Positions 1 to 58,158 of a DNA stretch of 58,158 bases are shown here, piece after piece (within the stretch, counting starts at the first letter, position 1; the number at the start of each line of letters is the position of its first letter). The DNA is from an uncultured Bacilli bacterium (GTDB taxonomy: Bacteria; Bacillota_I; Bacilli_A; RF39; UBA660). Made by a program: the position numbers and the translations under genes. Location of the stretch: NCBI GenBank assembly GCA_944329195.1, contig CALVHX010000002.1, forward strand, positions 1 through 58,158, written 5' to 3'. Under the pieces are notes generated by a model. It worked only from the letters and a program-made list of their open reading frames with translations, was not told the origin of the DNA and ran no database searches.

Positions 1-113
1 GGAATTCTTCTTTTAACTTAACATAATAAATAACTTAACATAAACACAATTATGTTAATCTACACATAATTTTGTGTAACAAGCAAAATTTTTTCTTTTT
101 TTTAATTTTAGTA

Positions 114-142
114 TTGACAAACTTCGACACTTAGATTATTAT
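114..142 (+). promoter_or_regulatory. Sigma-A-type promoter candidate (TTGACA - 17 nt - TATTAT) with a Spo0A-box-like heptamer in the spacer
   Basis: TTGACA 114..119, TATTAT 137..142, exact 17-nt spacer; TTCGACA 123..129; followed by an ORF-free structured transcript ending in a terminator. Confidence 0.4.
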
Positions 143-148
143 ATTAAT

Positions 149-247
149 CACCAGTTCGATTTAGGCGAATTGGTGCTAGTATCACACTAGCCAACCCCTT
201 TTTATTCTTTTTGGGAGACTGTTCCTTAGGGGGTCAGTCTCTTTTTT
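149..247 (+). ncRNA. Candidate ~100-nt stand-alone small RNA, family not recognised
   Basis: Hairpin CCAGTTCG/CGAATTGG (151..173); hairpin GCTAGT/ACTAGC (175..191); unpaired C-rich ACCCCTTTTT (194..203); terminator GAGACTG/CAGTCTC plus T6 (215..247); no ORF; next gene is convergent. Confidence 0.35.
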
Positions 248-275
248 GTGCCTTTTTATTTCCTATTATAATAAC

Positions 276-300
276 GAAAAAAGCAACTATTATAGTTGCT
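276..300 (-). terminator. Intrinsic terminator of the SASP gene (palindrome, usable in both directions)
   Basis: AGCAACTAT/ATAGTTGCT palindrome 282..300 preceded by an A-run on the plus strand, which gives a U-run on the minus-strand transcript. Confidence 0.6.
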
Positions 301-313
301 TTTATATATTTAA

Positions 314-526
314 CTATTTGCTTTGGTTATAACTTGAACCACTAAGTTGATTTTCCCCTAGTTTAACTAATCTTTTAGTGATTTCTCCACCAACAGATCC
401 GTTAGCTCTTGAAGTTGTATCTGGTCCTAAATTTACACCAAACTCATTAGCTATTTCATATTTCATTCTTTCGATAGCTTGCTTTGATCCAGGAACTACC
501 ATTTTACTATTTGAACTATTACTCAT
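314..526 (-). CDS. Small acid-soluble spore protein, alpha/beta type
   Basis: 70 aa; [17 protein letters not shown] and [15 protein letters not shown] match the two conserved SASP alpha/beta blocks; SD GGAGGTG upstream. Confidence 0.9.
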
Positions 527-546
527 TATTTCACCTCCTACACTAA

Positions 547-575
547 TAGGTTGTGAAATATTGTTAATTTCATAC
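547..575 (-). promoter_or_regulatory. Forespore sigma-G/sigma-F-type promoter candidate for the SASP gene
   Basis: In gene orientation GTATG - 17 nt - CAACCTA. This fits GHATR-N17/18-CAxxxTA and lies about 20 nt upstream of the SD. Confidence 0.5.
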
Positions 576-605
576 TTTTATTTTAATGGTAATTTTTGCT
601 ATATA

Positions 606-1778
606 TCAGATGTCAAAATTATTTTCTTTATATCTTATTTTTATGGTTTGAATCGTATTGATGGCATCGGCAATTAAATTTTTATAATCAAAGCTTTGTT
701 CGTACAAAACTGCTTTATCAATACTTGGATTAATAACTGGGTGTTTTGGTAAAAAGATGGTACAGCAGTCTTCATATGGCAAAATCGAGATATCATACGT
801 TCCTATTTTTTTTGCGATGTTTATTATTTCCAACTTATCTAGACATGCAACTGGTCTTATAACTGGATAATTAGTCACCGAGTTTATTACATGCATACTG
901 GTTAAAGTTTGACTAGCTACTTGTCCAACGGATTCTCCATTTATGAGACAAAGACAAGAATTATTTTCCATGATTTTAGATGCTATTCGATACATCATTC
1001 TCCTCATTATGGTTATCATATATGTAGAGTCAATATTTTTATATATTGCCTCTTGAATATCGGTGAATTTCACGATATGAAGGGTAATAATAGGCTCGTA
1101 TTTTGTTAGCTCTCTTACTAGTTTTTTGACTTTACTTTTGGCCATTTCACTAGTATGTGGCGGAGATTCAAAATAAATACACTCTATTTTGATTCCCCTT
1201 TTCATGGCTAGATAGCCTGCGACTGGGGAATCTATTCCTCCTGATAGCATGAGAAGCCCTTTACCAGCCACTCCCACAGGATAACCTCCTAAAGCTGGAA
1301 TTTCCTTGTGATAAATGTATGTATAGTCTTCTCTAATCTCTATTTTTAGTAAATATTCAGGATGATGAACATCAACTGTAATATTAGGAATATTCTTTAA
1401 TATTAACGAACCTATTTGACGACTAAATTCCATACTTGGTATTTTAAAATTTTTGTCCGCTCTTTCTGTTTCTACTTTAAATGTTTTAAAATCTATCTGA
1501 CTAGCAATATTTAATGCATTTTCTTCTATTTCTTTTGTATTAGTATTTACTCTAGTAGCGATAACTATACTATGAATACCAAAAATATTTTGAAGAATTG
1601 ATACTATTTCATCAATATTATCTTCTACTTCAATGAACATTCTAACTCTATTTTTTATTATTTTTACATTGTAGGATGCTAGTGCATTTTTTATATTATT
1701 GTATAAGCAGTTTATAAAAATATTTCTATTACCACTTTTTGTTGTTAATTCACCATATTTTATCAAAATGATTTTCAT
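606..1778 (-). CDS. thiI: tRNA 4-thiouridine(8) synthase ThiI
   Basis: MKIILIKYGELTTKSGNR N-terminus, THUMP region, PP-loop LMLSGGIDSPVAG. Start moved to the ATG at 1778, which follows AGGTGA; the longer ORF start has no SD. Confidence 0.9.
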   Translation of the reverse strand: MKIILIKYGELTTKSGNRNIFINCLYNNIKNALASYNVKIIKNRVRMFIEVEDNIDEIVSILQNIFGIHSIVIATRVNTNTKEIEENALNIASQIDFKTFKVETERADKNFKIPSMEFSRQIGSLILKNIPNITVDVHHPEYLLKIEIREDYTYIYHKEIPALGGYPVGVAGKGLLMLSGGIDSPVAGYLAMKRGIKIECIYFESPPHTSEMAKSKVKKLVRELTKYEPIITLHIVKFTDIQEAIYKNIDSTYMITIMRRMMYRIASKIMENNSCLCLINGESVGQVASQTLTSMHVINSVTNYPVIRPVACLDKLEIINIAKKIGTYDISILPYEDCCTIFLPKHPVINPSIDKAVLYEQSFDYKNLIADAINTIQTIKIRYKENNFDI

Positions 1779-1786
1779 TATATCAC

Positions 1787-2155
1787 CTATTCTATTGTTA
1801 CACATTGAGATGTATTTTCGATAAATGTGTATGTATTATCTTGATAAAGAACATGACCACACAGTGTTCTTTTTTCATCAAACGGATCTTTCGCTTCTTC
1901 TTTTGTCAATAGTCCTTCTTCGATTAGTTTGGCGACAGTAACAGTCTCACCACTCGTAAATGTATTTTTATGACGATCAGCATAAATTTCCGCTGCTGAT
2001 TCAATCAATTCTATTTTGGCATTTTTTTGTTTTTCCTTACTTCTTTCTAATGATGATGTAACGCTTGGTATCGCTATTGACATAATTATGACAAGAATTA
2101 CAATTACTACTAATAATTCAACTAAAGTGAAGCCTTTATTACCGATTTTTTTCAT
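1787..2155 (-). CDS. Type IV pilin / pseudopilin-like protein (prepilin N-terminal cleavage-methylation motif)
   Basis: MKKIGNKG|FTLVELLVVIVILVII is a class III signal peptide; two C-terminal Cys; SD GGTGA before the ATG at 2155; stop lies 8 nt before the thiI start. Confidence 0.8.
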   Translation of the reverse strand: MKKIGNKGFTLVELLVVIVILVIIMSIAIPSVTSSLERSKEKQKNAKIELIESAAEIYADRHKNTFTSGETVTVAKLIEEGLLTKEEAKDPFDEKRTLCGHVLYQDNTYTFIENTSQCVTIE

Positions 2156-2228
2156 TTTTATCACCAATTTAATTATATATGATTATGTTCTTTTTTTCAA
2201 GAAAAAAGAATCAATTACTGATCCATTA

Positions 2229-4760
2229 TTATTTTATTTTTTCTTTTAACTTGCTCAAAGTACTTATCGCCTCGATAGGAGTCATATTTAAAATATCAAG
2301 TGCTTTAATTTCTTCTTCTACTTCTGATTTTTTATCTTCAAAATTTAATGGCAAAGTAGTTTGAATGACAATATCTTTTTTCTTCTCCTTACTTTCATAC
2401 ACTTTTAAAATATTAGAAGCCCTTTCAATTACTTCATCTGGCAATCCTGCTAATTTTGCGACATTTATACCATAGCTTTTATCTACTGAACCATCTTTTA
2501 CTTTATGCAGAAAGATGATGTTTCCATTTTCTTCTATGGCTGATACATGCTTATTTTTTAAATTCGATAAGTTTTTTTCCATATCAGTAAGTTCGTGATA
2601 ATGCGTAGAGAATAAAGTCTTACACTTTATTTTCTTAGCAATGTATTCTAAAATTGCTTCTGCTAAACTCATACCATCAAATGTTGCGGTTCCACGACCC
2701 AATTCATCAAATAGGATCAAACTATCTTTAGTAGCATATTTTATGGCACGAGATGCTTCCATCATTTCGACCATGAATGTAGATTCCCCACTTACTAAAT
2801 CATCAGAGGCACCTATTCTCGTAAATATTTTATCGAAAATTGGTATAGTTGCTTCTTTGGCTGGGACAAAGCAGCCAATTTGTGCCATGATAGAAATTAT
2901 CCCTAATTGTCGCATGTATGTTGATTTACCTGCCATGTTTGGACCTGTTATTAGTAATATATCGGTGTTGCTATCCATAATTATATCATTTGGAACATAT
3001 TCTGCAGTAGTTAGAACTTTTTCGACTACTGGATGTCTTGAAGAAATAATTTTTATTTCATTAGACGATGATATGGTTGGTCTTACATAATTATATTTTT
3101 CAGATACTAGAGCAAATGATTCAAGAACATCAATTTCACTTATGGCTTTAGATATTTCTTGTAATTGTGGTATATATTGTTTGCATTTTTCTCTGATTTC
3201 AATGAATAGATTATATTCTAAATTTATAATTTTATCTTCGGCAGATAGAACTAGATCTTCTTTTTCTTTTAAAAGAGGAGTAATAAACCTTTCACAATTA
3301 GCAAGCGTCTGCTTCCTGATATAGCCCATATCTTCTGTTACTAATTGTAGATAAGATTTGGATATTTCTATATAATAACCAAAAACTTTATTAAATCCCA
3401 CTTTTAACCCTTTTATACCTGTTCTTTCTCTTTCTTGTGCTTCAAATTTACTAATGAAATCTTTTCCACCTTTCCTTAAATCTTTTAATTCATCTAATTC
3501 TTTAGAAAATCCTTCTTTAATCAAAAAGCCTTCCTTCAATGAACTTGGTGGTTCCTCATAAATGGAATTTTCTAGTAAGCTATATAGGTCTTCTAACGTG
3601 GTTATACTCTCATAAAAGTCTATTTTTTCTAATTTTTCTTTTATTTCTGGCAATACTTTAAGTGATAGCTTTAACTGAAGTAAATCTTTTGCGGTAGCAG
3701 AGCCAAACGATATTTTTCCGCAAAGCCTTTCTAAATCATACACTTCATATAGATTATTTCGCAACTCCTCAGCAAGAATAAACTCTTCTAATAATTTTTC
3801 TACAACATTATATCTTCTATTTATTTTAGTTACATCTAACAGCGGGTTTTCAATAAAATTTTTTAACTTTCTGGATCCCATGGCAGTCTTCGTATTATCT
3901 AAAAGCCAAAGTAGAGAATAATTTCTTTCTTTTGTGCGCAGGCATTCAGTAAGTTCTAAATTTCTTTTTGTGTGAATATCCATAGCGAGAAACAATTCTC
4001 TCTCTTTAATGACAACTTTTTGAAAATGCGATAAATTCCTCTTTTGAGATACTGATAGGTAATATAATAACATCTGAATAGACTTTACTATTCTTTCATC
4101 AGAGATATTTTGATATATGTTAGAATAGTCATCTGATAAAAATTTGTCACTTATCGTTAATGGGATTTTTTGGGATTTTATTTTTGATAATAGATTTTTA
4201 TTTATATTGCTATTTGTGATTACTTCTTTTATTTCCAATGATAAAATTTTGTAAACGACATCATCAAGATTATTTTCTAATACTTCTGAGTATATTTCAC
4301 CAGTAGTAATATCTGAATATGTTAGCGCAAATCCATACGAAAAATCATATAAACTTCCTATGTAATTATTTTCCTTTTCATTTAGAGAATTACCACTGAT
4401 AATAGTCCCAGAAGATATCACTTCGACAACATCTCTTTTGACAATTCCTTTGGCACTTTTGGGATCTTCTAACTGTTCGCATATTGCGACTTTAAAACCT
4501 TTTTTTATTAGTTTGTCGATATACATTTCGGCAGCATGAAATGGAACTCCACACATAGGAACACGTTCATCCAAACCGGCTGATTTTCCTGTCAATGTAA
4601 GTTCTAAGGCGTGAGCGACTGTCTCTGCGTCTTCAAAAAACATCTCATAGAAATCTCCTAGTCTATATAGTATTATTGTATCCTCGTATTTATCTTTAAG
4701 TTCGACATAATGCTTCATCATTGGAGATAATTTGTTTCGATCTACTTCATTTCTTTTCAT
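2229..4760 (-). CDS. mutS: DNA mismatch repair protein MutS
   Basis: 843 aa; LSPMMKHYVELK...GDFYEMFFEDA mismatch-binding N-terminus; Walker A TGPNMAGKSTYMRQ; STFMVEM; DELGRGT. Confidence 0.95.
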   Translation of the reverse strand: MKRNEVDRNKLSPMMKHYVELKDKYEDTIILYRLGDFYEMFFEDAETVAHALELTLTGKSAGLDERVPMCGVPFHAAEMYIDKLIKKGFKVAICEQLEDPKSAKGIVKRDVVEVISSGTIISGNSLNEKENNYIGSLYDFSYGFALTYSDITTGEIYSEVLENNLDDVVYKILSLEIKEVITNSNINKNLLSKIKSQKIPLTISDKFLSDDYSNIYQNISDERIVKSIQMLLYYLSVSQKRNLSHFQKVVIKERELFLAMDIHTKRNLELTECLRTKERNYSLLWLLDNTKTAMGSRKLKNFIENPLLDVTKINRRYNVVEKLLEEFILAEELRNNLYEVYDLERLCGKISFGSATAKDLLQLKLSLKVLPEIKEKLEKIDFYESITTLEDLYSLLENSIYEEPPSSLKEGFLIKEGFSKELDELKDLRKGGKDFISKFEAQERERTGIKGLKVGFNKVFGYYIEISKSYLQLVTEDMGYIRKQTLANCERFITPLLKEKEDLVLSAEDKIINLEYNLFIEIREKCKQYIPQLQEISKAISEIDVLESFALVSEKYNYVRPTISSSNEIKIISSRHPVVEKVLTTAEYVPNDIIMDSNTDILLITGPNMAGKSTYMRQLGIISIMAQIGCFVPAKEATIPIFDKIFTRIGASDDLVSGESTFMVEMMEASRAIKYATKDSLILFDELGRGTATFDGMSLAEAILEYIAKKIKCKTLFSTHYHELTDMEKNLSNLKNKHVSAIEENGNIIFLHKVKDGSVDKSYGINVAKLAGLPDEVIERASNILKVYESKEKKKDIVIQTTLPLNFEDKKSEVEEEIKALDILNMTPIEAISTLSKLKEKIK

Positions 4761-4939
4761 ACTTTTTTAACCTTCTTTGCCCTTACATTATATCATTTTA
4801 GGAAAAAAATGTAAATTATAAATATTGCTTTCTAACTGCTAATCAAAGATGATATAGTAAAATTTTTCTTTTTTATTTTTAAGTTTAAACGTATTGTTAT
4901 TTTTTTATAGTTAATATATAATATTATATGGTGATAGTA

Positions 4940-6088
4940 ATGAAGAAAAAAAGAAAGCTTAGAAAAGGAAGAATATTACTTTTAGTATTAGTTATTGTTC
5001 TATTTATTTCTTCTCTTTTATATTTTTTGCTACCTAGAAATTACGGTTATAGAAAAGAAACTATTGATGTCTTTAAAGAAGAAAATATCTATAACAAAAT
5101 TATGGATAAAAAGAAATACTCAAAAACTTTAGAAATGGTAGTATTAAGTAACAGTTTCAATGAGGAATATTTAGATGAGTATTTAGAAATTAATTATGTT
5201 GAAAGTGATGATAGTTTTATTAATGATATCAATAAATTGCTATCTCTTGGATATAAAAGTAAAGAGATAAATGTATTTTACGAAAACATACCAGATAGTA
5301 TTTCTGTTATTGTAAATAACCGCTACAACAGCAATATAACTAATTATTTGAACTTAAATTATTTTATAGAAGATAATTTGGATAGATATATTAAGTATGA
5401 AAATAATGATACAAAATTCGATTCTATTTATAATACTGATGTAATAAAGGAAAATTATAATTATGAGGATACTGTTACATTCGTAAATGCTTATTTAGAT
5501 AGAGATTATTATTCAAATGATATTAATTTGTCCAACGAAGAAGCTAGTGCTATTGATGTTATTGTAAATAAATATTATAAACTAAATGAAAATTACGAGC
5601 CAAGTGATTTGGTTACTATTGACAGTAAGTTTGCTTCTAATAATCAAAGACTTAGGAAGGAAGCTGCTGATAAGTTTGAAGAGATGGCTGCAGATGCTTT
5701 GGCTAGTGGCATTAAAATATATGCCGGTTCTACTTATCGTTCTTATGATTATCAATTAGATCTTTATAATAGGTACGTCTTGCAAGATGGTTTTGCAGAG
5801 GCAGAAACTTATTCAGCAAGAGCTGGATATTCTGAGCATCAACTTGGTTTGGCAGTAGATGTCTTAAATGGTGATTGGCAATACTTGAGTGAAAATGATG
5901 ACGAGTATACTTGGCTTATTGATAACTCTTATAAGTATGGTTTTATTCTTAGATATCCCAGAAATAAAGAATATGTTACTGGTTATATGTTCGAAGATTG
6001 GCATTTTAGATATTTGGGTGTTGAACTTGCAAATAAAGTTAAATTGAGTGGCCTTACTTATGATGAGTATGTAGCTAGAGGAGTATAA
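4940..6088 (+). CDS. Membrane-anchored D-alanyl-D-alanine carboxypeptidase, VanY/M15B family
   Basis: N-terminal TM helix; SGYRSY-like STYRSYDYQ, SEHQLGLAVDV and EDWHFRYLG zinc-peptidase motifs; start at the ATG after GGTGA. Confidence 0.85.
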   Translation: MKKKRKLRKGRILLLVLVIVLFISSLLYFLLPRNYGYRKETIDVFKEENIYNKIMDKKKYSKTLEMVVLSNSFNEEYLDEYLEINYVESDDSFINDINKLLSLGYKSKEINVFYENIPDSISVIVNNRYNSNITNYLNLNYFIEDNLDRYIKYENNDTKFDSIYNTDVIKENYNYEDTVTFVNAYLDRDYYSNDINLSNEEASAIDVIVNKYYKLNENYEPSDLVTIDSKFASNNQRLRKEAADKFEEMAADALASGIKIYAGSTYRSYDYQLDLYNRYVLQDGFAEAETYSARAGYSEHQLGLAVDVLNGDWQYLSENDDEYTWLIDNSYKYGFILRYPRNKEYVTGYMFEDWHFRYLGVELANKVKLSGLTYDEYVARGV

Positions 6089-6097
6089 AATAAAAGC

Positions 6098-6117
6098 GCT
6101 TCATTGTGAAGCTTTTT
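6098..6117. terminator. Bidirectional intrinsic terminator between convergent genes
   Basis: GCTTCA ttg TGAAGC hairpin flanked by an A-run and a T-run. Confidence 0.55.
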
Positions 6118-6132
6118 ATTTGTTTTAAATAA

Positions 6133-7356
6133 TTAATTTTCTAATAATGACTTAATTGCTCTACTAATGATTATTTTACCGTATTGATAACTTATGCCTC
6201 CTTGCTGATAAGCTATATATGGCGTTCTAAGCGGGCCATCGCATGATAGTTCAATAGAACTTCCTTGCGTAAAACTACCTGAAGCCATAATTATTTTATC
6301 CTCATAGCCCGGCATGTCAGATGGCTCTACTAATGAGTTAGAATCAATTTTTGAGTTTTTTTGAATTTGTCTTACATATTTTATTAGTTTATCTTTATCT
6401 CTAAATATAATATTTTGGACTATATCTACCCTTTCATCATTATATTTTGGGCTTACATCATATCCTAATTTTTCAAACATATATGCTGTAAAAATACTTG
6501 TTTTAAGAGCATTAGCTACAACCATTGGTGAAAAATATAGTCCCTCTAGAATATATCTATTTTGTCCAAGCGATGGACCTACTTCAAAATCTTGACCCGG
6601 AACGTTTAATCTTTCGGCGCATAGTGTTAAGAGTTCTTTTCTTCCGACAATATACCCACCATTGGTAGCAATTGCTCCTCCAAGATTTTTAATAAGCGAG
6701 CCTACACAAATATCTGCTCCTACTTCTGTAGGTTCTTTTTTCCCTACTAATTCGCAATAGCAATTATCTACCATAATTATTACTTCAGCACTTATTTCTC
6801 TTATTACTTTGATAACTTTTTCTATTTTGTCTATGCTAATGCTTTCTCTAGTGCTATACCCTTTACTTCTCTGTATTTCAATAACCTTTATTTTTTCTTT
6901 TCTTAGCGTATTTCTTATTTTGTCGTAGTCAAAGTCATTATTGATTAAATCAATTTGTCTATATTTTATTCCAAAGGATTTAAGGGACGATTTATTATTG
7001 TTAAAACCAATAATACTATCTAACGTGTCGTATGGTTTTCCTGTAATAGAAAGGAGAATGTCGTTAGGCCTTAATAGGGCAAAAAGACATGTACTTATGG
7101 CGTGGGTTCCTGAAATAAACTGCGTTCTGACTAGAGCGCTTTCCGTTTTAAATACATCAGCATAAACCCTTTCTATTTTGTCTCTTCCAATATCTCCATA
7201 TCCATATCCTGTAGAGCCATAAAGATCTGTCTCACAAATATTGTTTTCAATAAAAGAGTTTAATATTTTTTCACTATTATATTCTTCAACATCGTCTATT
7301 TTTTTGAAAATGTCTTCTAATTCTTCGGTAGCATTTTGTAGTAATTTGTCAATCAT
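6133..7356 (-). CDS. PLP-dependent methionine gamma-lyase family protein (YnbB / aluminium-resistance family)
   Basis: 407 aa; STGYGYGDIGRDKIERVYADVF and FISGTHAI motifs typical of the family. Confidence 0.75.
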   Translation of the reverse strand: MIDKLLQNATEELEDIFKKIDDVEEYNSEKILNSFIENNICETDLYGSTGYGYGDIGRDKIERVYADVFKTESALVRTQFISGTHAISTCLFALLRPNDILLSITGKPYDTLDSIIGFNNNKSSLKSFGIKYRQIDLINNDFDYDKIRNTLRKEKIKVIEIQRSKGYSTRESISIDKIEKVIKVIREISAEVIIMVDNCYCELVGKKEPTEVGADICVGSLIKNLGGAIATNGGYIVGRKELLTLCAERLNVPGQDFEVGPSLGQNRYILEGLYFSPMVVANALKTSIFTAYMFEKLGYDVSPKYNDERVDIVQNIIFRDKDKLIKYVRQIQKNSKIDSNSLVEPSDMPGYEDKIIMASGSFTQGSSIELSCDGPLRTPYIAYQQGGISYQYGKIIISRAIKSLLEN

Positions 7357-8084
7357 CTTATTCCTCCATCAACTCTTATTACACTTTTATTTATATAACT
7401 AGCCGCATCACTTATTAAGAACTTTACAGTGTTTGCTATTTCCTCTGGATTAGCAAAACGATTAAGCAATATTTTTTCCTCTTCGTTATGGATAAAATAC
7501 TTGTCTAAATTACTATTCATTTCTGTATTTACCCATCCTGGGCAAACTGTGTTTACTCTTACATATGGAGCTAGGTAATTTGCTAAATTATTCGATACGG
7601 AAATTAATCCCGCCTTTGAGGCATCATAATCTAAACTTTCAGGATACTCTGTATCTATTCCATTAGTTGAGCTTATATTTATAATTACTCCATACTTATT
7701 TTTTTTCATCTTAAGTCCTATCTTTTTGCTTAAGATAAATGGTGCCACTAAATTTATATCCAGTATTTTTCTGAAATTTTCTTTCGTTTTATCCTCAAAA
7801 ATTGTATCGATTGCCATAGCGGCATTATTTATCAAAATATCTATTTTATCATATTTTTGATAAATTATATCGAGCATACTGTCTATTTCTTCCTCACTTG
7901 CGAGATTACATTTAACAGCAAGAAATTGTCTTTTGTATTTCTCTTCTAGCTCATTTTTTAATTTCAGTGCGTTTCCTCTATTACTATTATAGTGAATTAT
8001 AACTTCATAATCGGGAGCTAGAGCTCTTGCAGTTTCCTTTCCTATTCCAGAAGAAGCTCCTGTTATTAATATGGTTTTTTTCAT
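7353..8084 (-). CDS. Short-chain dehydrogenase/reductase (SDR)
   Basis: TGASSGIGKE cofactor motif, NNAA, catalytic YDASKAG; 4-nt overlap with the downstream gene. Confidence 0.85.
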   Translation of the reverse strand: MKKTILITGASSGIGKETARALAPDYEVIIHYNSNRGNALKLKNELEEKYKRQFLAVKCNLASEEEIDSMLDIIYQKYDKIDILINNAAMAIDTIFEDKTKENFRKILDINLVAPFILSKKIGLKMKKNKYGVIINISSTNGIDTEYPESLDYDASKAGLISVSNNLANYLAPYVRVNTVCPGWVNTEMNSNLDKYFIHNEEEKILLNRFANPEEIANTVKFLISDAASYINKSVIRVDGGIR

Positions 8085-8183
8085 TATTACACCTCTTGTG
8101 ATATTGTATCACATATTTTTATATTTTTTCAAATAAACTACTTGTCAAATATAAATTTATATGATATTATTATTACTGTCTAT

Positions 8184-8260
8184 GGCGGAATTGGTGAAGT
8201 GGTTAACACGGTGGATTGTGGTTCCATTATTCGTGGGTTCGATTCCCACATTCCGTCCCA
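8184..8260 (+). tRNA. tRNA-His (GTG), with encoded G-1 and CCA
   Basis: Cloverleaf folded by hand; anticodon loop TTGTGGT; extra 5' G pairs with C73; GGTTCGATTCC T-arm. Confidence 0.9.
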
Positions 8261-8274
8261 TTTTTAATTTAAAC

Positions 8275-8296
8275 TCCCATGTTATTGGGATTTTTA
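8275..8296 (+). terminator. Weak intrinsic terminator after tRNA-His
   Basis: TCCCA/TGGGA stem followed by TTTTT. Confidence 0.35.
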
Positions 8297-8367
8297 TTAT
8301 TATTTACCAATATTTTATTGGGTTTGACAATTTATCTCTTGTGTTGAATTTAAAAAGAAAGTGCTTT

Positions 8368-8811
8368 CTAACCAAGCCTTTCTTTTATTAATTTATTAAC
8401 TAATGACATATCTGCTTTTCCTTTTACCTTTGGAGATATGCTTTTCATTATTATTCCTATATCTTTAGTACTTGTTGGTTTTACTTCTTCAAAAACCTTA
8501 TCAATAATCTTATTTAATTCTTCTAAAGATAATTCTTCTGGCATATAAGCACTTAAAATTTCTATCTCTTTTTTGTTTTGTAATACTAGATCTTCTCTAT
8601 TTGCCTCTTCAAACTGTGAAATTGCTTCTCTTCTCATTTTAATTTGCTTTGAAATCACATTTATAACATCATCATCAGTTAGCTCTTCACGAGGGTTAGG
8701 TTTTGCTACTTGCATAGCTCCTTTTATCATTCTTATTACACCAAGCTTAAAACTATCTTTATTTTTCATAGCATCTTTTAAATCATTATTAATTTTTTCA
8801 GACAATGTCAT
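8368..8811 (-). CDS. GatB/YqeY domain protein
   Basis: 147 aa; LKDAMKNKD...LGVIRMIKGA...ISQFEEANR pattern; conserved position downstream of rpsU. Confidence 0.85.
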   Translation of the reverse strand: MTLSEKINNDLKDAMKNKDSFKLGVIRMIKGAMQVAKPNPREELTDDDVINVISKQIKMRREAISQFEEANREDLVLQNKKEIEILSAYMPEELSLEELNKIIDKVFEEVKPTSTKDIGIIMKSISPKVKGKADMSLVNKLIKERLG

Positions 8812-8823
8812 ACCAATTACTCC

Positions 8824-9030
8824 TTAATAATTTTTTCTATTTTTTCTAGAATTAATTGTATTTTTCTTTTTCTCTTCTTTCAATTTTACTCCTGGTTTTT
8901 TATATCCTTCTGCTCTTTCTTTAGCTTTAGAGAGATTACCATTTCGTGCAACTTGATTTTTGAATTTTTTAAGAGCAAATTCGACATCATTATTTCTTAC
9001 ACTAACGGTTACTTTAGTTCCTGCCGACAT
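8824..9030 (-). CDS. rpsU: 30S ribosomal protein S21
   Basis: VSVRNNDVEFALKKFKNQVARNG...EGYKKPGVKLKEEKKK; start at the ATG after GGAAGGAGGG; consensus promoter TTGTAA-17-TATAAT at about 9060..9090. Confidence 0.9.
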   Translation of the reverse strand: MSAGTKVTVSVRNNDVEFALKKFKNQVARNGNLSKAKERAEGYKKPGVKLKEEKKKNTINSRKNRKNY

Positions 9031-9126
9031 CTTATCCCTCCTTCCGCTTTTCATTAAAGATTATAACATTATTTGACATATTTTACAAGCAGAATATTTA
9101 ATAAAATATGGTTTTTTGCCTTTTTT

Positions 9127-9294
9127 TTAAATATCGCACATTTTTCCGGACACTTTTCTTCGAATATAACTTCCTAGGGACTCTCCTATTTGATAAATCA
9201 CTTCTAAAGTACGATAAAATGCAGATAGCATAGAAGCGGTTAAAGAAGCTCCTCCAGAAACTTCGATCATTTCTGTTTTTTCTAATTTTTTCAT
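9127..9294 (-). CDS. Double-glycine-leader peptide B (55 aa), class II bacteriocin-like precursor; not in the ORF track
   Basis: Hand-translated: MKKLEKTEMIEVSGG|ASLTASMLSAFYRTLEVIYQIGESLGSYIRRKVSGKMCDI. SD GGAGGAG lies 5 nt before the ATG. Leader has L-12, E-8, M-7, V-4, GG. Confidence 0.75.
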   Translation of the reverse strand: MKKLEKTEMIEVSGGASLTASMLSAFYRTLEVIYQIGESLGSYIRRKVSGKMCDI

Positions 9295-9305
9295 ATTAAC
9301 TCCTC

Positions 9306-9455
9306 CTAATTGTTACATTTTTTAGGGTTTGCATACCCGTGAAATATTCCAGTTACAAAGCTTATTAATCCAGTTATTAATATAACTACTGTAGTAGCAC
9401 TAATGCCACCGCCACCATCTACTTTCTTCATTTCTTCTTTTGTTATTTTTTGCAT
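9306..9455 (-). CDS. Double-glycine-leader peptide A (49 aa), class II bacteriocin-like precursor; not in the ORF track
   Basis: Hand-translated: MQKITKEEMKKVDGG|GGISATTVVILITGLISFVTGIFHGYANPKKCNN. SD GGAGG lies 5 nt before the ATG. Leader has I-12, E-8, M-7, V-4, GG. Hydrophobic mature core. Confidence 0.75.
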   Translation of the reverse strand: MQKITKEEMKKVDGGGGISATTVVILITGLISFVTGIFHGYANPKKCNN

Positions 9456-9466
9456 ATATTCCTCCA

Positions 9467-9898
9467 TTATTTATTCAATATGTACTCTATTATTTTCTTA
9501 TCTTCCTTCACCACCTTTAAATTGATAACTAAATTATTTAATTTATATTTTATTGGTAAATTTACCTTTATTTTTATTATCTGATATGTATCGACATTAT
9601 CGGTAAAATACTCACTATCGATGTTTATGATTTTATAGCTATATAATTTTCCATCAATTACTAATTTGTTATTATTAACTAGATATTTTACTTTAGAAAT
9701 AGGGATATAAATTTTCAAGTAATACTCATTTTCTTCATTTATTATTATCCCTCTCAGATCATAATATGTTTTATAATTAAATACTGTAAATATTATAATT
9801 AAGGAGAGCATTATTATAATAATTATCATTATGTATACGTAAATAAAAGGTTCAACTTTTCTTTGAAGAATTATTTCATTATCTATATATTTATTCAC
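9467..9898 (-). CDS. Small single-pass membrane protein, possible minimal HlyD-like export accessory (or immunity) protein
   Basis: 143 aa; one N-terminal TM helix then a beta-rich domain; GTG start overlaps the ABC stop (GTGA); sits between the exporter and the peptides. Confidence 0.45.
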   Translation of the reverse strand: MNKYIDNEIILQRKVEPFIYVYIMIIIIIMLSLIIIFTVFNYKTYYDLRGIIINEENEYYLKIYIPISKVKYLVNNNKLVIDGKLYSYKIINIDSEYFTDNVDTYQIIKIKVNLPIKYKLNNLVINLKVVKEDKKIIEYILNK

Positions 9899-11976
9899 TC
9901 GTTATTCCTTATTGAATTAATTACGCTTCCATTATCTATCTTAATCACACGGTCATATAAGTCTATATTTTCTTTTCGGTGTGATACGATAATTATTGTA
10001 CTATCATAAAAGTAATAAAACATATTCTTTAAAATTTTTCTCTCTAAATTAATATCTATTTGACTTAAACCCTCATCAATCATAATTATTTTTCCTTCCT
10101 TTAATAAACTCCTAGCGAGTATTATTCTTTGACGCTCACCACCAGAAATATTACATCCATTTTCTTCTAGTAAATAGTCATATCCTAAAATATTTTCTTT
10201 GATTATGTCATTGATATAAAATATTTTACATATGTTTAAGTATTTTTCTTCCTTTATATTTCTACTTAATAGTATGTTATTTCGAATACTATCTGTATAA
10301 AGTTGTTCATTTTGAGATATATAAATGATTTCTCTTCTAATATCTGACATACTGTAGTCATTTATGTCATAGTTATTTATAAAAACCATGTTCCGCTGTA
10401 TTTGACAGTATTTATATAGTATTTTTAAAATAGTAGACTTTCCACTACCAGAAGAACCCAAAATTAGCACTTTTTCTCTATCTTTTATTTCTATACTTAT
10501 ATTTTTTAATATATATGTTTTGTTATTGTATGTGTAATCTAAGTTGCTTATATTAATGTTACCATTGATGTTTAATTTTCTCTCTTCATAAATTTTTTCA
10601 CCTTCTATTTCAAAAAGTGAGTTTGCTCTTTGCAGAGACGATTTGTTATAAAAGTATTCGTTTGACAATTCAATTAAATTATTCAATGGATAAATTAAAT
10701 AATTCATTAAATAGGATATTGTCACATAGTTTCCTATTGTTAATTTACCTTCCATAATGTATCTCATACTAATAAAACTAATCAATAATATACTTATGTC
10801 CCCAATAGCATTTTGAAGCGATAACATTAGATTATTTATTTTGGTAAAGTTATAACTGTTATTTAAACCTTCACTATATATTTTACTAAATTTTAAAATA
10901 GTATTATCTTCTATATTTAAACCTTTAACAGTTTCAAATGAGCTAACTGACTCAATTATGTTGTTATTTATTTTAGCATTATCTTCTTGATTTACAATTA
11001 CACTTCTTCTCGTATGAGGTATGAAGAAAGATAGCGTTATTATATTGATTATCTCTACAAAGACAATTAGATATGTTATTTTTTTATTTATGTTATAAAT
11101 AATTACAATCGACACGACAAAAGTTAAGGTATCTAAAAACAGCACTACTATAGATTTAGAAATAAAATTTTTTACATAAGATAGATCTTTAACTCGTGAT
11201 AAGATGTCTCCAGTGGTTCTATTTTTGTAATAACTGAAGGGAAGTAAAATTACTTTGCTAAATGCACTTATGATTATGCTACTATCTATTTTTTGATTTA
11301 AATAAATGATTAGATGACCTCTGATGTAACCAGTTATGATTTTTATTATATGAAAGATACAGAAAACAATTGTTATTACAACTAAATTATGCACATTGGT
11401 ATCTAAAATTTTGTCAAAGACTATTTGAGTATACAGTGATGTAATTCCTGTTATAATGGTAAATATTATCGACAACAAAATTAGGAAAATTATCAACTTT
11501 TTATTATTAAAGATGATTTTGAACAATAATTTATTTAAAACTTTTTCTTTGGGGTATAATGGTAACTTTCTAACTTTTTCAAATATCATTAAATAGCCAG
11601 TCCAAATTTCATTAAAATCAAATAAATCTTTTGTACTTTTACCTATTGCTGGATCCATAACTAATACTTTATCGTTACTAATTTTATAAACTACAACAAA
11701 GTGAGTGTAATTTTTATTCTTTAACTGAACTATGTAAGGCGCCGGAATATTTTTGATTTTTTCAATGTCATCTACTTTATATGCTCTACTTTCTAATCCT
11801 AGTGATGAGGCCGCTAATGAAATGTTATAAAAATTTGTTCCTTCTTTAGTTGTATTTGTCATATCTATCAATCTCTCAATAGAAATATCACCTCCGTAGT
11901 AACGAATGATTGATAGTAATGAAGCCGCACCACAATCTTTGTTTCCTTCTTGTAATACAATTAAGCTTTTTTTCAT
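9895..11976 (-). CDS. Bacteriocin-type ABC exporter with N-terminal C39 peptidase domain
   Basis: QEGNKDCGAASL (Cys), NYTHFVVVY (His), VMDP (Asp); 6-TM domain; Walker A GSSGSGKST; ISGGERQR; Walker B IIMIDEG. Start set to the ATG after GAAGGGAG, not the 12078 extension. Confidence 0.9.
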   Translation of the reverse strand: MKKSLIVLQEGNKDCGAASLLSIIRYYGGDISIERLIDMTNTTKEGTNFYNISLAASSLGLESRAYKVDDIEKIKNIPAPYIVQLKNKNYTHFVVVYKISNDKVLVMDPAIGKSTKDLFDFNEIWTGYLMIFEKVRKLPLYPKEKVLNKLLFKIIFNNKKLIIFLILLSIIFTIITGITSLYTQIVFDKILDTNVHNLVVITIVFCIFHIIKIITGYIRGHLIIYLNQKIDSSIIISAFSKVILLPFSYYKNRTTGDILSRVKDLSYVKNFISKSIVVLFLDTLTFVVSIVIIYNINKKITYLIVFVEIINIITLSFFIPHTRRSVIVNQEDNAKINNNIIESVSSFETVKGLNIEDNTILKFSKIYSEGLNNSYNFTKINNLMLSLQNAIGDISILLISFISMRYIMEGKLTIGNYVTISYLMNYLIYPLNNLIELSNEYFYNKSSLQRANSLFEIEGEKIYEERKLNINGNINISNLDYTYNNKTYILKNISIEIKDREKVLILGSSGSGKSTILKILYKYCQIQRNMVFINNYDINDYSMSDIRREIIYISQNEQLYTDSIRNNILLSRNIKEEKYLNICKIFYINDIIKENILGYDYLLEENGCNISGGERQRIILARSLLKEGKIIMIDEGLSQIDINLERKILKNMFYYFYDSTIIIVSHRKENIDLYDRVIKIDNGSVINSIRNNE

Positions 11977-12254
11977 TTTACTCCCTTCATCTTTTATATA
12001 CAACTTTTCTGAAGATTTTTCTAAATTTTTGCAAATTTTTCTTATAAATAAATTATTCCAAAACATACGTACACACAAAATAGTAGACTTGATTTTGAGT
12101 ATAATATGCTTCTAAATTTGATCAAATTATTTAATAAACAGTATAGTTAAAAATATAATTTCTGATAGAAAATGGTAACAGAGAACATTATTTTTTTATC
12201 AAATATATGTATATGAAAATTTGTTTACATGCACATATTAGTATAAATTAAAAT

Positions 12255-12312
12255 ACTATAGTAGAAGTTCACTATAGTATTAATCATAGTATATTACAAT
12301 TGAAATTGTAAT
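12255..12312. promoter_or_regulatory. Cluster of palindromic repeats upstream of the exporter operon (possible operator sites)
   Basis: Self-complementary ACTATAGT at 12255 and 12271 (16-bp period), a degenerate third copy near 12284, then a 9-bp inverted repeat ATTACAATT-ga-AATTGTAAT (12293..12312). Confidence 0.3.
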
Positions 12313-12322
12313 TGAAAAAAAC

Positions 12323-13405
12323 TCAATCCAAAATTGTTGGATTGAGTTTTATTTTTCTCTCATCTATAATATAATTTAGTTTAAATTCTTCTTCTTGATC
12401 TTCTTTTTTAATATTATAAATGAAAATATAATCTTCATAATCAGATGTGTCCAATTCTTGCTCACGATATCCTATGCCAACGTCTTCAAAATAATAGTAA
12501 TATTTTAGACTTGGTATATATTTATTTTCTTTAGTTTCTAGGACAAAATTATCTAGTTTTAATTCATATTTGTCTGTTTTTCCTTTGATGGAAAATTTTA
12601 TGATAAAGTAACAATAATCTTTACTTATTCTATTTTTTTCAGATATGAAACTATCGGTTACTTTAATGTTGAAATAATTAGTTCCTAATGTCTCTTTCTC
12701 ATTTAAATCTCTATTCATTACAAATTTGTTAAATGGAAATGAGATTATTAGAATTAGGGTTATTATTATCAAAATAATGTTAATAAAAAACTTGTTTTCT
12801 GCATAATAATATTTAAGTTCTCTAAGTACCCTTCTTCCTACTTTTTTAATATTATCTGATTCAAATCCGATATTTATTTCAACTTCTTCACTGTCTTCCT
12901 TTTCTAATTTTAGTTCGTTTAAGTCTTTACTAAAGTTAAATTTTTTTATATCAAATCCTAAACCTCTTACTAATACTGGAAGGCATATTATGAACATGCC
13001 CCAAAAATTAAATCTGCTAATATCTCTTAACAATCGTATATTCCTTGCGGACATATTACTTACTTCTAATTCTTTTAAATTAGAATATAAGTAGAGAAAA
13101 CAAATGACAGATAATATACTTACTATTACTATTATTACATACAAAAGTTTTGGTTTTTTCTTATACCTCATTAAAAGAAAGATTACGACGGATAAAACGA
13201 TAACGAAGATGAAAGATATAAAAAGAAATGTGCTTATATAATTACTAGATATTACCTCGATATTTCCGCTTGTAGAAATGTAGTCTTTGAAAAATGAAAG
13301 TATACTATTTGCTCGATATGTGATATAGGCAAGTAATGCAAATAATATTAAATGTATAAGTCTGAAACTTTTTATTAATATGGCATATGGTCTTCTTAGT
13401 ATCAT
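12323..13405 (-). CDS. Polytopic membrane protein with extracytoplasmic beta-rich C-terminal domain, function unknown
   Basis: 360 aa; about 4 N-terminal TM helices, an acidic linker, a fifth TM, then a strand-rich domain that looks DUF4352-like by eye; ATGA overlap with the upstream gene; hairpin plus U-run over its stop codon. Confidence 0.6.
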   Translation of the reverse strand: MILRRPYAILIKSFRLIHLILFALLAYITYRANSILSFFKDYISTSGNIEVISSNYISTFLFISFIFVIVLSVVIFLLMRYKKKPKLLYVIIVIVSILSVICFLYLYSNLKELEVSNMSARNIRLLRDISRFNFWGMFIICLPVLVRGLGFDIKKFNFSKDLNELKLEKEDSEEVEINIGFESDNIKKVGRRVLRELKYYYAENKFFINIILIIITLILIISFPFNKFVMNRDLNEKETLGTNYFNIKVTDSFISEKNRISKDYCYFIIKFSIKGKTDKYELKLDNFVLETKENKYIPSLKYYYYFEDVGIGYREQELDTSDYEDYIFIYNIKKEDQEEEFKLNYIIDERKIKLNPTILD

Positions 13406-14865
13406 CTTTCTACATATCCCTCCAAATTGTTTGGATCCTCTAATTTATATGGGTCAGTACTAGTTCCTGTGCCTGATACAACAAGAGTTGATTTTTTTAA
13501 ATAAAGCGTTGGAATAATAGGATATGAACTATATGCATTTAAAGTCATTGCTCGTCCAGTGCTCGAGATAATCGTTACAGACATATCGGAGTTAAAATTA
13601 TTAGTTATCATCCACTGATTAGTACCGGTATGTAGCCAATCATTGTTGCGACATGCATAGGAACTTGTACTATTATTATAGTTATATAAATTTTGTGTAC
13701 ACTGTGAGAAGTCCGTCGCATATCCATAATCAGATGGATAAATTAGTCCTATTCCGCCAATCCATGTCGATGACTGCCCAGAGGGAACTTCACTTCCTCT
13801 TTCGTATTGATATGCCTCATCTGAATATATTTGTAAATTAGAGTCAATACCTCCTAAATTCCAAGTAGCATTGTCTATCATCCACCTTGTTTCTTCGTTT
13901 TTTAATCCCGTACTTGTGAAATCACAAGCTGTGGCAGCATTACTACGTCCAGAATAACAGTTTCCACTTGCTCCATTGTAATATAAACTTCCTCCTACGC
14001 TTTCACTCTCATATCCACTATTTAAGAGTTTCATGACGTCTGCTTGACTCCAATTATTTACCCCGTAACCAGAATTAGAAGTTGAACTTGAGCTATCCCA
14101 AGAATATGTGCCGATCGATTCTCCTCTAACAATTTTTGCTCTTCCGTTAAATACTCCTATTATTCTCCACAATTCACAAGTATCGGAAGTTTGACTACTA
14201 TAGTTGCTACAGTTAAAATATATATAATTGTTAGGGTCAGCACCGTAATATCTAATGTTTCCTCCATCTAAAGACTGCGTTGTACCACCTAATCTATCAT
14301 TCATTAGGCCGACACTGGTAGCGTAGTTATAACTTATACTGTTATTACTAACCGTCGTTTTACTTGCGCTATCATATAATTCACTTATCTTTTTTGAAAT
14401 ATCTACTGGTGGAGTATATACTTCAGATACTAGCGTTATACCCGATGGTACTATTAAATCGCCACCTCTTTCATATCCTAAAATTGTCGACAGTGTTATA
14501 CTTGTTTCGCCACCATTGTTTTCTAAAAATAATTTTATATATTTATATTCATTAGCGGCAACAATGCCATCTTCTGGAGATTCAGAATCGCTGTATACTT
14601 TAACTGATACCGAAGAATTAGTAGTATAACCAACAGCGTATCTAATTCTGCCGCTGCTTGTATTTTGTAATCTGTACATAACTGTTTTTGTACTATTTGC
14701 TGGAATAGTAACTGTTTTTGTGTTCAAAGATTCTAAGTTCACTAAATATAGATCTTCTTGATTTAAGTCTATTGTCGTATCAGTAGCAAATGTTTGATAC
14801 AGCGCCGCTATTGTAAGTGAAATCGTTAATACTATAGCTGATGTTATTATTTTTTTTTTCTTCAT
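13402..14865 (-). CDS. Secreted surface protein, function unknown
   Basis: Signal peptide MKKKKIITSAIVLTISLTIAAL; Ig-like N-domain; S/N/G/Y-rich body with ELWRIIG, IGLIYPSDYGYA, WMITNN, PTLYL...SGTGTSTDPYKL. Consensus promoter TTGCCT-17-TATAAT and AGGAG SD. Confidence 0.65.
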   Translation of the reverse strand: MKKKKIITSAIVLTISLTIAALYQTFATDTTIDLNQEDLYLVNLESLNTKTVTIPANSTKTVMYRLQNTSSGRIRYAVGYTTNSSVSVKVYSDSESPEDGIVAANEYKYIKLFLENNGGETSITLSTILGYERGGDLIVPSGITLVSEVYTPPVDISKKISELYDSASKTTVSNNSISYNYATSVGLMNDRLGGTTQSLDGGNIRYYGADPNNYIYFNCSNYSSQTSDTCELWRIIGVFNGRAKIVRGESIGTYSWDSSSSTSNSGYGVNNWSQADVMKLLNSGYESESVGGSLYYNGASGNCYSGRSNAATACDFTSTGLKNEETRWMIDNATWNLGGIDSNLQIYSDEAYQYERGSEVPSGQSSTWIGGIGLIYPSDYGYATDFSQCTQNLYNYNNSTSSYACRNNDWLHTGTNQWMITNNFNSDMSVTIISSTGRAMTLNAYSSYPIIPTLYLKKSTLVVSGTGTSTDPYKLEDPNNLEGYVER

Positions 14866-14939
14866 AAGCAATCTCCTCTTATATTTCTTATCTTACTATA
14901 TAAATTATATAATAAAATTTAATAAAAGGCAACAAAAAA

Positions 14940-14957
14940 TAGTCTCCTTAGAGACTA
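14940..14957. terminator. Intrinsic terminator of the alcohol dehydrogenase gene
   Basis: TAGTCTC ctta GAGACTA hairpin flanked by an A-run and a T-run. Confidence 0.6.
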
Positions 14958-15043
14958 CTTTTATATATAAACATAAGATAAATCTTATGACATTATATTT
15001 TATGCAAATACAGGTATTTTAGTTCTTTTTTTTGAGGATTATT

Positions 15044-16069
15044 TTATTTATTTGGATCAACTAAAATTTTAATTGAATCTGATATTCCAGAAGTTAATTC
15101 CTCATAAGAAGATTGTACATCTGAAAGTCCTACTATTTTAGATAGAAATCTTAAAACATCGATCTTTTTTTTGGCCATTAGGTCAATACATGTTTGAAAT
15201 TCTTCTTTTGTATAAGCTATTGCACCTTTTATTGTTAGTTCTCTCATAACCCCTACTACTGAAGGAATAGTGATTGGTTCCATTGAGACTCCTACCAAGA
15301 TTACTGTCCCTCCCGGTTTTGCTGATATTAGAGCACTCGTTACAGCGGATGATGAGCCCGAACAATCAATAACTAAATCATACCCATCTACTGTATCTTC
15401 TAACACTTTATCTACTAGTTTTTCATTTTTGGCATCATACCACTTATCCGCTACTTGTAGTTCTATAGCTTTTTTACCACGCTCTGGATTTGTTTCCGAC
15501 AGTGCTACAAAACTAGCTCCCTCTTTTTTAGCGAACATTGCGCAAACTAATCCGATTATTCCACCACCAATTATCAAAACTTTTTCTCCTACTTTAATAT
15601 TGGCTAGGTGAATGGCATGTAAGCCAACCGCTGTTGGCTCTACCATAGCCCCTTCTTCATCACTTATTTCATCGGGTAATTTAATAACCATGTCAGGTCT
15701 TACCGATAACTCGTATGCCATCGAACCGGGACTATCGAGCGATAATCCTGTAGCATATGTCCATGTTTGATGACAATACTGAAAATTACCTGTCAAACAG
15801 GCATGACAATTTCCACATGGTGATATTGGAAGAGCAGTAACCCTATCTCCTACTTTCAAGTCTTTTCTACTTCCAGGATTAACTACAGTACCACTATATT
15901 CATGTCCTATTACTAGTCCTTTGGGACTGCCGGCTTCCCAATAATGAATATCCGAACCACAAATTCCTGATTTTTTGACTGAAACGATGACACTACCATT
16001 TTGAGAAATGGGTTCGCTAATATCTTCTATTTCAAACTTTCTTTTATCTTTTAATACAACTGCTTTCAT
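15044..16069 (-). CDS. Zinc-dependent medium-chain alcohol/polyol dehydrogenase
   Basis: GICGSDIHYW, GHEYSG, structural-zinc CGNCHACLTGNFQYC, Rossmann LIIGGGIIG. Start at MKAVVLKD after AGGAGAG. Confidence 0.85.
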   Translation of the reverse strand: MKAVVLKDKRKFEIEDISEPISQNGSVIVSVKKSGICGSDIHYWEAGSPKGLVIGHEYSGTVVNPGSRKDLKVGDRVTALPISPCGNCHACLTGNFQYCHQTWTYATGLSLDSPGSMAYELSVRPDMVIKLPDEISDEEGAMVEPTAVGLHAIHLANIKVGEKVLIIGGGIIGLVCAMFAKKEGASFVALSETNPERGKKAIELQVADKWYDAKNEKLVDKVLEDTVDGYDLVIDCSGSSSAVTSALISAKPGGTVILVGVSMEPITIPSVVGVMRELTIKGAIAYTKEEFQTCIDLMAKKKIDVLRFLSKIVGLSDVQSSYEELTSGISDSIKILVDPNK

Positions 16070-16187
16070 TATTATCACTCTCCTAACTAAAAGTATAACA
16101 CAAAAGTTACTTAAAAATTCTTTTTCTTCGTAGCTATACAATCTACTTTACATTTCTTATAGTATTTTAGGGGTTTGAATTTGATAC

Positions 16188-17354
16188 TCATCTTTTTATT
16201 TGAGATGAAGCTTTTTTAGCGGTCAATAAACTATTGTATTCTTCTTTTATTTTTTTGAATCTTTCTTGGTTTTCTTCTATACCGACATAATGTTTTGGAT
16301 CTTTTAACATCATTTTTAATTTAGATGTAGTAATTATCCCAAGCTGATAATTATGTATAATTTGATTTATTACATCAAAATTGCCATCTTGTAACAACCG
16401 TTTTAATTTTACTTCTAAATAGTCTAGTATTGCTGACTGTATATTTCCAAGCACGCTTTGTTCTATGTTTTCATCTGAATATCTAAGCAAAAAATTTAAT
16501 TCAATATCTCTAAATAATTTAAAGGATTTATCTTCATCTTCAATATACCGCTGTAATTTTTCTTGTATTGGAGATATACCCAAATTTGAAAAATATCCTT
16601 CTTTGAAAACATCAATGCCTACTATTTGAATTAGTTGAAATACCAAGCTAGCTTCAAAATAATATTTTGATGATAGTTCGCTCCTTCCAGGAATGCCTGT
16701 AAATACTATTAATTCAGTAAAGCCTTCGGTAAGTCCTCTATTTTCTTCTTCTTGCTTTTCTGCTGGAAATTTATCGAATCCGCATAATGTTATTCCTGTT
16801 TTTTTATTATGGTTACTGGAAGACATGTGTGCTAACTCATGTAATAATGTTGCTCTATATTCATTCCAATAAAATTCTTCTGGGTGCTTCGAAAACTGTG
16901 CTAATTGCCATAATTCCAATAACGATTCTTTATAGATAATTATTTTATTATTACGAGTATCATATCCGCCAGCAGTACTGTTTTCTTCTTTAAAAATTTG
17001 CTCTTCTGGCCTTTTGACAAGTTCTACATTTAGGTTAAGCTCTGTATGAAGCGTTCCAATATTTCGATAAAGGTTATTCCTATGTCCGTACGGTATTATG
17101 CTCTCTAACCAATTGATTAAATTTAATACATATGGTTTATTTTCTATTTCATTGTTTGACTCTATTAAAGCTTCGAGTAAATCACTATTATAAACATAAC
17201 TATATTTATCATTTAACAATTTTTGTAGTTTTTTATCTTCTTCGTTTGAAAGCGGTGCAGGACCATCTTGTGTCTTTTTTAAAATCTTTACTTGCCTATT
17301 TTCATATATAACTATGTATTTATTTTCTCCTATTACAAAATAGCTGTCTGTCAT
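16188..17354 (-). CDS. Hypothetical zincin-like protein (HELAHMSSSNH motif)
   Basis: 388 aa cytoplasmic protein; HExxHxxxxxH spacing at LLHELAHMSSSNH, downstream LTEGFTE; no family recognised. Confidence 0.5.
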   Translation of the reverse strand: MTDSYFVIGENKYIVIYENRQVKILKKTQDGPAPLSNEEDKKLQKLLNDKYSYVYNSDLLEALIESNNEIENKPYVLNLINWLESIIPYGHRNNLYRNIGTLHTELNLNVELVKRPEEQIFKEENSTAGGYDTRNNKIIIYKESLLELWQLAQFSKHPEEFYWNEYRATLLHELAHMSSSNHNKKTGITLCGFDKFPAEKQEEENRGLTEGFTELIVFTGIPGRSELSSKYYFEASLVFQLIQIVGIDVFKEGYFSNLGISPIQEKLQRYIEDEDKSFKLFRDIELNFLLRYSDENIEQSVLGNIQSAILDYLEVKLKRLLQDGNFDVINQIIHNYQLGIITTSKLKMMLKDPKHYVGIEENQERFKKIKEEYNSLLTAKKASSQIKR

Positions 17355-17382
17355 ATTTTTATCACCTACTACATTTATTATA

Positions 17383-18264
17383 TCACACTAATTCATATTC
17401 TCTTGCAATAATCCTTTCATCTGAACAATATTTAATTACATACTCATTATCTTGTTTACATATGATTATTCCAACTGTATCGTTTTCATCAATAGTTTTT
17501 ATATTTTTATCAATGTAATTCATATATATCATTATTTGTCCTGTATGTTCTTTCTTTAATTCTGTTACTTTTAGTTCAACTACTACATAACACTTATATT
17601 TAATGTTATAAAGAAGTAAGTCAATATAATTATATCTATCAAGTAATTTAATAGGATATTCACTTTTAATAAATGTAAATCCATTTCCTAATTCTTCTAA
17701 GAAATTTTCAATATCTTCTAAGATTAATTTTTGTAATACCTTTTCTGAAAATATATCATATTTATTGCTATTTCTAATCATAATTGGATTCTTTACAAAG
17801 TCAACTACATTAGACTCATCATGATTTATTATTTTATTTTTAGTAGATTCCGGTAGTCTTTCATATTCGTTAGATTTTATTTTTTCTCTTAACTGCCTAA
17901 TTGATAAACTATTTAATTCAGCTATTTTGACATAATATTGAAATTTATTATCATCAAACCAAAGAACTTCACAATAATGACTCCAACTTAATTTGGCAGA
18001 CACTGTCTGCCATTTTTGAGATACTTTATAAAATCGTCTCATATTTCTTAAATTTCTTTGACTATATCCCGAACCTAATTCTTCGGTTAATCTTAATGAA
18101 TACTCTTTAATGATACTTTCTCCATATTGATTACCTGCTTCAAGTAATAATTTACCAACATTATAGTATGTATTTAAATCACTTTTATTAGTTGAGTAAC
18201 TTTTAACTTTTCGATTTATTTCATTATCTATTAAATTTTTCTTTATCTCGTTGTAATAATTCAT
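17383..18264 (-). CDS. YhcG/DUF1016-type PD-(D/E)xK nuclease family protein
   Basis: N-terminal helical DUF1016-like region (YYNVGKLLLE...GYSQRNLRNMRRFY...LSWSHY); C-terminal IDLLLY...VVVELK nuclease core. Confidence 0.7.
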   Translation of the reverse strand: MNYYNEIKKNLIDNEINRKVKSYSTNKSDLNTYYNVGKLLLEAGNQYGESIIKEYSLRLTEELGSGYSQRNLRNMRRFYKVSQKWQTVSAKLSWSHYCEVLWFDDNKFQYYVKIAELNSLSIRQLREKIKSNEYERLPESTKNKIINHDESNVVDFVKNPIMIRNSNKYDIFSEKVLQKLILEDIENFLEELGNGFTFIKSEYPIKLLDRYNYIDLLLYNIKYKCYVVVELKVTELKKEHTGQIMIYMNYIDKNIKTIDENDTVGIIICKQDNEYVIKYCSDERIIAREYELV

Positions 18265-18276
18265 ATCTACTCCTTT

Positions 18277-20334
18277 CTAAGGCATACAAGTTTCTATTTT
18301 CAGTCTATCTTTCTTTATCTTAAACATAATACTTCCATCTAAATCTGTTCTATATATTTTTGAATTGTTTAAATTATTTAATACTTCTTTATTTGGATGA
18401 CCATATCTATTATTTTTACCAACGCTTATTATCGAATATTTCGGATTAATACTATTTATAAATTCTTTGTGAGAACTTGTTCTACTTCCGTGATGTCCTA
18501 CTTTTAAAATATCGATATTTTTTAAATTATATTTCTCTAAAATATATCTTTCTACTTCCATTTCTGCATCTCCCATCAATAATATTTTTATTCCACTAAT
18601 TTCTGTATATATGATGGTAGAGTTATCATTTTCATCATCGTATAACTTATTATTTAAAAAATATAATCTGTTATTATTAAGATTTAATTCTTTGATATTT
18701 TGAAAATATTTTATATTCCTTTTTTCTAGAACTGTAATTAGTTTTTTTTCTAAATCGTTAAATTTTCCCCTATTGAAAATGACATTTTCTACTTTAAAAT
18801 TATTAACGAGATAAAAAGAACCACCAATATGATCATAATCGCCATGAGAAATAACTAAATAATTTATTTTAGAAATGCCCTTGCTTTTCAGATAATTGAT
18901 TATATTTTTAATTTTGTATTCGCTATAATTATTACCAGTATCTATTAAGATGTTTTTTTTATTATATGGAAATTGAATTAAAAGACAATCTGCTTGTCCT
19001 ACATCAAATGCAACAATATTTGTATCACCATCAAGATATGGAGAGGCCTTTATAATTAAGATCGTTATTAATAGTAGATAACTGAGTTTTGGTTTATGTA
19101 GAGTAATTAAAAGTATAATATAATAAATAATAATTATAATTATGTTGGGTTTTGGAAAGCTGATTATGGTTATTTCTATACTTGAAATAAATATTGTAAA
19201 GTTTTCTAACAAACTAATTAATTGATATAAAAAGGAATCCAAAAAAGGAAGTATTAATGCAATTATCGAAAGTGGAAAAATGATCGTGCTTACTATTGGA
19301 ATTAATAAGACATTTACTAAAATGCTAATAATATTAATTTCATAACTATTATAAATAGTTATTGGTAGAGACGCGAAAAAGGAAATAAGCGTGGTATATA
19401 TTGCTTTATTTATTCCTTTCTTTTTTCTGATTCTATTTGTAAATATAATTAAGAATAGTGATATTAAGTAAGAGTATATAAAGCCTATATCATATATGAT
19501 AAATGGGTCTATAATAATAGCTAAAATGATTACTAACATCATTATATCAATTTTTTTAAGATTTAGTTTAAATAAGTAGTTAAAAGTCGATAGACTATAC
19601 ATAAGAATTGCTCTAAGCAATGAAGGGATTATGCCCAATAATAAAAGGAAAAAAATTAAGAATACATTTACGATGATACGTTTAATTTTCTTGTTATATG
19701 TGATCCTATCTAAATAATAGCATATAATGGTACTGATAAAATAAATATGTGAACTTGATATTGAAAACAAATGGGAGACGCCTATATTTTGATATTCTTC
19801 TTTGATATCTGCGCTAATATCACTGTTGTCTCCAAGTATAAATGTTTTAATATAAGATGATGACTTCATAGTATTAATTTTTTTGTATAAAATATTCTTT
19901 ATCGTATATAAGTAATTGTTGTTATTTTCTATTTTATTAATTTTATCAGCTTCGACTATGTAATAAATTTTTTTATTATATAAGTATTTTTTATAGTCAA
20001 ATGAATTAGGAATCGTATTTTTAGTTGGTTCTACTAGATTTCCCCTTACTAAAATTTTATCACCGTATGCTAAATTGTCTAGTTTTTGTCCTTCTTTAAA
20101 TTGGTAATTAATTATTAATTTTTCTCTTCCTTTTATTTCTAATGTTAATTTGGAACTGGTTGTCCTAATTTTTGTAACTTCCCCAATAAAGACTTTATCG
20201 CTTTTATTGTATTTTGACTCAAAACAATAAAACCTTGTAAATAGAAAAGACCCTATAACAAAAACTAGTGCTAGAAATTTAAATAAATATTTAGACTGTA
20301 ATACTCGCTTTAATTTCTTCAAATAGTTCCTCAC
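18277..20334 (-). CDS. comEC: DNA internalisation competence protein ComEC/Rec2
   Basis: OB-fold N-terminus, GVSHLFSISSSH competence domain, many TM helices, C-terminal metallo-beta-lactamase (FDVGQADC, SHGDYDHIGG, VGHHGS). Confidence 0.9.
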   Translation of the reverse strand: MRNYLKKLKRVLQSKYLFKFLALVFVIGSFLFTRFYCFESKYNKSDKVFIGEVTKIRTTSSKLTLEIKGREKLIINYQFKEGQKLDNLAYGDKILVRGNLVEPTKNTIPNSFDYKKYLYNKKIYYIVEADKINKIENNNNYLYTIKNILYKKINTMKSSSYIKTFILGDNSDISADIKEEYQNIGVSHLFSISSSHIYFISTIICYYLDRITYNKKIKRIIVNVFLIFFLLLLGIIPSLLRAILMYSLSTFNYLFKLNLKKIDIMMLVIILAIIIDPFIIYDIGFIYSYLISLFLIIFTNRIRKKKGINKAIYTTLISFFASLPITIYNSYEINIISILVNVLLIPIVSTIIFPLSIIALILPFLDSFLYQLISLLENFTIFISSIEITIISFPKPNIIIIIIYYIILLITLHKPKLSYLLLITILIIKASPYLDGDTNIVAFDVGQADCLLIQFPYNKKNILIDTGNNYSEYKIKNIINYLKSKGISKINYLVISHGDYDHIGGSFYLVNNFKVENVIFNRGKFNDLEKKLITVLEKRNIKYFQNIKELNLNNNRLYFLNNKLYDDENDNSTIIYTEISGIKILLMGDAEMEVERYILEKYNLKNIDILKVGHHGSRTSSHKEFINSINPKYSIISVGKNNRYGHPNKEVLNNLNNSKIYRTDLDGSIMFKIKKDRLKIETCMP

Positions 20335-20929
20335 CTATTCCACTTACATTTTTTATATCGTCAATGGTTTTAAAAGAGCCATTGTTGCTACGATAATTAA
20401 TTATTTCTTCTGCTCTTACTTCTCCTATGCCTGGAAGAGTCATTAACTCTTCTTTACTAGCGGTATTAATATTAATTATTTCATTATTGTCTTTAGTATT
20501 ATCTTCTTCTATACATGCATCATTTTCTTGAATTGGACAATCGCATACGCATATTTGTCCTTTTAGTTTTTCTAATACTTCATCACTAGAGTAGATAATA
20601 ATTGTCATTTCGTCAGTTACTGTTTTTGCTAAATTAATTAAACTGGTATCTGCCCCATCTAATAGACCACCCGCTAGTGATATGACGTCATTTACTCTAT
20701 AGGTACTATCTACTTCGTATACTCCCGGATTTGCAACCATTCCTTTTATATCCACGACTACTTTAAGATCGCTTACTGTCTTTTTATCAATATTGTCTTC
20801 TTCTTGTTCTTCCTCTTTGAAGATATCTATCGTCACTTCTTTTTCCTCTATATCATTTTTATATAAAACGTAGATTATTACTATCATTAAAATTGATATT
20901 CCGCCCAATATCATTATTATTTTTTTCAT
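20291..20929 (-). CDS. comEA: Competence protein ComEA (SLBB plus helix-hairpin-helix DNA receptor)
   Basis: N-terminal TM, GMVANPGVYEV SLBB motif, INTASKEELMTLPGIGEVRAEEII...VSGIGEELFEEI HhH pair. Confidence 0.85.
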   Translation of the reverse strand: MKKIIMILGGISILMIVIIYVLYKNDIEEKEVTIDIFKEEEQEEDNIDKKTVSDLKVVVDIKGMVANPGVYEVDSTYRVNDVISLAGGLLDGADTSLINLAKTVTDEMTIIIYSSDEVLEKLKGQICVCDCPIQENDACIEEDNTKDNNEIININTASKEELMTLPGIGEVRAEEIINYRSNNGSFKTIDDIKNVSGIGEELFEEIKASITV

Positions 20930-21013
20930 TTATCTTCCTCCTATCTACTTTTTATATACAACATTTTTTACTTTTTTTCTTATTTTTTTAGAGTTTTCTA
21001 TGTTTAATTTTGA

Positions 21014-21634
21014 TTGTCCTTTTCGTTATGTTATTGTATAATATTTTTGGTGATGTTATTGTTTGGTATCAAAGAAAATGTTAAATATGAAGAAATAATT
21101 AAGTCTTCTAAATTTATTTCTTTAATATTTCGAGTAGATAGTCAAAAGGACGTATATCTTTATCTCGATAATATAAAAAAAGAATATCCTGGGGCAACTC
21201 ATTATTGCTATGGATATGTTATTGATAATGAAAAAAAATCATCTGATGATAGTGAGCCCTCTAAAACAGCAGGATATCCTATTATGAAACAAATCGAGGG
21301 CAACGGCTTAAACTATGTATTACTAGTGGTAGTAAGATATTTTGGTGGAATAAAATTAGGGATTGGTCCTTTAACGCGTACTTACTCAAAAATGGCTGGG
21401 GAAGTAATTAAAAAGGCTTGCAAGGTCTCTCTCGTTAAGGGATACAATGTTAATGTTTCTTTTAGTTATAAAGAAATTAAAAAAGTAGATTTTATTTTAA
21501 AAGATAGTAAAGTGATCGATAAAGTATTTGATAATAATGTTTCTTACAATGCCATCGTGACAAAAGAGACGCTAGAAAAATTATCAAAATACGATATTTC
21601 AATCAATAAAGAAGTGTATATAGAAAAAGAATAG
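21014..21634 (+). CDS. YigZ / IMPACT family protein (start uncertain; an ATG at 21053 is possible)
   Basis: HYCYGYV...SDDSEPSKTAGYPI...VVVRYFGGIKLGIGPLTRTY family signature. Confidence 0.8.
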   Translation: MSFSLCYCIIFLVMLLFGIKENVKYEEIIKSSKFISLIFRVDSQKDVYLYLDNIKKEYPGATHYCYGYVIDNEKKSSDDSEPSKTAGYPIMKQIEGNGLNYVLLVVVRYFGGIKLGIGPLTRTYSKMAGEVIKKACKVSLVKGYNVNVSFSYKEIKKVDFILKDSKVIDKVFDNNVSYNAIVTKETLEKLSKYDISINKEVYIEKE

Positions 21635-21651
21635 ACTTTTTCTATTCTGAT

Positions 21652-22632
21652 TTACCTTCCAAGACCTACTTTACTAAAGACTTCTCTAACTTTTTCTTCC
21701 GCTATTTTATTTGTTATTTCTCTTCCTCTATCTAATATTTTGTCTATTTCATTACTACTAATTAATTCGTTATATTTACGCTGAATATTTGAAAGGGTTT
21801 CAACTACTACATCCGCTACTTCTTTTTTTAGGAGTCCATAATTGTAGTTTCTAAAGTGCTCTTCAGTCTTGTCCATCGATATTTTTTTTAGACAGGAATA
21901 AATTGTCAGCAAGTTAGAAATTCCCGGTTTATTTTCTGGATCATAGTAAACTTTGGAATCACTATCGGTGACAGCGGACATGATTTTTTTCCTAATTGTT
22001 TTTTCATCATCTAATAAAAGAATTACCCCTTTATAGCTATCATCGCTTTTGCTCATTTTTTTAGTGGGCTCTTGAAGATCCATAATTTTGGCTCCCAATT
22101 TTGGAATAAGCGGTTCAGGGACTTTAAAAGTATCTCCATATGTTTTATTAAATCTTTCCGCTATATTTCTAGCAAGTTCGACATGCTGCTTTTGATCTAT
22201 ACCAACTGGTACATAATCGGCATCATATAAAAGAATATCCGAAGCCATAAGAATTGGATAAGTAAATAATCCTACCGTAACATTTTCTTTTTTACTTGAT
22301 TTGTCCTTATATTGAGTCATTCTAGAAGCTTCTCCCATATAAGTATTACATTCTAATACCCAAGATAAATTGGCGTGATATAAGTTTTCTGATTGCAGAT
22401 AAATAATATTTTTATCTGCTTCTACGCCACACGCTAAATATAGTGCAACATTTTTCCTTATTCTTTCTCTTAAAACTTTAGGGTCTTGTCTAACTGTAAT
22501 AGCATGCATATCTGGGACAAAGATAAATGACTCGTATTCTTCTTGTCTTTCTATAGTGCCCATAATTCCTCCTATTAGACTTCCTAATGTCAGTTCCCCA
22601 CTTGGTTTTAATCCTGTAAGTATCCTTTTCAT
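21652..22632 (-). CDS. trpS: Tryptophan--tRNA ligase
   Basis: 326 aa class I aaRS; LTGLKPSGELTLGSLIG HIGH-region equivalent; KMSKS present. Confidence 0.95.
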   Translation of the reverse strand: MKRILTGLKPSGELTLGSLIGGIMGTIERQEEYESFIFVPDMHAITVRQDPKVLRERIRKNVALYLACGVEADKNIIYLQSENLYHANLSWVLECNTYMGEASRMTQYKDKSSKKENVTVGLFTYPILMASDILLYDADYVPVGIDQKQHVELARNIAERFNKTYGDTFKVPEPLIPKLGAKIMDLQEPTKKMSKSDDSYKGVILLLDDEKTIRKKIMSAVTDSDSKVYYDPENKPGISNLLTIYSCLKKISMDKTEEHFRNYNYGLLKKEVADVVVETLSNIQRKYNELISSNEIDKILDRGREITNKIAEEKVREVFSKVGLGR

Positions 22633-22725
22633 AATTCACCTTCTCTATCGTAATTATATAATAATTAGTATCTTTTTTCAATATTATTTACTTATTAACT
22701 TAATTTTGTTATAATTTTATAGTGA

Positions 22726-23427
22726 TTGGAAAATGGAGAAATTATTATATTATTTTTTACTTTTTTTAATATACTCTATTATTGTTGGATAATAGAGGTT
22801 ATCGTTGTCGGCACTAGAGAAAAAAAGTTTGTTAATAGAGGATTTATGATGGGTCCTTATTGTCCTATTTATGGATATTCATCGATCATTATGGTTTTCT
22901 ATTTAGATCAATATCAAGATAATATTTTAACTGTTTTTTTATTAGCGGTAATAGTTTGCTCTTTTATTGAATATGTTGTTAGCTATATTATGGAGAAGCT
23001 CTTTTCTGCTAGATGGTGGGATTATTCTAATCGAAAGTTTAATATCAATGGTAGAGTCTGCCTTACTAATGCTTTTTTCTTTGGTATATTGGGAGCTTTT
23101 TTGGTTTATATTGTTAACCCTTTTATTAATGACATTTTGCTGACTATCAATACTACCACACTTAACATAGTATCTTCTATTTTACTTACTATATTTATCA
23201 TCGATTTTATAGTATCTATTGGTATAACTTATAAACTTAAAAATACTATTAAGAAATTTAATAAAGATAATACTGAAGAAATCACTAGAAAGATTAAAGA
23301 AACTATCGAAAATAGGGTTCTAAATAGAAGAATTTTTAAAGCCTTTCCTAATTTTAAGACGAACATACTTACCAAGTTTAATATTTTAAAGGAAGACATC
23401 AGAGAAAAGAGAAATAATAAACAATAA
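22726..23427 (+). CDS. Polytopic membrane protein of the putative type IV ABC-transporter permease family (PF06541-like)
   Basis: RGFMMGPYCPIYGYSS motif, several TM helices; TTG start. Confidence 0.6.
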   Translation: MENGEIIILFFTFFNILYYCWIIEVIVVGTREKKFVNRGFMMGPYCPIYGYSSIIMVFYLDQYQDNILTVFLLAVIVCSFIEYVVSYIMEKLFSARWWDYSNRKFNINGRVCLTNAFFFGILGAFLVYIVNPFINDILLTINTTTLNIVSSILLTIFIIDFIVSIGITYKLKNTIKKFNKDNTEEITRKIKETIENRVLNRRIFKAFPNFKTNILTKFNILKEDIREKRNNKQ

Positions 23428-23461
23428 AGTAGGACTTAACATGTTCCTACTTTTTCTATTA

Positions 23462-25774
23462 CTATTTGCTATCTATTGGTTGCTTGAAAATGCTTTTATA
23501 TATATCTTCATAGTCCTCTACAAAAATGATATTTAATCTTTCTTTTACTTCATTTGGAAAATCACTTAGTTCTTTTGAACAACCCAAAGGTAAATATACT
23601 GTGTCGATTCCATTTGTAGAGGCCGCTATTAGTTTTTCCTTTAATCCTCCTACTGGTAATATTTTTCCTCTTAGGGTTATCTCACCAGTCATCGATATTT
23701 TATTACTTATTATTTTATTTTTTAATAAACTTAAAATTGCTGTTACGATGGCGATTCCAGCAGATGGTCCATCCTTTGGCGAGGAAGCTTCCTCGATGTG
23801 GAAATGAAAGTCTGCCTCCTTGAACAAGTCATAATCAATTCCAAACAACCCGCTATTGGCTTTGATATAACTTAAGGCTATATAAATACTTTCTTTGATT
23901 ATGTCACCTAATGTCCCTGTCAGTGTTACCAGTCCTTTTCCTGGGTAAGTTGTGCATGTTACTTTTAATATTGTTCCTCCGTAAGGCGTGTAAGCCAGTC
24001 CGTTTACTATTCCTGTTTTGTCGTTTTCATCATTATTATTGTAATTATACTTTGTCGTCCCTAGATACCCTTCAATATCGCTAGTATCGATGGTTATTTT
24101 ATTTTTTTTATTATTTGAAATAATTGCTTTTCTAATTATAGAATCTATCTGACGATGAAGCTCTCTGGCACCTGCTTCTTTCGTATAACATGTTATTATT
24201 TTCTCTATTGCTAAATCGGTAAATTTTATGTTTTTAATTTTATAGTCATCCAAGAGTTTAGGTATTAGGTGATATTTAGCAATGTTTATTTTTTCATAGC
24301 TGGTATAACTTGATAATTCTATTATCTCTAATCTATCTAATAATGGTTCTGGTATTGTACTTATATTGTTAGCGGTCAAAATGAATAATACTTTCGATAG
24401 ATCAAACTCTTCTTCGATGTAATTGTCACAAAATTTACTATTTTGCTCTCTATCTAGTACCTCTAATAATGCTGATGCTGGGTCCCCCTTGTAATCTTTT
24501 GTTAATTTATCTACTTCATCTATTAGAAAGACAGGGTTTTTTGTCTTTGCTTTTTTCATTTGGCTTATTATCTTGCCAGGTGATGCTCCTATATATGTCC
24601 TTCGGTGTCCCAAGATTTCTGCTTCGTCATTGATTCCTCCGACAGATATTTTTACAAACTCTTTACCTAGAGCAGTTGCAATAGAACTAGCAAGTGATGT
24701 TTTTCCGACTCCTGGTGGTCCTATTAAACAAATTATTGGGCTACTTATAGAACCACCCTTTTTCTTGACAGCAATATATTCGATAATTCTTTTTTTGGCA
24801 CTATTTAGCCCAAAATGTGATGTATTTAATACTTCTTCTATTTTTTTGACATCTGTGTTATCCTTGGTAGTGGTGTTCCAAGGAAGTGATAGCAACCAAT
24901 CGATATAGGTTCTAATAGTTGTCGTTTCAGGTGATGATGGGCTAGTATAGGAATATCTTTCGATTTCTTCATTTAACTTTCTAATTATGTTTTCTGGAAG
25001 GGAAAGTGATTTTATCTTCTCTCTTAGCTTTTTTATGTCTTCTTCTTTGGGGTCTGTTTCCCCAAGTTCTTCCTTTATGAGTCTAATTTTTTCTTTAAGC
25101 ATGTACTGTCTTTGTTCTTCTTCTAATTTTATTTTTAAATTATCTTCTATTTTATTTTCTAATTTGACAGTTTCTATTTCTTTTGTCAAATCTTCAATAA
25201 TGGTTCTAATTCGGTACACGGGATTTGTTATTGCTATATACTTTAAAGCATCTTGATAGTCTAGTGGTAATTCTGAAACAATTATATCCGCTAGTTTATC
25301 TAAATTTTTTACACCACTTATTCTTCCAATGACTGTATTAGACATATAAGGAGAAATGCTTATATATTCGTTTAACTTTCGAAATAAAATTCTTTCTAAG
25401 GCAGATGACTCTATTTCGCTATATTCATATTCTTTAGTTGGTATAACAAAGGCAGATATGATTTCATTTGTTTCGATATAATTTAGTATTTCAACTCTAG
25501 AAGTACCACTTATTACTACTCTAGTTATTCCATTTGAAAGTGCTATTTTTGATTTTATTTTTCCCAGTATACCAATTTTGGGCAATTCTTTAAATGATGG
25601 ATTTTCCTCTAATGGATCTTGCAAATTTATTAATAGAATATGATTATCATAGACCTTTTCAGAGATATTTAGTACTTCTAGGTCAGAAATACTTGTGAAT
25701 TCTAGTCTTATTTCATTGTAAGGAAAAAGAATTACTTCTCTTAAATATAGTATAGGCAAGTTTGTTTCAACCAT
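23462..25774 (-). CDS. lon: ATP-dependent Lon protease (LonA)
   Basis: LON N-domain, Walker A GPPGVGKTS, LIDEVDK, proteolytic PKDGPSAGIA and GGLKEK. Confidence 0.95.
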   Translation of the reverse strand: MVETNLPILYLREVILFPYNEIRLEFTSISDLEVLNISEKVYDNHILLINLQDPLEENPSFKELPKIGILGKIKSKIALSNGITRVVISGTSRVEILNYIETNEIISAFVIPTKEYEYSEIESSALERILFRKLNEYISISPYMSNTVIGRISGVKNLDKLADIIVSELPLDYQDALKYIAITNPVYRIRTIIEDLTKEIETVKLENKIEDNLKIKLEEEQRQYMLKEKIRLIKEELGETDPKEEDIKKLREKIKSLSLPENIIRKLNEEIERYSYTSPSSPETTTIRTYIDWLLSLPWNTTTKDNTDVKKIEEVLNTSHFGLNSAKKRIIEYIAVKKKGGSISSPIICLIGPPGVGKTSLASSIATALGKEFVKISVGGINDEAEILGHRRTYIGASPGKIISQMKKAKTKNPVFLIDEVDKLTKDYKGDPASALLEVLDREQNSKFCDNYIEEEFDLSKVLFILTANNISTIPEPLLDRLEIIELSSYTSYEKINIAKYHLIPKLLDDYKIKNIKFTDLAIEKIITCYTKEAGARELHRQIDSIIRKAIISNNKKNKITIDTSDIEGYLGTTKYNYNNNDENDKTGIVNGLAYTPYGGTILKVTCTTYPGKGLVTLTGTLGDIIKESIYIALSYIKANSGLFGIDYDLFKEADFHFHIEEASSPKDGPSAGIAIVTAILSLLKNKIISNKISMTGEITLRGKILPVGGLKEKLIAASTNGIDTVYLPLGCSKELSDFPNEVKERLNIIFVEDYEDIYKSIFKQPIDSK

Positions 25775-25798
25775 GAAGCACCTCCATATAAAATAAAA

Positions 25799-25839
25799 AT
25801 GTATCTCTAGTAATTATTAATAAAAATTTAGAGATACAT
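25799..25839 (-). promoter_or_regulatory. Terminator-like hairpin in the lon leader
   Basis: Perfect 11-bp inverted repeat ATGTATCTCTA-N19-TAGAGATACAT followed by a U-run in gene orientation. It ends 25 nt before the lon ATG. A TTGATA/TGcTATCAT promoter lies upstream. Confidence 0.4.
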
Positions 25840-25936
25840 CACTTCCTTTTCACTGCATATATGATAGCATAAATAAAAAATATATCAAGTATTTTTGACA
25901 TATTTTTTACTTTTTCTATCTCTTATTTAAGCGTTT

Positions 25937-26974
25937 CTAATTGGGAAAATCTAACTCATTAATTATAAAGTTATCACCACTTTTTTTAATTATTACTTTA
26001 CCAAGATTGTATTCAAAATTAGTATTTGAACACTCTGAAATATTACTAACAGTGCACTTTTCTAAGTCTTTGATATACTCGTAGGCTATATTAGCAGTTA
26101 TTTCATCTTTAGTACTACCTATTATTTCGATATTATAATTACCAGTATAAGTATTTGTTATGCCGCTATTGGAGTAATTCCGGCAATAAAGATTCCCATC
26201 TATTTCATAATAGTTATCATAATACTTAGGATTATTATTATCAGCTAATTTTAATTCCTTTATTAAACTTTCATCCATAAAAGAAGTTAAATATTCTTTT
26301 AGCTCATCCAAACTTTTGAACTCCGACTTGAGATATTCTCCTTCCAACTGTCCTGCTTCTGTAGTGAACTCTATTTTTTTGCTTTCGCTAGTATTGCCGC
26401 AAAAAACTTTTGAAGTGCTTTGCTGATTATAATCTAATGCTCTATCTAATAAATTTCTAACTTCTTCTTCTGTGTTATTGTCAATCGTTTGATCTTTGAT
26501 ATATGTACTACATGCATAACCGGTATAATTACTGCCATGTTTTTGATAACTGATCTTGTACCATTTTGAACAGTTTTCTGTTTCAGATAGTTCTTCTTCT
26601 ATTGTGACTTTTTGATAGCAGGATAAACCATCTATTATTTCTCCAGTGGTTGAATTTCTAACATTTAGTAATGATGTATTTTCATCACATGAAACATATC
26701 CTAACCTTTCTTGTTCTTCTTCTATGGTTGTATTTGAATCTCTTGGATTATCTTTGTTTTCAGAAATGACTTCTTTATCTTTGGAATTAAATATTAAATA
26801 GATTATTACTCCCACTAGCGCCAAAATTAGTATAATCATGCATATAATAATTATTTTTTTCTTCTTGTCTTGCCCATTATTTATTTGGTTTATTCTCTTT
26901 ATATTGTCCTCCTTTCTTTCACTTTCTTTTTCTTCTTCAAAATCTTTTTCTATTTCTTTTTCAATGTCATTCAT
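25937..26974 (-). CDS. Single-pass membrane protein with SH3b-like domain, function unknown
   Basis: Acidic cytoplasmic tail, TM IIIICMIILILALVGVIIYLIF, SH3b-like LLNVRNSTTGEIIDGLSCYQKVTIEE...WYKISY. Confidence 0.55.
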   Translation of the reverse strand: MNDIEKEIEKDFEEEKESERKEDNIKRINQINNGQDKKKKIIIICMIILILALVGVIIYLIFNSKDKEVISENKDNPRDSNTTIEEEQERLGYVSCDENTSLLNVRNSTTGEIIDGLSCYQKVTIEEELSETENCSKWYKISYQKHGSNYTGYACSTYIKDQTIDNNTEEEVRNLLDRALDYNQQSTSKVFCGNTSESKKIEFTTEAGQLEGEYLKSEFKSLDELKEYLTSFMDESLIKELKLADNNNPKYYDNYYEIDGNLYCRNYSNSGITNTYTGNYNIEIIGSTKDEITANIAYEYIKDLEKCTVSNISECSNTNFEYNLGKVIIKKSGDNFIINELDFPN

Positions 26975-27078
26975 AAAGCTCCTCCTATTTATAATATACC
27001 ATAGTGTAGTTAAAAAGAATAGTCTTTTTTTAGTTTAGTAGCAATTCTATGTAAATAAAGCACTTTTTTAAAAGTGCT

Positions 27079-27843
27079 CTAACTATTTTGTTTTACATAT
27101 TCTAATCTTAATTTGTCCGCTACTGTCACTATGAATTCAGAGTTCGTTGGTTTTGCCTTATCGATATCGACACTGTGCCCAAAGACATCTTCCATCAGAT
27201 CCCAATCGCCACGATTCCACGATACTTCGATGGCATGTCTAATGGCTCTTTCTACACGTGATACTGTTGTATCAAACCTACTAGCTAACTCTGGATATAG
27301 TTCTTTTGTTATACCTCCGATTATTTCGGGATTATCATATACTAGTGAAATGGCTTCCCTAATGTATTGATAACCTTTAATATGAGATGGCATTCCTAAC
27401 TCATGTAATATTTTGCTAATTGATATTTGGAGGTTGTTGTGAAAAATATTGATTGTTCTTTTACTTGTCTCTTTGAATGTATCTAGTATCTTATCTTCTA
27501 AATCGGATAAATCGAAAGGCTTTAAAATATAGTAATTCACACCGAATTCACTTACCTTTCTAATAGTATCTGGAGCATTATAAGATGTAGCTACTATGAT
27601 GTCTTTTTCCAGCTTTAATTTTTTTAACTCCTTCAAAACTCCCAATCCATCTTTTTTAGGCATAATTAAGTCTAGTATAATTAGATCATACTCTAAATTT
27701 TTTCCCTTTATTATGTTAAGTCCTTCCTCGCCATCATAGACTGTTCCTACTACTTCTATTTTAGGGTGGTTTTCAAAATAATCTTTTACCATTTCTGTCA
27801 AGTTGATGTTATCATCAATCATTAAAATTTTAATTTTTTCCAT
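27079..27843 (-). CDS. spo0A: Sporulation master regulator Spo0A
   Basis: REC domain ([16 protein letters not shown]) plus Spo0A-specific C-terminus [12 protein letters not shown] and [20 protein letters not shown]. Confidence 0.95.
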
Positions 27844-27891
27844 TTTATTCCTTCTTTCTTGTTTATTGTACTACCTAAAATAAGCGAAATA

Positions 27892-27903
27892 TGTCGAATT
27901 ATA
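27892..27903 (-). promoter_or_regulatory. -10 hexamer TATAAT abutting a consensus 0A box upstream of spo0A
   Basis: Plus strand TGTCGAA 27892..27898. Gene orientation reads TATAATTCGACA, about 50 nt upstream of the spo0A ATG. Confidence 0.4.
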
Positions 27904-27904
27904 C

Positions 27905-27943
27905 TTTTTTAAAAAAGTAGAGAAATTTTGTTACTTCTCTACT
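27905..27943 (-). terminator. Intrinsic terminator of the pgk-tpiA operon
   Basis: AGTAGAGAA/TTCTCTACT stem (27916..27924 with 27935..27943) followed by a U-run in gene orientation; overlaps the tpiA stop. Confidence 0.6.
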
Positions 27944-28644
27944 TAAATATTATTAATCATTTTTTCAACTTCTTTTATATCGGAAGATATACTCCCTATC
28001 ATAACTCCATTTATGCTGTCAATATTTATGATATCATTAATATTGCTGCTTGTTACAGAACCACCATAAATAATATTGGGTTTAGTCTTATATTTTTTTT
28101 CGAGATATTCTGATATAAAAGTTGTTATTTCTTTTATCTTATCGATACTTGGAAGAACTCCTGTACTAATAGCATATATTGGTTCATATGCGAAAGTAAT
28201 AAACTCTATATTTTGAATATCTTTTAGATACGAATCTAATAGTAATGGTATTTTATCATGATAATCTTCATCCATGTCTTCTCCGAAACATAGAATTGGA
28301 AAGATATTGGAATCTAAAGATTCTATTAGCTTCAGGTTAATAGTCTTTTTATTTTCATTAGAATCGATAATTCGCTCGTGATGCCCTATTATTACATATT
28401 CTATGCCAAGTGATTTTAACTGAATACTCGATATTTCACCAGTGTGATTTTTAGTAATGTCATAGTGCATGTTTTGAGCCCCTACTGCCCACTGGGAATT
28501 ATTAAGAAACGCTTCTAAATAGATATTTGAAGGACATATAATTATGTCATTTTCTGTATCTATGTTATTTGTCATTTCAATATAGTTATATAAATCTTCG
28601 TATAAAAGACTCGCTTTGTGATTAAATACTATTATTTTTTTCAT
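27943..28644 (-). CDS. tpiA: Triosephosphate isomerase (divergent)
   Basis: FNHKA (N/K), IIGHHERI (His), AYEPIYAISTG (Glu), IYGGSV. The residues are catalytic-like but the sequence is short and atypical. Confidence 0.7.
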   Translation of the reverse strand: MKKIIVFNHKASLLYEDLYNYIEMTNNIDTENDIIICPSNIYLEAFLNNSQWAVGAQNMHYDITKNHTGEISSIQLKSLGIEYVIIGHHERIIDSNENKKTINLKLIESLDSNIFPILCFGEDMDEDYHDKIPLLLDSYLKDIQNIEFITFAYEPIYAISTGVLPSIDKIKEITTFISEYLEKKYKTKPNIIYGGSVTSSNINDIINIDSINGVMIGSISSDIKEVEKMINNI

Positions 28645-29654
28645 GCTTTTTTACTCCTTCCCCATAAAATAGCTATAATTCCACCCGCTATTAAGGGGAT
28701 ATAGTATGTTACTAATCTCCATAACAGCATGTATGTCATTATAACTGATTCTTCTAATAGACCTTTGAATAGATAAATAAAACAGTATTCTGCTGCGCCG
28801 CTATTGCCCGGGGTTACTATTAGTAAACTCATCATTCTAACGTACGTTACTAAAATAAATAGATTTATAATATCGATGCTATTTATTTTTATAGATAGTG
28901 CCAGCGGCCATATTGATAAGTAGAAAAATAAGAAAGATAGAACATTAATTCCAAGTAATTTGATAAATAGCTTGCGATCCTTTCGAAGTTTATCTACACT
29001 ATCATCAAAGTTGTTTAAGTAACTATCAACTTTTTTCCTTGTCGCGTCAATATTTTTTATTATTTTTATTTTGTGAAGAAATAATAATCCTTTCTTCATA
29101 ATAAAGTGGTTAAATTTTTTATTATAAGCTAGTAGATAAAAGAAGACTAACCCAATAATATTTGCGACAAAACTAATTATAACACTCAAATTGACAAATG
29201 AATTATTAGGAACGATATTAGTAAATATGTTTAAGATAACTGCTAATATATTGACTATTATTAGAGACATTTGATATAAAATAAACTTTTGGATGACTAT
29301 GTTAGAGGCTTTTCCATAAGGAAGCCCTGCTCTTTTCAAATAGAAAATCTCAAATGATTCACCACCAACTGAACTAGGTGTTATTCCTGCAAAAAAAGGG
29401 TATATGAGGCAAATCTCGAGCATTTTCTTTTTACTTACACTATCTTTTTCTTTTTTAGCTAGAAGATAAGTTGTTTCCGCAATTAGGTATTTGGAAAAGA
29501 ATACAAATAATATTCCTCCCATTAGGTAAAATACGTCTATACTCGATAATATCTTTATTATGTCGTAATAGTCATCCTTCAATGTGAAATATAGTATTAA
29601 AACAAAGATTATTATAACTATTACTAGATATACACTAACTTTTTTATCCTTCAT
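28641..29654 (-). CDS. UPF0104 / lysyl-phosphatidylglycerol-synthase-TM-region family membrane protein (flippase-like)
   Basis: 337 aa, about 8 TM; TPSSVGGESFE and TPGNSGAAEY motifs; start overlaps the pgk stop by 11 nt, stop overlaps the tpiA start by 4 nt. Confidence 0.65.
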   Translation of the reverse strand: MKDKKVSVYLVIVIIIFVLILYFTLKDDYYDIIKILSSIDVFYLMGGILFVFFSKYLIAETTYLLAKKEKDSVSKKKMLEICLIYPFFAGITPSSVGGESFEIFYLKRAGLPYGKASNIVIQKFILYQMSLIIVNILAVILNIFTNIVPNNSFVNLSVIISFVANIIGLVFFYLLAYNKKFNHFIMKKGLLFLHKIKIIKNIDATRKKVDSYLNNFDDSVDKLRKDRKLFIKLLGINVLSFLFFYLSIWPLALSIKINSIDIINLFILVTYVRMMSLLIVTPGNSGAAEYCFIYLFKGLLEESVIMTYMLLWRLVTYYIPLIAGGIIAILWGRSKKA

Positions 29655-30822
29655 TATCTACTTCTTCTATTCCTATTAATTTACCATCCTCTATATACTT
29701 TAGCGTTGCTCCACCACCAGTAGATATGTGATAAAAGGAAGATGAATATCCTAGCTTATTAGCGGCAGATGCTGTATCTCCTCCTCCAACTAATGTTTTT
29801 ATTTTGTTTTTCTCCAAAATTTTAAACACTTGTTTTGTTCCATCTGAAAATCTTTTATCTTCAAAAAGCCCCATTGGACCGTTTATTATTACTCTTTTAG
29901 CGGTCTTTAGTTCCTTCTCAAAAGCTTTGATAGTTTTAGGACCAATATCATAGCCTACATCTTCATCAGAAAAATTTTCAATATCTTTTACTTCGACATT
30001 TATATTATCTTTACTAACTTTAAAATCTTTTGGTAAGAGTATTTTTTGTGGATACTTTTTAAGTATTTTGGTACAAAAAGATAGATGTTCATTTGCTATT
30101 ATTGAAGAGCCTATATTATATCCAAGTGCTTTTAAAAAGGTAAAAGACATGGCACCACCGATTAGTAATTTATCGCATTTTTCTAATAATTTTTCAATTA
30201 ATGTTATTTTGTCTTCAACTTTTTTTCCTCCTAAAATGACGATAAATGGATGTGCTTTGCTATTTAAAATAGAATCTATCTTCCTTAGCTCTTTTTCAAC
30301 TAAAAATCCAACACCACTAGGTAGATACTTTGGTATGCCGACAATAGAAGCATGCTTTCTATGACATGAACCATATGCATCATTTATAAATATATCACCT
30401 AAAGAGGCCCAGTATTTAGAGAGTTCTAAATCGCACTTGGATTCTTTTTCTCCATTTAAATCTTCAAACCTAGTATTTTCAATTAATAATACTTCTTTTT
30501 CTTTAAGATTTCTAACTTTATCTTTTAATTTAATACCACTAGTCTCTCTTGAGAAAAGAACCGGTTGATTTAAATATTCAGATAACTTTATTGAAACTGG
30601 ATATAGGCTATTATCTTTTTTGTCCTCTTCTTTTTTTACTTTTCCTAGATGTGATAATAGAACTACTTTGGCAGATGCATTAATAGCATACTTTATTGTT
30701 CTTAAACTTGATCTTATTCTCGTGTCATCAGTTATGATGCCATCTGTCATTGGAACATTTAAATCACATCTTATTATTACTGTTTTGCTTTTTAATTCAA
30801 AATCTTTTATTGTCTTTTTCAT
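29644..30822 (-). CDS. pgk: Phosphoglycerate kinase
   Basis: VIIRCDLNVP, LSHLGKV, HRKHAS, GGGDTASA, STGGGA. Confidence 0.95.
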   Translation of the reverse strand: MKKTIKDFELKSKTVIIRCDLNVPMTDGIITDDTRIRSSLRTIKYAINASAKVVLLSHLGKVKKEEDKKDNSLYPVSIKLSEYLNQPVLFSRETSGIKLKDKVRNLKEKEVLLIENTRFEDLNGEKESKCDLELSKYWASLGDIFINDAYGSCHRKHASIVGIPKYLPSGVGFLVEKELRKIDSILNSKAHPFIVILGGKKVEDKITLIEKLLEKCDKLLIGGAMSFTFLKALGYNIGSSIIANEHLSFCTKILKKYPQKILLPKDFKVSKDNINVEVKDIENFSDEDVGYDIGPKTIKAFEKELKTAKRVIINGPMGLFEDKRFSDGTKQVFKILEKNKIKTLVGGGDTASAANKLGYSSSFYHISTGGGATLKYIEDGKLIGIEEVDNEG

Positions 30823-30919
30823 TTTTTCTCCTCGATTATGATTATACTATATTTTTTTTTAGAAGTAAATTGTTAGTCTATATTTTATTTTATTTAATAA
30901 AATTATGGTGAGGGATACT

Positions 30920-31852
30920 ATGAAAAATGTAATTGAATTTTATTATAATATATCTTGCTTGGATCTTCATAGAAAAGATGGTTATTATTTTTTTAAATTC
31001 AATAATAATAATTTTACTTTTATCCCTTACTTTGGGGATATTAATAAAATCGAAGATATTTATAATCTTAACTTCCATTTATCAAAAGTAATTAAGATCG
31101 ATAATATTATCTTGAATAGATATAATAATCCAATTACAATAGTAGATGGTGATAATTATGTTCTAATTACAAATAACATCCAAAAAGAATTGAGATTACC
31201 TGATATATCGAATATAGCAAATATACCAATTTTTAACATAAAACAAAATAATAGTTCCCTTAAGAGAAAGAATTGGGATATTTTGTGGGGAAATAAAATC
31301 GATTATTTTGAGGCACAAGTTGGTGAGAATGAAAAACGTTATCCCCTGATTAGAGAATCTTTTGATTATTTTGTTGGGCTTGGAGAGACCGCAATAGCGT
31401 ATCTTGTGAATACTAAAAGAGAAGTTAAACCCACTGGATACGATGAAATGGTAATATCTCACGTTTCTTTGTCTGATTCTATTTATAGCCCACTTAATAT
31501 TATTTTAGATCATAAAGCAAGAGATTTAGCAGAATATATTAAGTTGGCTTTTTTTAATAGAAATTATAATATTTTTAAAGAGTTGGATGAATATTTTTAT
31601 TATAATTATTATTCGGAGTATGGTATTAGGATTTTGTACTCTAGAATTTTATATCCTAGTTTTTACTTTGATGTATATGATAAGATAATTAGTGGAAATG
31701 CTGAAGAGAAAGCTTTAAATAAGATAATTAATGCAATTGACGATTATGAATCTTATTTATATAGTATCCAATTATACTTAAAAAAGTTTTACAATATTCC
31801 AGAAATTGAATGGTTAAAAAAAAGAGGCATTAATCCTCATTTACAACTTTAA
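30920..31852 (+). CDS. Hypothetical protein, possibly CotS/YutH-like spore-coat kinase-fold protein
   Basis: Start at the ATG after GGTGAGGGA. There is only loose resemblance around ISHVSLSDS...NIILDHKARDLAEYI, and the canonical HxDxxxxN is not evident. Confidence 0.3.
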   Translation: MKNVIEFYYNISCLDLHRKDGYYFFKFNNNNFTFIPYFGDINKIEDIYNLNFHLSKVIKIDNIILNRYNNPITIVDGDNYVLITNNIQKELRLPDISNIANIPIFNIKQNNSSLKRKNWDILWGNKIDYFEAQVGENEKRYPLIRESFDYFVGLGETAIAYLVNTKREVKPTGYDEMVISHVSLSDSIYSPLNIILDHKARDLAEYIKLAFFNRNYNIFKELDEYFYYNYYSEYGIRILYSRILYPSFYFDVYDKIISGNAEEKALNKIINAIDDYESYLYSIQLYLKKFYNIPEIEWLKKRGINPHLQL

Positions 31853-32066
31853 CTATTTCCGGTATTTCACTTATTAATGCTGTTTCAATCCCATCTTCCA
31901 ATGTAGACGAGGCAAGGGGACAGTTTGAACAGGCACCGACTAGTGTCACATATACCACTCCATTTTCATATCTATTAAATTTTACCGAGCCGCCATCGTT
32001 TTCTAAATATGGCTTTAGCCTATCAAGTACTTCATTTATTCTCTTTTCAATATCTTTTTCTTTCAT
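31830..32066 (-). CDS. NifU-like (Nfu C-terminal domain) iron-sulfur cluster protein
   Basis: VLDRLKPYLENDGGSV...LVGACSNCPLASSTL CxxC motif; start after GGTAGGTGA. Confidence 0.85.
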   Translation of the reverse strand: MKEKDIEKRINEVLDRLKPYLENDGGSVKFNRYENGVVYVTLVGACSNCPLASSTLEDGIETALISEIPEIVKVVNED

Positions 32067-32168
32067 TTTATCACCTACCAACATTATATATTTTTTTTTA
32101 AAAAAGCACAAGTGAATATTTTAAAAATGGTAAAAAAGTGATATAATAATCGATGTAAGGAAGATATT

Positions 32169-32525
32169 ATGGAAAAGATAAAGGAAAAAGATATTGTTAA
32201 AGTTACCGTTACGGGAGTACAAAAATATGGGGCTTTTGTAAATACAGAAAACTACGAAGGATTAATTCATATTTCGGAAATATCTTATGGATTTGTTAAG
32301 AATGTTAATGATTATTTAAAGGTCGGCGATAATATTTTCGCAGAAGTTGTTGAGGTCGATGATAAAGAAAATCATTTAAAACTTAGTATAAAAGATATTG
32401 ATTATAAAAGAGATGGCTCTAAGCTCAAAAGAATGGCAGAAACGAAAAATGGATTTAAGCCACTTAAAGATAATTTAGATATATGGATTAATGAAAAGAT
32501 AAAGGAACTTACAGATAAAATGTAA
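32169..32525 (+). CDS. S1 RNA-binding domain protein (YabR / general stress protein 13-like)
   Basis: VTVTGVQKYGAFVNT...GLIHISEIS...VKNV...LKVGD S1 fold. Confidence 0.85.
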   Translation: MEKIKEKDIVKVTVTGVQKYGAFVNTENYEGLIHISEISYGFVKNVNDYLKVGDNIFAEVVEVDDKENHLKLSIKDIDYKRDGSKLKRMAETKNGFKPLKDNLDIWINEKIKELTDKM

Positions 32526-32551
32526 AAAAATAAAAAATATTTATAAATTGC

Positions 32552-32581
32552 TTGACAAAGAATAGTAACAAATGGTATATT
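32552..32581 (+). promoter_or_regulatory. Sigma-A promoter of the tRNA-Val/Thr pair
   Basis: TTGACA 32552..32557, extended -10 TGgTATATT 32573..32581. Confidence 0.6.
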
Positions 32582-32601
32582 ATTGATTGTCACGAAGCAA
32601 T

Positions 32602-32678
32602 GGGCGATTAGCTCAGTTGGTTAGAGCACCTGCCTTACAAGCAGGGGGTCATAGGTTCGAGTCCTATATCGCCCACCA
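32602..32678 (+). tRNA. tRNA-Val (TAC), CCA encoded
   Basis: GGGCGATTAGCTCAGTTGGT...; anticodon loop CTTACAA; GGTTCGAGTCC T-arm. Confidence 0.9.
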
Positions 32679-32682
32679 TTGT

Positions 32683-32758
32683 GCCGAAATAGCTCAATCG
32701 GTAGAGCAACTGACTTGTAATCAGTAGGTTACGGGTTCAATTCCTGTTTTCGGCACCA
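32683..32758 (+). tRNA. tRNA-Thr (TGT), CCA encoded
   Basis: GCCGAAA/TTTCGGC acceptor; anticodon loop CTTGTAA; GGTTCAATTCC T-arm. Confidence 0.9.
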
Positions 32759-32768
32759 TTTGAAGATA

Positions 32769-32804
32769 ACTTACGAACTGTTAAAGGCTCGTAAGTTTTA
32801 TTTT
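32769..32804 (+). terminator. Intrinsic terminator after tRNA-Thr
   Basis: ACTTACGA ... TCGTAAGT stem followed by TTTATTTT. Confidence 0.6.
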
Positions 32805-32926
32805 GGTAAAAAAATTCACATCTTCTTTTGATGACAAATGGAATTTGTAGAATAAAAGTATTAAAAATGAAAAAGAGCTATGCAAAATATTTATCTAATG
32901 GTATAATATTTATGGTGAGGTGAAAT

Positions 32927-33446
32927 ATGAACTACAATGATTTAAGCAAAGAAATGCAAACATTTCTTAATAAAGCAATGGATATATACTCCGCAATCAA
33001 AGATAGAGTAATAAGAAGGGATGTTAAATATATCACTAAAACAATAAACTATGAATTTTGAATATAATGGTAATTTATTAGAAGAAGAGAGAATTAAACT
33101 TGTTGCAAATGAAATAGTTAATAAATATCCACAGATTAGTTTTGAAAAAGCAAAAGAAGCTGCGATGCTCGAAGGCAAAATTTCTGATTATAAAACAGTT
33201 AATGATGAACTTAATAGATTATATAATATTATGTTAGTCAATTGTGATAATAAAAATATAGTATCTTTTGTCTATAAGGATTTTCTCAATTTATTAAATA
33301 ACAGTAATATAGAAGAATATAATAATACCTACATTTCTTTAACAGATGGAATAAATGATTATCTTCAAAATTATGGTGAATTTCCTTTTTTAAGTGATTA
33401 TCTTCAAAATTATGGTGAATTTCCTTTTTTAAGTGATTATCAATAA
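32927..33446 (+). pseudogene. Hypothetical gene split by a +1 frameshift in a T4 run (44-aa ORF 32927..33061 plus 131-aa ORF 33051..33446)
   Basis: TGgTATAAT promoter and GGTGAGGTG SD serve only the first ORF. The second ORF has no SD. Removing one T of 33056..33059 gives continuous ...NYEFEYNGNLL... Confidence 0.55.
33357..33434 (+). repeat. Perfect 39-bp tandem duplication (2 copies plus a 6-bp partial third) at the 3' end of the frameshifted gene
   Basis: GATTATCTTCAAAATTATGGTGAATTTCCTTTTTTAAGT twice, encoding DYLQNYGEFPFLS x2. Confidence 0.95.
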
Positions 33447-33540
33447 AAAGGATTTAAAATGATATTAAAAGTTTTTGAAATTATCTGGCTTTTATTACTT
33501 ATGTGATAAAATTAGATTGTGTAAGGGATAAGGTGTCTTT

Positions 33541-34035
33541 ATGAAAAGAAAAGTAATTTTTATATTAGTAATTGTTATACTATTAATAGGTGCAATAGTT
33601 ATTTGGCTTAATAGTAGTAGCGATTTGAGTAAATACGCACGTACCGTCGGACTTAAAAAAAATGATGACTATATGATTGGTGTTGCTTTACTTGACAATA
33701 AAGATGAATACATTAATTATATTGGTACCAATGAAAAATTAGAATATTATGAACTAGAAGGTCAAGATATATATTTAGTTATACCAAAATATAAAGATAG
33801 CACGATTAATGTTTATGAAGCTAGATTAGATGACAATGGAAATCTTGTCAAAAATAGTTTATTATTTACGACTTATAATCCATTTGTTATTAAATGTAAC
33901 GTCTCTGATATTATACCTTCCATTATTTTAGAAGTATCTTACAATGATAAGGTGATTGAATATTCGCCTAGTTTAAGTTTGAAAGATGGAAGTTTATTTG
34001 TGACAGATGATGTATTAAATATTACTAAAGACTAA
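33541..34035 (+). CDS. Membrane-anchored hypothetical protein
   Basis: 164 aa; N-terminal TM VIFILVIVILLIGAIVIWL; no recognised motif. Confidence 0.5.
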   Translation: MKRKVIFILVIVILLIGAIVIWLNSSSDLSKYARTVGLKKNDDYMIGVALLDNKDEYINYIGTNEKLEYYELEGQDIYLVIPKYKDSTINVYEARLDDNGNLVKNSLLFTTYNPFVIKCNVSDIIPSIILEVSYNDKVIEYSPSLSLKDGSLFVTDDVLNITKD

Positions 34036-34060
34036 ATTTTTTCTAATGCTAACACTAAAA

Positions 34061-34226
34061 TAGGTAACTATTTAGTCTTTCATAATATAATAAGCTTTTT
34101 AGATTCCATAATATTAGGATTTCAAATTGGTAGGAAAATTTAAAACCTGATTTTTCCCTTTTGTAATATATATTTTCTTTGTTTTTTAAATGTAATTCAC
34201 GACATTAAGATCTAAATAGTTACCTA
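34061..34226. repeat. 15-bp perfect inverted repeat pair enclosing 136 bp of non-coding DNA upstream of the tRNA cluster
   Basis: TAGGTAACTATTTAG 34061..34075 and CTAAATAGTTACCTA 34212..34226. Confidence 0.8.
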
Positions 34227-34338
34227 AAATAGATAGATAAATAAAAAATAGATAAAAAATTAACTAAAAAACACTTGATTTTCTTAATAAATATGATATA
34301 ATTATTAGGCAAGCACAATTTAGTGCCTAGCTTTATTT

Positions 34339-34422
34339 GGAGGGATAGCGAAGTGGTCAAACGCGGCAGACTGTAAATCTGTTCCTTCGGGTTCCATGGT
34401 TCAAATCCATGTCCCTCCACCA
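34339..34422 (+). tRNA. tRNA-Tyr (GTA), long variable arm, CCA encoded
   Basis: GGAGGGA/TCCCTCC acceptor; anticodon loop CTGTAAA; GGTTCAAATCC T-arm; TGaTATAAT promoter upstream. Confidence 0.9.
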
Positions 34423-34434
34423 CTTTATTTTTAT

Positions 34435-34509
34435 TGCCTCGTAGCCAAGCGGTAAGGCACCACACTTTGACTGTGGCATTCGTAAGTTCGAATCTTGCCG
34501 AGGCAACCA
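34435..34509 (+). tRNA. tRNA-Gln (TTG), CCA encoded
   Basis: TGCCTCG/CGAGGCA acceptor with U1-A72; anticodon loop CTTTGAC. Confidence 0.9.
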
Positions 34510-34517
34510 GCTTTATT

Positions 34518-34593
34518 GCTCCGTTAGCTCAGTCGGTAGAGCATTTGACTTTTAATCAAAGGGTCATGCGTTCAAGTCGCATACGGGGCACCA
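34518..34593 (+). tRNA. tRNA-Lys (TTT), CCA encoded
   Basis: GCTCCGT/ACGGGGC acceptor; anticodon loop CTTTTAA; GCGTTCAAGTCGC T-arm. Confidence 0.9.
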
Positions 34594-34606
34594 CTATGTT
34601 GATATT

Positions 34607-34635
34607 AGCTAACTATAATTAGTTAGTTTTTTTAT
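34607..34635 (+). terminator. Intrinsic terminator after the tRNA-Tyr/Gln/Lys cluster
   Basis: AGCTAACT ... AGTTAGTT stem followed by TTTTTT. Confidence 0.55.
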
Positions 34636-34654
34636 AGACTTTATCATTATTTTT

Positions 34655-35419
34655 TTAATTAATCATTTTCTTTCTAAATTTTCTATATGCACATAGCATT
34701 TCTTCATTATTTAAGTAATTCGATAATAAAATTTCCCATTGTTTTTTATACAATAAATATTTATCATCCGTTATTTTAGAAAATAGTGATAATATTGCAA
34801 AATTGTTTTTATTTATAAAGCATATTTCTTCAAGCAATAAAATTAAATTATACACACTATCATCATTTTTTAAATCTACTTTTTCTACATCCATGTCTAC
34901 CTTTTTAAATTCTTCCTCTAAATCTTTAGACAGATTTAAATAGTTATAATAAAAGTTATTGACTATCATTAAATTATAATTACGTAAGAAATAATCTATA
35001 AATTGGTAATCTCCGTAGTATTTCTTTGATAAAAAGGTATTGTTTTCATCGCTTTTTACACATTGTGATACTATTGTGACAACAGATGATGACATTGGAA
35101 AAATTTCAGTAAAATAAGAAATAAAACTATCTATAATACAAATAAACTGTTCTTCTGCTGTCAGCTGTCTTTTTTTTACTAATGAAGAATTTATTTCTAC
35201 TTTTATGTTATCTAATAAATAAATTTGTTCATCCAATGCCCCATCACTTATTATTTGAAATATTATACCCTTATGAAGTATTAATTGCGATGCTCCTATT
35301 TTTTTATAGATCTTTCTCTTTTTTAATTTAATAACTGTTTTCTTACTAATTTTTTTATTTATAAACTTTACTGGAATATTAAAAAAAGAATTTTTTTTAC
35401 TATCATTTGTCTTGTTCAT
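34655..35419 (-). CDS. Hypothetical protein (basic N-terminus, helical C-terminus)
   Basis: 254-aa ORF; no recognised motif. Confidence 0.45.
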   Translation of the reverse strand: MNKTNDSKKNSFFNIPVKFINKKISKKTVIKLKKRKIYKKIGASQLILHKGIIFQIISDGALDEQIYLLDNIKVEINSSLVKKRQLTAEEQFICIIDSFISYFTEIFPMSSSVVTIVSQCVKSDENNTFLSKKYYGDYQFIDYFLRNYNLMIVNNFYYNYLNLSKDLEEEFKKVDMDVEKVDLKNDDSVYNLILLLEEICFINKNNFAILSLFSKITDDKYLLYKKQWEILLSNYLNNEEMLCAYRKFRKKMIN

Positions 35420-35643
35420 AATTTTCCTTTCTTTTTATAGTAATAAAATTCTTTAATTTAATTTTATTCCTATTCATAGATTATCGTGGTTGATAAGTAG
35501 CATTTATTTTAACATGGTATTAAATACATCCAATTGTCTTAATGTCTCTTTACCTTTTTATAAATTATTTATATTTAAGTTAACTATTTGATAACAAAAA
35601 AAGAAAAGATTTTTTAGTTGTACACTGGAAATCATTTCTTTTT

Positions 35644-35934
35644 TTATTTTACTTTTTCTTTTAACTTCTTTAAAATGAAATACCGGCAATCTACTGCACA
35701 ATCTTGATTTAAATATTTGCTTAAATTTTCGTAATTATTTATTGGTTTAGCTTTTTTGTTACTTGCTTCATAAAACCCTTTGAGTCTTAATTTATTGTAA
35801 GCAATATCCCCTACTATATAGTCATAATCTTCATAATAATCAGTATAATGCTCAATAAAATCATTTAAGTCAAATCCGTTTTTATAATCTTTAATTAGCT
35901 CATACTTTTTGTTTTCTACTTCTATTATCTTCAT
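35644..35934 (-). CDS. YutD-like protein (DUF1027)
   Basis: YELIKDYKNGFDLNDF...YDYIVGDIAYNKLRLKGFY matches the YutD pattern. Confidence 0.7.
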   Translation of the reverse strand: MKIIEVENKKYELIKDYKNGFDLNDFIEHYTDYYEDYDYIVGDIAYNKLRLKGFYEASNKKAKPINNYENLSKYLNQDCAVDCRYFILKKLKEKVK

Positions 35935-35943
35935 GTCATTCTC

Positions 35944-37641
35944 CTATTCGTAATTTTTAGCAAAAGCTGACTTTATCTGTTCATATTTGCTTAGACTTGA
36001 TGCAGAATTCCAAGTGATAAATCCTCCTTTTAACCCTGCATCGTATAGTGCTTCTACTTGATCAGAAATTTTAGTTGCATCGTAGATGATAGTGGGATTC
36101 CAATATGGTGTATCATAGGCCGTAATCCAAGTTCTTGCTACTGCTGGAGTCGGTATTTCAGTTTGTCTTTTGGCTGCCGCTAGCGCCCAATTATATACTG
36201 TCTGATATGGATTCGACCAAGTATCATTGCTTCTTCCAAAATGATCGGTATAAGGCATTGAACTTATAACATCTACTATGTTTGAGATAGCAGGCCAATA
36301 CTGACCATAAGCAGTTACATATTCGGAAGAACATTCACCAAATACATCTACTGATAAATATGCCCCTACTTTATGAATTTGATCGGCTGCATAGAATAAG
36401 AAATTTTGAACAGCTTCAGCTTTCTCTTCATTATAGGTATTTTTAAAGTCGGTATTGCCACTTATTGACATATTATATGCATCTTCTGGAAATCTTACAT
36501 AATCAAACTGTATCTCATTGAATCCCATAGTTAAAACCGCTTCCTTGGCAAGTTCGACATTATATTCCCAAGCACCTCTACTATATGCAGAGGGCCATAG
36601 TCTACTTGATGCCGTCGATGTTATACATTCTTCCGGATGATCTTTTCCATAGTGGACATCATTAAATACAACTATTCTTCCGATAGCATAAATACCCGCA
36701 TCTTTAATTTTTTGGATAGCCGCCTTATACACTTCATTGTCATTAATAGCGGTGTTATATGCTGTTGGAGACATTTCTTTTGCAACTTCTGATGAATATG
36801 CCAAAGCACCATCTTTGATATCTACCACAATTGCATTTACGCCATTTTCTTTGGCTATTTTCAAATAACTATCAATTGAAGATATTACTGATGCATTTAG
36901 ATACATTGATTTTGCTGATTTTAAAAGTGGATTATCTTCAAATTCAATTTTTTCGTATGGATAGTAATCTAAAGTAGAGGCACTTCCTCCATATAGCTCC
37001 CTTCCCTTGTATTTCCTATCTTTGTGGGTATCATAAACAGAATTTTCGTTATAATTAGCTTCTGCCTCTTCTTTTGTATTAACTAAATATTTCGAGTATA
37101 CGAATCCTTCTATATCATCTTTCTTAATCTTGTACATATTTACATTTCCATCGTCCAAAAGTTCATCATATCCTATTACTTCTATTTCGTTTCCCTTTTT
37201 TATAAAAGAAGCTATTTTGGAATTTTCTTCATTTTCATATACTGTTACAGAAGTTCTGACAAACCGTGTCTTTTCTAAAACAACGTCCTCTTTATCATTT
37301 ACTATATTACTATCCTTGATATAGTACTCCTCTTCATCATACTCAATTTTTACATATTTAATATCTTCTTTGGTCATGGTGTCACTATATTTATATACTT
37401 CTGTACCTCTTACAGCCTCTTTTTCTTCTTTTAGGCTATCATCATCTTGGTTATATTTGTATAGTGATATAGCATTAGTGTCCGCTGCTAAGTAGCCTAT
37501 TTCTTTTTTTGTAATTATACTGCTTCCTTTCTTAACTAAAAATATAATAGCTGCTATTATAATTAATAATATTGACACTGCTAGTAGTATTCTTCCGACC
37601 TTTAACTTCCTTTTCTTTCTTTTTTTATTCACAAATATCAC
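35944..37641 (-). CDS. Membrane-anchored putative glycoside hydrolase (DUF4015/PF13200-like TIM-barrel)
   Basis: N-terminal TM; NAIVVDIKDGALAYSS, GIYAIGRIVVFND, GFNEIQFDYVRFPE. Confidence 0.6.
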   Translation of the reverse strand: MIFVNKKRKKRKLKVGRILLAVSILLIIIAAIIFLVKKGSSIITKKEIGYLAADTNAISLYKYNQDDDSLKEEKEAVRGTEVYKYSDTMTKEDIKYVKIEYDEEEYYIKDSNIVNDKEDVVLEKTRFVRTSVTVYENEENSKIASFIKKGNEIEVIGYDELLDDGNVNMYKIKKDDIEGFVYSKYLVNTKEEAEANYNENSVYDTHKDRKYKGRELYGGSASTLDYYPYEKIEFEDNPLLKSAKSMYLNASVISSIDSYLKIAKENGVNAIVVDIKDGALAYSSEVAKEMSPTAYNTAINDNEVYKAAIQKIKDAGIYAIGRIVVFNDVHYGKDHPEECITSTASSRLWPSAYSRGAWEYNVELAKEAVLTMGFNEIQFDYVRFPEDAYNMSISGNTDFKNTYNEEKAEAVQNFLFYAADQIHKVGAYLSVDVFGECSSEYVTAYGQYWPAISNIVDVISSMPYTDHFGRSNDTWSNPYQTVYNWALAAAKRQTEIPTPAVARTWITAYDTPYWNPTIIYDATKISDQVEALYDAGLKGGFITWNSASSLSKYEQIKSAFAKNYE

Positions 37642-37763
37642 CTATTTATAGTATAACATATTTAGACAAATTTTTACTATATATTTTTGAATAAAATAGC
37701 AAAAATTCAGCCTAGATGAAAAATGAGATTTAACTCATTGCAAGGCTGAACTATTTATTAATT

Positions 37764-38267
37764 TTAACTAAACAAGAATAAGAACATATAAATTGCTGTC
37801 TTACCAACTCTAAAACAAATTTCATTGGTATATCCTACCGATTTTTCATAAAGACATGACATTTTATCTACAGTGCTCACGATAAAACTTTCAGCGTATC
37901 TTGGTTTACATTTTATGTTTAATGGATACATATGGCTCTCAATAATATTGGCTTCTATTTTGTTAATTTTAAAATGTTTTTTTGCATTTTTTAGAGCTAT
38001 TTTTGGATGGTCTTTCATAAGAGTTCTTGCTTTATTTTCCTTGTATTTATTAAAAAAGAAGTCGTGAAGTAATCCGCCTCTAGCAGCGGATACATAATCT
38101 AACTTTAATAACTTACATATTTTATATGAATACAGTGAAACTCTTTTTGAATGTTCCAATCTGCTTGTCTTATGATGAGTATAGTTTTCTAACTTTTTAA
38201 ACTCTTTGTTTCTTAAAATATCTGATACTATATTGTTATACTCATAGTCACTAATTTCAAGTTTCAT
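37764..38267 (-). CDS. HD-domain phosphohydrolase
   Basis: RLEHSKRVS ... GGLLHDFF HD motif; start after GAGGTG. Confidence 0.75.
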   Translation of the reverse strand: MKLEISDYEYNNIVSDILRNKEFKKLENYTHHKTSRLEHSKRVSLYSYKICKLLKLDYVSAARGGLLHDFFFNKYKENKARTLMKDHPKIALKNAKKHFKINKIEANIIESHMYPLNIKCKPRYAESFIVSTVDKMSCLYEKSVGYTNEICFRVGKTAIYMFLFLFS

Positions 38268-38327
38268 TTTACACCTCAATTTATTCTATTAATAATTTTA
38301 TTTTATAATTATTTAAATATACTATAT

Positions 38328-38747
38328 TTATTTATCTAACATATTTAACAAATTTATTTTAAATACATCACGTTCAGTATGACTTTTAGAGACCATTACA
38401 CCTTTATATGTAGCTAGCTCTTTTTGATGTCCTTCAGTTAAAATTTCTTCTGGCGTTAGTGTATCTAACATAACTAATTTTTGATTTAAGTATACTGTGT
38501 AGTGCAAAACTATATCACCATGGACTTTAGAGAACATTCTATCTGTCGGTAACTTTACGGTATATTTGATAATTCCCTCTTTTGTATTTTTTTGGGTTAT
38601 CACACCTTTAAAATTACCATCTCGAAATGATGGATAAAAGTCAAATACAAGTTTTTTATATGCTAACATGTTATACTTTTTTACAGCTCTTTCTTTTTTT
38701 CTAAATTCATTTTCATTTAGATAATCTATGACAAAACTATTCTTCAT
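38328..38747 (-). CDS. Hypothetical 139-aa protein
   Basis: ORF with strong SD AAGGGGGA and a consensus promoter; no recognised family. Confidence 0.55.
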   Translation of the reverse strand: MKNSFVIDYLNENEFRKKERAVKKYNMLAYKKLVFDFYPSFRDGNFKGVITQKNTKEGIIKYTVKLPTDRMFSKVHGDIVLHYTVYLNQKLVMLDTLTPEEILTEGHQKELATYKGVMVSKSHTERDVFKINLLNMLDK

Positions 38748-38780
38748 TCCAATCCCCCTTATTAACCGAAATGTATCAAA

Positions 38781-38809
38781 ATTATAGCATAGGCTTGAGG
38801 TTTTGTCAA
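38781..38809 (-). promoter_or_regulatory. Near-perfect sigma-A promoter (TTGACA-17-TGcTATAAT) for the 139-aa gene
   Basis: Plus-strand tgtcaa 38804..38809 and attata 38781..38786. A locally GC-rich tandem GCGTGA x2 (38813..38826) lies just upstream of the -35. Confidence 0.65.
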
Positions 38810-38919
38810 GAAGCGTGAGAGCGTGAAAAGGCTTGGCGCTAATTTAAAGTTACTAGAATATTGTAACGTTCAATAGAAGAATATCGGCTTTAAAATAAAC
38901 CGATAGAATTTATTAAATT

Positions 38920-39509
38920 TTAATCAGAATAATCTATATCGCATATCATAATAAATGCTATCATCAATATGACTTTTAAATATAAAATAGAATATATACT
39001 GTCAAACGGTAATACTATCATACACGATGAGAAAATACAAAACCATATAATGAGATTATTATTATTCACTTTTTTCAACATATTATATATTCCTATTATG
39101 ATGAATAATATAATATATATGCCCCCATATAATCCAGTATCTAATAATAATTGAAATAAATAACTATGTGGATCGCTTTCTAAATATGAAACATTCATTT
39201 TTTTAACATAATAATCGAAACTATAAACACCATGCCCAATAATAAACCCATTATTTTTTAATATTTTTATACTATCTTTATAGTAATTTATTCTGGATTC
39301 AACACTTTCTTTATCATATTTTAATAAATCTAATTGATGAATATATTGATAATGAAATCATGAGTTTTTAAATCCTCAATATAATAAATTTCAGAGGTAC
39401 TATAAGTTAATTTTAGTTTAAGAGCAAATGTAATTGTCGACACAATAAGAATTATTAATAACGTATTTAGTATAGTAATAATACTATTATTTTTATTTGT
39501 TTTCTTCAT
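38920..39509 (-). pseudogene. Remnant of an O-antigen ligase/polymerase (Wzy_C-type) membrane protein gene
   Basis: A 59-aa ORF (39330..39509; SD, 1 TM) overlaps, in another frame, an open frame 38920..39357. That frame encodes ...SRINYYKDSIKILKNNGFIIGHGVYSF...DPHSYLFQLLLDTGLYGG plus 2 TM, and most of the family's TM core is missing. Confidence 0.5.
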
Positions 39510-39647
39510 ATTTTATCACCTTTTTAGAAATATTTATTCTTATTTTTTAAATTAAACTTTACTACGGCTACCTTTTTAATTACATATTAATTTTATCATT
39601 CGTTTTGTTTCTTTGTCAATTTAAATTTTAGTTTATGCCACAAAAAT

Positions 39648-40544
39648 TTAAATCATATGATCTCCTTTAAAACTTGGTATAAAACTAGTGTCTTGACTTT
39701 CTTCATCTTGAATAAAACATTTTCTTATGCCTAAATTATAAGTGTAATTGACTAAATCATCGTATTCAAATTTAGATACCTTTCTATTTAAATTTGAATA
39801 CTCTACTTTTCGAACTGGTGTATATTGGTTCATTAAACTAATTATGATATTGTCATCATATTTGTCATGCAAATATTTTATAATTTTTTTTGAATCATCT
39901 GTATGGCCCGGTAAAACTAAGTGCCTCACAATTACTCCTTTTTTTATAGTGCCGTCTTTACTATACTGTGGTCTACCTACCTGATGATACATTTCTTCTA
40001 TAGCTAGTTTGGAATATAAAAAATAATTCTTTACATGTGAATACTTGTTTAAGTTATTATCATAATACTTTAAATCTGGCAAATAAATATCTATTAAGCC
40101 CTCTAATGACTTAAGAGCGGGAATATTTTCATAAGCTGATGTATTGTACACTATGGGTATATTTAGGCCTTTATTTTTGGCTAATATTAATCCTTTTCTA
40201 ATTAAAGGAATATAATGTGTCGGCGTTACAAGATTGATGTTAGAGGCCCCTTCTTTCTGAAGAAAAAGACAAATTTCAGTAAATCTCTCAATTGTAATTT
40301 CTTCGCCTTCATTCTTTGTACTTATATTATAGTTTTGACAATAAATACACTTCATATTACAGTGTGAGAAGAATATAGTACCAGAACCTTTTTTTCCAGT
40401 TATAATTGGCTCTTCCCATAAATGTAGCCTATAGCCTCCTATTGTCATTTTTATACCGGCCTTACAATAACCTAATTGTCCCTTATTTCTATTTACCTTA
40501 CATTTTCTAGGACATAATATACAACTATCAAATTCTTTTTCCAT
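39648..40544 (-). CDS. Radical SAM enzyme, PflX (COG1313) pyruvate-formate-lyase-activase-like family
   Basis: N-terminal Cys cluster CILCPRKCKVNR...GYC plus CNMKCIYCQNY CX3CX2C motif. Confidence 0.75.
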   Translation of the reverse strand: MEKEFDSCILCPRKCKVNRNKGQLGYCKAGIKMTIGGYRLHLWEEPIITGKKGSGTIFFSHCNMKCIYCQNYNISTKNEGEEITIERFTEICLFLQKEGASNINLVTPTHYIPLIRKGLILAKNKGLNIPIVYNTSAYENIPALKSLEGLIDIYLPDLKYYDNNLNKYSHVKNYFLYSKLAIEEMYHQVGRPQYSKDGTIKKGVIVRHLVLPGHTDDSKKIIKYLHDKYDDNIIISLMNQYTPVRKVEYSNLNRKVSKFEYDDLVNYTYNLGIRKCFIQDEESQDTSFIPSFKGDHMI

Positions 40545-40589
40545 CTATATCACTACTATAGTCTACAACAAAAAAAGAACTTTTTCAAG

Positions 40590-41531
40590 TTACTTATTTG
40601 TCAAAATAATGCATACAACAATTCCTATCAATAATAATATTGTAGCAAAATTAATAAATCCTTTATCATCTTTTTTCTTTGGAATTTCTAGTTTTATTCT
40701 TGGCATAGTACTGGTAAGTTCGAGGTTATCTCCTACTAATTTTTCTTCTTTAACAAGCGGTAATGGTATTTTTTTTATCTTCTCGGCACTGATACCATTG
40801 CATTCTTTAGCTTTTTCTATGTCTTGTTTATCTTTATCTCTGCCTGTTAATATTTTGTCCGCTATGACAAATTCTAGTGATAATGTCATGTATTTTTTAT
40901 TATCCGATGATACATATGGAACAATATAGTCAGATATTTTGGCGGCTATGTTTTTTATTCTTCCTATTCTTTTTTTACAGTCAAAGCTATATTCTGTTAT
41001 GCCCCCTTCTGTCTCTTCAAAAACAGAAATATTTACTTTCACCTTATCGATAACAACTTCAAATCCATAATCTATATTACTTACTGTATATGTTAGGCTA
41101 TCTTTTTTGGGGTCATATAATTTTTTTTTGCGAAATATTTCTCTTATCATATTTACATCTTTTTTACTACACAATAAGTCGAGATTACTATGGCGACGAT
41201 TCGAATCTTCATTTAAAAGAATGTACGGTACTATTCCTCCTTTTAAATACAATTTTGCAGTTGTTTTATTCATCTTTTCTATTTTTTTATAGACACTTAC
41301 TATTTCTTCATAAGTATTTCCCTTCTTTTCTAAACTTTTTTGGTATTCATTGACACTATTGTTAAAAATACTATCAATTTTCGTTTTTATAGCGTTTAAG
41401 TCTTCATTCCTATTTAGGAAAATTGTTAATAATTTATCTATATTTTCTTTAGGGACATACATTGACATTTCTTCTAATTCTTTGACTTTACTTTCTATAT
41501 ATGAAATTATTAATTTGTTTTTTTCTTCCAT
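40590..41531 (-). CDS. Tail-anchored protein with nucleotidyltransferase-like core, function unknown
   Basis: LKGGIVPYILL...RRHSNLDL resembles the GG...RxHsDlDl signature of ANT(2'')/Lnu-type NTases, with the first Asp replaced by Asn. C-terminal TM FINFATILLLIGIVVCIIL. Start after AGGTGG. Confidence 0.4.
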   Translation of the reverse strand: MEEKNKLIISYIESKVKELEEMSMYVPKENIDKLLTIFLNRNEDLNAIKTKIDSIFNNSVNEYQKSLEKKGNTYEEIVSVYKKIEKMNKTTAKLYLKGGIVPYILLNEDSNRRHSNLDLLCSKKDVNMIREIFRKKKLYDPKKDSLTYTVSNIDYGFEVVIDKVKVNISVFEETEGGITEYSFDCKKRIGRIKNIAAKISDYIVPYVSSDNKKYMTLSLEFVIADKILTGRDKDKQDIEKAKECNGISAEKIKKIPLPLVKEEKLVGDNLELTSTMPRIKLEIPKKKDDKGFINFATILLLIGIVVCIILTNK

Positions 41532-41691
41532 TTTTACCACCTACTATTATTTTACGATTTAATTATAGCATAGAAAAAGTAAGCATGTAAAGAAAAAAGA
41601 GAATATTTCTCTTTAAAATATAACTTCACATCTTATATAAATGGATTAGATAAAATGTTTTTATTCTCTATTTCGAAGTTTTATAATGTTT

Positions 41692-43068
41692 TTAAAATTT
41701 TATCTTCTCTTCTATGTATTTACTAATTTCTTCTACTTTAATAGTTTCTTGTTCCATCGTATCTCTATTTCTTATTGTCACTGTATTATTATTTATAGTA
41801 TCATCATCAACAGTTATACAATATGGAGTCCCCATTACATCTTCTCTTCTGTATCTTTTACCAATCGAACCAGATTCGTCATAAGTTACCATAAAGCTTT
41901 TAGAAAGTTCTTTGTATATTTCTATTGCTTTCTTACCATGATATTTTTTTACAAGAGGAAGGACGCAAGCTTTATATGGCGCTAAATAAGGATGGAATTT
42001 CATTACTTCTCTGGTACTTCCGTCTTCTAATTGCTCTTCGTGATAAGCATTGCAAAGTACTGTTAGTACTGTTCTTTCAACTCCTACGGAAGGTTCTATT
42101 ACATAGGGAATATATTTTTCATTTGTTTCTGGATCAAGGTAAGACATGGATTGTCCAGAAATATTTTGATGACAAGTTAAATCGTAATCAGTTCTGGATG
42201 CTATCCCCCATAATTCTCCCCAGCCAAAAGGAAATTTATATTCGATATCTGTCGTAGCATTACTGTAAAAAGATAACTCTTCTTTTGAATGATCTCGCAT
42301 TCTTAGTTTTTCTTTATTTATTCCTAACGAAAGTAAATAATTATAACAGTATTCCTTGTAGTATTTATGCCACTCTAGTTCTGTTCCTGGTTTACAGAAA
42401 AACTCTAATTCCATTTGTTCAAATTCTCTTACTCTAAATATAAAGTTACCTGGAGTTATCTCGTTTCTAAATGATTTTCCAACTTGACCTATGCCAAAAG
42501 GAACTTTAAGTCTCATGCTTCTTTGAACATTTAAAAAGTTTACGAATATTCCTTGAGCAGTTTCCGGCCTTAAGTAAATGGTAGATTTTGCATCTTCTGT
42601 TACCCCTTGAAATGTTTTAAACATTAAATTGAAGTCCCTAATGTCAGTGAAATTACTTTTTCCGCATTTTGGACAAGGTACTTTGTTCTCTTTAATGTAT
42701 CCTATCATTTCATCTTTGGTCATGGAGTCTCCCATCAAGGAATTAGAATAGCCATTGATTAGATTATCTGCTCTATGGCGTGTTTTACATTCACGACAGT
42801 CAATTAGTGGGTCTGAAAATGTCTTTAAGTGTCCTGAAGCTTCCCAAGTCTTTGGATTCATAAGAATTGCAGAATCAAGACCAACATTATTTGTATCTTC
42901 TTGAATAAATTTTTTTAACCATGCTTTTTTTACATTATCTTTAAGGAGTACTCCAACTGGCCCAAAATCCCATGTGTTTGCAAGTCCACCATATATTTCA
43001 CTTCCTTGAAATATAAATCCGTACTGTTTACATAAATTCACTATTTTTTCCATTGTAATTTCGCTCAT
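41692..43068 (-). CDS. glyQS: Glycine--tRNA ligase (alpha2 type)
   Basis: [45 protein letters not shown], class II motifs, C-terminal anticodon-binding domain. Confidence 0.95.
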
Positions 43069-43123
43069 TTTATACCTTCTTTCATGGTTTATATAATACT
43101 ATAATTCTGTCTTTTTGTAAATA

Positions 43124-44392
43124 TTACTTGATTGTCTCATAGATTAGATTATAACTGGTATTTTGATAGTCTTCAACTTTAAATAATGCGCCGCTATCTA
43201 TTTTAGGTAGCTCTTTATTTGTATATAGTGTAAGTACTGTATCGCCTACATTTACCTTTTCGTTTAGACCTTTATTTATTATGATACCTGCCGAAGGATC
43301 TATCTTATCTTCTTTAGTTTTTCTTCCCGCTCCCAAATGCATTGATAGTTTGGCAAGTTCTAACGATGATAGATTTACTATATAACCTTCTTTATCACTT
43401 GTTATTTGATATAAACTGCGACTTTTTGGCAATTTTGTTATATCACCATTCTGATAATTTATAAATTCTAATAATTTATTGTATGCCCTTTTGGTATTTA
43501 ATGCTTCCAAAACTTTAGATCTTGCCTCTTCATAACTTATATTTAGCCCTAGTGATACCATATGGGTAGAAAGTTCAATGCATAGTTTTGTCAAATTATT
43601 TTCAGGCAAGTAATACAAAGTATTTATAGATTCTAGTACTTCTAATGAGTTACCAATATTACTGCCTAACGGAACATCCATGTTTGTTAATAGACAGATT
43701 ACTTTCATGTTATTTTCTTTTCCTATTTTTATCATTAGGTTAGCTAGTCTTCTAGCATCATCAATATTTTTTACTAGTGCGCCTTCTCCTACCTTTATAT
43801 CCAATACTAAATTTTTAGAACCTAACGCTATTTTTTTACTCATTATAGATGATGCTATTAACGGAATCGATTCGGTAGTTCCAGTTACATCTCTTAATGC
43901 ATATATTTTTTTATCCGCTAATGCTACACTTTCAGTTTGACTAGTGATAGCCATTCCTATATTTTTAATTTCTTCAATAAATTCTTCTTTAGTTAAGTCT
44001 ACTCTAAATCCTGGTATTGATTCTAATTTGTCTATTGTACCGCCGGTATATCCTAGGCCTCTTCCAGACATTTTGGCTACTTTGCAGCCACAAGAAGCAA
44101 CAATCGGAGATATAATTAGCGTTGTCTTATCCCCTACTCCTCCAGTTGAATGCTTATCGACAACATTATCAAGTTCTTTTAAATCTAAAATGGTACCTGA
44201 TAGTACCATGTATTTTGTTAGATATATTACTTCTTCATCAGTCATGTCATTTAACACTATGGCCATTAGTAGCGCAGACATCTGATAATCTTTAATATTT
44301 CCTCGGTCAAATTCTTCGATAACATATTTTATTTCTTCTTCTGTCAAAGGATACTTATTCTTCTTCTTTGTTATGATATCTATAATATTCAT
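43124..44392 (-). CDS. pdp: Pyrimidine-nucleoside phosphorylase
   Basis: DKHSTGGVGDKTTL, KMSGRGLGYTGGTIDKLESIPGF. Confidence 0.9.
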   Translation of the reverse strand: MNIIDIITKKKNKYPLTEEEIKYVIEEFDRGNIKDYQMSALLMAIVLNDMTDEEVIYLTKYMVLSGTILDLKELDNVVDKHSTGGVGDKTTLIISPIVASCGCKVAKMSGRGLGYTGGTIDKLESIPGFRVDLTKEEFIEEIKNIGMAITSQTESVALADKKIYALRDVTGTTESIPLIASSIMSKKIALGSKNLVLDIKVGEGALVKNIDDARRLANLMIKIGKENNMKVICLLTNMDVPLGSNIGNSLEVLESINTLYYLPENNLTKLCIELSTHMVSLGLNISYEEARSKVLEALNTKRAYNKLLEFINYQNGDITKLPKSRSLYQITSDKEGYIVNLSSLELAKLSMHLGAGRKTKEDKIDPSAGIIINKGLNEKVNVGDTVLTLYTNKELPKIDSGALFKVEDYQNTSYNLIYETIK

Positions 44393-44525
44393 ACGCTTCC
44401 TCCATTATCTACATATATTCTATCATAATTGAAAATAAAATACAATATGTCCACTGGAGGATATGAGATAAAACATTAAAAATACTTATGCTATTTTTCT
44501 AATTTTTATGAAGATGTGTTCTATA

Positions 44526-45911
44526 TTAATTTTCTTGTCTTTTATTTTTTTGAAGTATTTTCTTTCTATCTTTACCACGAAGAGCGACAACTTCCTCTAA
44601 TAGTTTGGAACTTATCAAATTTTTTTGATACATTGGTTCTTCTAAAATACACTCTAAAATACTATCATCCCCGCTAATACAATAATCGGTCATGATAAAT
44701 ATCTTTTTTAATAAGTTATTTAATCTATTTACAATTCCAACTTTTCCTTCATAATCATCTCTATACTGCACATCTTTATAATTTAAAACATCTTTTATTA
44801 GTATATATGTAAATGGATCAGCAAATCGGTCACCCAACTCAAACGTGTAACTTTTTTGCTCTCTAAATAAGTTTGCACCGCATAAACTATCCAACACATA
44901 CATAAGACGATATTTGATATCTGATAAACACTCTATAAATTCTTCATCCTCACTGCCCGATGCTTTTATTTTTTTAATTTCCTCATTAAGAAAGAATAAA
45001 AATGCCATATAAAAATTTTTATCTTCTTTCACTTTCTCTTTCAGTAATATTTTCTTTATCTTATGTATCGCTACAGAGTGAAACATCTCCTCATCTAAAA
45101 AGATAGCTTGTAGAAAAATATTTGTTGGTAAAGCTTCGTAATTTATAGCATCCATAGTTATACTATGTAAAGGATAACTATCACAATCTTCACCTTGTTC
45201 ACCATAATAGTACTCAATAATTTTTACTAAGTCACTACATTCTTGCCTACTCAATTTAATAGAACAACCTTTGTAAATAAGCATATTATAATGTCTTTGT
45301 AAACTTATTAATTTTTTTATAGTACTATCGTCTTCACCCGATAAGTAGCAGGCTAATAGTGATGATGTAGAGCCTTCACTATCTAAATATAATTCTTGGA
45401 TACTATTTTCATTTCTAATCAATTCATCTGCAATGTCATCTCTTAAGTTTACGCCTATTGTTTCTAATAATTCTATGTCCGATGAAAGCAAATCATAATA
45501 GTCTTTATTGATTTTTTCTGATATTTTCTCATGAACATCTTCTAATTCGTCAGTTGATACTCCATCTTTAAGCTTTAGTGAATCATTGGTATCAATATTA
45601 AAATAATTAGAGTTATACTCAGCAGTATCTTTAATTTTATTTCGAATAAATAGTTCAGTTATATTTTCTTCTCCAACTGTTTCAGACCATGCATCGGATA
45701 GAGAAATACTTTCGTCATCGCAAAACTCTTCATCTTCATATTCATCATCAAAATCATCTTCATATTCATCATCAGTGACATCTTCATAGTTTTTCATTAC
45801 AAATTTAATATATTCTATTATTTTGGAAACTTCAATGGTTGTCGGCAATCCTCTTAAACGTAGTTCTAGCATTATATGATACATACAAAATTCTAATAAA
45901 TCATCATTCAT
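44526..45911 (-). CDS. Hypothetical acidic cytoplasmic protein (461 aa)
   Basis: Long ORF with SD GAGGGGAG and a TGaTATAAT promoter; DDEYEDDFDDEYEDEE acidic repeat; no recognised family. Confidence 0.5.
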   Translation of the reverse strand: MNDDLLEFCMYHIMLELRLRGLPTTIEVSKIIEYIKFVMKNYEDVTDDEYEDDFDDEYEDEEFCDDESISLSDAWSETVGEENITELFIRNKIKDTAEYNSNYFNIDTNDSLKLKDGVSTDELEDVHEKISEKINKDYYDLLSSDIELLETIGVNLRDDIADELIRNENSIQELYLDSEGSTSSLLACYLSGEDDSTIKKLISLQRHYNMLIYKGCSIKLSRQECSDLVKIIEYYYGEQGEDCDSYPLHSITMDAINYEALPTNIFLQAIFLDEEMFHSVAIHKIKKILLKEKVKEDKNFYMAFLFFLNEEIKKIKASGSEDEEFIECLSDIKYRLMYVLDSLCGANLFREQKSYTFELGDRFADPFTYILIKDVLNYKDVQYRDDYEGKVGIVNRLNNLLKKIFIMTDYCISGDDSILECILEEPMYQKNLISSKLLEEVVALRGKDRKKILQKNKRQEN

Positions 45912-46005
45912 TCAAAACACTCCCCTCACAACTTGATGTATATTATTATATCATATTTTTTTAAATTAATAAAAAAAACTAATAGTTTAGTGAAAAAACT
46001 AATAG

Positions 46006-47058
46006 CTACTTTTTCTCTTTTTTGTCGTGATTCCAAATTATATTAGTTTTTACTATCAACAGTATAGTAAGAACTAGTAGCATTACATATATTATTATAC
46101 CATAAATATTAGTTCCAAGTATTCTATTTCCAACAGCATAAATAATTGATGCTATCGCAAAAAGAATATCAATTAAATATATCAGCAAAACCGTTTTTCT
46201 TTTAGATAAATTTAATTTTAATAATTGATGATGGAAATGGTTTTTATCTGGCATTCCCAACGGTTTATGGTTAATAGCTCTTCTTAGGATTGCAAATAAT
46301 GTATCCATAATTGGGATTGCAAGCAGTAGTATTGGAATAATGACAGATGTTAACGTTATATTTTTAAATCCTAGCAATGCTATTACTGCAATTATGTATC
46401 CTAGAAACATACTACCAGAATCGCCCATAAATATTTTTGCTGGTGGGAAATTATGTACTAAATATCCAAGGGTGCTTCCTAGCATTATAAAGGTTAATGA
46501 TACATCTAATCCATTTGAATTATTAAGAAGAAGTCCTATTATACCTACTGTCAAAAAATATATGCTAGATATTCCCGATGATAAGCCATCTAGTCCATCA
46601 ATTAGATTTATACAGTTTATTATGGCCACTATAAATAGTATCGTTATAGGATAAGCAAATATACCAAAATCTAGATACATACCAAACGCTGATATATCTT
46701 TTAGAAGTATTCCACCATACAATGGTATTATAGCCGCTCCTACTATTTGTCCTATTAGCTTGTATTTAGCGGGTACTGGTTTTATATCATCAAAAATTCC
46801 TGTTACCAATATAATAAAACTTCCTATTAGTATTGCATTCATTTGTACAGAATGCTGACCAAATAACATATATCCTAGAAGAAATCCCCCATATATGCCT
46901 ATACCGCCAAGCCTTGGAATTGGTACCTTATGAATTTTTCTTTCATTTGGAATATCCATCGCTCCAATAAATATCGCTATTTTTTTTACTATAGGCATAA
47001 AAAGAGCAGTAAAAATAAATGTTGTTAATATGATCAATAGGACTTCTTTTATTTCCAT
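46006..47058 (-). CDS. tagO: Undecaprenyl-phosphate N-acetylhexosamine-1-phosphate transferase (WecA/TagO, MraY-like)
   Basis: ERKIHKVPIPRLGG, FDDI, NLIDGLDGL, FMGDSGSMFLG; about 10 TM. Confidence 0.85.
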   Translation of the reverse strand: MEIKEVLLIILTTFIFTALFMPIVKKIAIFIGAMDIPNERKIHKVPIPRLGGIGIYGGFLLGYMLFGQHSVQMNAILIGSFIILVTGIFDDIKPVPAKYKLIGQIVGAAIIPLYGGILLKDISAFGMYLDFGIFAYPITILFIVAIINCINLIDGLDGLSSGISSIYFLTVGIIGLLLNNSNGLDVSLTFIMLGSTLGYLVHNFPPAKIFMGDSGSMFLGYIIAVIALLGFKNITLTSVIIPILLLAIPIMDTLFAILRRAINHKPLGMPDKNHFHHQLLKLNLSKRKTVLLIYLIDILFAIASIIYAVGNRILGTNIYGIIIYVMLLVLTILLIVKTNIIWNHDKKEKK

Positions 47059-47229
47059 CGCTAAAACTCCTTCTTTGTTACATTTATATTATATAACAAT
47101 TTAACTATTTTATCAATTATAAATTGTCCATAAACTTTTTATTTTATGATTAATTTGTGATAATGTCTTAAAAATTTTTAAGGCGTTTTGCCTCTTTTTG
47201 GCGTGCTTTAAAATATAAATATTTGCGAA

Positions 47230-47270
47230 GAAAAAAATAGATAAATGATTTTTTACTCGAATTTATCTAT
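47230..47270 (-). terminator. Intrinsic terminator after galE (palindromic, bidirectional)
   Basis: ATAGATAAAT-N14-ATTTATCTAT flanked by an A-run and a T-run. Confidence 0.6.
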
Positions 47271-47324
47271 TTTTTATTAATTAATTATTTTTACTCTTAT
47301 TTACTGTTTTAGATATGTAAAGTA

Positions 47325-48320
47325 TTATTTTTTTACAAAATTATATGAATCTTTAACCATATCCTCTATATCATATTTACTTTCCCATCCTAATTTTTCT
47401 TTTGCATAACTAACATCAGCATAGCAAGAACCAATATCTCCTTCTCTTCTGCCAACTATTTTATATGGCACATCTACATTATTATATTTTTTAAATGCAT
47501 TTACTAGTTCTAAAACACTGTACCCTTTACCTGTTCCTAAATTAAAAGCATCTATTCCATTATTTTTAAGAACCCATTCTATCGCTTTAATATGGCCTTT
47601 AGCAAGATCTACTACATGAATATAGTCTCTTACACCAGTTCCATCTACTGTATCATAATCATTACCAAAGACATTTAATTCTTTTAATTCTTTAGTTGCT
47701 ACTTTTACAATATAAGGCATCAAATTATTAGGAATATCGTTAGGATTTTCGCCAATTAAACCACTTTTATGGGCGCCAATTGGATTAAAATATCTAAGAA
47801 GAGCTATGTTCCAAGTATTATCAGAAATATATATATCTTTTAATATCCTTTCTATCATAACTTTAGTAGCACCATATGGATTAGTGGTTCCTCCTGTAGG
47901 AAAAGTTTCTTTAATAGGTAAAACTTTAGGATTTCCATATACTGTTGCACTTGAAGAAAATACAATATTTTTTACATTGTTTACATTCATTACTTCACAT
48001 AATGTAAGTGTACTGTCTAAATTATTACGATAATACATAAGTGGTTTTTGCACTGATTCTCCTACCGCTTTAAACCCTGCAAAATGAATTACTGCATCTA
48101 TCTTATTCTCCTTAAAAATTATTTGTAATAGTTCTTTATCACAAACATTTCCTTCATAAAATTTAAACTCTTTATTAGTTATAGTTTTAATTTTATCTAC
48201 TACATCAGGTTTGGAATTAGAAAAATCATCTATTACCACAACCTCATAATTCTCATTAAGCAATTCAACTACTGTATGACTACCTATAAAACCTGTTCCC
48301 CCAGTTACTAATATTTTCAT
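47325..48320 (-). CDS. galE: UDP-glucose 4-epimerase
   Basis: VTGGTGFIGSH, SSSATVYG, YGATK. Confidence 0.9.
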   Translation of the reverse strand: MKILVTGGTGFIGSHTVVELLNENYEVVVIDDFSNSKPDVVDKIKTITNKEFKFYEGNVCDKELLQIIFKENKIDAVIHFAGFKAVGESVQKPLMYYRNNLDSTLTLCEVMNVNNVKNIVFSSSATVYGNPKVLPIKETFPTGGTTNPYGATKVMIERILKDIYISDNTWNIALLRYFNPIGAHKSGLIGENPNDIPNNLMPYIVKVATKELKELNVFGNDYDTVDGTGVRDYIHVVDLAKGHIKAIEWVLKNNGIDAFNLGTGKGYSVLELVNAFKKYNNVDVPYKIVGRREGDIGSCYADVSYAKEKLGWESKYDIEDMVKDSYNFVKK

Positions 48321-49430
48321 TTAAAATTCCTCCTTATATTTATTTATTATTTCATCTACGATTTTTTGACTTGCAAAGCCATCACCATATGGATTATTTG
48401 CTTTACTCATTTTTATGTATTTATTATTATCTAATAATAATTTTATGGTTTCATTATAAATAGTATCTTCATTTGTTCCTACTAATTTTAAAGTTCCTGC
48501 TGATATTCCTTCTGGCCTTTCTGTAGTATCTCTTAATACTAATACTGGTTTTCCTAAAGAAGGTGCTTCTTCTTGAATACCACCACTATCAGTTAATATC
48601 AAATAACTTTTATTTATAAAATTATGAAAATCAAATACTTCTAATGGTTCTATTATCTTAATTTTATCATTATTACCAATTACTTCATCTGCAATTTTTC
48701 TAATATTGGGATTTAAGTGAATTGGATACACCACTTTAATATTAGGGACTTCTATTACTAATCTCTTTACTGCATTAAAAATGTTTCTCATAGGGTCTCC
48801 TAAGTTTTCTCTTCTGTGAGTAGTTAATAGAATTAATTTATCTTCCCCTACCCAATCAAATATTTCATTATAATAGTTATCATTTACTGTATATTTCATA
48901 GCATCTATTGCAGTATTACCTGTAATATATATTTTTTCTTCATTAATTCCTTGTGTTAATAAGTTATTTTTGCTAACTTCTGTTGGAGCAAAATACATAT
49001 CAGTCATACAATCAACCATTTGTCTATTCATTTCTTCCGGAAATGGTGAATATTTATTCCAAGTTCTAAGTCCTGCTTCTACGTGTCCAATATCAACATT
49101 ATTATAAAAAGCTGCTAAAGCTCCTGCAAATGTTGTTGTAGTATCTCCATGAACTAATATAATATTAGGCTTTACTTCTTTTATAACTTCTTCTAATCCT
49201 AGTAATACTCTAGAAGTAATTTCTGATAAAGTTTGTCCCTGTTTCATTATATTTAAATCATAATCAGGCTTTATATCAAAAACTTTTAATACTTGATCTA
49301 ACATTTCTCTATGTTGTGCAGTTACACATACAATACTTTTTATTTCTTTTCTTTTTTCTAATTCTTTAACAAGTGGAGCCATCTTTATTGCTTCCGGTCT
49401 TGTTCCAAATATTGTCATTACTTTAATCAT
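48321..49430 (-). CDS. mnaA: UDP-N-acetylglucosamine 2-epimerase (non-hydrolysing)
   Basis: IFGTRPEAIKMAPL, VHGDTTTT, HVEAGLRT, TDSGGIQEEAPSLGKPVLVLRDTTERPEG. Confidence 0.9.
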   Translation of the reverse strand: MIKVMTIFGTRPEAIKMAPLVKELEKRKEIKSIVCVTAQHREMLDQVLKVFDIKPDYDLNIMKQGQTLSEITSRVLLGLEEVIKEVKPNIILVHGDTTTTFAGALAAFYNNVDIGHVEAGLRTWNKYSPFPEEMNRQMVDCMTDMYFAPTEVSKNNLLTQGINEEKIYITGNTAIDAMKYTVNDNYYNEIFDWVGEDKLILLTTHRRENLGDPMRNIFNAVKRLVIEVPNIKVVYPIHLNPNIRKIADEVIGNNDKIKIIEPLEVFDFHNFINKSYLILTDSGGIQEEAPSLGKPVLVLRDTTERPEGISAGTLKLVGTNEDTIYNETIKLLLDNNKYIKMSKANNPYGDGFASQKIVDEIINKYKEEF

Positions 49431-50850
49431 TTATATTCTCCTTTTTCATTAATTTTTCTATTTGAAATCCCATTAAAATCATAAGAGGAACTAACATAGG
49501 CATAAAATATCGTGGTGATACTTCTACTAATAAATGCGAAGCTACCAATCCTATAAATAACAATCTATAAAAAACTAATCTACTATTTTCATCTTTATCA
49601 GTTATATTAAAAATACTAAATATATTAATAATAAACATTAAAAACCAAAAACAATATAAATAAAATTTAAAAACAGTATTATATTTTTTACTTTGATTAA
49701 TTACACTACTTGTAAAATTATCATATGTATATGAACAAACATCATTAGTAAGTACTTCTAATTTTTTTATCATAAACTTTGATAATGTTATCATATTATA
49801 GCTTTTATAGTTTTTTATTCCTTCTTTCATAAAATATTCATGTATTTTAGAAGGAGAAAAATGTTCATCTTTAGCAAAAAATTCATCCAATTTAGGTTCT
49901 AAAAACCATGAACCATTTGAATTGATATTAGATCCTACATAAACACTCCAACCACTTCCACTTTTTGAAAGAGTATATCCCGTTACATCTTTAACAAAAT
50001 TATAATTTAAGTTATTATATACACTATAACATAATACAATTAAAATAAAACTTAATAAAAGTTTTTTTATAGCATATTTTGAAAATATTATTAAATATAA
50101 ATAATATAAAAATATTGCTATTAAGAAAATTATCATAATCGGTCTAAATGAATTACTTATACCAATAATTATTCCTAAAATAATACTAATAATTAAATAT
50201 TTTTTATTATTAAAACTAGATAATAAGCATTCAAAAACATAGGCACTAATTATTATCATAGTATTAACAATATTAATAGGTAAAATTTTCATACACCATA
50301 TAATATTAAAAGGATTAAATAACCATATTAAAAGTAATAAAATTCCTTTATTCTTATCATTAAATAATTTTTTCCCGAACAAGTACGCAAATACAGAACC
50401 AATTAAATCAATTATTATATTAAAAGTAATTGCATGATATATTGTAGTTCCAAAAACTTTCATAAATATACTTAAAATATTAATATACCCAAATAAATAT
50501 GGAAATACAGCAATATATTTACTGTTTATGTCTAAATTTGAGGATAATGATACAGCATTATAGTAAAATGTTGCTTCGTCACTATATACTTCATTATAAT
50601 CAAATATTAATAATGAAAATCGTAGTAATATGGCAACAATTATTAAACTTATAATAATTATTTTGTTTTCCAATATTTTATTGATAAAATTATATTTTTT
50701 ATTTAGCTTACAAAATATATAGATAAACGCAACACTTAATATTCCTAATATTGATGACAATAATAAATTATTTTTTAAAGATAATAAATAAATTAGAGCT
50801 AACAACCCAATATAAATTATTAATAATGTTTTATTGATAATACTTTTCAT
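49423..50850 (-). CDS. GT-C fold membrane glycosyltransferase (PMT_2/ArnT-like)
   Basis: 475 aa, more than 10 TM; first extracytoplasmic loop has YSDEATFYYNA; the pattern fits family 39/83-type GT-C enzymes. Confidence 0.55.
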   Translation of the reverse strand: MKSIINKTLLIIYIGLLALIYLLSLKNNLLLSSILGILSVAFIYIFCKLNKKYNFINKILENKIIIISLIIVAILLRFSLLIFDYNEVYSDEATFYYNAVSLSSNLDINSKYIAVFPYLFGYINILSIFMKVFGTTIYHAITFNIIIDLIGSVFAYLFGKKLFNDKNKGILLLLIWLFNPFNIIWCMKILPINIVNTMIIISAYVFECLLSSFNNKKYLIISIILGIIIGISNSFRPIMIIFLIAIFLYYLYLIIFSKYAIKKLLLSFILIVLCYSVYNNLNYNFVKDVTGYTLSKSGSGWSVYVGSNINSNGSWFLEPKLDEFFAKDEHFSPSKIHEYFMKEGIKNYKSYNMITLSKFMIKKLEVLTNDVCSYTYDNFTSSVINQSKKYNTVFKFYLYCFWFLMFIINIFSIFNITDKDENSRLVFYRLLFIGLVASHLLVEVSPRYFMPMLVPLMILMGFQIEKLMKKENIND

Positions 50851-51557
50851 TTTAACTTTCTCACTTTAAACAAAAACTTCACATTACTATCATAAAATCT
50901 TTTAATTCTACTAGGTTCTTTTAATATTCTATATAACCATTCTAAATTTAATTTTATAAATATTTTAGGTGCTCTTTTTTTATGACCACTTATCACATCA
51001 AAAGATCCACCTACCCCTACAAATATTCCTTTTTTAAATTTATTTAAATGTTTATATATTAATTTTTCTTGTAATGGTATTCCCATTGCTACCAATATAA
51101 TATCAGGTTCTAATTCAACAATTTCATCAAATACTTTATCTTTATCTTTTACATAACCATCTTTGCTACCTACTATTTTTAAATTAGGATACTTTTCACT
51201 AATTAAATTATTTAATGATTCAATAACTTCCGGTTTTGCTCCAAAAAAATATATTTTTTTATTTAAAGAATTCCCTAATTCAATCAATTTATTAGCTATA
51301 TCAATACCAGTAATTCGTTCTTTTACATCGTAATTAATCATCCTAGCTGCTTTAACTATTCCTATCCCATCAGGAACTAAAATAGTATTTTTATCTAAAA
51401 GTAATTCTTGCATTTTATTATCATTTTCACTTATCATAAAAGTTTCAGGATTAGAAGTAACAATAAACATTCTCTTATTATTCTTTAAATTTTTCTCTAA
51501 AATTTCATAAAAAGAGTCTTCATCTTTATTGTATAACTTATCAAATAACTTTCTCAT
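50847..51557 (-). CDS. tagA: WecG/TagA/CpsF family N-acetylmannosaminyltransferase (GT26)
   Basis: LVPDGIGIV, FFGAKPEV, VAMGIPLQE, GVGGSFDV, EWLYRILKEPSR; start after GGAGG. Confidence 0.85.
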   Translation of the reverse strand: MRKLFDKLYNKDEDSFYEILEKNLKNNKRMFIVTSNPETFMISENDNKMQELLLDKNTILVPDGIGIVKAARMINYDVKERITGIDIANKLIELGNSLNKKIYFFGAKPEVIESLNNLISEKYPNLKIVGSKDGYVKDKDKVFDEIVELEPDIILVAMGIPLQEKLIYKHLNKFKKGIFVGVGGSFDVISGHKKRAPKIFIKLNLEWLYRILKEPSRIKRFYDSNVKFLFKVRKLK

Positions 51558-51631
51558 ATCTGCCTCCATATCAATGTCCATAATTATTATAACAAATATA
51601 ATAGCAAAAAAAAAGGTGCTATACCTTTTTT

Positions 51632-52894
51632 TTATTTTATTTGATCAAAATATTTATCTAAATCATCTATAGTAGTATAAGTTACAATAACAAATCTCCT
51701 AAGTTTAAACTTATCACTACCTACATGTACTAAATTATCGCTATTATTACTCTCACCAATAAAAGCCATAGTAAATCCTGCTTCTTTTACTAAATTAATT
51801 GCATAATCATTATATTCATAAAATGGATAACAAAATACAGTTGAACCATTCAGAACTTCTCTACTTGCTTTTAAATCAGACAATATTTCTTCTTTTGGTA
51901 AACACTTAATTTCTCCGCCCTGTCCTCCTGGGCACTTACCACCATTATGCATATTATGAGTGTGAGAATGGAACTCAATATATTCACTCTTTCGATATGA
52001 AGATGGATCAAACCATGATGTCACAAGAAATATAGTAGCGTTCATTTTATATTTTTCTAACAAATCAATTGCCACATCTGTTTTACCACCATCATCAATG
52101 GTTATGAATACACTTTTAGGAAGTTGAATTTCTCCATCAATATACATTTCCACTTCTTTTGCTGTAACAGATAGGATATTATTTTCTTTAATATACTCTA
52201 AATGAGATTTAAATTGTGTTTTAGAATGACATATTTCAGTAGTACAATCATTTTTTTCTTCTAAATTATTTTCATCATAAAAAGCGTGATAATTAAGAAC
52301 ACCTATTCCACTAGAATTTTTTAATTCAGTATTATTAGCTTTAATGACTTCTTTAACATTATCTTTCTTTAAATATACAAGTTCTTTATTAAATTCTACA
52401 CCATATTTATTACCATCTTTAATAATTATTGGCAAAGTGTATGATTGATTGATTCTATATAACTCATTATCTTTTTCATCATAAAATATTGTTAAATTAT
52501 TAGTTACTACATTTTCATTAAACACAATATAATTTTTATATCGATTATCTTTAACATTTAAATTATCGATAGGGGTAATATCTTTATAATATACATAATA
52601 ATTAATGTCATTTGATTTAATTTGAAAATATTCTTTATCATCAACCTGTTTATCCATTAATTCTAATTCTATATTCTTAGATATATAACCTTTTTCTATA
52701 TATTTCCCATTTAATAATTCATATAATTTAGTTTCATTATTAGTAATTACATATTTATTATAATGTTCCTTTATTTCCTCATTAGTTTTATTATCTAAAG
52801 TCTCATTATCTTTTTCAGTTGATAAATAAACTATACTTCCTATAAGTAAAATTAACATACCCCCACAAATTAAAGATATTTTTTTATGTAGCAC
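51632..52894 (-). CDS. Membrane-anchored polysaccharide deacetylase (NodB homology domain)
   Basis: N-terminal TM; FITIDDGGKTD and HSHTHNMH metal/catalytic motifs. Confidence 0.8.
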   Translation of the reverse strand: MLHKKISLICGGMLILLIGSIVYLSTEKDNETLDNKTNEEIKEHYNKYVITNNETKLYELLNGKYIEKGYISKNIELELMDKQVDDKEYFQIKSNDINYYVYYKDITPIDNLNVKDNRYKNYIVFNENVVTNNLTIFYDEKDNELYRINQSYTLPIIIKDGNKYGVEFNKELVYLKKDNVKEVIKANNTELKNSSGIGVLNYHAFYDENNLEEKNDCTTEICHSKTQFKSHLEYIKENNILSVTAKEVEMYIDGEIQLPKSVFITIDDGGKTDVAIDLLEKYKMNATIFLVTSWFDPSSYRKSEYIEFHSHTHNMHNGGKCPGGQGGEIKCLPKEEILSDLKASREVLNGSTVFCYPFYEYNDYAINLVKEAGFTMAFIGESNNSDNLVHVGSDKFKLRRFVIVTYTTIDDLDKYFDQIK

Positions 52895-52914
52895 GATTTT
52901 TCACTCCTTATTAT

Positions 52915-55635
52915 TTATTTCAAAATATTTTTCCATATTTTAAATATCTCTTCGCTAGAAAATTTATACGATTTTTCTTTAGCACTATCTCCCATTTTTT
53001 TTCTCTTATTTTTATTACTTAACAATATTTTTAATTTTTTTTCATATTCTTTTGCATCTCTATTTTTTATAATATAACCATTAACATTATTATCGATTAT
53101 GTCATTAACTCCACTATCTGTTTCATACGCAATGCAAGGGACTCCATAACTCATAGCTTCTAACAAAACCATAGGTAAACCTTCTGATATTGATGCCATT
53201 AAAAATACACTTGAATCTAATAAATATTTTTCAATTTCTTCTTTTGATAAATACCCTGTTAATGTTACTTGTTTTTCTAAATTTAATTTTTTTATTTGCT
53301 CCTTTAAATTATCATATTCTTGACCATCACCTATAATAGTTAATTTTACATCTTTGTCATTCAAATGTTTAAGTATATCAATTATTTCGTTATTTCTCTT
53401 TCCTATATCTAATCTACTTATAGTTATTATATTTTTATTACTTAAATTACTCTGACAATTTGGTATATTTTCCAACATATTAGGTAACAAAATAACTTTA
53501 GTATTTTTATTATTAATGAAAATTTTTTCATAATCATTTTTTAAGCAAATAGTTAAAGCACATAAATAATCAATATTTTTATAATTCTTCTTTAATCTAT
53601 TTATATACTTCTTATCATTATTATGGTGATGATGTTCTTGAGCTATTTTGATAATATCATTTCTTCCACATTCTGATAATATTTCACTAAATTCTAATCT
53701 AGTTGAAACTACATATTTAGAATTTGTTTGTAAAATACTATCCATCATAAGCGCTTTTTTATTAATTAAAATATTACAAGCAATAACTCCTTCTTTCAAA
53801 ATTCTAAATATTTTTTTATTATGTAAACTTTCTAAAAATTCAACTTTATTTGGTCCTCCGTCATGCAAGTATTTAATAGATACTTTTTTATTTAATTTAG
53901 CACTTTGATTTTCCTTTAACTTATAAAATGATATTATCTCTACTTCATATTCATTGCACAAAGTATTGGCAGTATTAATAGTTGCACTCTCAATTCCACC
54001 ATACCCTAAATGTAACATTAAAAAACTTATTTTTTTATTATTTATTTCTATTTTTTTTAAAGAATTATACATACCTGTAACTATGAGGGATAAAATGGAT
54101 GAAGGAAAAAATATTCCAAATACATGACCTGCAAAAAGAGAAATACTTATCATAAAAATAGCAGCCAAAGATAGTGAATATGTATAAATATTAATACTTC
54201 TTTTTAAATTACGTAATATATTTATTATGGAGTATATTACAATTCCTATATAAGGAAATAATAATAACACCATTCCAATATAACCAAACCAAACTTTTTG
54301 CCCAACAAAATCTTTTTCTAAATATGGAAAATTAGAAGAATAACCTATTCCTAATAAATAATCTAAGTTATTATTCCGTTTTTCAACAATATCTTCATAT
54401 ATTTTTACTTTAAATTGTCTATAATTAGTTAGTTCTGAAACTGATTTCTTAGTTATATTAAACCAAAAATCAAAATTTTCTTTTACTGGATAAAAATCTA
54501 TATATGTTTTAGGTATATCAAAACAAGAAGGGCAGTCATCAATATATATACTAACATATTCTTTTTCTATTTTATTTAATTTGTCTTTTTTTCTTATATC
54601 ATCTAATGAAAGGTTATATTTTTCTTCAAGTTCTATTAATCTTTTATTTCTATTGTCATCTTCACCTTCATTATTATTACCTTTATCAACTTCCACAATT
54701 CCGTCTTCACTTAAATTATCAATATATCCTTCTAGCTTATACTTTATTGGTGAATAGTTATATATTATTATTACTACCATTATATATAAAATAAAAATAA
54801 TGCCTCTTTTTAAATATAATTTTTTTCTATAAAATATAAAGTATAAAATTATATAAATAACTAATGACATAACAGAAAAGAATATAGCAAAAAATGCTGT
54901 TTTTGTAGATAACATAATAGCTGCTAATATTTTAATAAAAAATGATATATAATAAATTAATTTATTTTGATAAACAGCATAAAATATTGATACAAAAAGC
55001 AAACCTCCTAATATTGCAGATAATTGATTGGTAGAATAAAATAATCCTCTTGATGTATACAAATCAACACTATTAGGATTTATTCCATTAAACCAAGATA
55101 TAATATTACCATCTATTCTTACTAGGCCTTCATAATTAGATGAGTATGCAACTAAAGATACACCTAATAAATTACTTCCTACAATAATGATACTAATAAT
55201 AAAACTCAATTTAGATAAAATTCTCATTATGTTGTGTACTTTTAATTCTGATTTCATATAAACAAATAACACAATTAATGGCAATATATATGCTCTAAAA
55301 ATATAATAAATTTCTATGAAAATATTTAGAGAGTGATTTACGTAATTCATATCATTAAATGTTACTATATAGTAAGAATGCATTATCATATAAATTATAC
55401 ATATTGCAAAATATATAATACTTTTAATAGAATTAAATTTTTCTTTTCCTCTTATTTTTTTGATCCACAACAATAACAACAATATAAATGTAAATACCAA
55501 ATTAAATATTTCTACCATTGAAATTCCAAAAATTTCTATTTTATTTCCTACTATTGCCCTATATATGTCTAAAAAGGGTAAAATAAGTATTAAATTCAAT
55601 ATAATTTTATTATAATTATATTCCCTTTTTATCAT
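52915..55635 (-). CDS. Fusion protein: O-antigen polymerase/ligase-like polytopic membrane domain plus C-terminal GT4 glycosyltransferase
   Basis: About 530 aa with more than 10 TM (Wzy-like), then LHLGYGGIESA ... SISEGLPMVLLEAMSYGVPCIAY (GT4 EX7E region). Junction near nt 54033. Confidence 0.7.
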   Translation of the reverse strand: MIKREYNYNKIILNLILILPFLDIYRAIVGNKIEIFGISMVEIFNLVFTFILLLLLWIKKIRGKEKFNSIKSIIYFAICIIYMIMHSYYIVTFNDMNYVNHSLNIFIEIYYIFRAYILPLIVLFVYMKSELKVHNIMRILSKLSFIISIIIVGSNLLGVSLVAYSSNYEGLVRIDGNIISWFNGINPNSVDLYTSRGLFYSTNQLSAILGGLLFVSIFYAVYQNKLIYYISFFIKILAAIMLSTKTAFFAIFFSVMSLVIYIILYFIFYRKKLYLKRGIIFILYIMVVIIIYNYSPIKYKLEGYIDNLSEDGIVEVDKGNNNEGEDDNRNKRLIELEEKYNLSLDDIRKKDKLNKIEKEYVSIYIDDCPSCFDIPKTYIDFYPVKENFDFWFNITKKSVSELTNYRQFKVKIYEDIVEKRNNNLDYLLGIGYSSNFPYLEKDFVGQKVWFGYIGMVLLLFPYIGIVIYSIINILRNLKRSINIYTYSLSLAAIFMISISLFAGHVFGIFFPSSILSLIVTGMYNSLKKIEINNKKISFLMLHLGYGGIESATINTANTLCNEYEVEIISFYKLKENQSAKLNKKVSIKYLHDGGPNKVEFLESLHNKKIFRILKEGVIACNILINKKALMMDSILQTNSKYVVSTRLEFSEILSECGRNDIIKIAQEHHHHNNDKKYINRLKKNYKNIDYLCALTICLKNDYEKIFINNKNTKVILLPNMLENIPNCQSNLSNKNIITISRLDIGKRNNEIIDILKHLNDKDVKLTIIGDGQEYDNLKEQIKKLNLEKQVTLTGYLSKEEIEKYLLDSSVFLMASISEGLPMVLLEAMSYGVPCIAYETDSGVNDIIDNNVNGYIIKNRDAKEYEKKLKILLSNKNKRKKMGDSAKEKSYKFSSEEIFKIWKNILK

Positions 55636-56612
55636 TTTATCATCCCTTTTACAAAAAATAACGCATTAACTAAACCATATGTTTTAGCAGAAATTAAATT
55701 ATAAATAATTCTTCTATTCCTTGTTAATGTATTTATATATTTATTTTCTTTAAAATTTGGAAATTTTTTCTCCATATAACTTATTAATTTATTTATAACC
55801 TCACGTTTTAATTTATTATCAGCTTCTGCTCTTAAAACTCTTACTATTGCAGATATATAAATATGATCAATTGCTAAAAACTCAATCATTTCTATATATT
55901 CGTGTTTTCTATTTTTTTCAACATAGTTAAGCACATCATCAAAAGCCTCAAGTATTTCCAAATTTCTTTCAACATTAGAATTATTCATCGTAGAACCTTG
56001 TCTAATTAAATAATCATAAAATGGTTCATCTATAAAAGAAAATTTAGAAGAATTAATAATCGCTTTTAAAGTAAATGCTAAATCTTCATACCATACTTTT
56101 TCTTTAAAAGTTATTTTATTATCTATTATTATATTTCTCTTATATATTTTATTCCATACTGCCATTTTTCCAAACATAATATTTTCTAAATCTGTATCAT
56201 AGTTAGTTATAAATGCATCTATCTCCTTCTTTGAGTAATTTTCACAAACATTATAGCTACCACATATAACAATATCTGACTTATCTTTCTTCGCCTTATT
56301 ATACATTTTTTCAAACATATCTAGTTCTACAAAATCATCACTATCCACAAAGGCAATATATTCTCCAGTTGATACTTTAATACCATAATTTCTAGCAGAA
56401 CCTTGACCTCCATTTTCTTTTATATAACTTTTTACTTTGTCAGGATGTTTTGCTACATACTTATCAATTATACTCTGACTATTATCAAGACTTCCATCAT
56501 TAACTACTATAATTTCAATATCTTCCAGTGTTTGATTTACTAGACTATCTAAACATTTTCCTATATACTTTTCTACTCCCCAAACAGGAATTATAATACT
56601 TACCCTTTTCAT
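55632..56612 (-). CDS. Family 2 glycosyltransferase
   Basis: VSIIIPVWGVEKYIGKCLDSLVNQT...IIVVNDGSLDNS...FVDSDD. Confidence 0.85.
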   Translation of the reverse strand: MKRVSIIIPVWGVEKYIGKCLDSLVNQTLEDIEIIVVNDGSLDNSQSIIDKYVAKHPDKVKSYIKENGGQGSARNYGIKVSTGEYIAFVDSDDFVELDMFEKMYNKAKKDKSDIVICGSYNVCENYSKKEIDAFITNYDTDLENIMFGKMAVWNKIYKRNIIIDNKITFKEKVWYEDLAFTLKAIINSSKFSFIDEPFYDYLIRQGSTMNNSNVERNLEILEAFDDVLNYVEKNRKHEYIEMIEFLAIDHIYISAIVRVLRAEADNKLKREVINKLISYMEKKFPNFKENKYINTLTRNRRIIYNLISAKTYGLVNALFFVKGMIK

Positions 56613-57443
56613 TTAATCACCCTTAATTCTTAAATATTCTTCATAAGAATGTTCTAAATCTAATACAATTCTCGTATGCTCTTTTTTTTTAATTTCTTCT
56701 TTTGATGGGATTTTCATAAAATCTCCATAAATGTGTTTTAAATATTCTTCAGTTTTTTCAGGAACGGGTAATTTAGTATCTTCAAATTTAACATATTTAG
56801 GTTTTCCCATAATATCCTTATTAGTCATATTAACTCCCATACCATCTCCATCAAATATACAACACCAATTATCATAATTGTTACAACTATATTTAATACA
56901 ATTCTTAGTACAAATTTTAATTATTTTATATCGTCCAACAATCTTTTTCATAACCTTAAATAATGATGCCAAGACTTTATTATTAATAACATTAATATCA
57001 GATGACATAACAAAAGCCCTATTAATTTCTATTAGTTTTCTTTTAAGTTTATTTTTAGGTATACCAACAAACGGAAAAATATCAATGTAAACACCGTAAG
57101 TTATGTTTTTATCAAGGTTTCCTTCTTCGATTAACGTAGTTGTAATATCTCTCAATTTCATAAATGATAAATAATATTCTTTTTCTGTATCTTTATTTTG
57201 CAAAAAATATTTCTTCTTATCTAATTTTTTATCACAAACTTCAATAAATTTCAAATAATTTTCATATGTCATACCAATATCAAAATCATCATCCCACGGA
57301 ATAAATCCTTGATGCCTAATAGCTCCTAATGCAGAACCAAAAATAATATAATATTCTATATTATTTTCTTTACATAATCTATCAATGTATTTAATCATTT
57401 CTAACATTTTAAGTTGTAAATTTCTTAAATCATTTTTAGCCAT
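56613..57443 (-). CDS. LicD family phosphotransferase
   Basis: YYIIFGSALGAIRHQGFIPWDDDFDIGM; ATG after AGGTGA; 8-nt overlap with the upstream gene. Confidence 0.85.
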   Translation of the reverse strand: MAKNDLRNLQLKMLEMIKYIDRLCKENNIEYYIIFGSALGAIRHQGFIPWDDDFDIGMTYENYLKFIEVCDKKLDKKKYFLQNKDTEKEYYLSFMKLRDITTTLIEEGNLDKNITYGVYIDIFPFVGIPKNKLKRKLIEINRAFVMSSDINVINNKVLASLFKVMKKIVGRYKIIKICTKNCIKYSCNNYDNWCCIFDGDGMGVNMTNKDIMGKPKYVKFEDTKLPVPEKTEEYLKHIYGDFMKIPSKEEIKKKEHTRIVLDLEHSYEEYLRIKGD

Positions 57444-58158
57444 TTTTATCACCTATAATTTCATAAAAACTTTTAATTATATTTTCAGGTAAAAAATCGT
57501 TATATCTTTTTAAGCTTTGATTACTATAATAATCATACATATCTTTATTGAATAATAATTCTTTTATTTTATTTGCCATTTCTTTAAAATCACCAACTGA
57601 CACTATTAAACCATATTTATCAGTTCCTATTATATCTTTACAACCATATGGTGAATCAGTAGCTACTACTGGTATACCTTTACTCATAGCTTCAATAATT
57701 ACAGTGGGCAGTCCTTCTGACAATGAAGAAAAAGCAAATAATTTAGAATTTTCATAAAACTGACTAACATTATCTTGTGCCCCTACAAGAAATATTCTTT
57801 TGGATAATTCTTTAAACTCAATATAATCATTAATCTTTTTTCTGTCAGGGCCATCTCCAACAATAACTAAATTATAATTAAAATTTTTCTCTTTAACTAA
57901 TATGTCAAATGCATTTATTAAAGTAATAAAATCTTTTGGATAATCTAATCTAGCTACTGACAAAATATATTCTCCATATTTTTTTTTGATATATTCATCT
58001 TTATTTTTATTATTTTTTATATTTTCAATTTTTATTGGATTATACAAATTAACTATATTATATTTTAAATAAGGTTTGCAATAAAAAATATCATTTTGAT
58101 CTATATGATTTATAGAAACGATTTTATCAAATTTACTATACATTTTTTCAAAAGCTGG
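57436..58158 (-). CDS. GT4 glycosyltransferase, 5' end outside the window
   Basis: SLSEGLPTVIIEAMSKGIPVVATD EX7E region. The frame stays open upstream of the first ATG to the window edge. Confidence 0.8.
   Translation of the reverse strand, partial: PAFEKMYSKFDKIVSINHIDQNDIFYCKPYLKYNIVNLYNPIKIENIKNNKNKDEYIKKKYGEYILSVARLDYPKDFITLINAFDILVKEKNFNYNLVIVGDGPDRKKINDYIEFKELSKRIFLVGAQDNVSQFYENSKLFAFSSLSEGLPTVIIEAMSKGIPVVATDSPYGCKDIIGTDKYGLIVSVGDFKEMANKIKELLFNKDMYDYYSNQSLKRYNDFLPENIIKSFYEIIGDKNG

Follow-up and report, generated by a model that had tools for sequence, protein, structure and literature searches.

A conserved four-gene cassette in uncultured gut Bacilli for a candidate two-peptide, class IIb-like secreted pair

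Analysis of a 58,158-nucleotide stretch of DNA from an uncultured Bacilli bacterium (hereafter the window) identified a compact group of minus-strand genes that is probably a four-gene cassette for a bacteriocin-like secreted pair of the class IIb, two-peptide type. The genes are arranged in the order C39-ABC exporter, 143-aa protein, pepA and pepB, and are followed by rpsU-yqeY. The cassette is atypical for class IIb: it has no immunity gene, its accessory protein is a miniature one, and it is vertically inherited and fixed within its species. Its features, from the 5′ to the 3′ boundary, are as follows.

12318..12350, minus strand: hairpin terminator closing the preceding operon (489-aa and 360-aa proteins), which delimits the cassette on its 5′ side
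11977..12040, minus strand: A/T-rich, promoter-like block with GTTGTATATAA at its end; the ribosome-binding site GAAGGGAG comes next, just 5′ of the exporter gene
9895..11976, minus strand: C39-peptidase ABC exporter (PCAT type), 693 aa, ATG at 11976
9467..9898, minus strand: 143-aa membrane protein, putative transporter accessory, GTG start overlapping the exporter stop
9306..9455, minus strand: pepA precursor, 49 aa, MQKITKEEMKKVDGG followed by GGISATTVVILITGLISFVTGIFHGYANPKKCNN, frame and ribosome-binding site confirmed
9411-9455, minus strand: pepA leader, MQKITKEEMKKVDGG, 15 residues
9309-9410, minus strand: predicted mature pepA peptide, 34 aa, hydrophobic helix, then G36xxxG40 and NPKKC47NN
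9127..9294, minus strand: pepB precursor, 55 aa, MKKLEKTEMIEVSGG followed by ASLTASMLSAFYRTLEVIYQIGESLGSYIRRKVSGKMCDI
9250-9294, minus strand: pepB leader, MKKLEKTEMIEVSGG, 15 residues
9130-9249, minus strand: predicted mature pepB peptide, 40 aa, amphipathic helix, G37ESLG41 and C-terminal KMC53DI
9060..9088, minus strand: rpsU promoter (TTGTAA-17-TATAAT, upstream TG) identified by promoter scan, 3′ boundary of the cassette

Re-reading of the window bore out the coordinates, lengths and sequences of the two peptides given in an earlier note on this DNA, as well as the co-directional arrangement with overlapping or very short junctions that it had described. The junctions measure -4 nt (exporter/143-aa gene), 11 nt (143-aa gene/pepA) and 11 nt (pepA/pepB). 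The first is a 4-nt overlap, GTGA, between the exporter stop codon and the GTG start of the 143-aa gene, which suggests that the two are translationally coupled and that the 143-aa protein is made in amounts matching the transporter. A TTG start at 12078, mechanically assigned to the exporter, is unsupported by the orthologues (693-694 aa). The earlier note had also presented pepA and pepB as unannotated. They are absent from its reader's own ORF track, but the exact peptides have been gene-called elsewhere, on 74-78 contigs from NCBI, ENA and Logan assemblies.

The hairpin at the 5′ boundary, also found as inverted repeat I1, combines a stem of 14 bp with a loop of 5 nt and a T-run. Downstream from it, the A/T-rich block at 11977..12040 can be aligned, with partial conservation, in 9-10 of 11 divergent loci and may correspond to the exporter gene promoter; it does not pass a consensus promoter scan. 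Within the window, comEA and comEC are found 6-9 kb upstream. At the 3′ boundary, the earlier reading of an adjoining rpsU promoter with no terminator after pepB holds, since no terminator-like site separates pepB from positions 9088-9060. The promoter carries a motif, TTCTGCTTGTAAA.TATG.CAAATAATGTTATAAT, that is conserved across related loci; for rpsU itself, 9030 is the likeliest start (68 aa), not 9054. A terminator hairpin 3′ of pepB is present in loci L007, L009 and L012 and missing from the window, L001, L005, L017 and L019.

Sequence comparisons indicate that pepA and pepB are real, conserved genes. Frames as short as these (49 and 55 aa) could in principle be open by chance, since they lie in AT-rich DNA, in which spurious ORFs often arise; the conservation and selection data refute this explanation, to which we attach virtually no probability. 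Both frames are maintained at 37-80% identity in many genomes, together with their lengths, ribosome-binding sites and order, and both are under purifying selection, with dN/dS values (obtained with synonymous sites near saturation) of 0.34 for pepA and 0.22 for pepB, the latter falling to 0.18 in the mature part. Thus, a lack of frame conservation in related loci, which the earlier note had named as grounds for rejecting its proposal, is the opposite of what is found. Positional orthologues of pepA are present in every related locus, and pepB sequences form 48 protein clusters (51-100% identity, nearly all 55 aa) with 14 invariant columns. The Shine-Dalgarno sequences, GGAGG for pepA and AGGAGGAG for pepB, each lie 5 nt 5′ of the ATG, in agreement with the strong, correctly spaced sites reported before.

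Both precursors carry a leader that conforms to the double-glycine consensus, as originally noted: hydrophobic residues at -4, -7 and -12, Glu at -8 and GG at -2/-1. The strict form of this pattern was found in just 2 of the 331 Met-started small ORFs (25-110 aa) of the window, pepA and pepB, a further argument against chance frames. Leader model TIGR01847 matches 6 of 14 pepA and 8 of 13 pepB sequences, and the GG is invariant in the two families. The best PDB matches to the leader profile, namely the leader of pre-carnobacteriocin B2 and CtA, the substrate of the PCAT1 exporter, are known substrates of C39 peptidases.

The exporter is itself related to PCAT1. It clears the Pfam cutoffs for Peptidase_C39 (120.7 bits), ABC_membrane and ABC_tran, and it aligns over its full length with PCAT1 of Clostridium thermocellum (PDB 4RY2 and 7S5J for the system with CtA; E = 8e-92 to 4RY2) and with Streptococcus ComA (8HF4, E = 2e-81). 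In all three proteins a C39 peptidase comes first, then a six-helix membrane domain and a nucleotide-binding domain. The presence of the catalytic Cys, His and Asp, claimed from the initial reading, was verified in these alignments, where Gln, Cys, His and Asp coincide with those of PCAT1; the Walker A, Walker B and signature motifs are conserved as well. Scores with the dedicated NCBIfam models fall below the cutoffs: 384 bits for TIGR01193 (cutoff 523.85), with the C39, ABC_membrane and ABC_tran architecture present, and 301 bits for NF045998, the Mycoplasma Mbov_0121-family C39-ABC proteins (cutoff 500); the TIGR03796 score is likewise below cutoff. Unlike PCAT1 and ComA, the cassette exporter is always paired with the 143-aa protein. 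PCAT1 is not known to have a partner, and the partner of ComA, ComB, is an HlyD-type protein of roughly 450 aa.

The kinship with ComA raises the alternative that the peptides are secreted pheromones of the ComC/BlpC kind, exported by a ComAB-like pair and possibly linked to competence. Double-glycine leaders are common to competence pheromones, single family members give weak matches to the ComC and EntF-induction-factor models, and comE genes are present in the window. Among distant cassettes, the one in L026 adjoins pilin-like genes and the one in L022 a gene for a GspE-type ATPase. These contexts can be cited in favor of the pheromone interpretation; yet in none of the contexts examined does a histidine kinase or response regulator gene adjoin the cassette, nor are conserved direct repeats of the kind bound by bacteriocin regulators seen upstream of it. 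Furthermore, there are two conserved peptides, not one, and their mature forms (34 and 40 aa, both with GxxxG, one with a TM-like hydrophobic helix) exceed the 17-25 aa of pheromones. As for comE, genes of this kind lie near rpsU by ancestral synteny among Firmicutes, as in the yqe region of B. subtilis. We therefore do not count the pair among ComC/BlpC-type pheromones and regard a signaling role of this sort as quite improbable.

The favored assignment, a class IIb-type pair, draws on the properties of the peptides. In class IIb systems, one operon holds two different peptide genes side by side, both precursors have double-glycine leaders of 15-30 residues, leader cleavage falls to a dedicated ABC transporter, and GxxxG or GxxxG-like helix-helix motifs in both mature peptides are a hallmark (PMC2850506). 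The cassette has the adjacent pair (11 nt apart, same strand), 15-residue leaders and, going by domains and catalytic residues, a predicted leader-cleaving C39-ABC transporter. It shares with lactococcin G, enterocin 1071, plantaricin EF/JK and lactobin A/cerein 7B this arrangement of peptide genes in one operon along with a dedicated exporter, an accessory gene and cationic, predicted helical mature peptides of 34-40 aa. Predicted mature masses are ~3507 Da (pepA) and ~4459 Da (pepB), with a net charge of about +2 each; AlphaFold2 models pepB as a single helix (residues 16-49, core pLDDT 85-92). GxxxG occurs at G36-G40 of pepA and G37-G41 of pepB and is invariant across the wide family. The invariant residues of pepA are G14, G15, F33, G36, G40, P44 and C47, and those in the mature part of the wider pepB family are G37, G41 and C53. 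Hence, in the family as a whole, each mature peptide retains the GxxxG pair and one C-terminal Cys, pepA also a Phe and a Pro; GxxxG and the single Cys are invariant over 24 distinct pepA and 26 distinct pepB sequences. A pepA-like sequence in L057, outside the set of 24, has one extra Cys.

Homology to class IIb bacteriocins was assessed with TIGR03949, the NCBIfam model of the lactobin A/cerein 7B family (curated cutoff 21.5 bits). All 14 pepA-type sequences match it at E ≤ 1. In this comparison, of the kind proposed in the earlier note, four pepA orthologues pass the cutoff (L007, 26.1 bits; L016, 26.6; L022, 36.8; L025, 22.1), but pepA of the window scores 18.6 bits, further orthologues 16.2-16.4 bits, and pepB passes with no model (best E with TIGR03949, 0.0046). 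Together with the conserved frames and the invariant GxxxG in both peptides, the match of the pepA family to this model supports the bacteriocin-like character originally proposed for the pair. Unlike class IIb peptides, pepB has no known relatives outside its clade, and each cassette peptide has an invariant Cys near the C-terminus. One such Cys per peptide suggests an intermolecular link. In the literature searched, we found no report joining intermolecular disulfides and class IIb bacteriocins.

A further departure from class IIb concerns immunity. An immunity gene always accompanies the two structural genes of these systems, and their "accessory" proteins, whose function is described as not entirely clarified, may share in immunity (PMC2850506). 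None of the contexts examined has an immunity gene within the cassette or next to it (an unlinked one may exist), the only other conserved gene being that for the accessory-like 143-aa protein. AlphaFold2 (mean pLDDT 85.3) models this protein as a helix spanning residues 2-39 followed by beta strands, so that the predicted topology is one N-terminal TM helix, N-in/C-out, and a beta-rich extracytoplasmic domain. It contains no Cys and has no match in Pfam and no sequence match in the PDB. The top Foldseek matches in the PDB are membrane-fusion or adaptor proteins (MexA, MacA, BesA, Spr0693, AcrA and EmrA), whose beta-barrel domains resemble the beta domain weakly (E = 0.04-0.2, TM 0.34-0.46) and without sequence support. 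The protein and its relatives amount to 377 representative clusters (E ≤ 1e-3); the family is widespread and always found with a C39-ABC exporter and a peptide pair.

Two known groups of proteins help to place the 143-aa protein. As with LcnD/ComB (HlyD family; TIGR01000), its gene lies directly 3′ of the exporter gene and is coupled to it, and the predicted topology (N-in, single-pass, C-out) is the same. Unlike LcnD/ComB, it is about one third the size, with no predicted coiled-coil hairpin or lipoyl domain and no sequence similarity; searches of Pfam and NCBIfam gave no HlyD match even at E ≤ 10, and we do not place it in that family. The second group is the Mycoplasma MAG1140 family (NF045999, a 126-position model), numbered in NCBIfam next to NF045998, the C39-ABC family to which the exporter bears resemblance. 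Of 41 proteins of the 143-aa family, 37 match the whole model weakly (best E = 7.9e-6), all below the 35-bit cutoff (18.7 bits for the window protein, at most about 25 in the family); farther members gave no match. By this comparison the 143-aa protein is a distant relative of the MAG1140 family and not a member; neither it nor pepB matches any curated family above cutoff. The host lineage of the cassette, for its part, consists of gut Bacilli related to the Mollicutes. No functional data on the Mbov_0121 and MAG1140 families were found in the literature searched.

Could the 143-aa protein be the immunity protein, in which case the locus would be a complete, orthodox class IIb operon? Its gene is the sole one, besides those for transporter and peptides, that always accompanies the pair; the modeled protein is membrane-bound and exposed on the outer face, and a part of accessory proteins in immunity has been considered (see above). 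However, its LcnD/ComB-like position with the overlap of the exporter stop, the adaptor-type fold matches and the kinship to a family numbered next to a C39-ABC family all point to transport. Moreover, known immunity proteins of class IIb are multi-pass or Abi-type. We consider an immunity function distinctly unlikely.

The cassette is not confined to the window. The four genes keep their order wherever the cassette recurs: 11 species-level genomes of uncultured gut Bacilli carry it, as do about 30 metagenome loci and 4 of 4 distant loci. The pepA-pepB pairing is kept in every locus long enough to show both genes. The hosts (public labels "Bacilli bacterium", "Tenericutes" and "CAG:321") have reduced genomes of 1.46-1.68 Mb. 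Flanking genes vary between loci and are all of the housekeeping kind (rpsU, yqeY, hrcA, trpS, nifU, spo0A), the cassette sitting beside rpsU-yqeY or, in L049, beside hrcA-grpE-dnaK. Its divergence tracks that of YqeY (Mantel r = 0.54, a value reached in 0 of 5000 permutations). The cassette is intact in 23 of 23 same-species contigs read, and the pepA and pepB proteins are invariant in 11 near-identical strains, chosen for identical YqeY. Disrupted copies exist: L007 has a split exporter gene, L010 a nonsense codon in pepB and L033 a truncated pepA, all of which might be assembly errors. On account of the housekeeping surroundings, the YqeY-tracking divergence and the intact same-species contigs, the cassette behaves like a vertically inherited core-genome locus, fixed within its species, and unlike class IIb loci it is not a strain-variable accessory element.

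Core fixation and the lack of an immunity gene count against an orthodox bacteriocin. They would be explained if the pair, although exported and processed, did not kill and acted instead on the producer or its kin, as a membrane-associated factor or a housekeeping envelope component. The conserved position, the housekeeping-like divergence, the retention of the cassette in reduced genomes and the transporter-like conservation of mature pepB all speak for such a role. Against it stand the homology of pepA to a class IIb family, the GxxxG helices and cationic charge typical of pore-forming bacteriocins and the lack of any receptor or partner gene linked to the cassette. Immunity of the producer could also stem from an unlinked gene or a missing receptor, and the disrupted copies, if real, argue against essentiality. 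On balance, we consider a self- or kin-directed role unlikely. Unlikely, too, is a more elaborate proposal whereby the peptides form a disulfide-linked heterodimer with a conserved role other than warfare (for example in recognizing kin, in the cell envelope or in interaction with the host), the 143-aa protein being a mini-adaptor that replaces the HlyD-type partner, and the whole having been derived from a bacteriocin system and domesticated into the core genome.

If the cassette specifies a class IIb-type pair, as we favor, its operation could be pictured as follows. pepA and pepB would be translated as precursors with double-glycine leaders; the C39 cysteine-protease domain of the exporter would recognize each leader and cut after Gly-Gly, and the transporter would export the mature peptides. 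The 143-aa protein, coupled to the exporter, would probably be a small adaptor or accessory subunit of it, placed at the membrane's outer face. Once outside the cell, the two helices, hydrophobic in pepA and amphipathic in pepB, would pair through their invariant GxxxG motifs in a target membrane and permeabilize it, and the single invariant C-terminal Cys of each peptide may lock the pair by an intermolecular disulfide.

Uncultured small-genome Bacilli are common in human gut metagenomes. The cassette offers a concrete, synthesizable pair of peptides, candidates for narrow-spectrum antimicrobials or signals of this lineage. The 143-aa family could provide a minimal model for accessory proteins of peptidase-containing ABC exporters in Gram-positive bacteria and, should the domesticated heterodimer be real, would represent a previously uncharacterized family of mini-adaptors. 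If the peptides are toxins, core fixation with no immunity gene raises the question of how producers protect themselves; if they are not, bacteriocin machinery would have been turned to another use.

Four co-directional genes occupy the minus strand between positions 9127 and 11976. These genes (the cassette) and their immediate surroundings are, in the direction of transcription:

12323-14871, minus strand, genes for a 489-aa and a 360-aa protein, overlapping by 4 nt and ending at a strong terminator
12318-12350, strong terminator closing this upstream operon
9895-11976, minus strand, C39-ABC exporter of 693 aa, ATG start with GAAGGGAG before the ATG
9467-9898, minus strand, gene for a 143-aa protein, GTG start overlapping the stop codon of the ABC exporter (GTGA)
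9306-9455, minus strand, pepA, 49 aa
9127-9294, minus strand, pepB, 55 aa
9088-9060, minus strand, rpsU promoter

The layout, with its short or overlapping junctions, is as the earlier note described it: besides the GTGA overlap, 11 nt separate the 143-aa gene from pepA and 11 nt separate pepA from pepB. The strong ribosome-binding sites ascribed to both peptide genes are likewise present, a GGAGG-type sequence lying 5 nt ahead of each ATG. Orthologues give no support to a mechanical call that placed the exporter start at TTG 12078. The mechanical rpsU ORF (76 aa, 8824-9054, minus strand, ATG 9054) is probably too long as well, since the orthologues and a ribosome-binding site (GGAAGGAGGG) point to ATG 9030 (68 aa) as the real start.

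Scanning the interval between pepB and the rpsU promoter for terminator-like sites yielded none in the window, in agreement with the earlier note. Unlike in the window, pepB is trailed by terminators in L007, L009 and L012 (L numbers designate related loci in other genomes or metagenomes). Because terminators follow pepB in some loci only, read-through into rpsU is possible in the window but not conserved. On the 5′ side, alignment of the loci identified an A/T-rich block, conserved in part and ending in GTTGTATATAA, just upstream from the exporter ribosome-binding site; the block scores below the pass mark of a consensus promoter scan. A perfect 11-nt inverted repeat (AATACTATAGT / ACTATAGTATT, arms 8 nt apart, 12252-12281) also lies in the intergenic spacer ahead of the exporter and may constitute an operator or a remnant. 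No counterpart of this repeat stood out in the aligned upstream regions of other loci, nor did regulator-type direct repeats or a conserved operator 5′ of the exporter in the window and the other loci aligned. An Rfam search found no RNA element within or near the cassette.

Several findings bear on the reality of the two small ORFs. Both leaders, MQKITKEEMKKVDGG and MKKLEKTEMIEVSGG, carry hydrophobic residues at -4, -7 and -12, Glu at -8 and Gly-Gly at -2/-1, bearing out the double-glycine assignment made from the sequence at the outset; when the strict pattern was applied as a regular expression to the 331 Met-started small-ORF candidates of the 58-kb window, it matched only two, pepA and pepB. 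Homologues of pepB form 48 protein clusters (51-100% identity, nearly all 55 aa, 14 invariant columns). A word-indexed protein search with pepA returned pepA itself as the sole match. Reporting "no homologues" would be a false negative, however, as synteny recovers an orthologue from every related locus, placed after the 143-aa gene and before pepB. The reading frames are conserved, whereas the earlier note would have counted a lack of such conservation as refutation: dN/dS across 11 divergent loci, whose synonymous sites are near saturation, is 0.34 for pepA, 0.22 for pepB and 0.18 for mature pepB. Gene calls for the exact peptides exist in assemblies at NCBI, ENA and Logan, on 74-78 contigs; "unannotated" was thus true of the ORF track used initially but not elsewhere. 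Chance ORFs are excluded, and on comparative sequence grounds pepA and pepB are genuine genes. Genetic code 4, raised by the "Tenericutes" labels of some relatives, appears disfavoured: table 11 leaves 48 long ORFs open, and the lengths of the orthologues fit TGA being read as stop.

In the wider set of loci the invariant residues are the leader Gly-Gly, F33, G36, G40, P44 and C47 in pepA, and M1, E8 and Gly-Gly of the leader followed by G37, G41 and C53 in pepB. The unchanging mature residues therefore amount to a GxxxG pair and one C-terminal Cys per peptide, plus F33 and P44 in pepA. All these features persisted after the addition of 31 metagenome loci, which brought the collection to 24 distinct pepA sequences (leaving out a pepA-like variant in L057 with Y at the F33 position and an extra Cys) and 26 distinct pepB sequences. 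Frameshifted or truncated peptide copies in two further loci may be assembly errors. One invariant Cys near each C-terminus suggests a possible intermolecular disulfide between the two peptides. The predicted mature forms measure 34 aa and 3507 Da (pepA) and 40 aa and 4459 Da (pepB), with a net charge of about +2 each, and AlphaFold2 renders mature pepB as a single long helix.

The search with class II bacteriocin and leader models recommended in the earlier note gave a divided answer. TIGR03949, the NCBIfam class IIb model (lactobin A/cerein 7B), was matched at E <= 1 by all 14 pepA-type sequences, and four pepA orthologues exceed its 21.5-bit cutoff (L007, 26.1; L016, 26.6; L022, 36.8; L025, 22.1 bits), whereas the window pepA, at 18.6 bits, does not. 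None of the curated models was passed by pepB, which matched TIGR03949 and the leader model TIGR01847 weakly. In PDB profile searches, the pepA leader profile best matched the pre-carnobacteriocin B2 leader and the PCAT1 substrate CtA; neither peptide retrieved a mature class IIb peptide of solved structure, and a segment of AcrVA2 was discarded as a chance match.

The exporter combines the Pfam domains Peptidase_C39, ABC_membrane and ABC_tran and aligns end to end with two solved peptidase-containing ABC transporters, PCAT1 (4RY2, E = 8e-92) and ComA (E = 2e-81). This alignment confirmed the presence of the catalytic Cys (DCGAAS), His (HFVVVY) and Asp (MDP) recognized earlier and added the Gln; Walker A, the signature motif, Walker B with its catalytic Glu and the H-loop are kept too. 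Scores remain below cutoff for TIGR01193 (384 against 523.85 bits) and for the Mycoplasma family NF045998 (301 against 500 bits). Likeness of the exporter to ComA, together with competence genes near the cassette, would fit a role of the peptide pair as a pheromone, but no sensor is linked and the peptides look wrong for pheromones. The genes in question are comEC (Competence and Lactamase_B domains) and comEA (SLBB and HHH_3), at 18277-20929 on the minus strand, 6-9 kb upstream of the cassette. Two distant cassettes adjoin pilin-like N_methyl genes (L026, 961-1883) or a GspE-type ATPase gene (L022, 2866-3342). Such neighbourhoods could be inherited from an ancestral gene order, or they could connect the peptide pair with competence.

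Sequence searches of Pfam, NCBIfam and PDB gave no above-threshold match for the 143-aa protein, and HlyD membership was rejected at the sequence level. Nearly all members of its family, which comprises 377 representative clusters at E <= 1e-3 in an exhaustive profile search, are 135-150 aa long; the NCBIfam MAG1140 model aligns over its whole length with 37 of 41 members, though weakly and below its cutoff (best E = 7.9e-6). In the four distant members inspected (54-91 bits; L022, L025, L026, L027) the order exporter, small protein, pepA-like, pepB-like is maintained. The AlphaFold2 model (mean pLDDT 85.3) starts with a transmembrane helix at the N terminus and continues as a beta-rich domain. 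Foldseek against PDB retrieved nothing at E <= 0.001, with mostly efflux-pump membrane-fusion or adaptor proteins at the top of its list (MexA, MacA, BesA, Spr0693, AcrA, EmrA; E 0.04-0.2, TM 0.34-0.46). The protein has no cysteines and therefore is not a PedC-like thiol-disulfide oxidoreductase. Position, exporter overlap, topology and modelled fold lead us to infer that it is probably a miniature transporter accessory; it could instead be an immunity protein.

The hosts are uncultured gut Bacilli with genomes of about 1.46-1.68 Mb, recorded as "Bacilli bacterium", "uncultured Tenericutes bacterium" or "Firmicutes bacterium CAG:321". In this genome of about 1.5-1.7 Mb, with relatives labelled "Tenericutes", a full-length Spo0A (receiver domain and Spo0A_C) is encoded at 27079-27843 on the minus strand; Spo0A also adjoins the cassette in L005. 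Between 50001 and 58158 the G+C content is 0.21-0.24, against 0.25-0.34 elsewhere in the window, with strongly negative GC skew over a co-directional gene run; this stretch might represent either an island or a separate operon block.

Exporter, 143-aa gene, pepA, pepB, rpsU and yqeY follow one another in this order in 11 of 11 species-level genomes, while the upstream genes vary. In L049, where the 143-aa protein is about 48% identical, the cassette lies between trpS/UPF0029 and hrcA-grpE-dnaK. Neither of the proteins encoded upstream in the window has a significant family match; the 489-aa protein has an N-terminal hydrophobic segment (a possible signal or membrane anchor) and the hydrophobic 360-aa one is probably a membrane protein. 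Their genes accompany the cassette in the closest lineages only (360-aa in L001, L010, L011, L012 and L028; 489-aa in L001, L010 and L028), and their absence upstream of it in L005, L007, L013-L019 and L049 eliminates them as core immunity or partner genes. In the contexts examined, the cassette was never accompanied by a transposase, integrase, kinase, regulator or immunity-like gene. Pairs of loci that differ more in the exporter also tend to differ more in YqeY, the housekeeping comparator (Mantel r = 0.54, 0 of 5000 permutations as high); this, and the absence of any mobile-element gene or unusual composition at the cassette, argues against horizontal acquisition. All 23 long contigs from independent samples with the window's exact YqeY carry an intact cassette. 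Both peptides are invariant in the 11 strains compared, a weak test as the strains are nearly identical overall. One 1.68-Mb contig with identical peptides and YqeY (L061) has a DDE_Tnp_1 transposase at 9972-11438, between vanY and mutS, missing from the window and other strains. Disrupted copies (exporter broken in two in L007, 3378-5474, giving a C39 fragment of 124 aa and another fragment of 569 aa; stop codon after the pepB leader in L010, 5001-5051; pepA truncated and fused to unrelated sequence in L033, around 2420-2560) could be real decay or assembly or sequencing errors.

We propose that the C39 domain would recognize the leaders of both precursors, cut after Gly-Gly and export the peptides, with the 143-aa protein assisting on the membrane's outer face. 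Export and processing are, as predictions, very probable. In a target membrane, the GxxxG motifs might then bring together the helices of pepA (hydrophobic) and pepB (amphipathic), a pairing proposed for every two-peptide bacteriocin characterised (PMC2850506). An antimicrobial function, still putative, is on balance favoured. A role other than warfare, exerted on the producer itself or on its kin, would accord with three features: an immunity gene is missing, the cassette behaves as core genome, and mature pepB is conserved to an unusual degree. The searchable library yielded no account of the system, peptide sequence strings included; literature on MAG1140/Mbov_0121 gave two incidental mentions only, and "intermolecular disulfide" was absent from the bacteriocin, heterodimer and class IIb literature among the matches listed. 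By its sequence features the cassette resembles class IIb loci in five defining points, its adjacent pair, double-glycine leaders, C39-ABC exporter, GxxxG motifs in both peptides and cationic helical products, but it lacks the immunity gene that figures among the class criteria. It departs from described systems in that a small, putatively accessory protein takes the place of the HlyD-type partner, pepB represents a novel family, a single Cys is conserved in each peptide, and the cassette is vertically inherited as part of the core genome.
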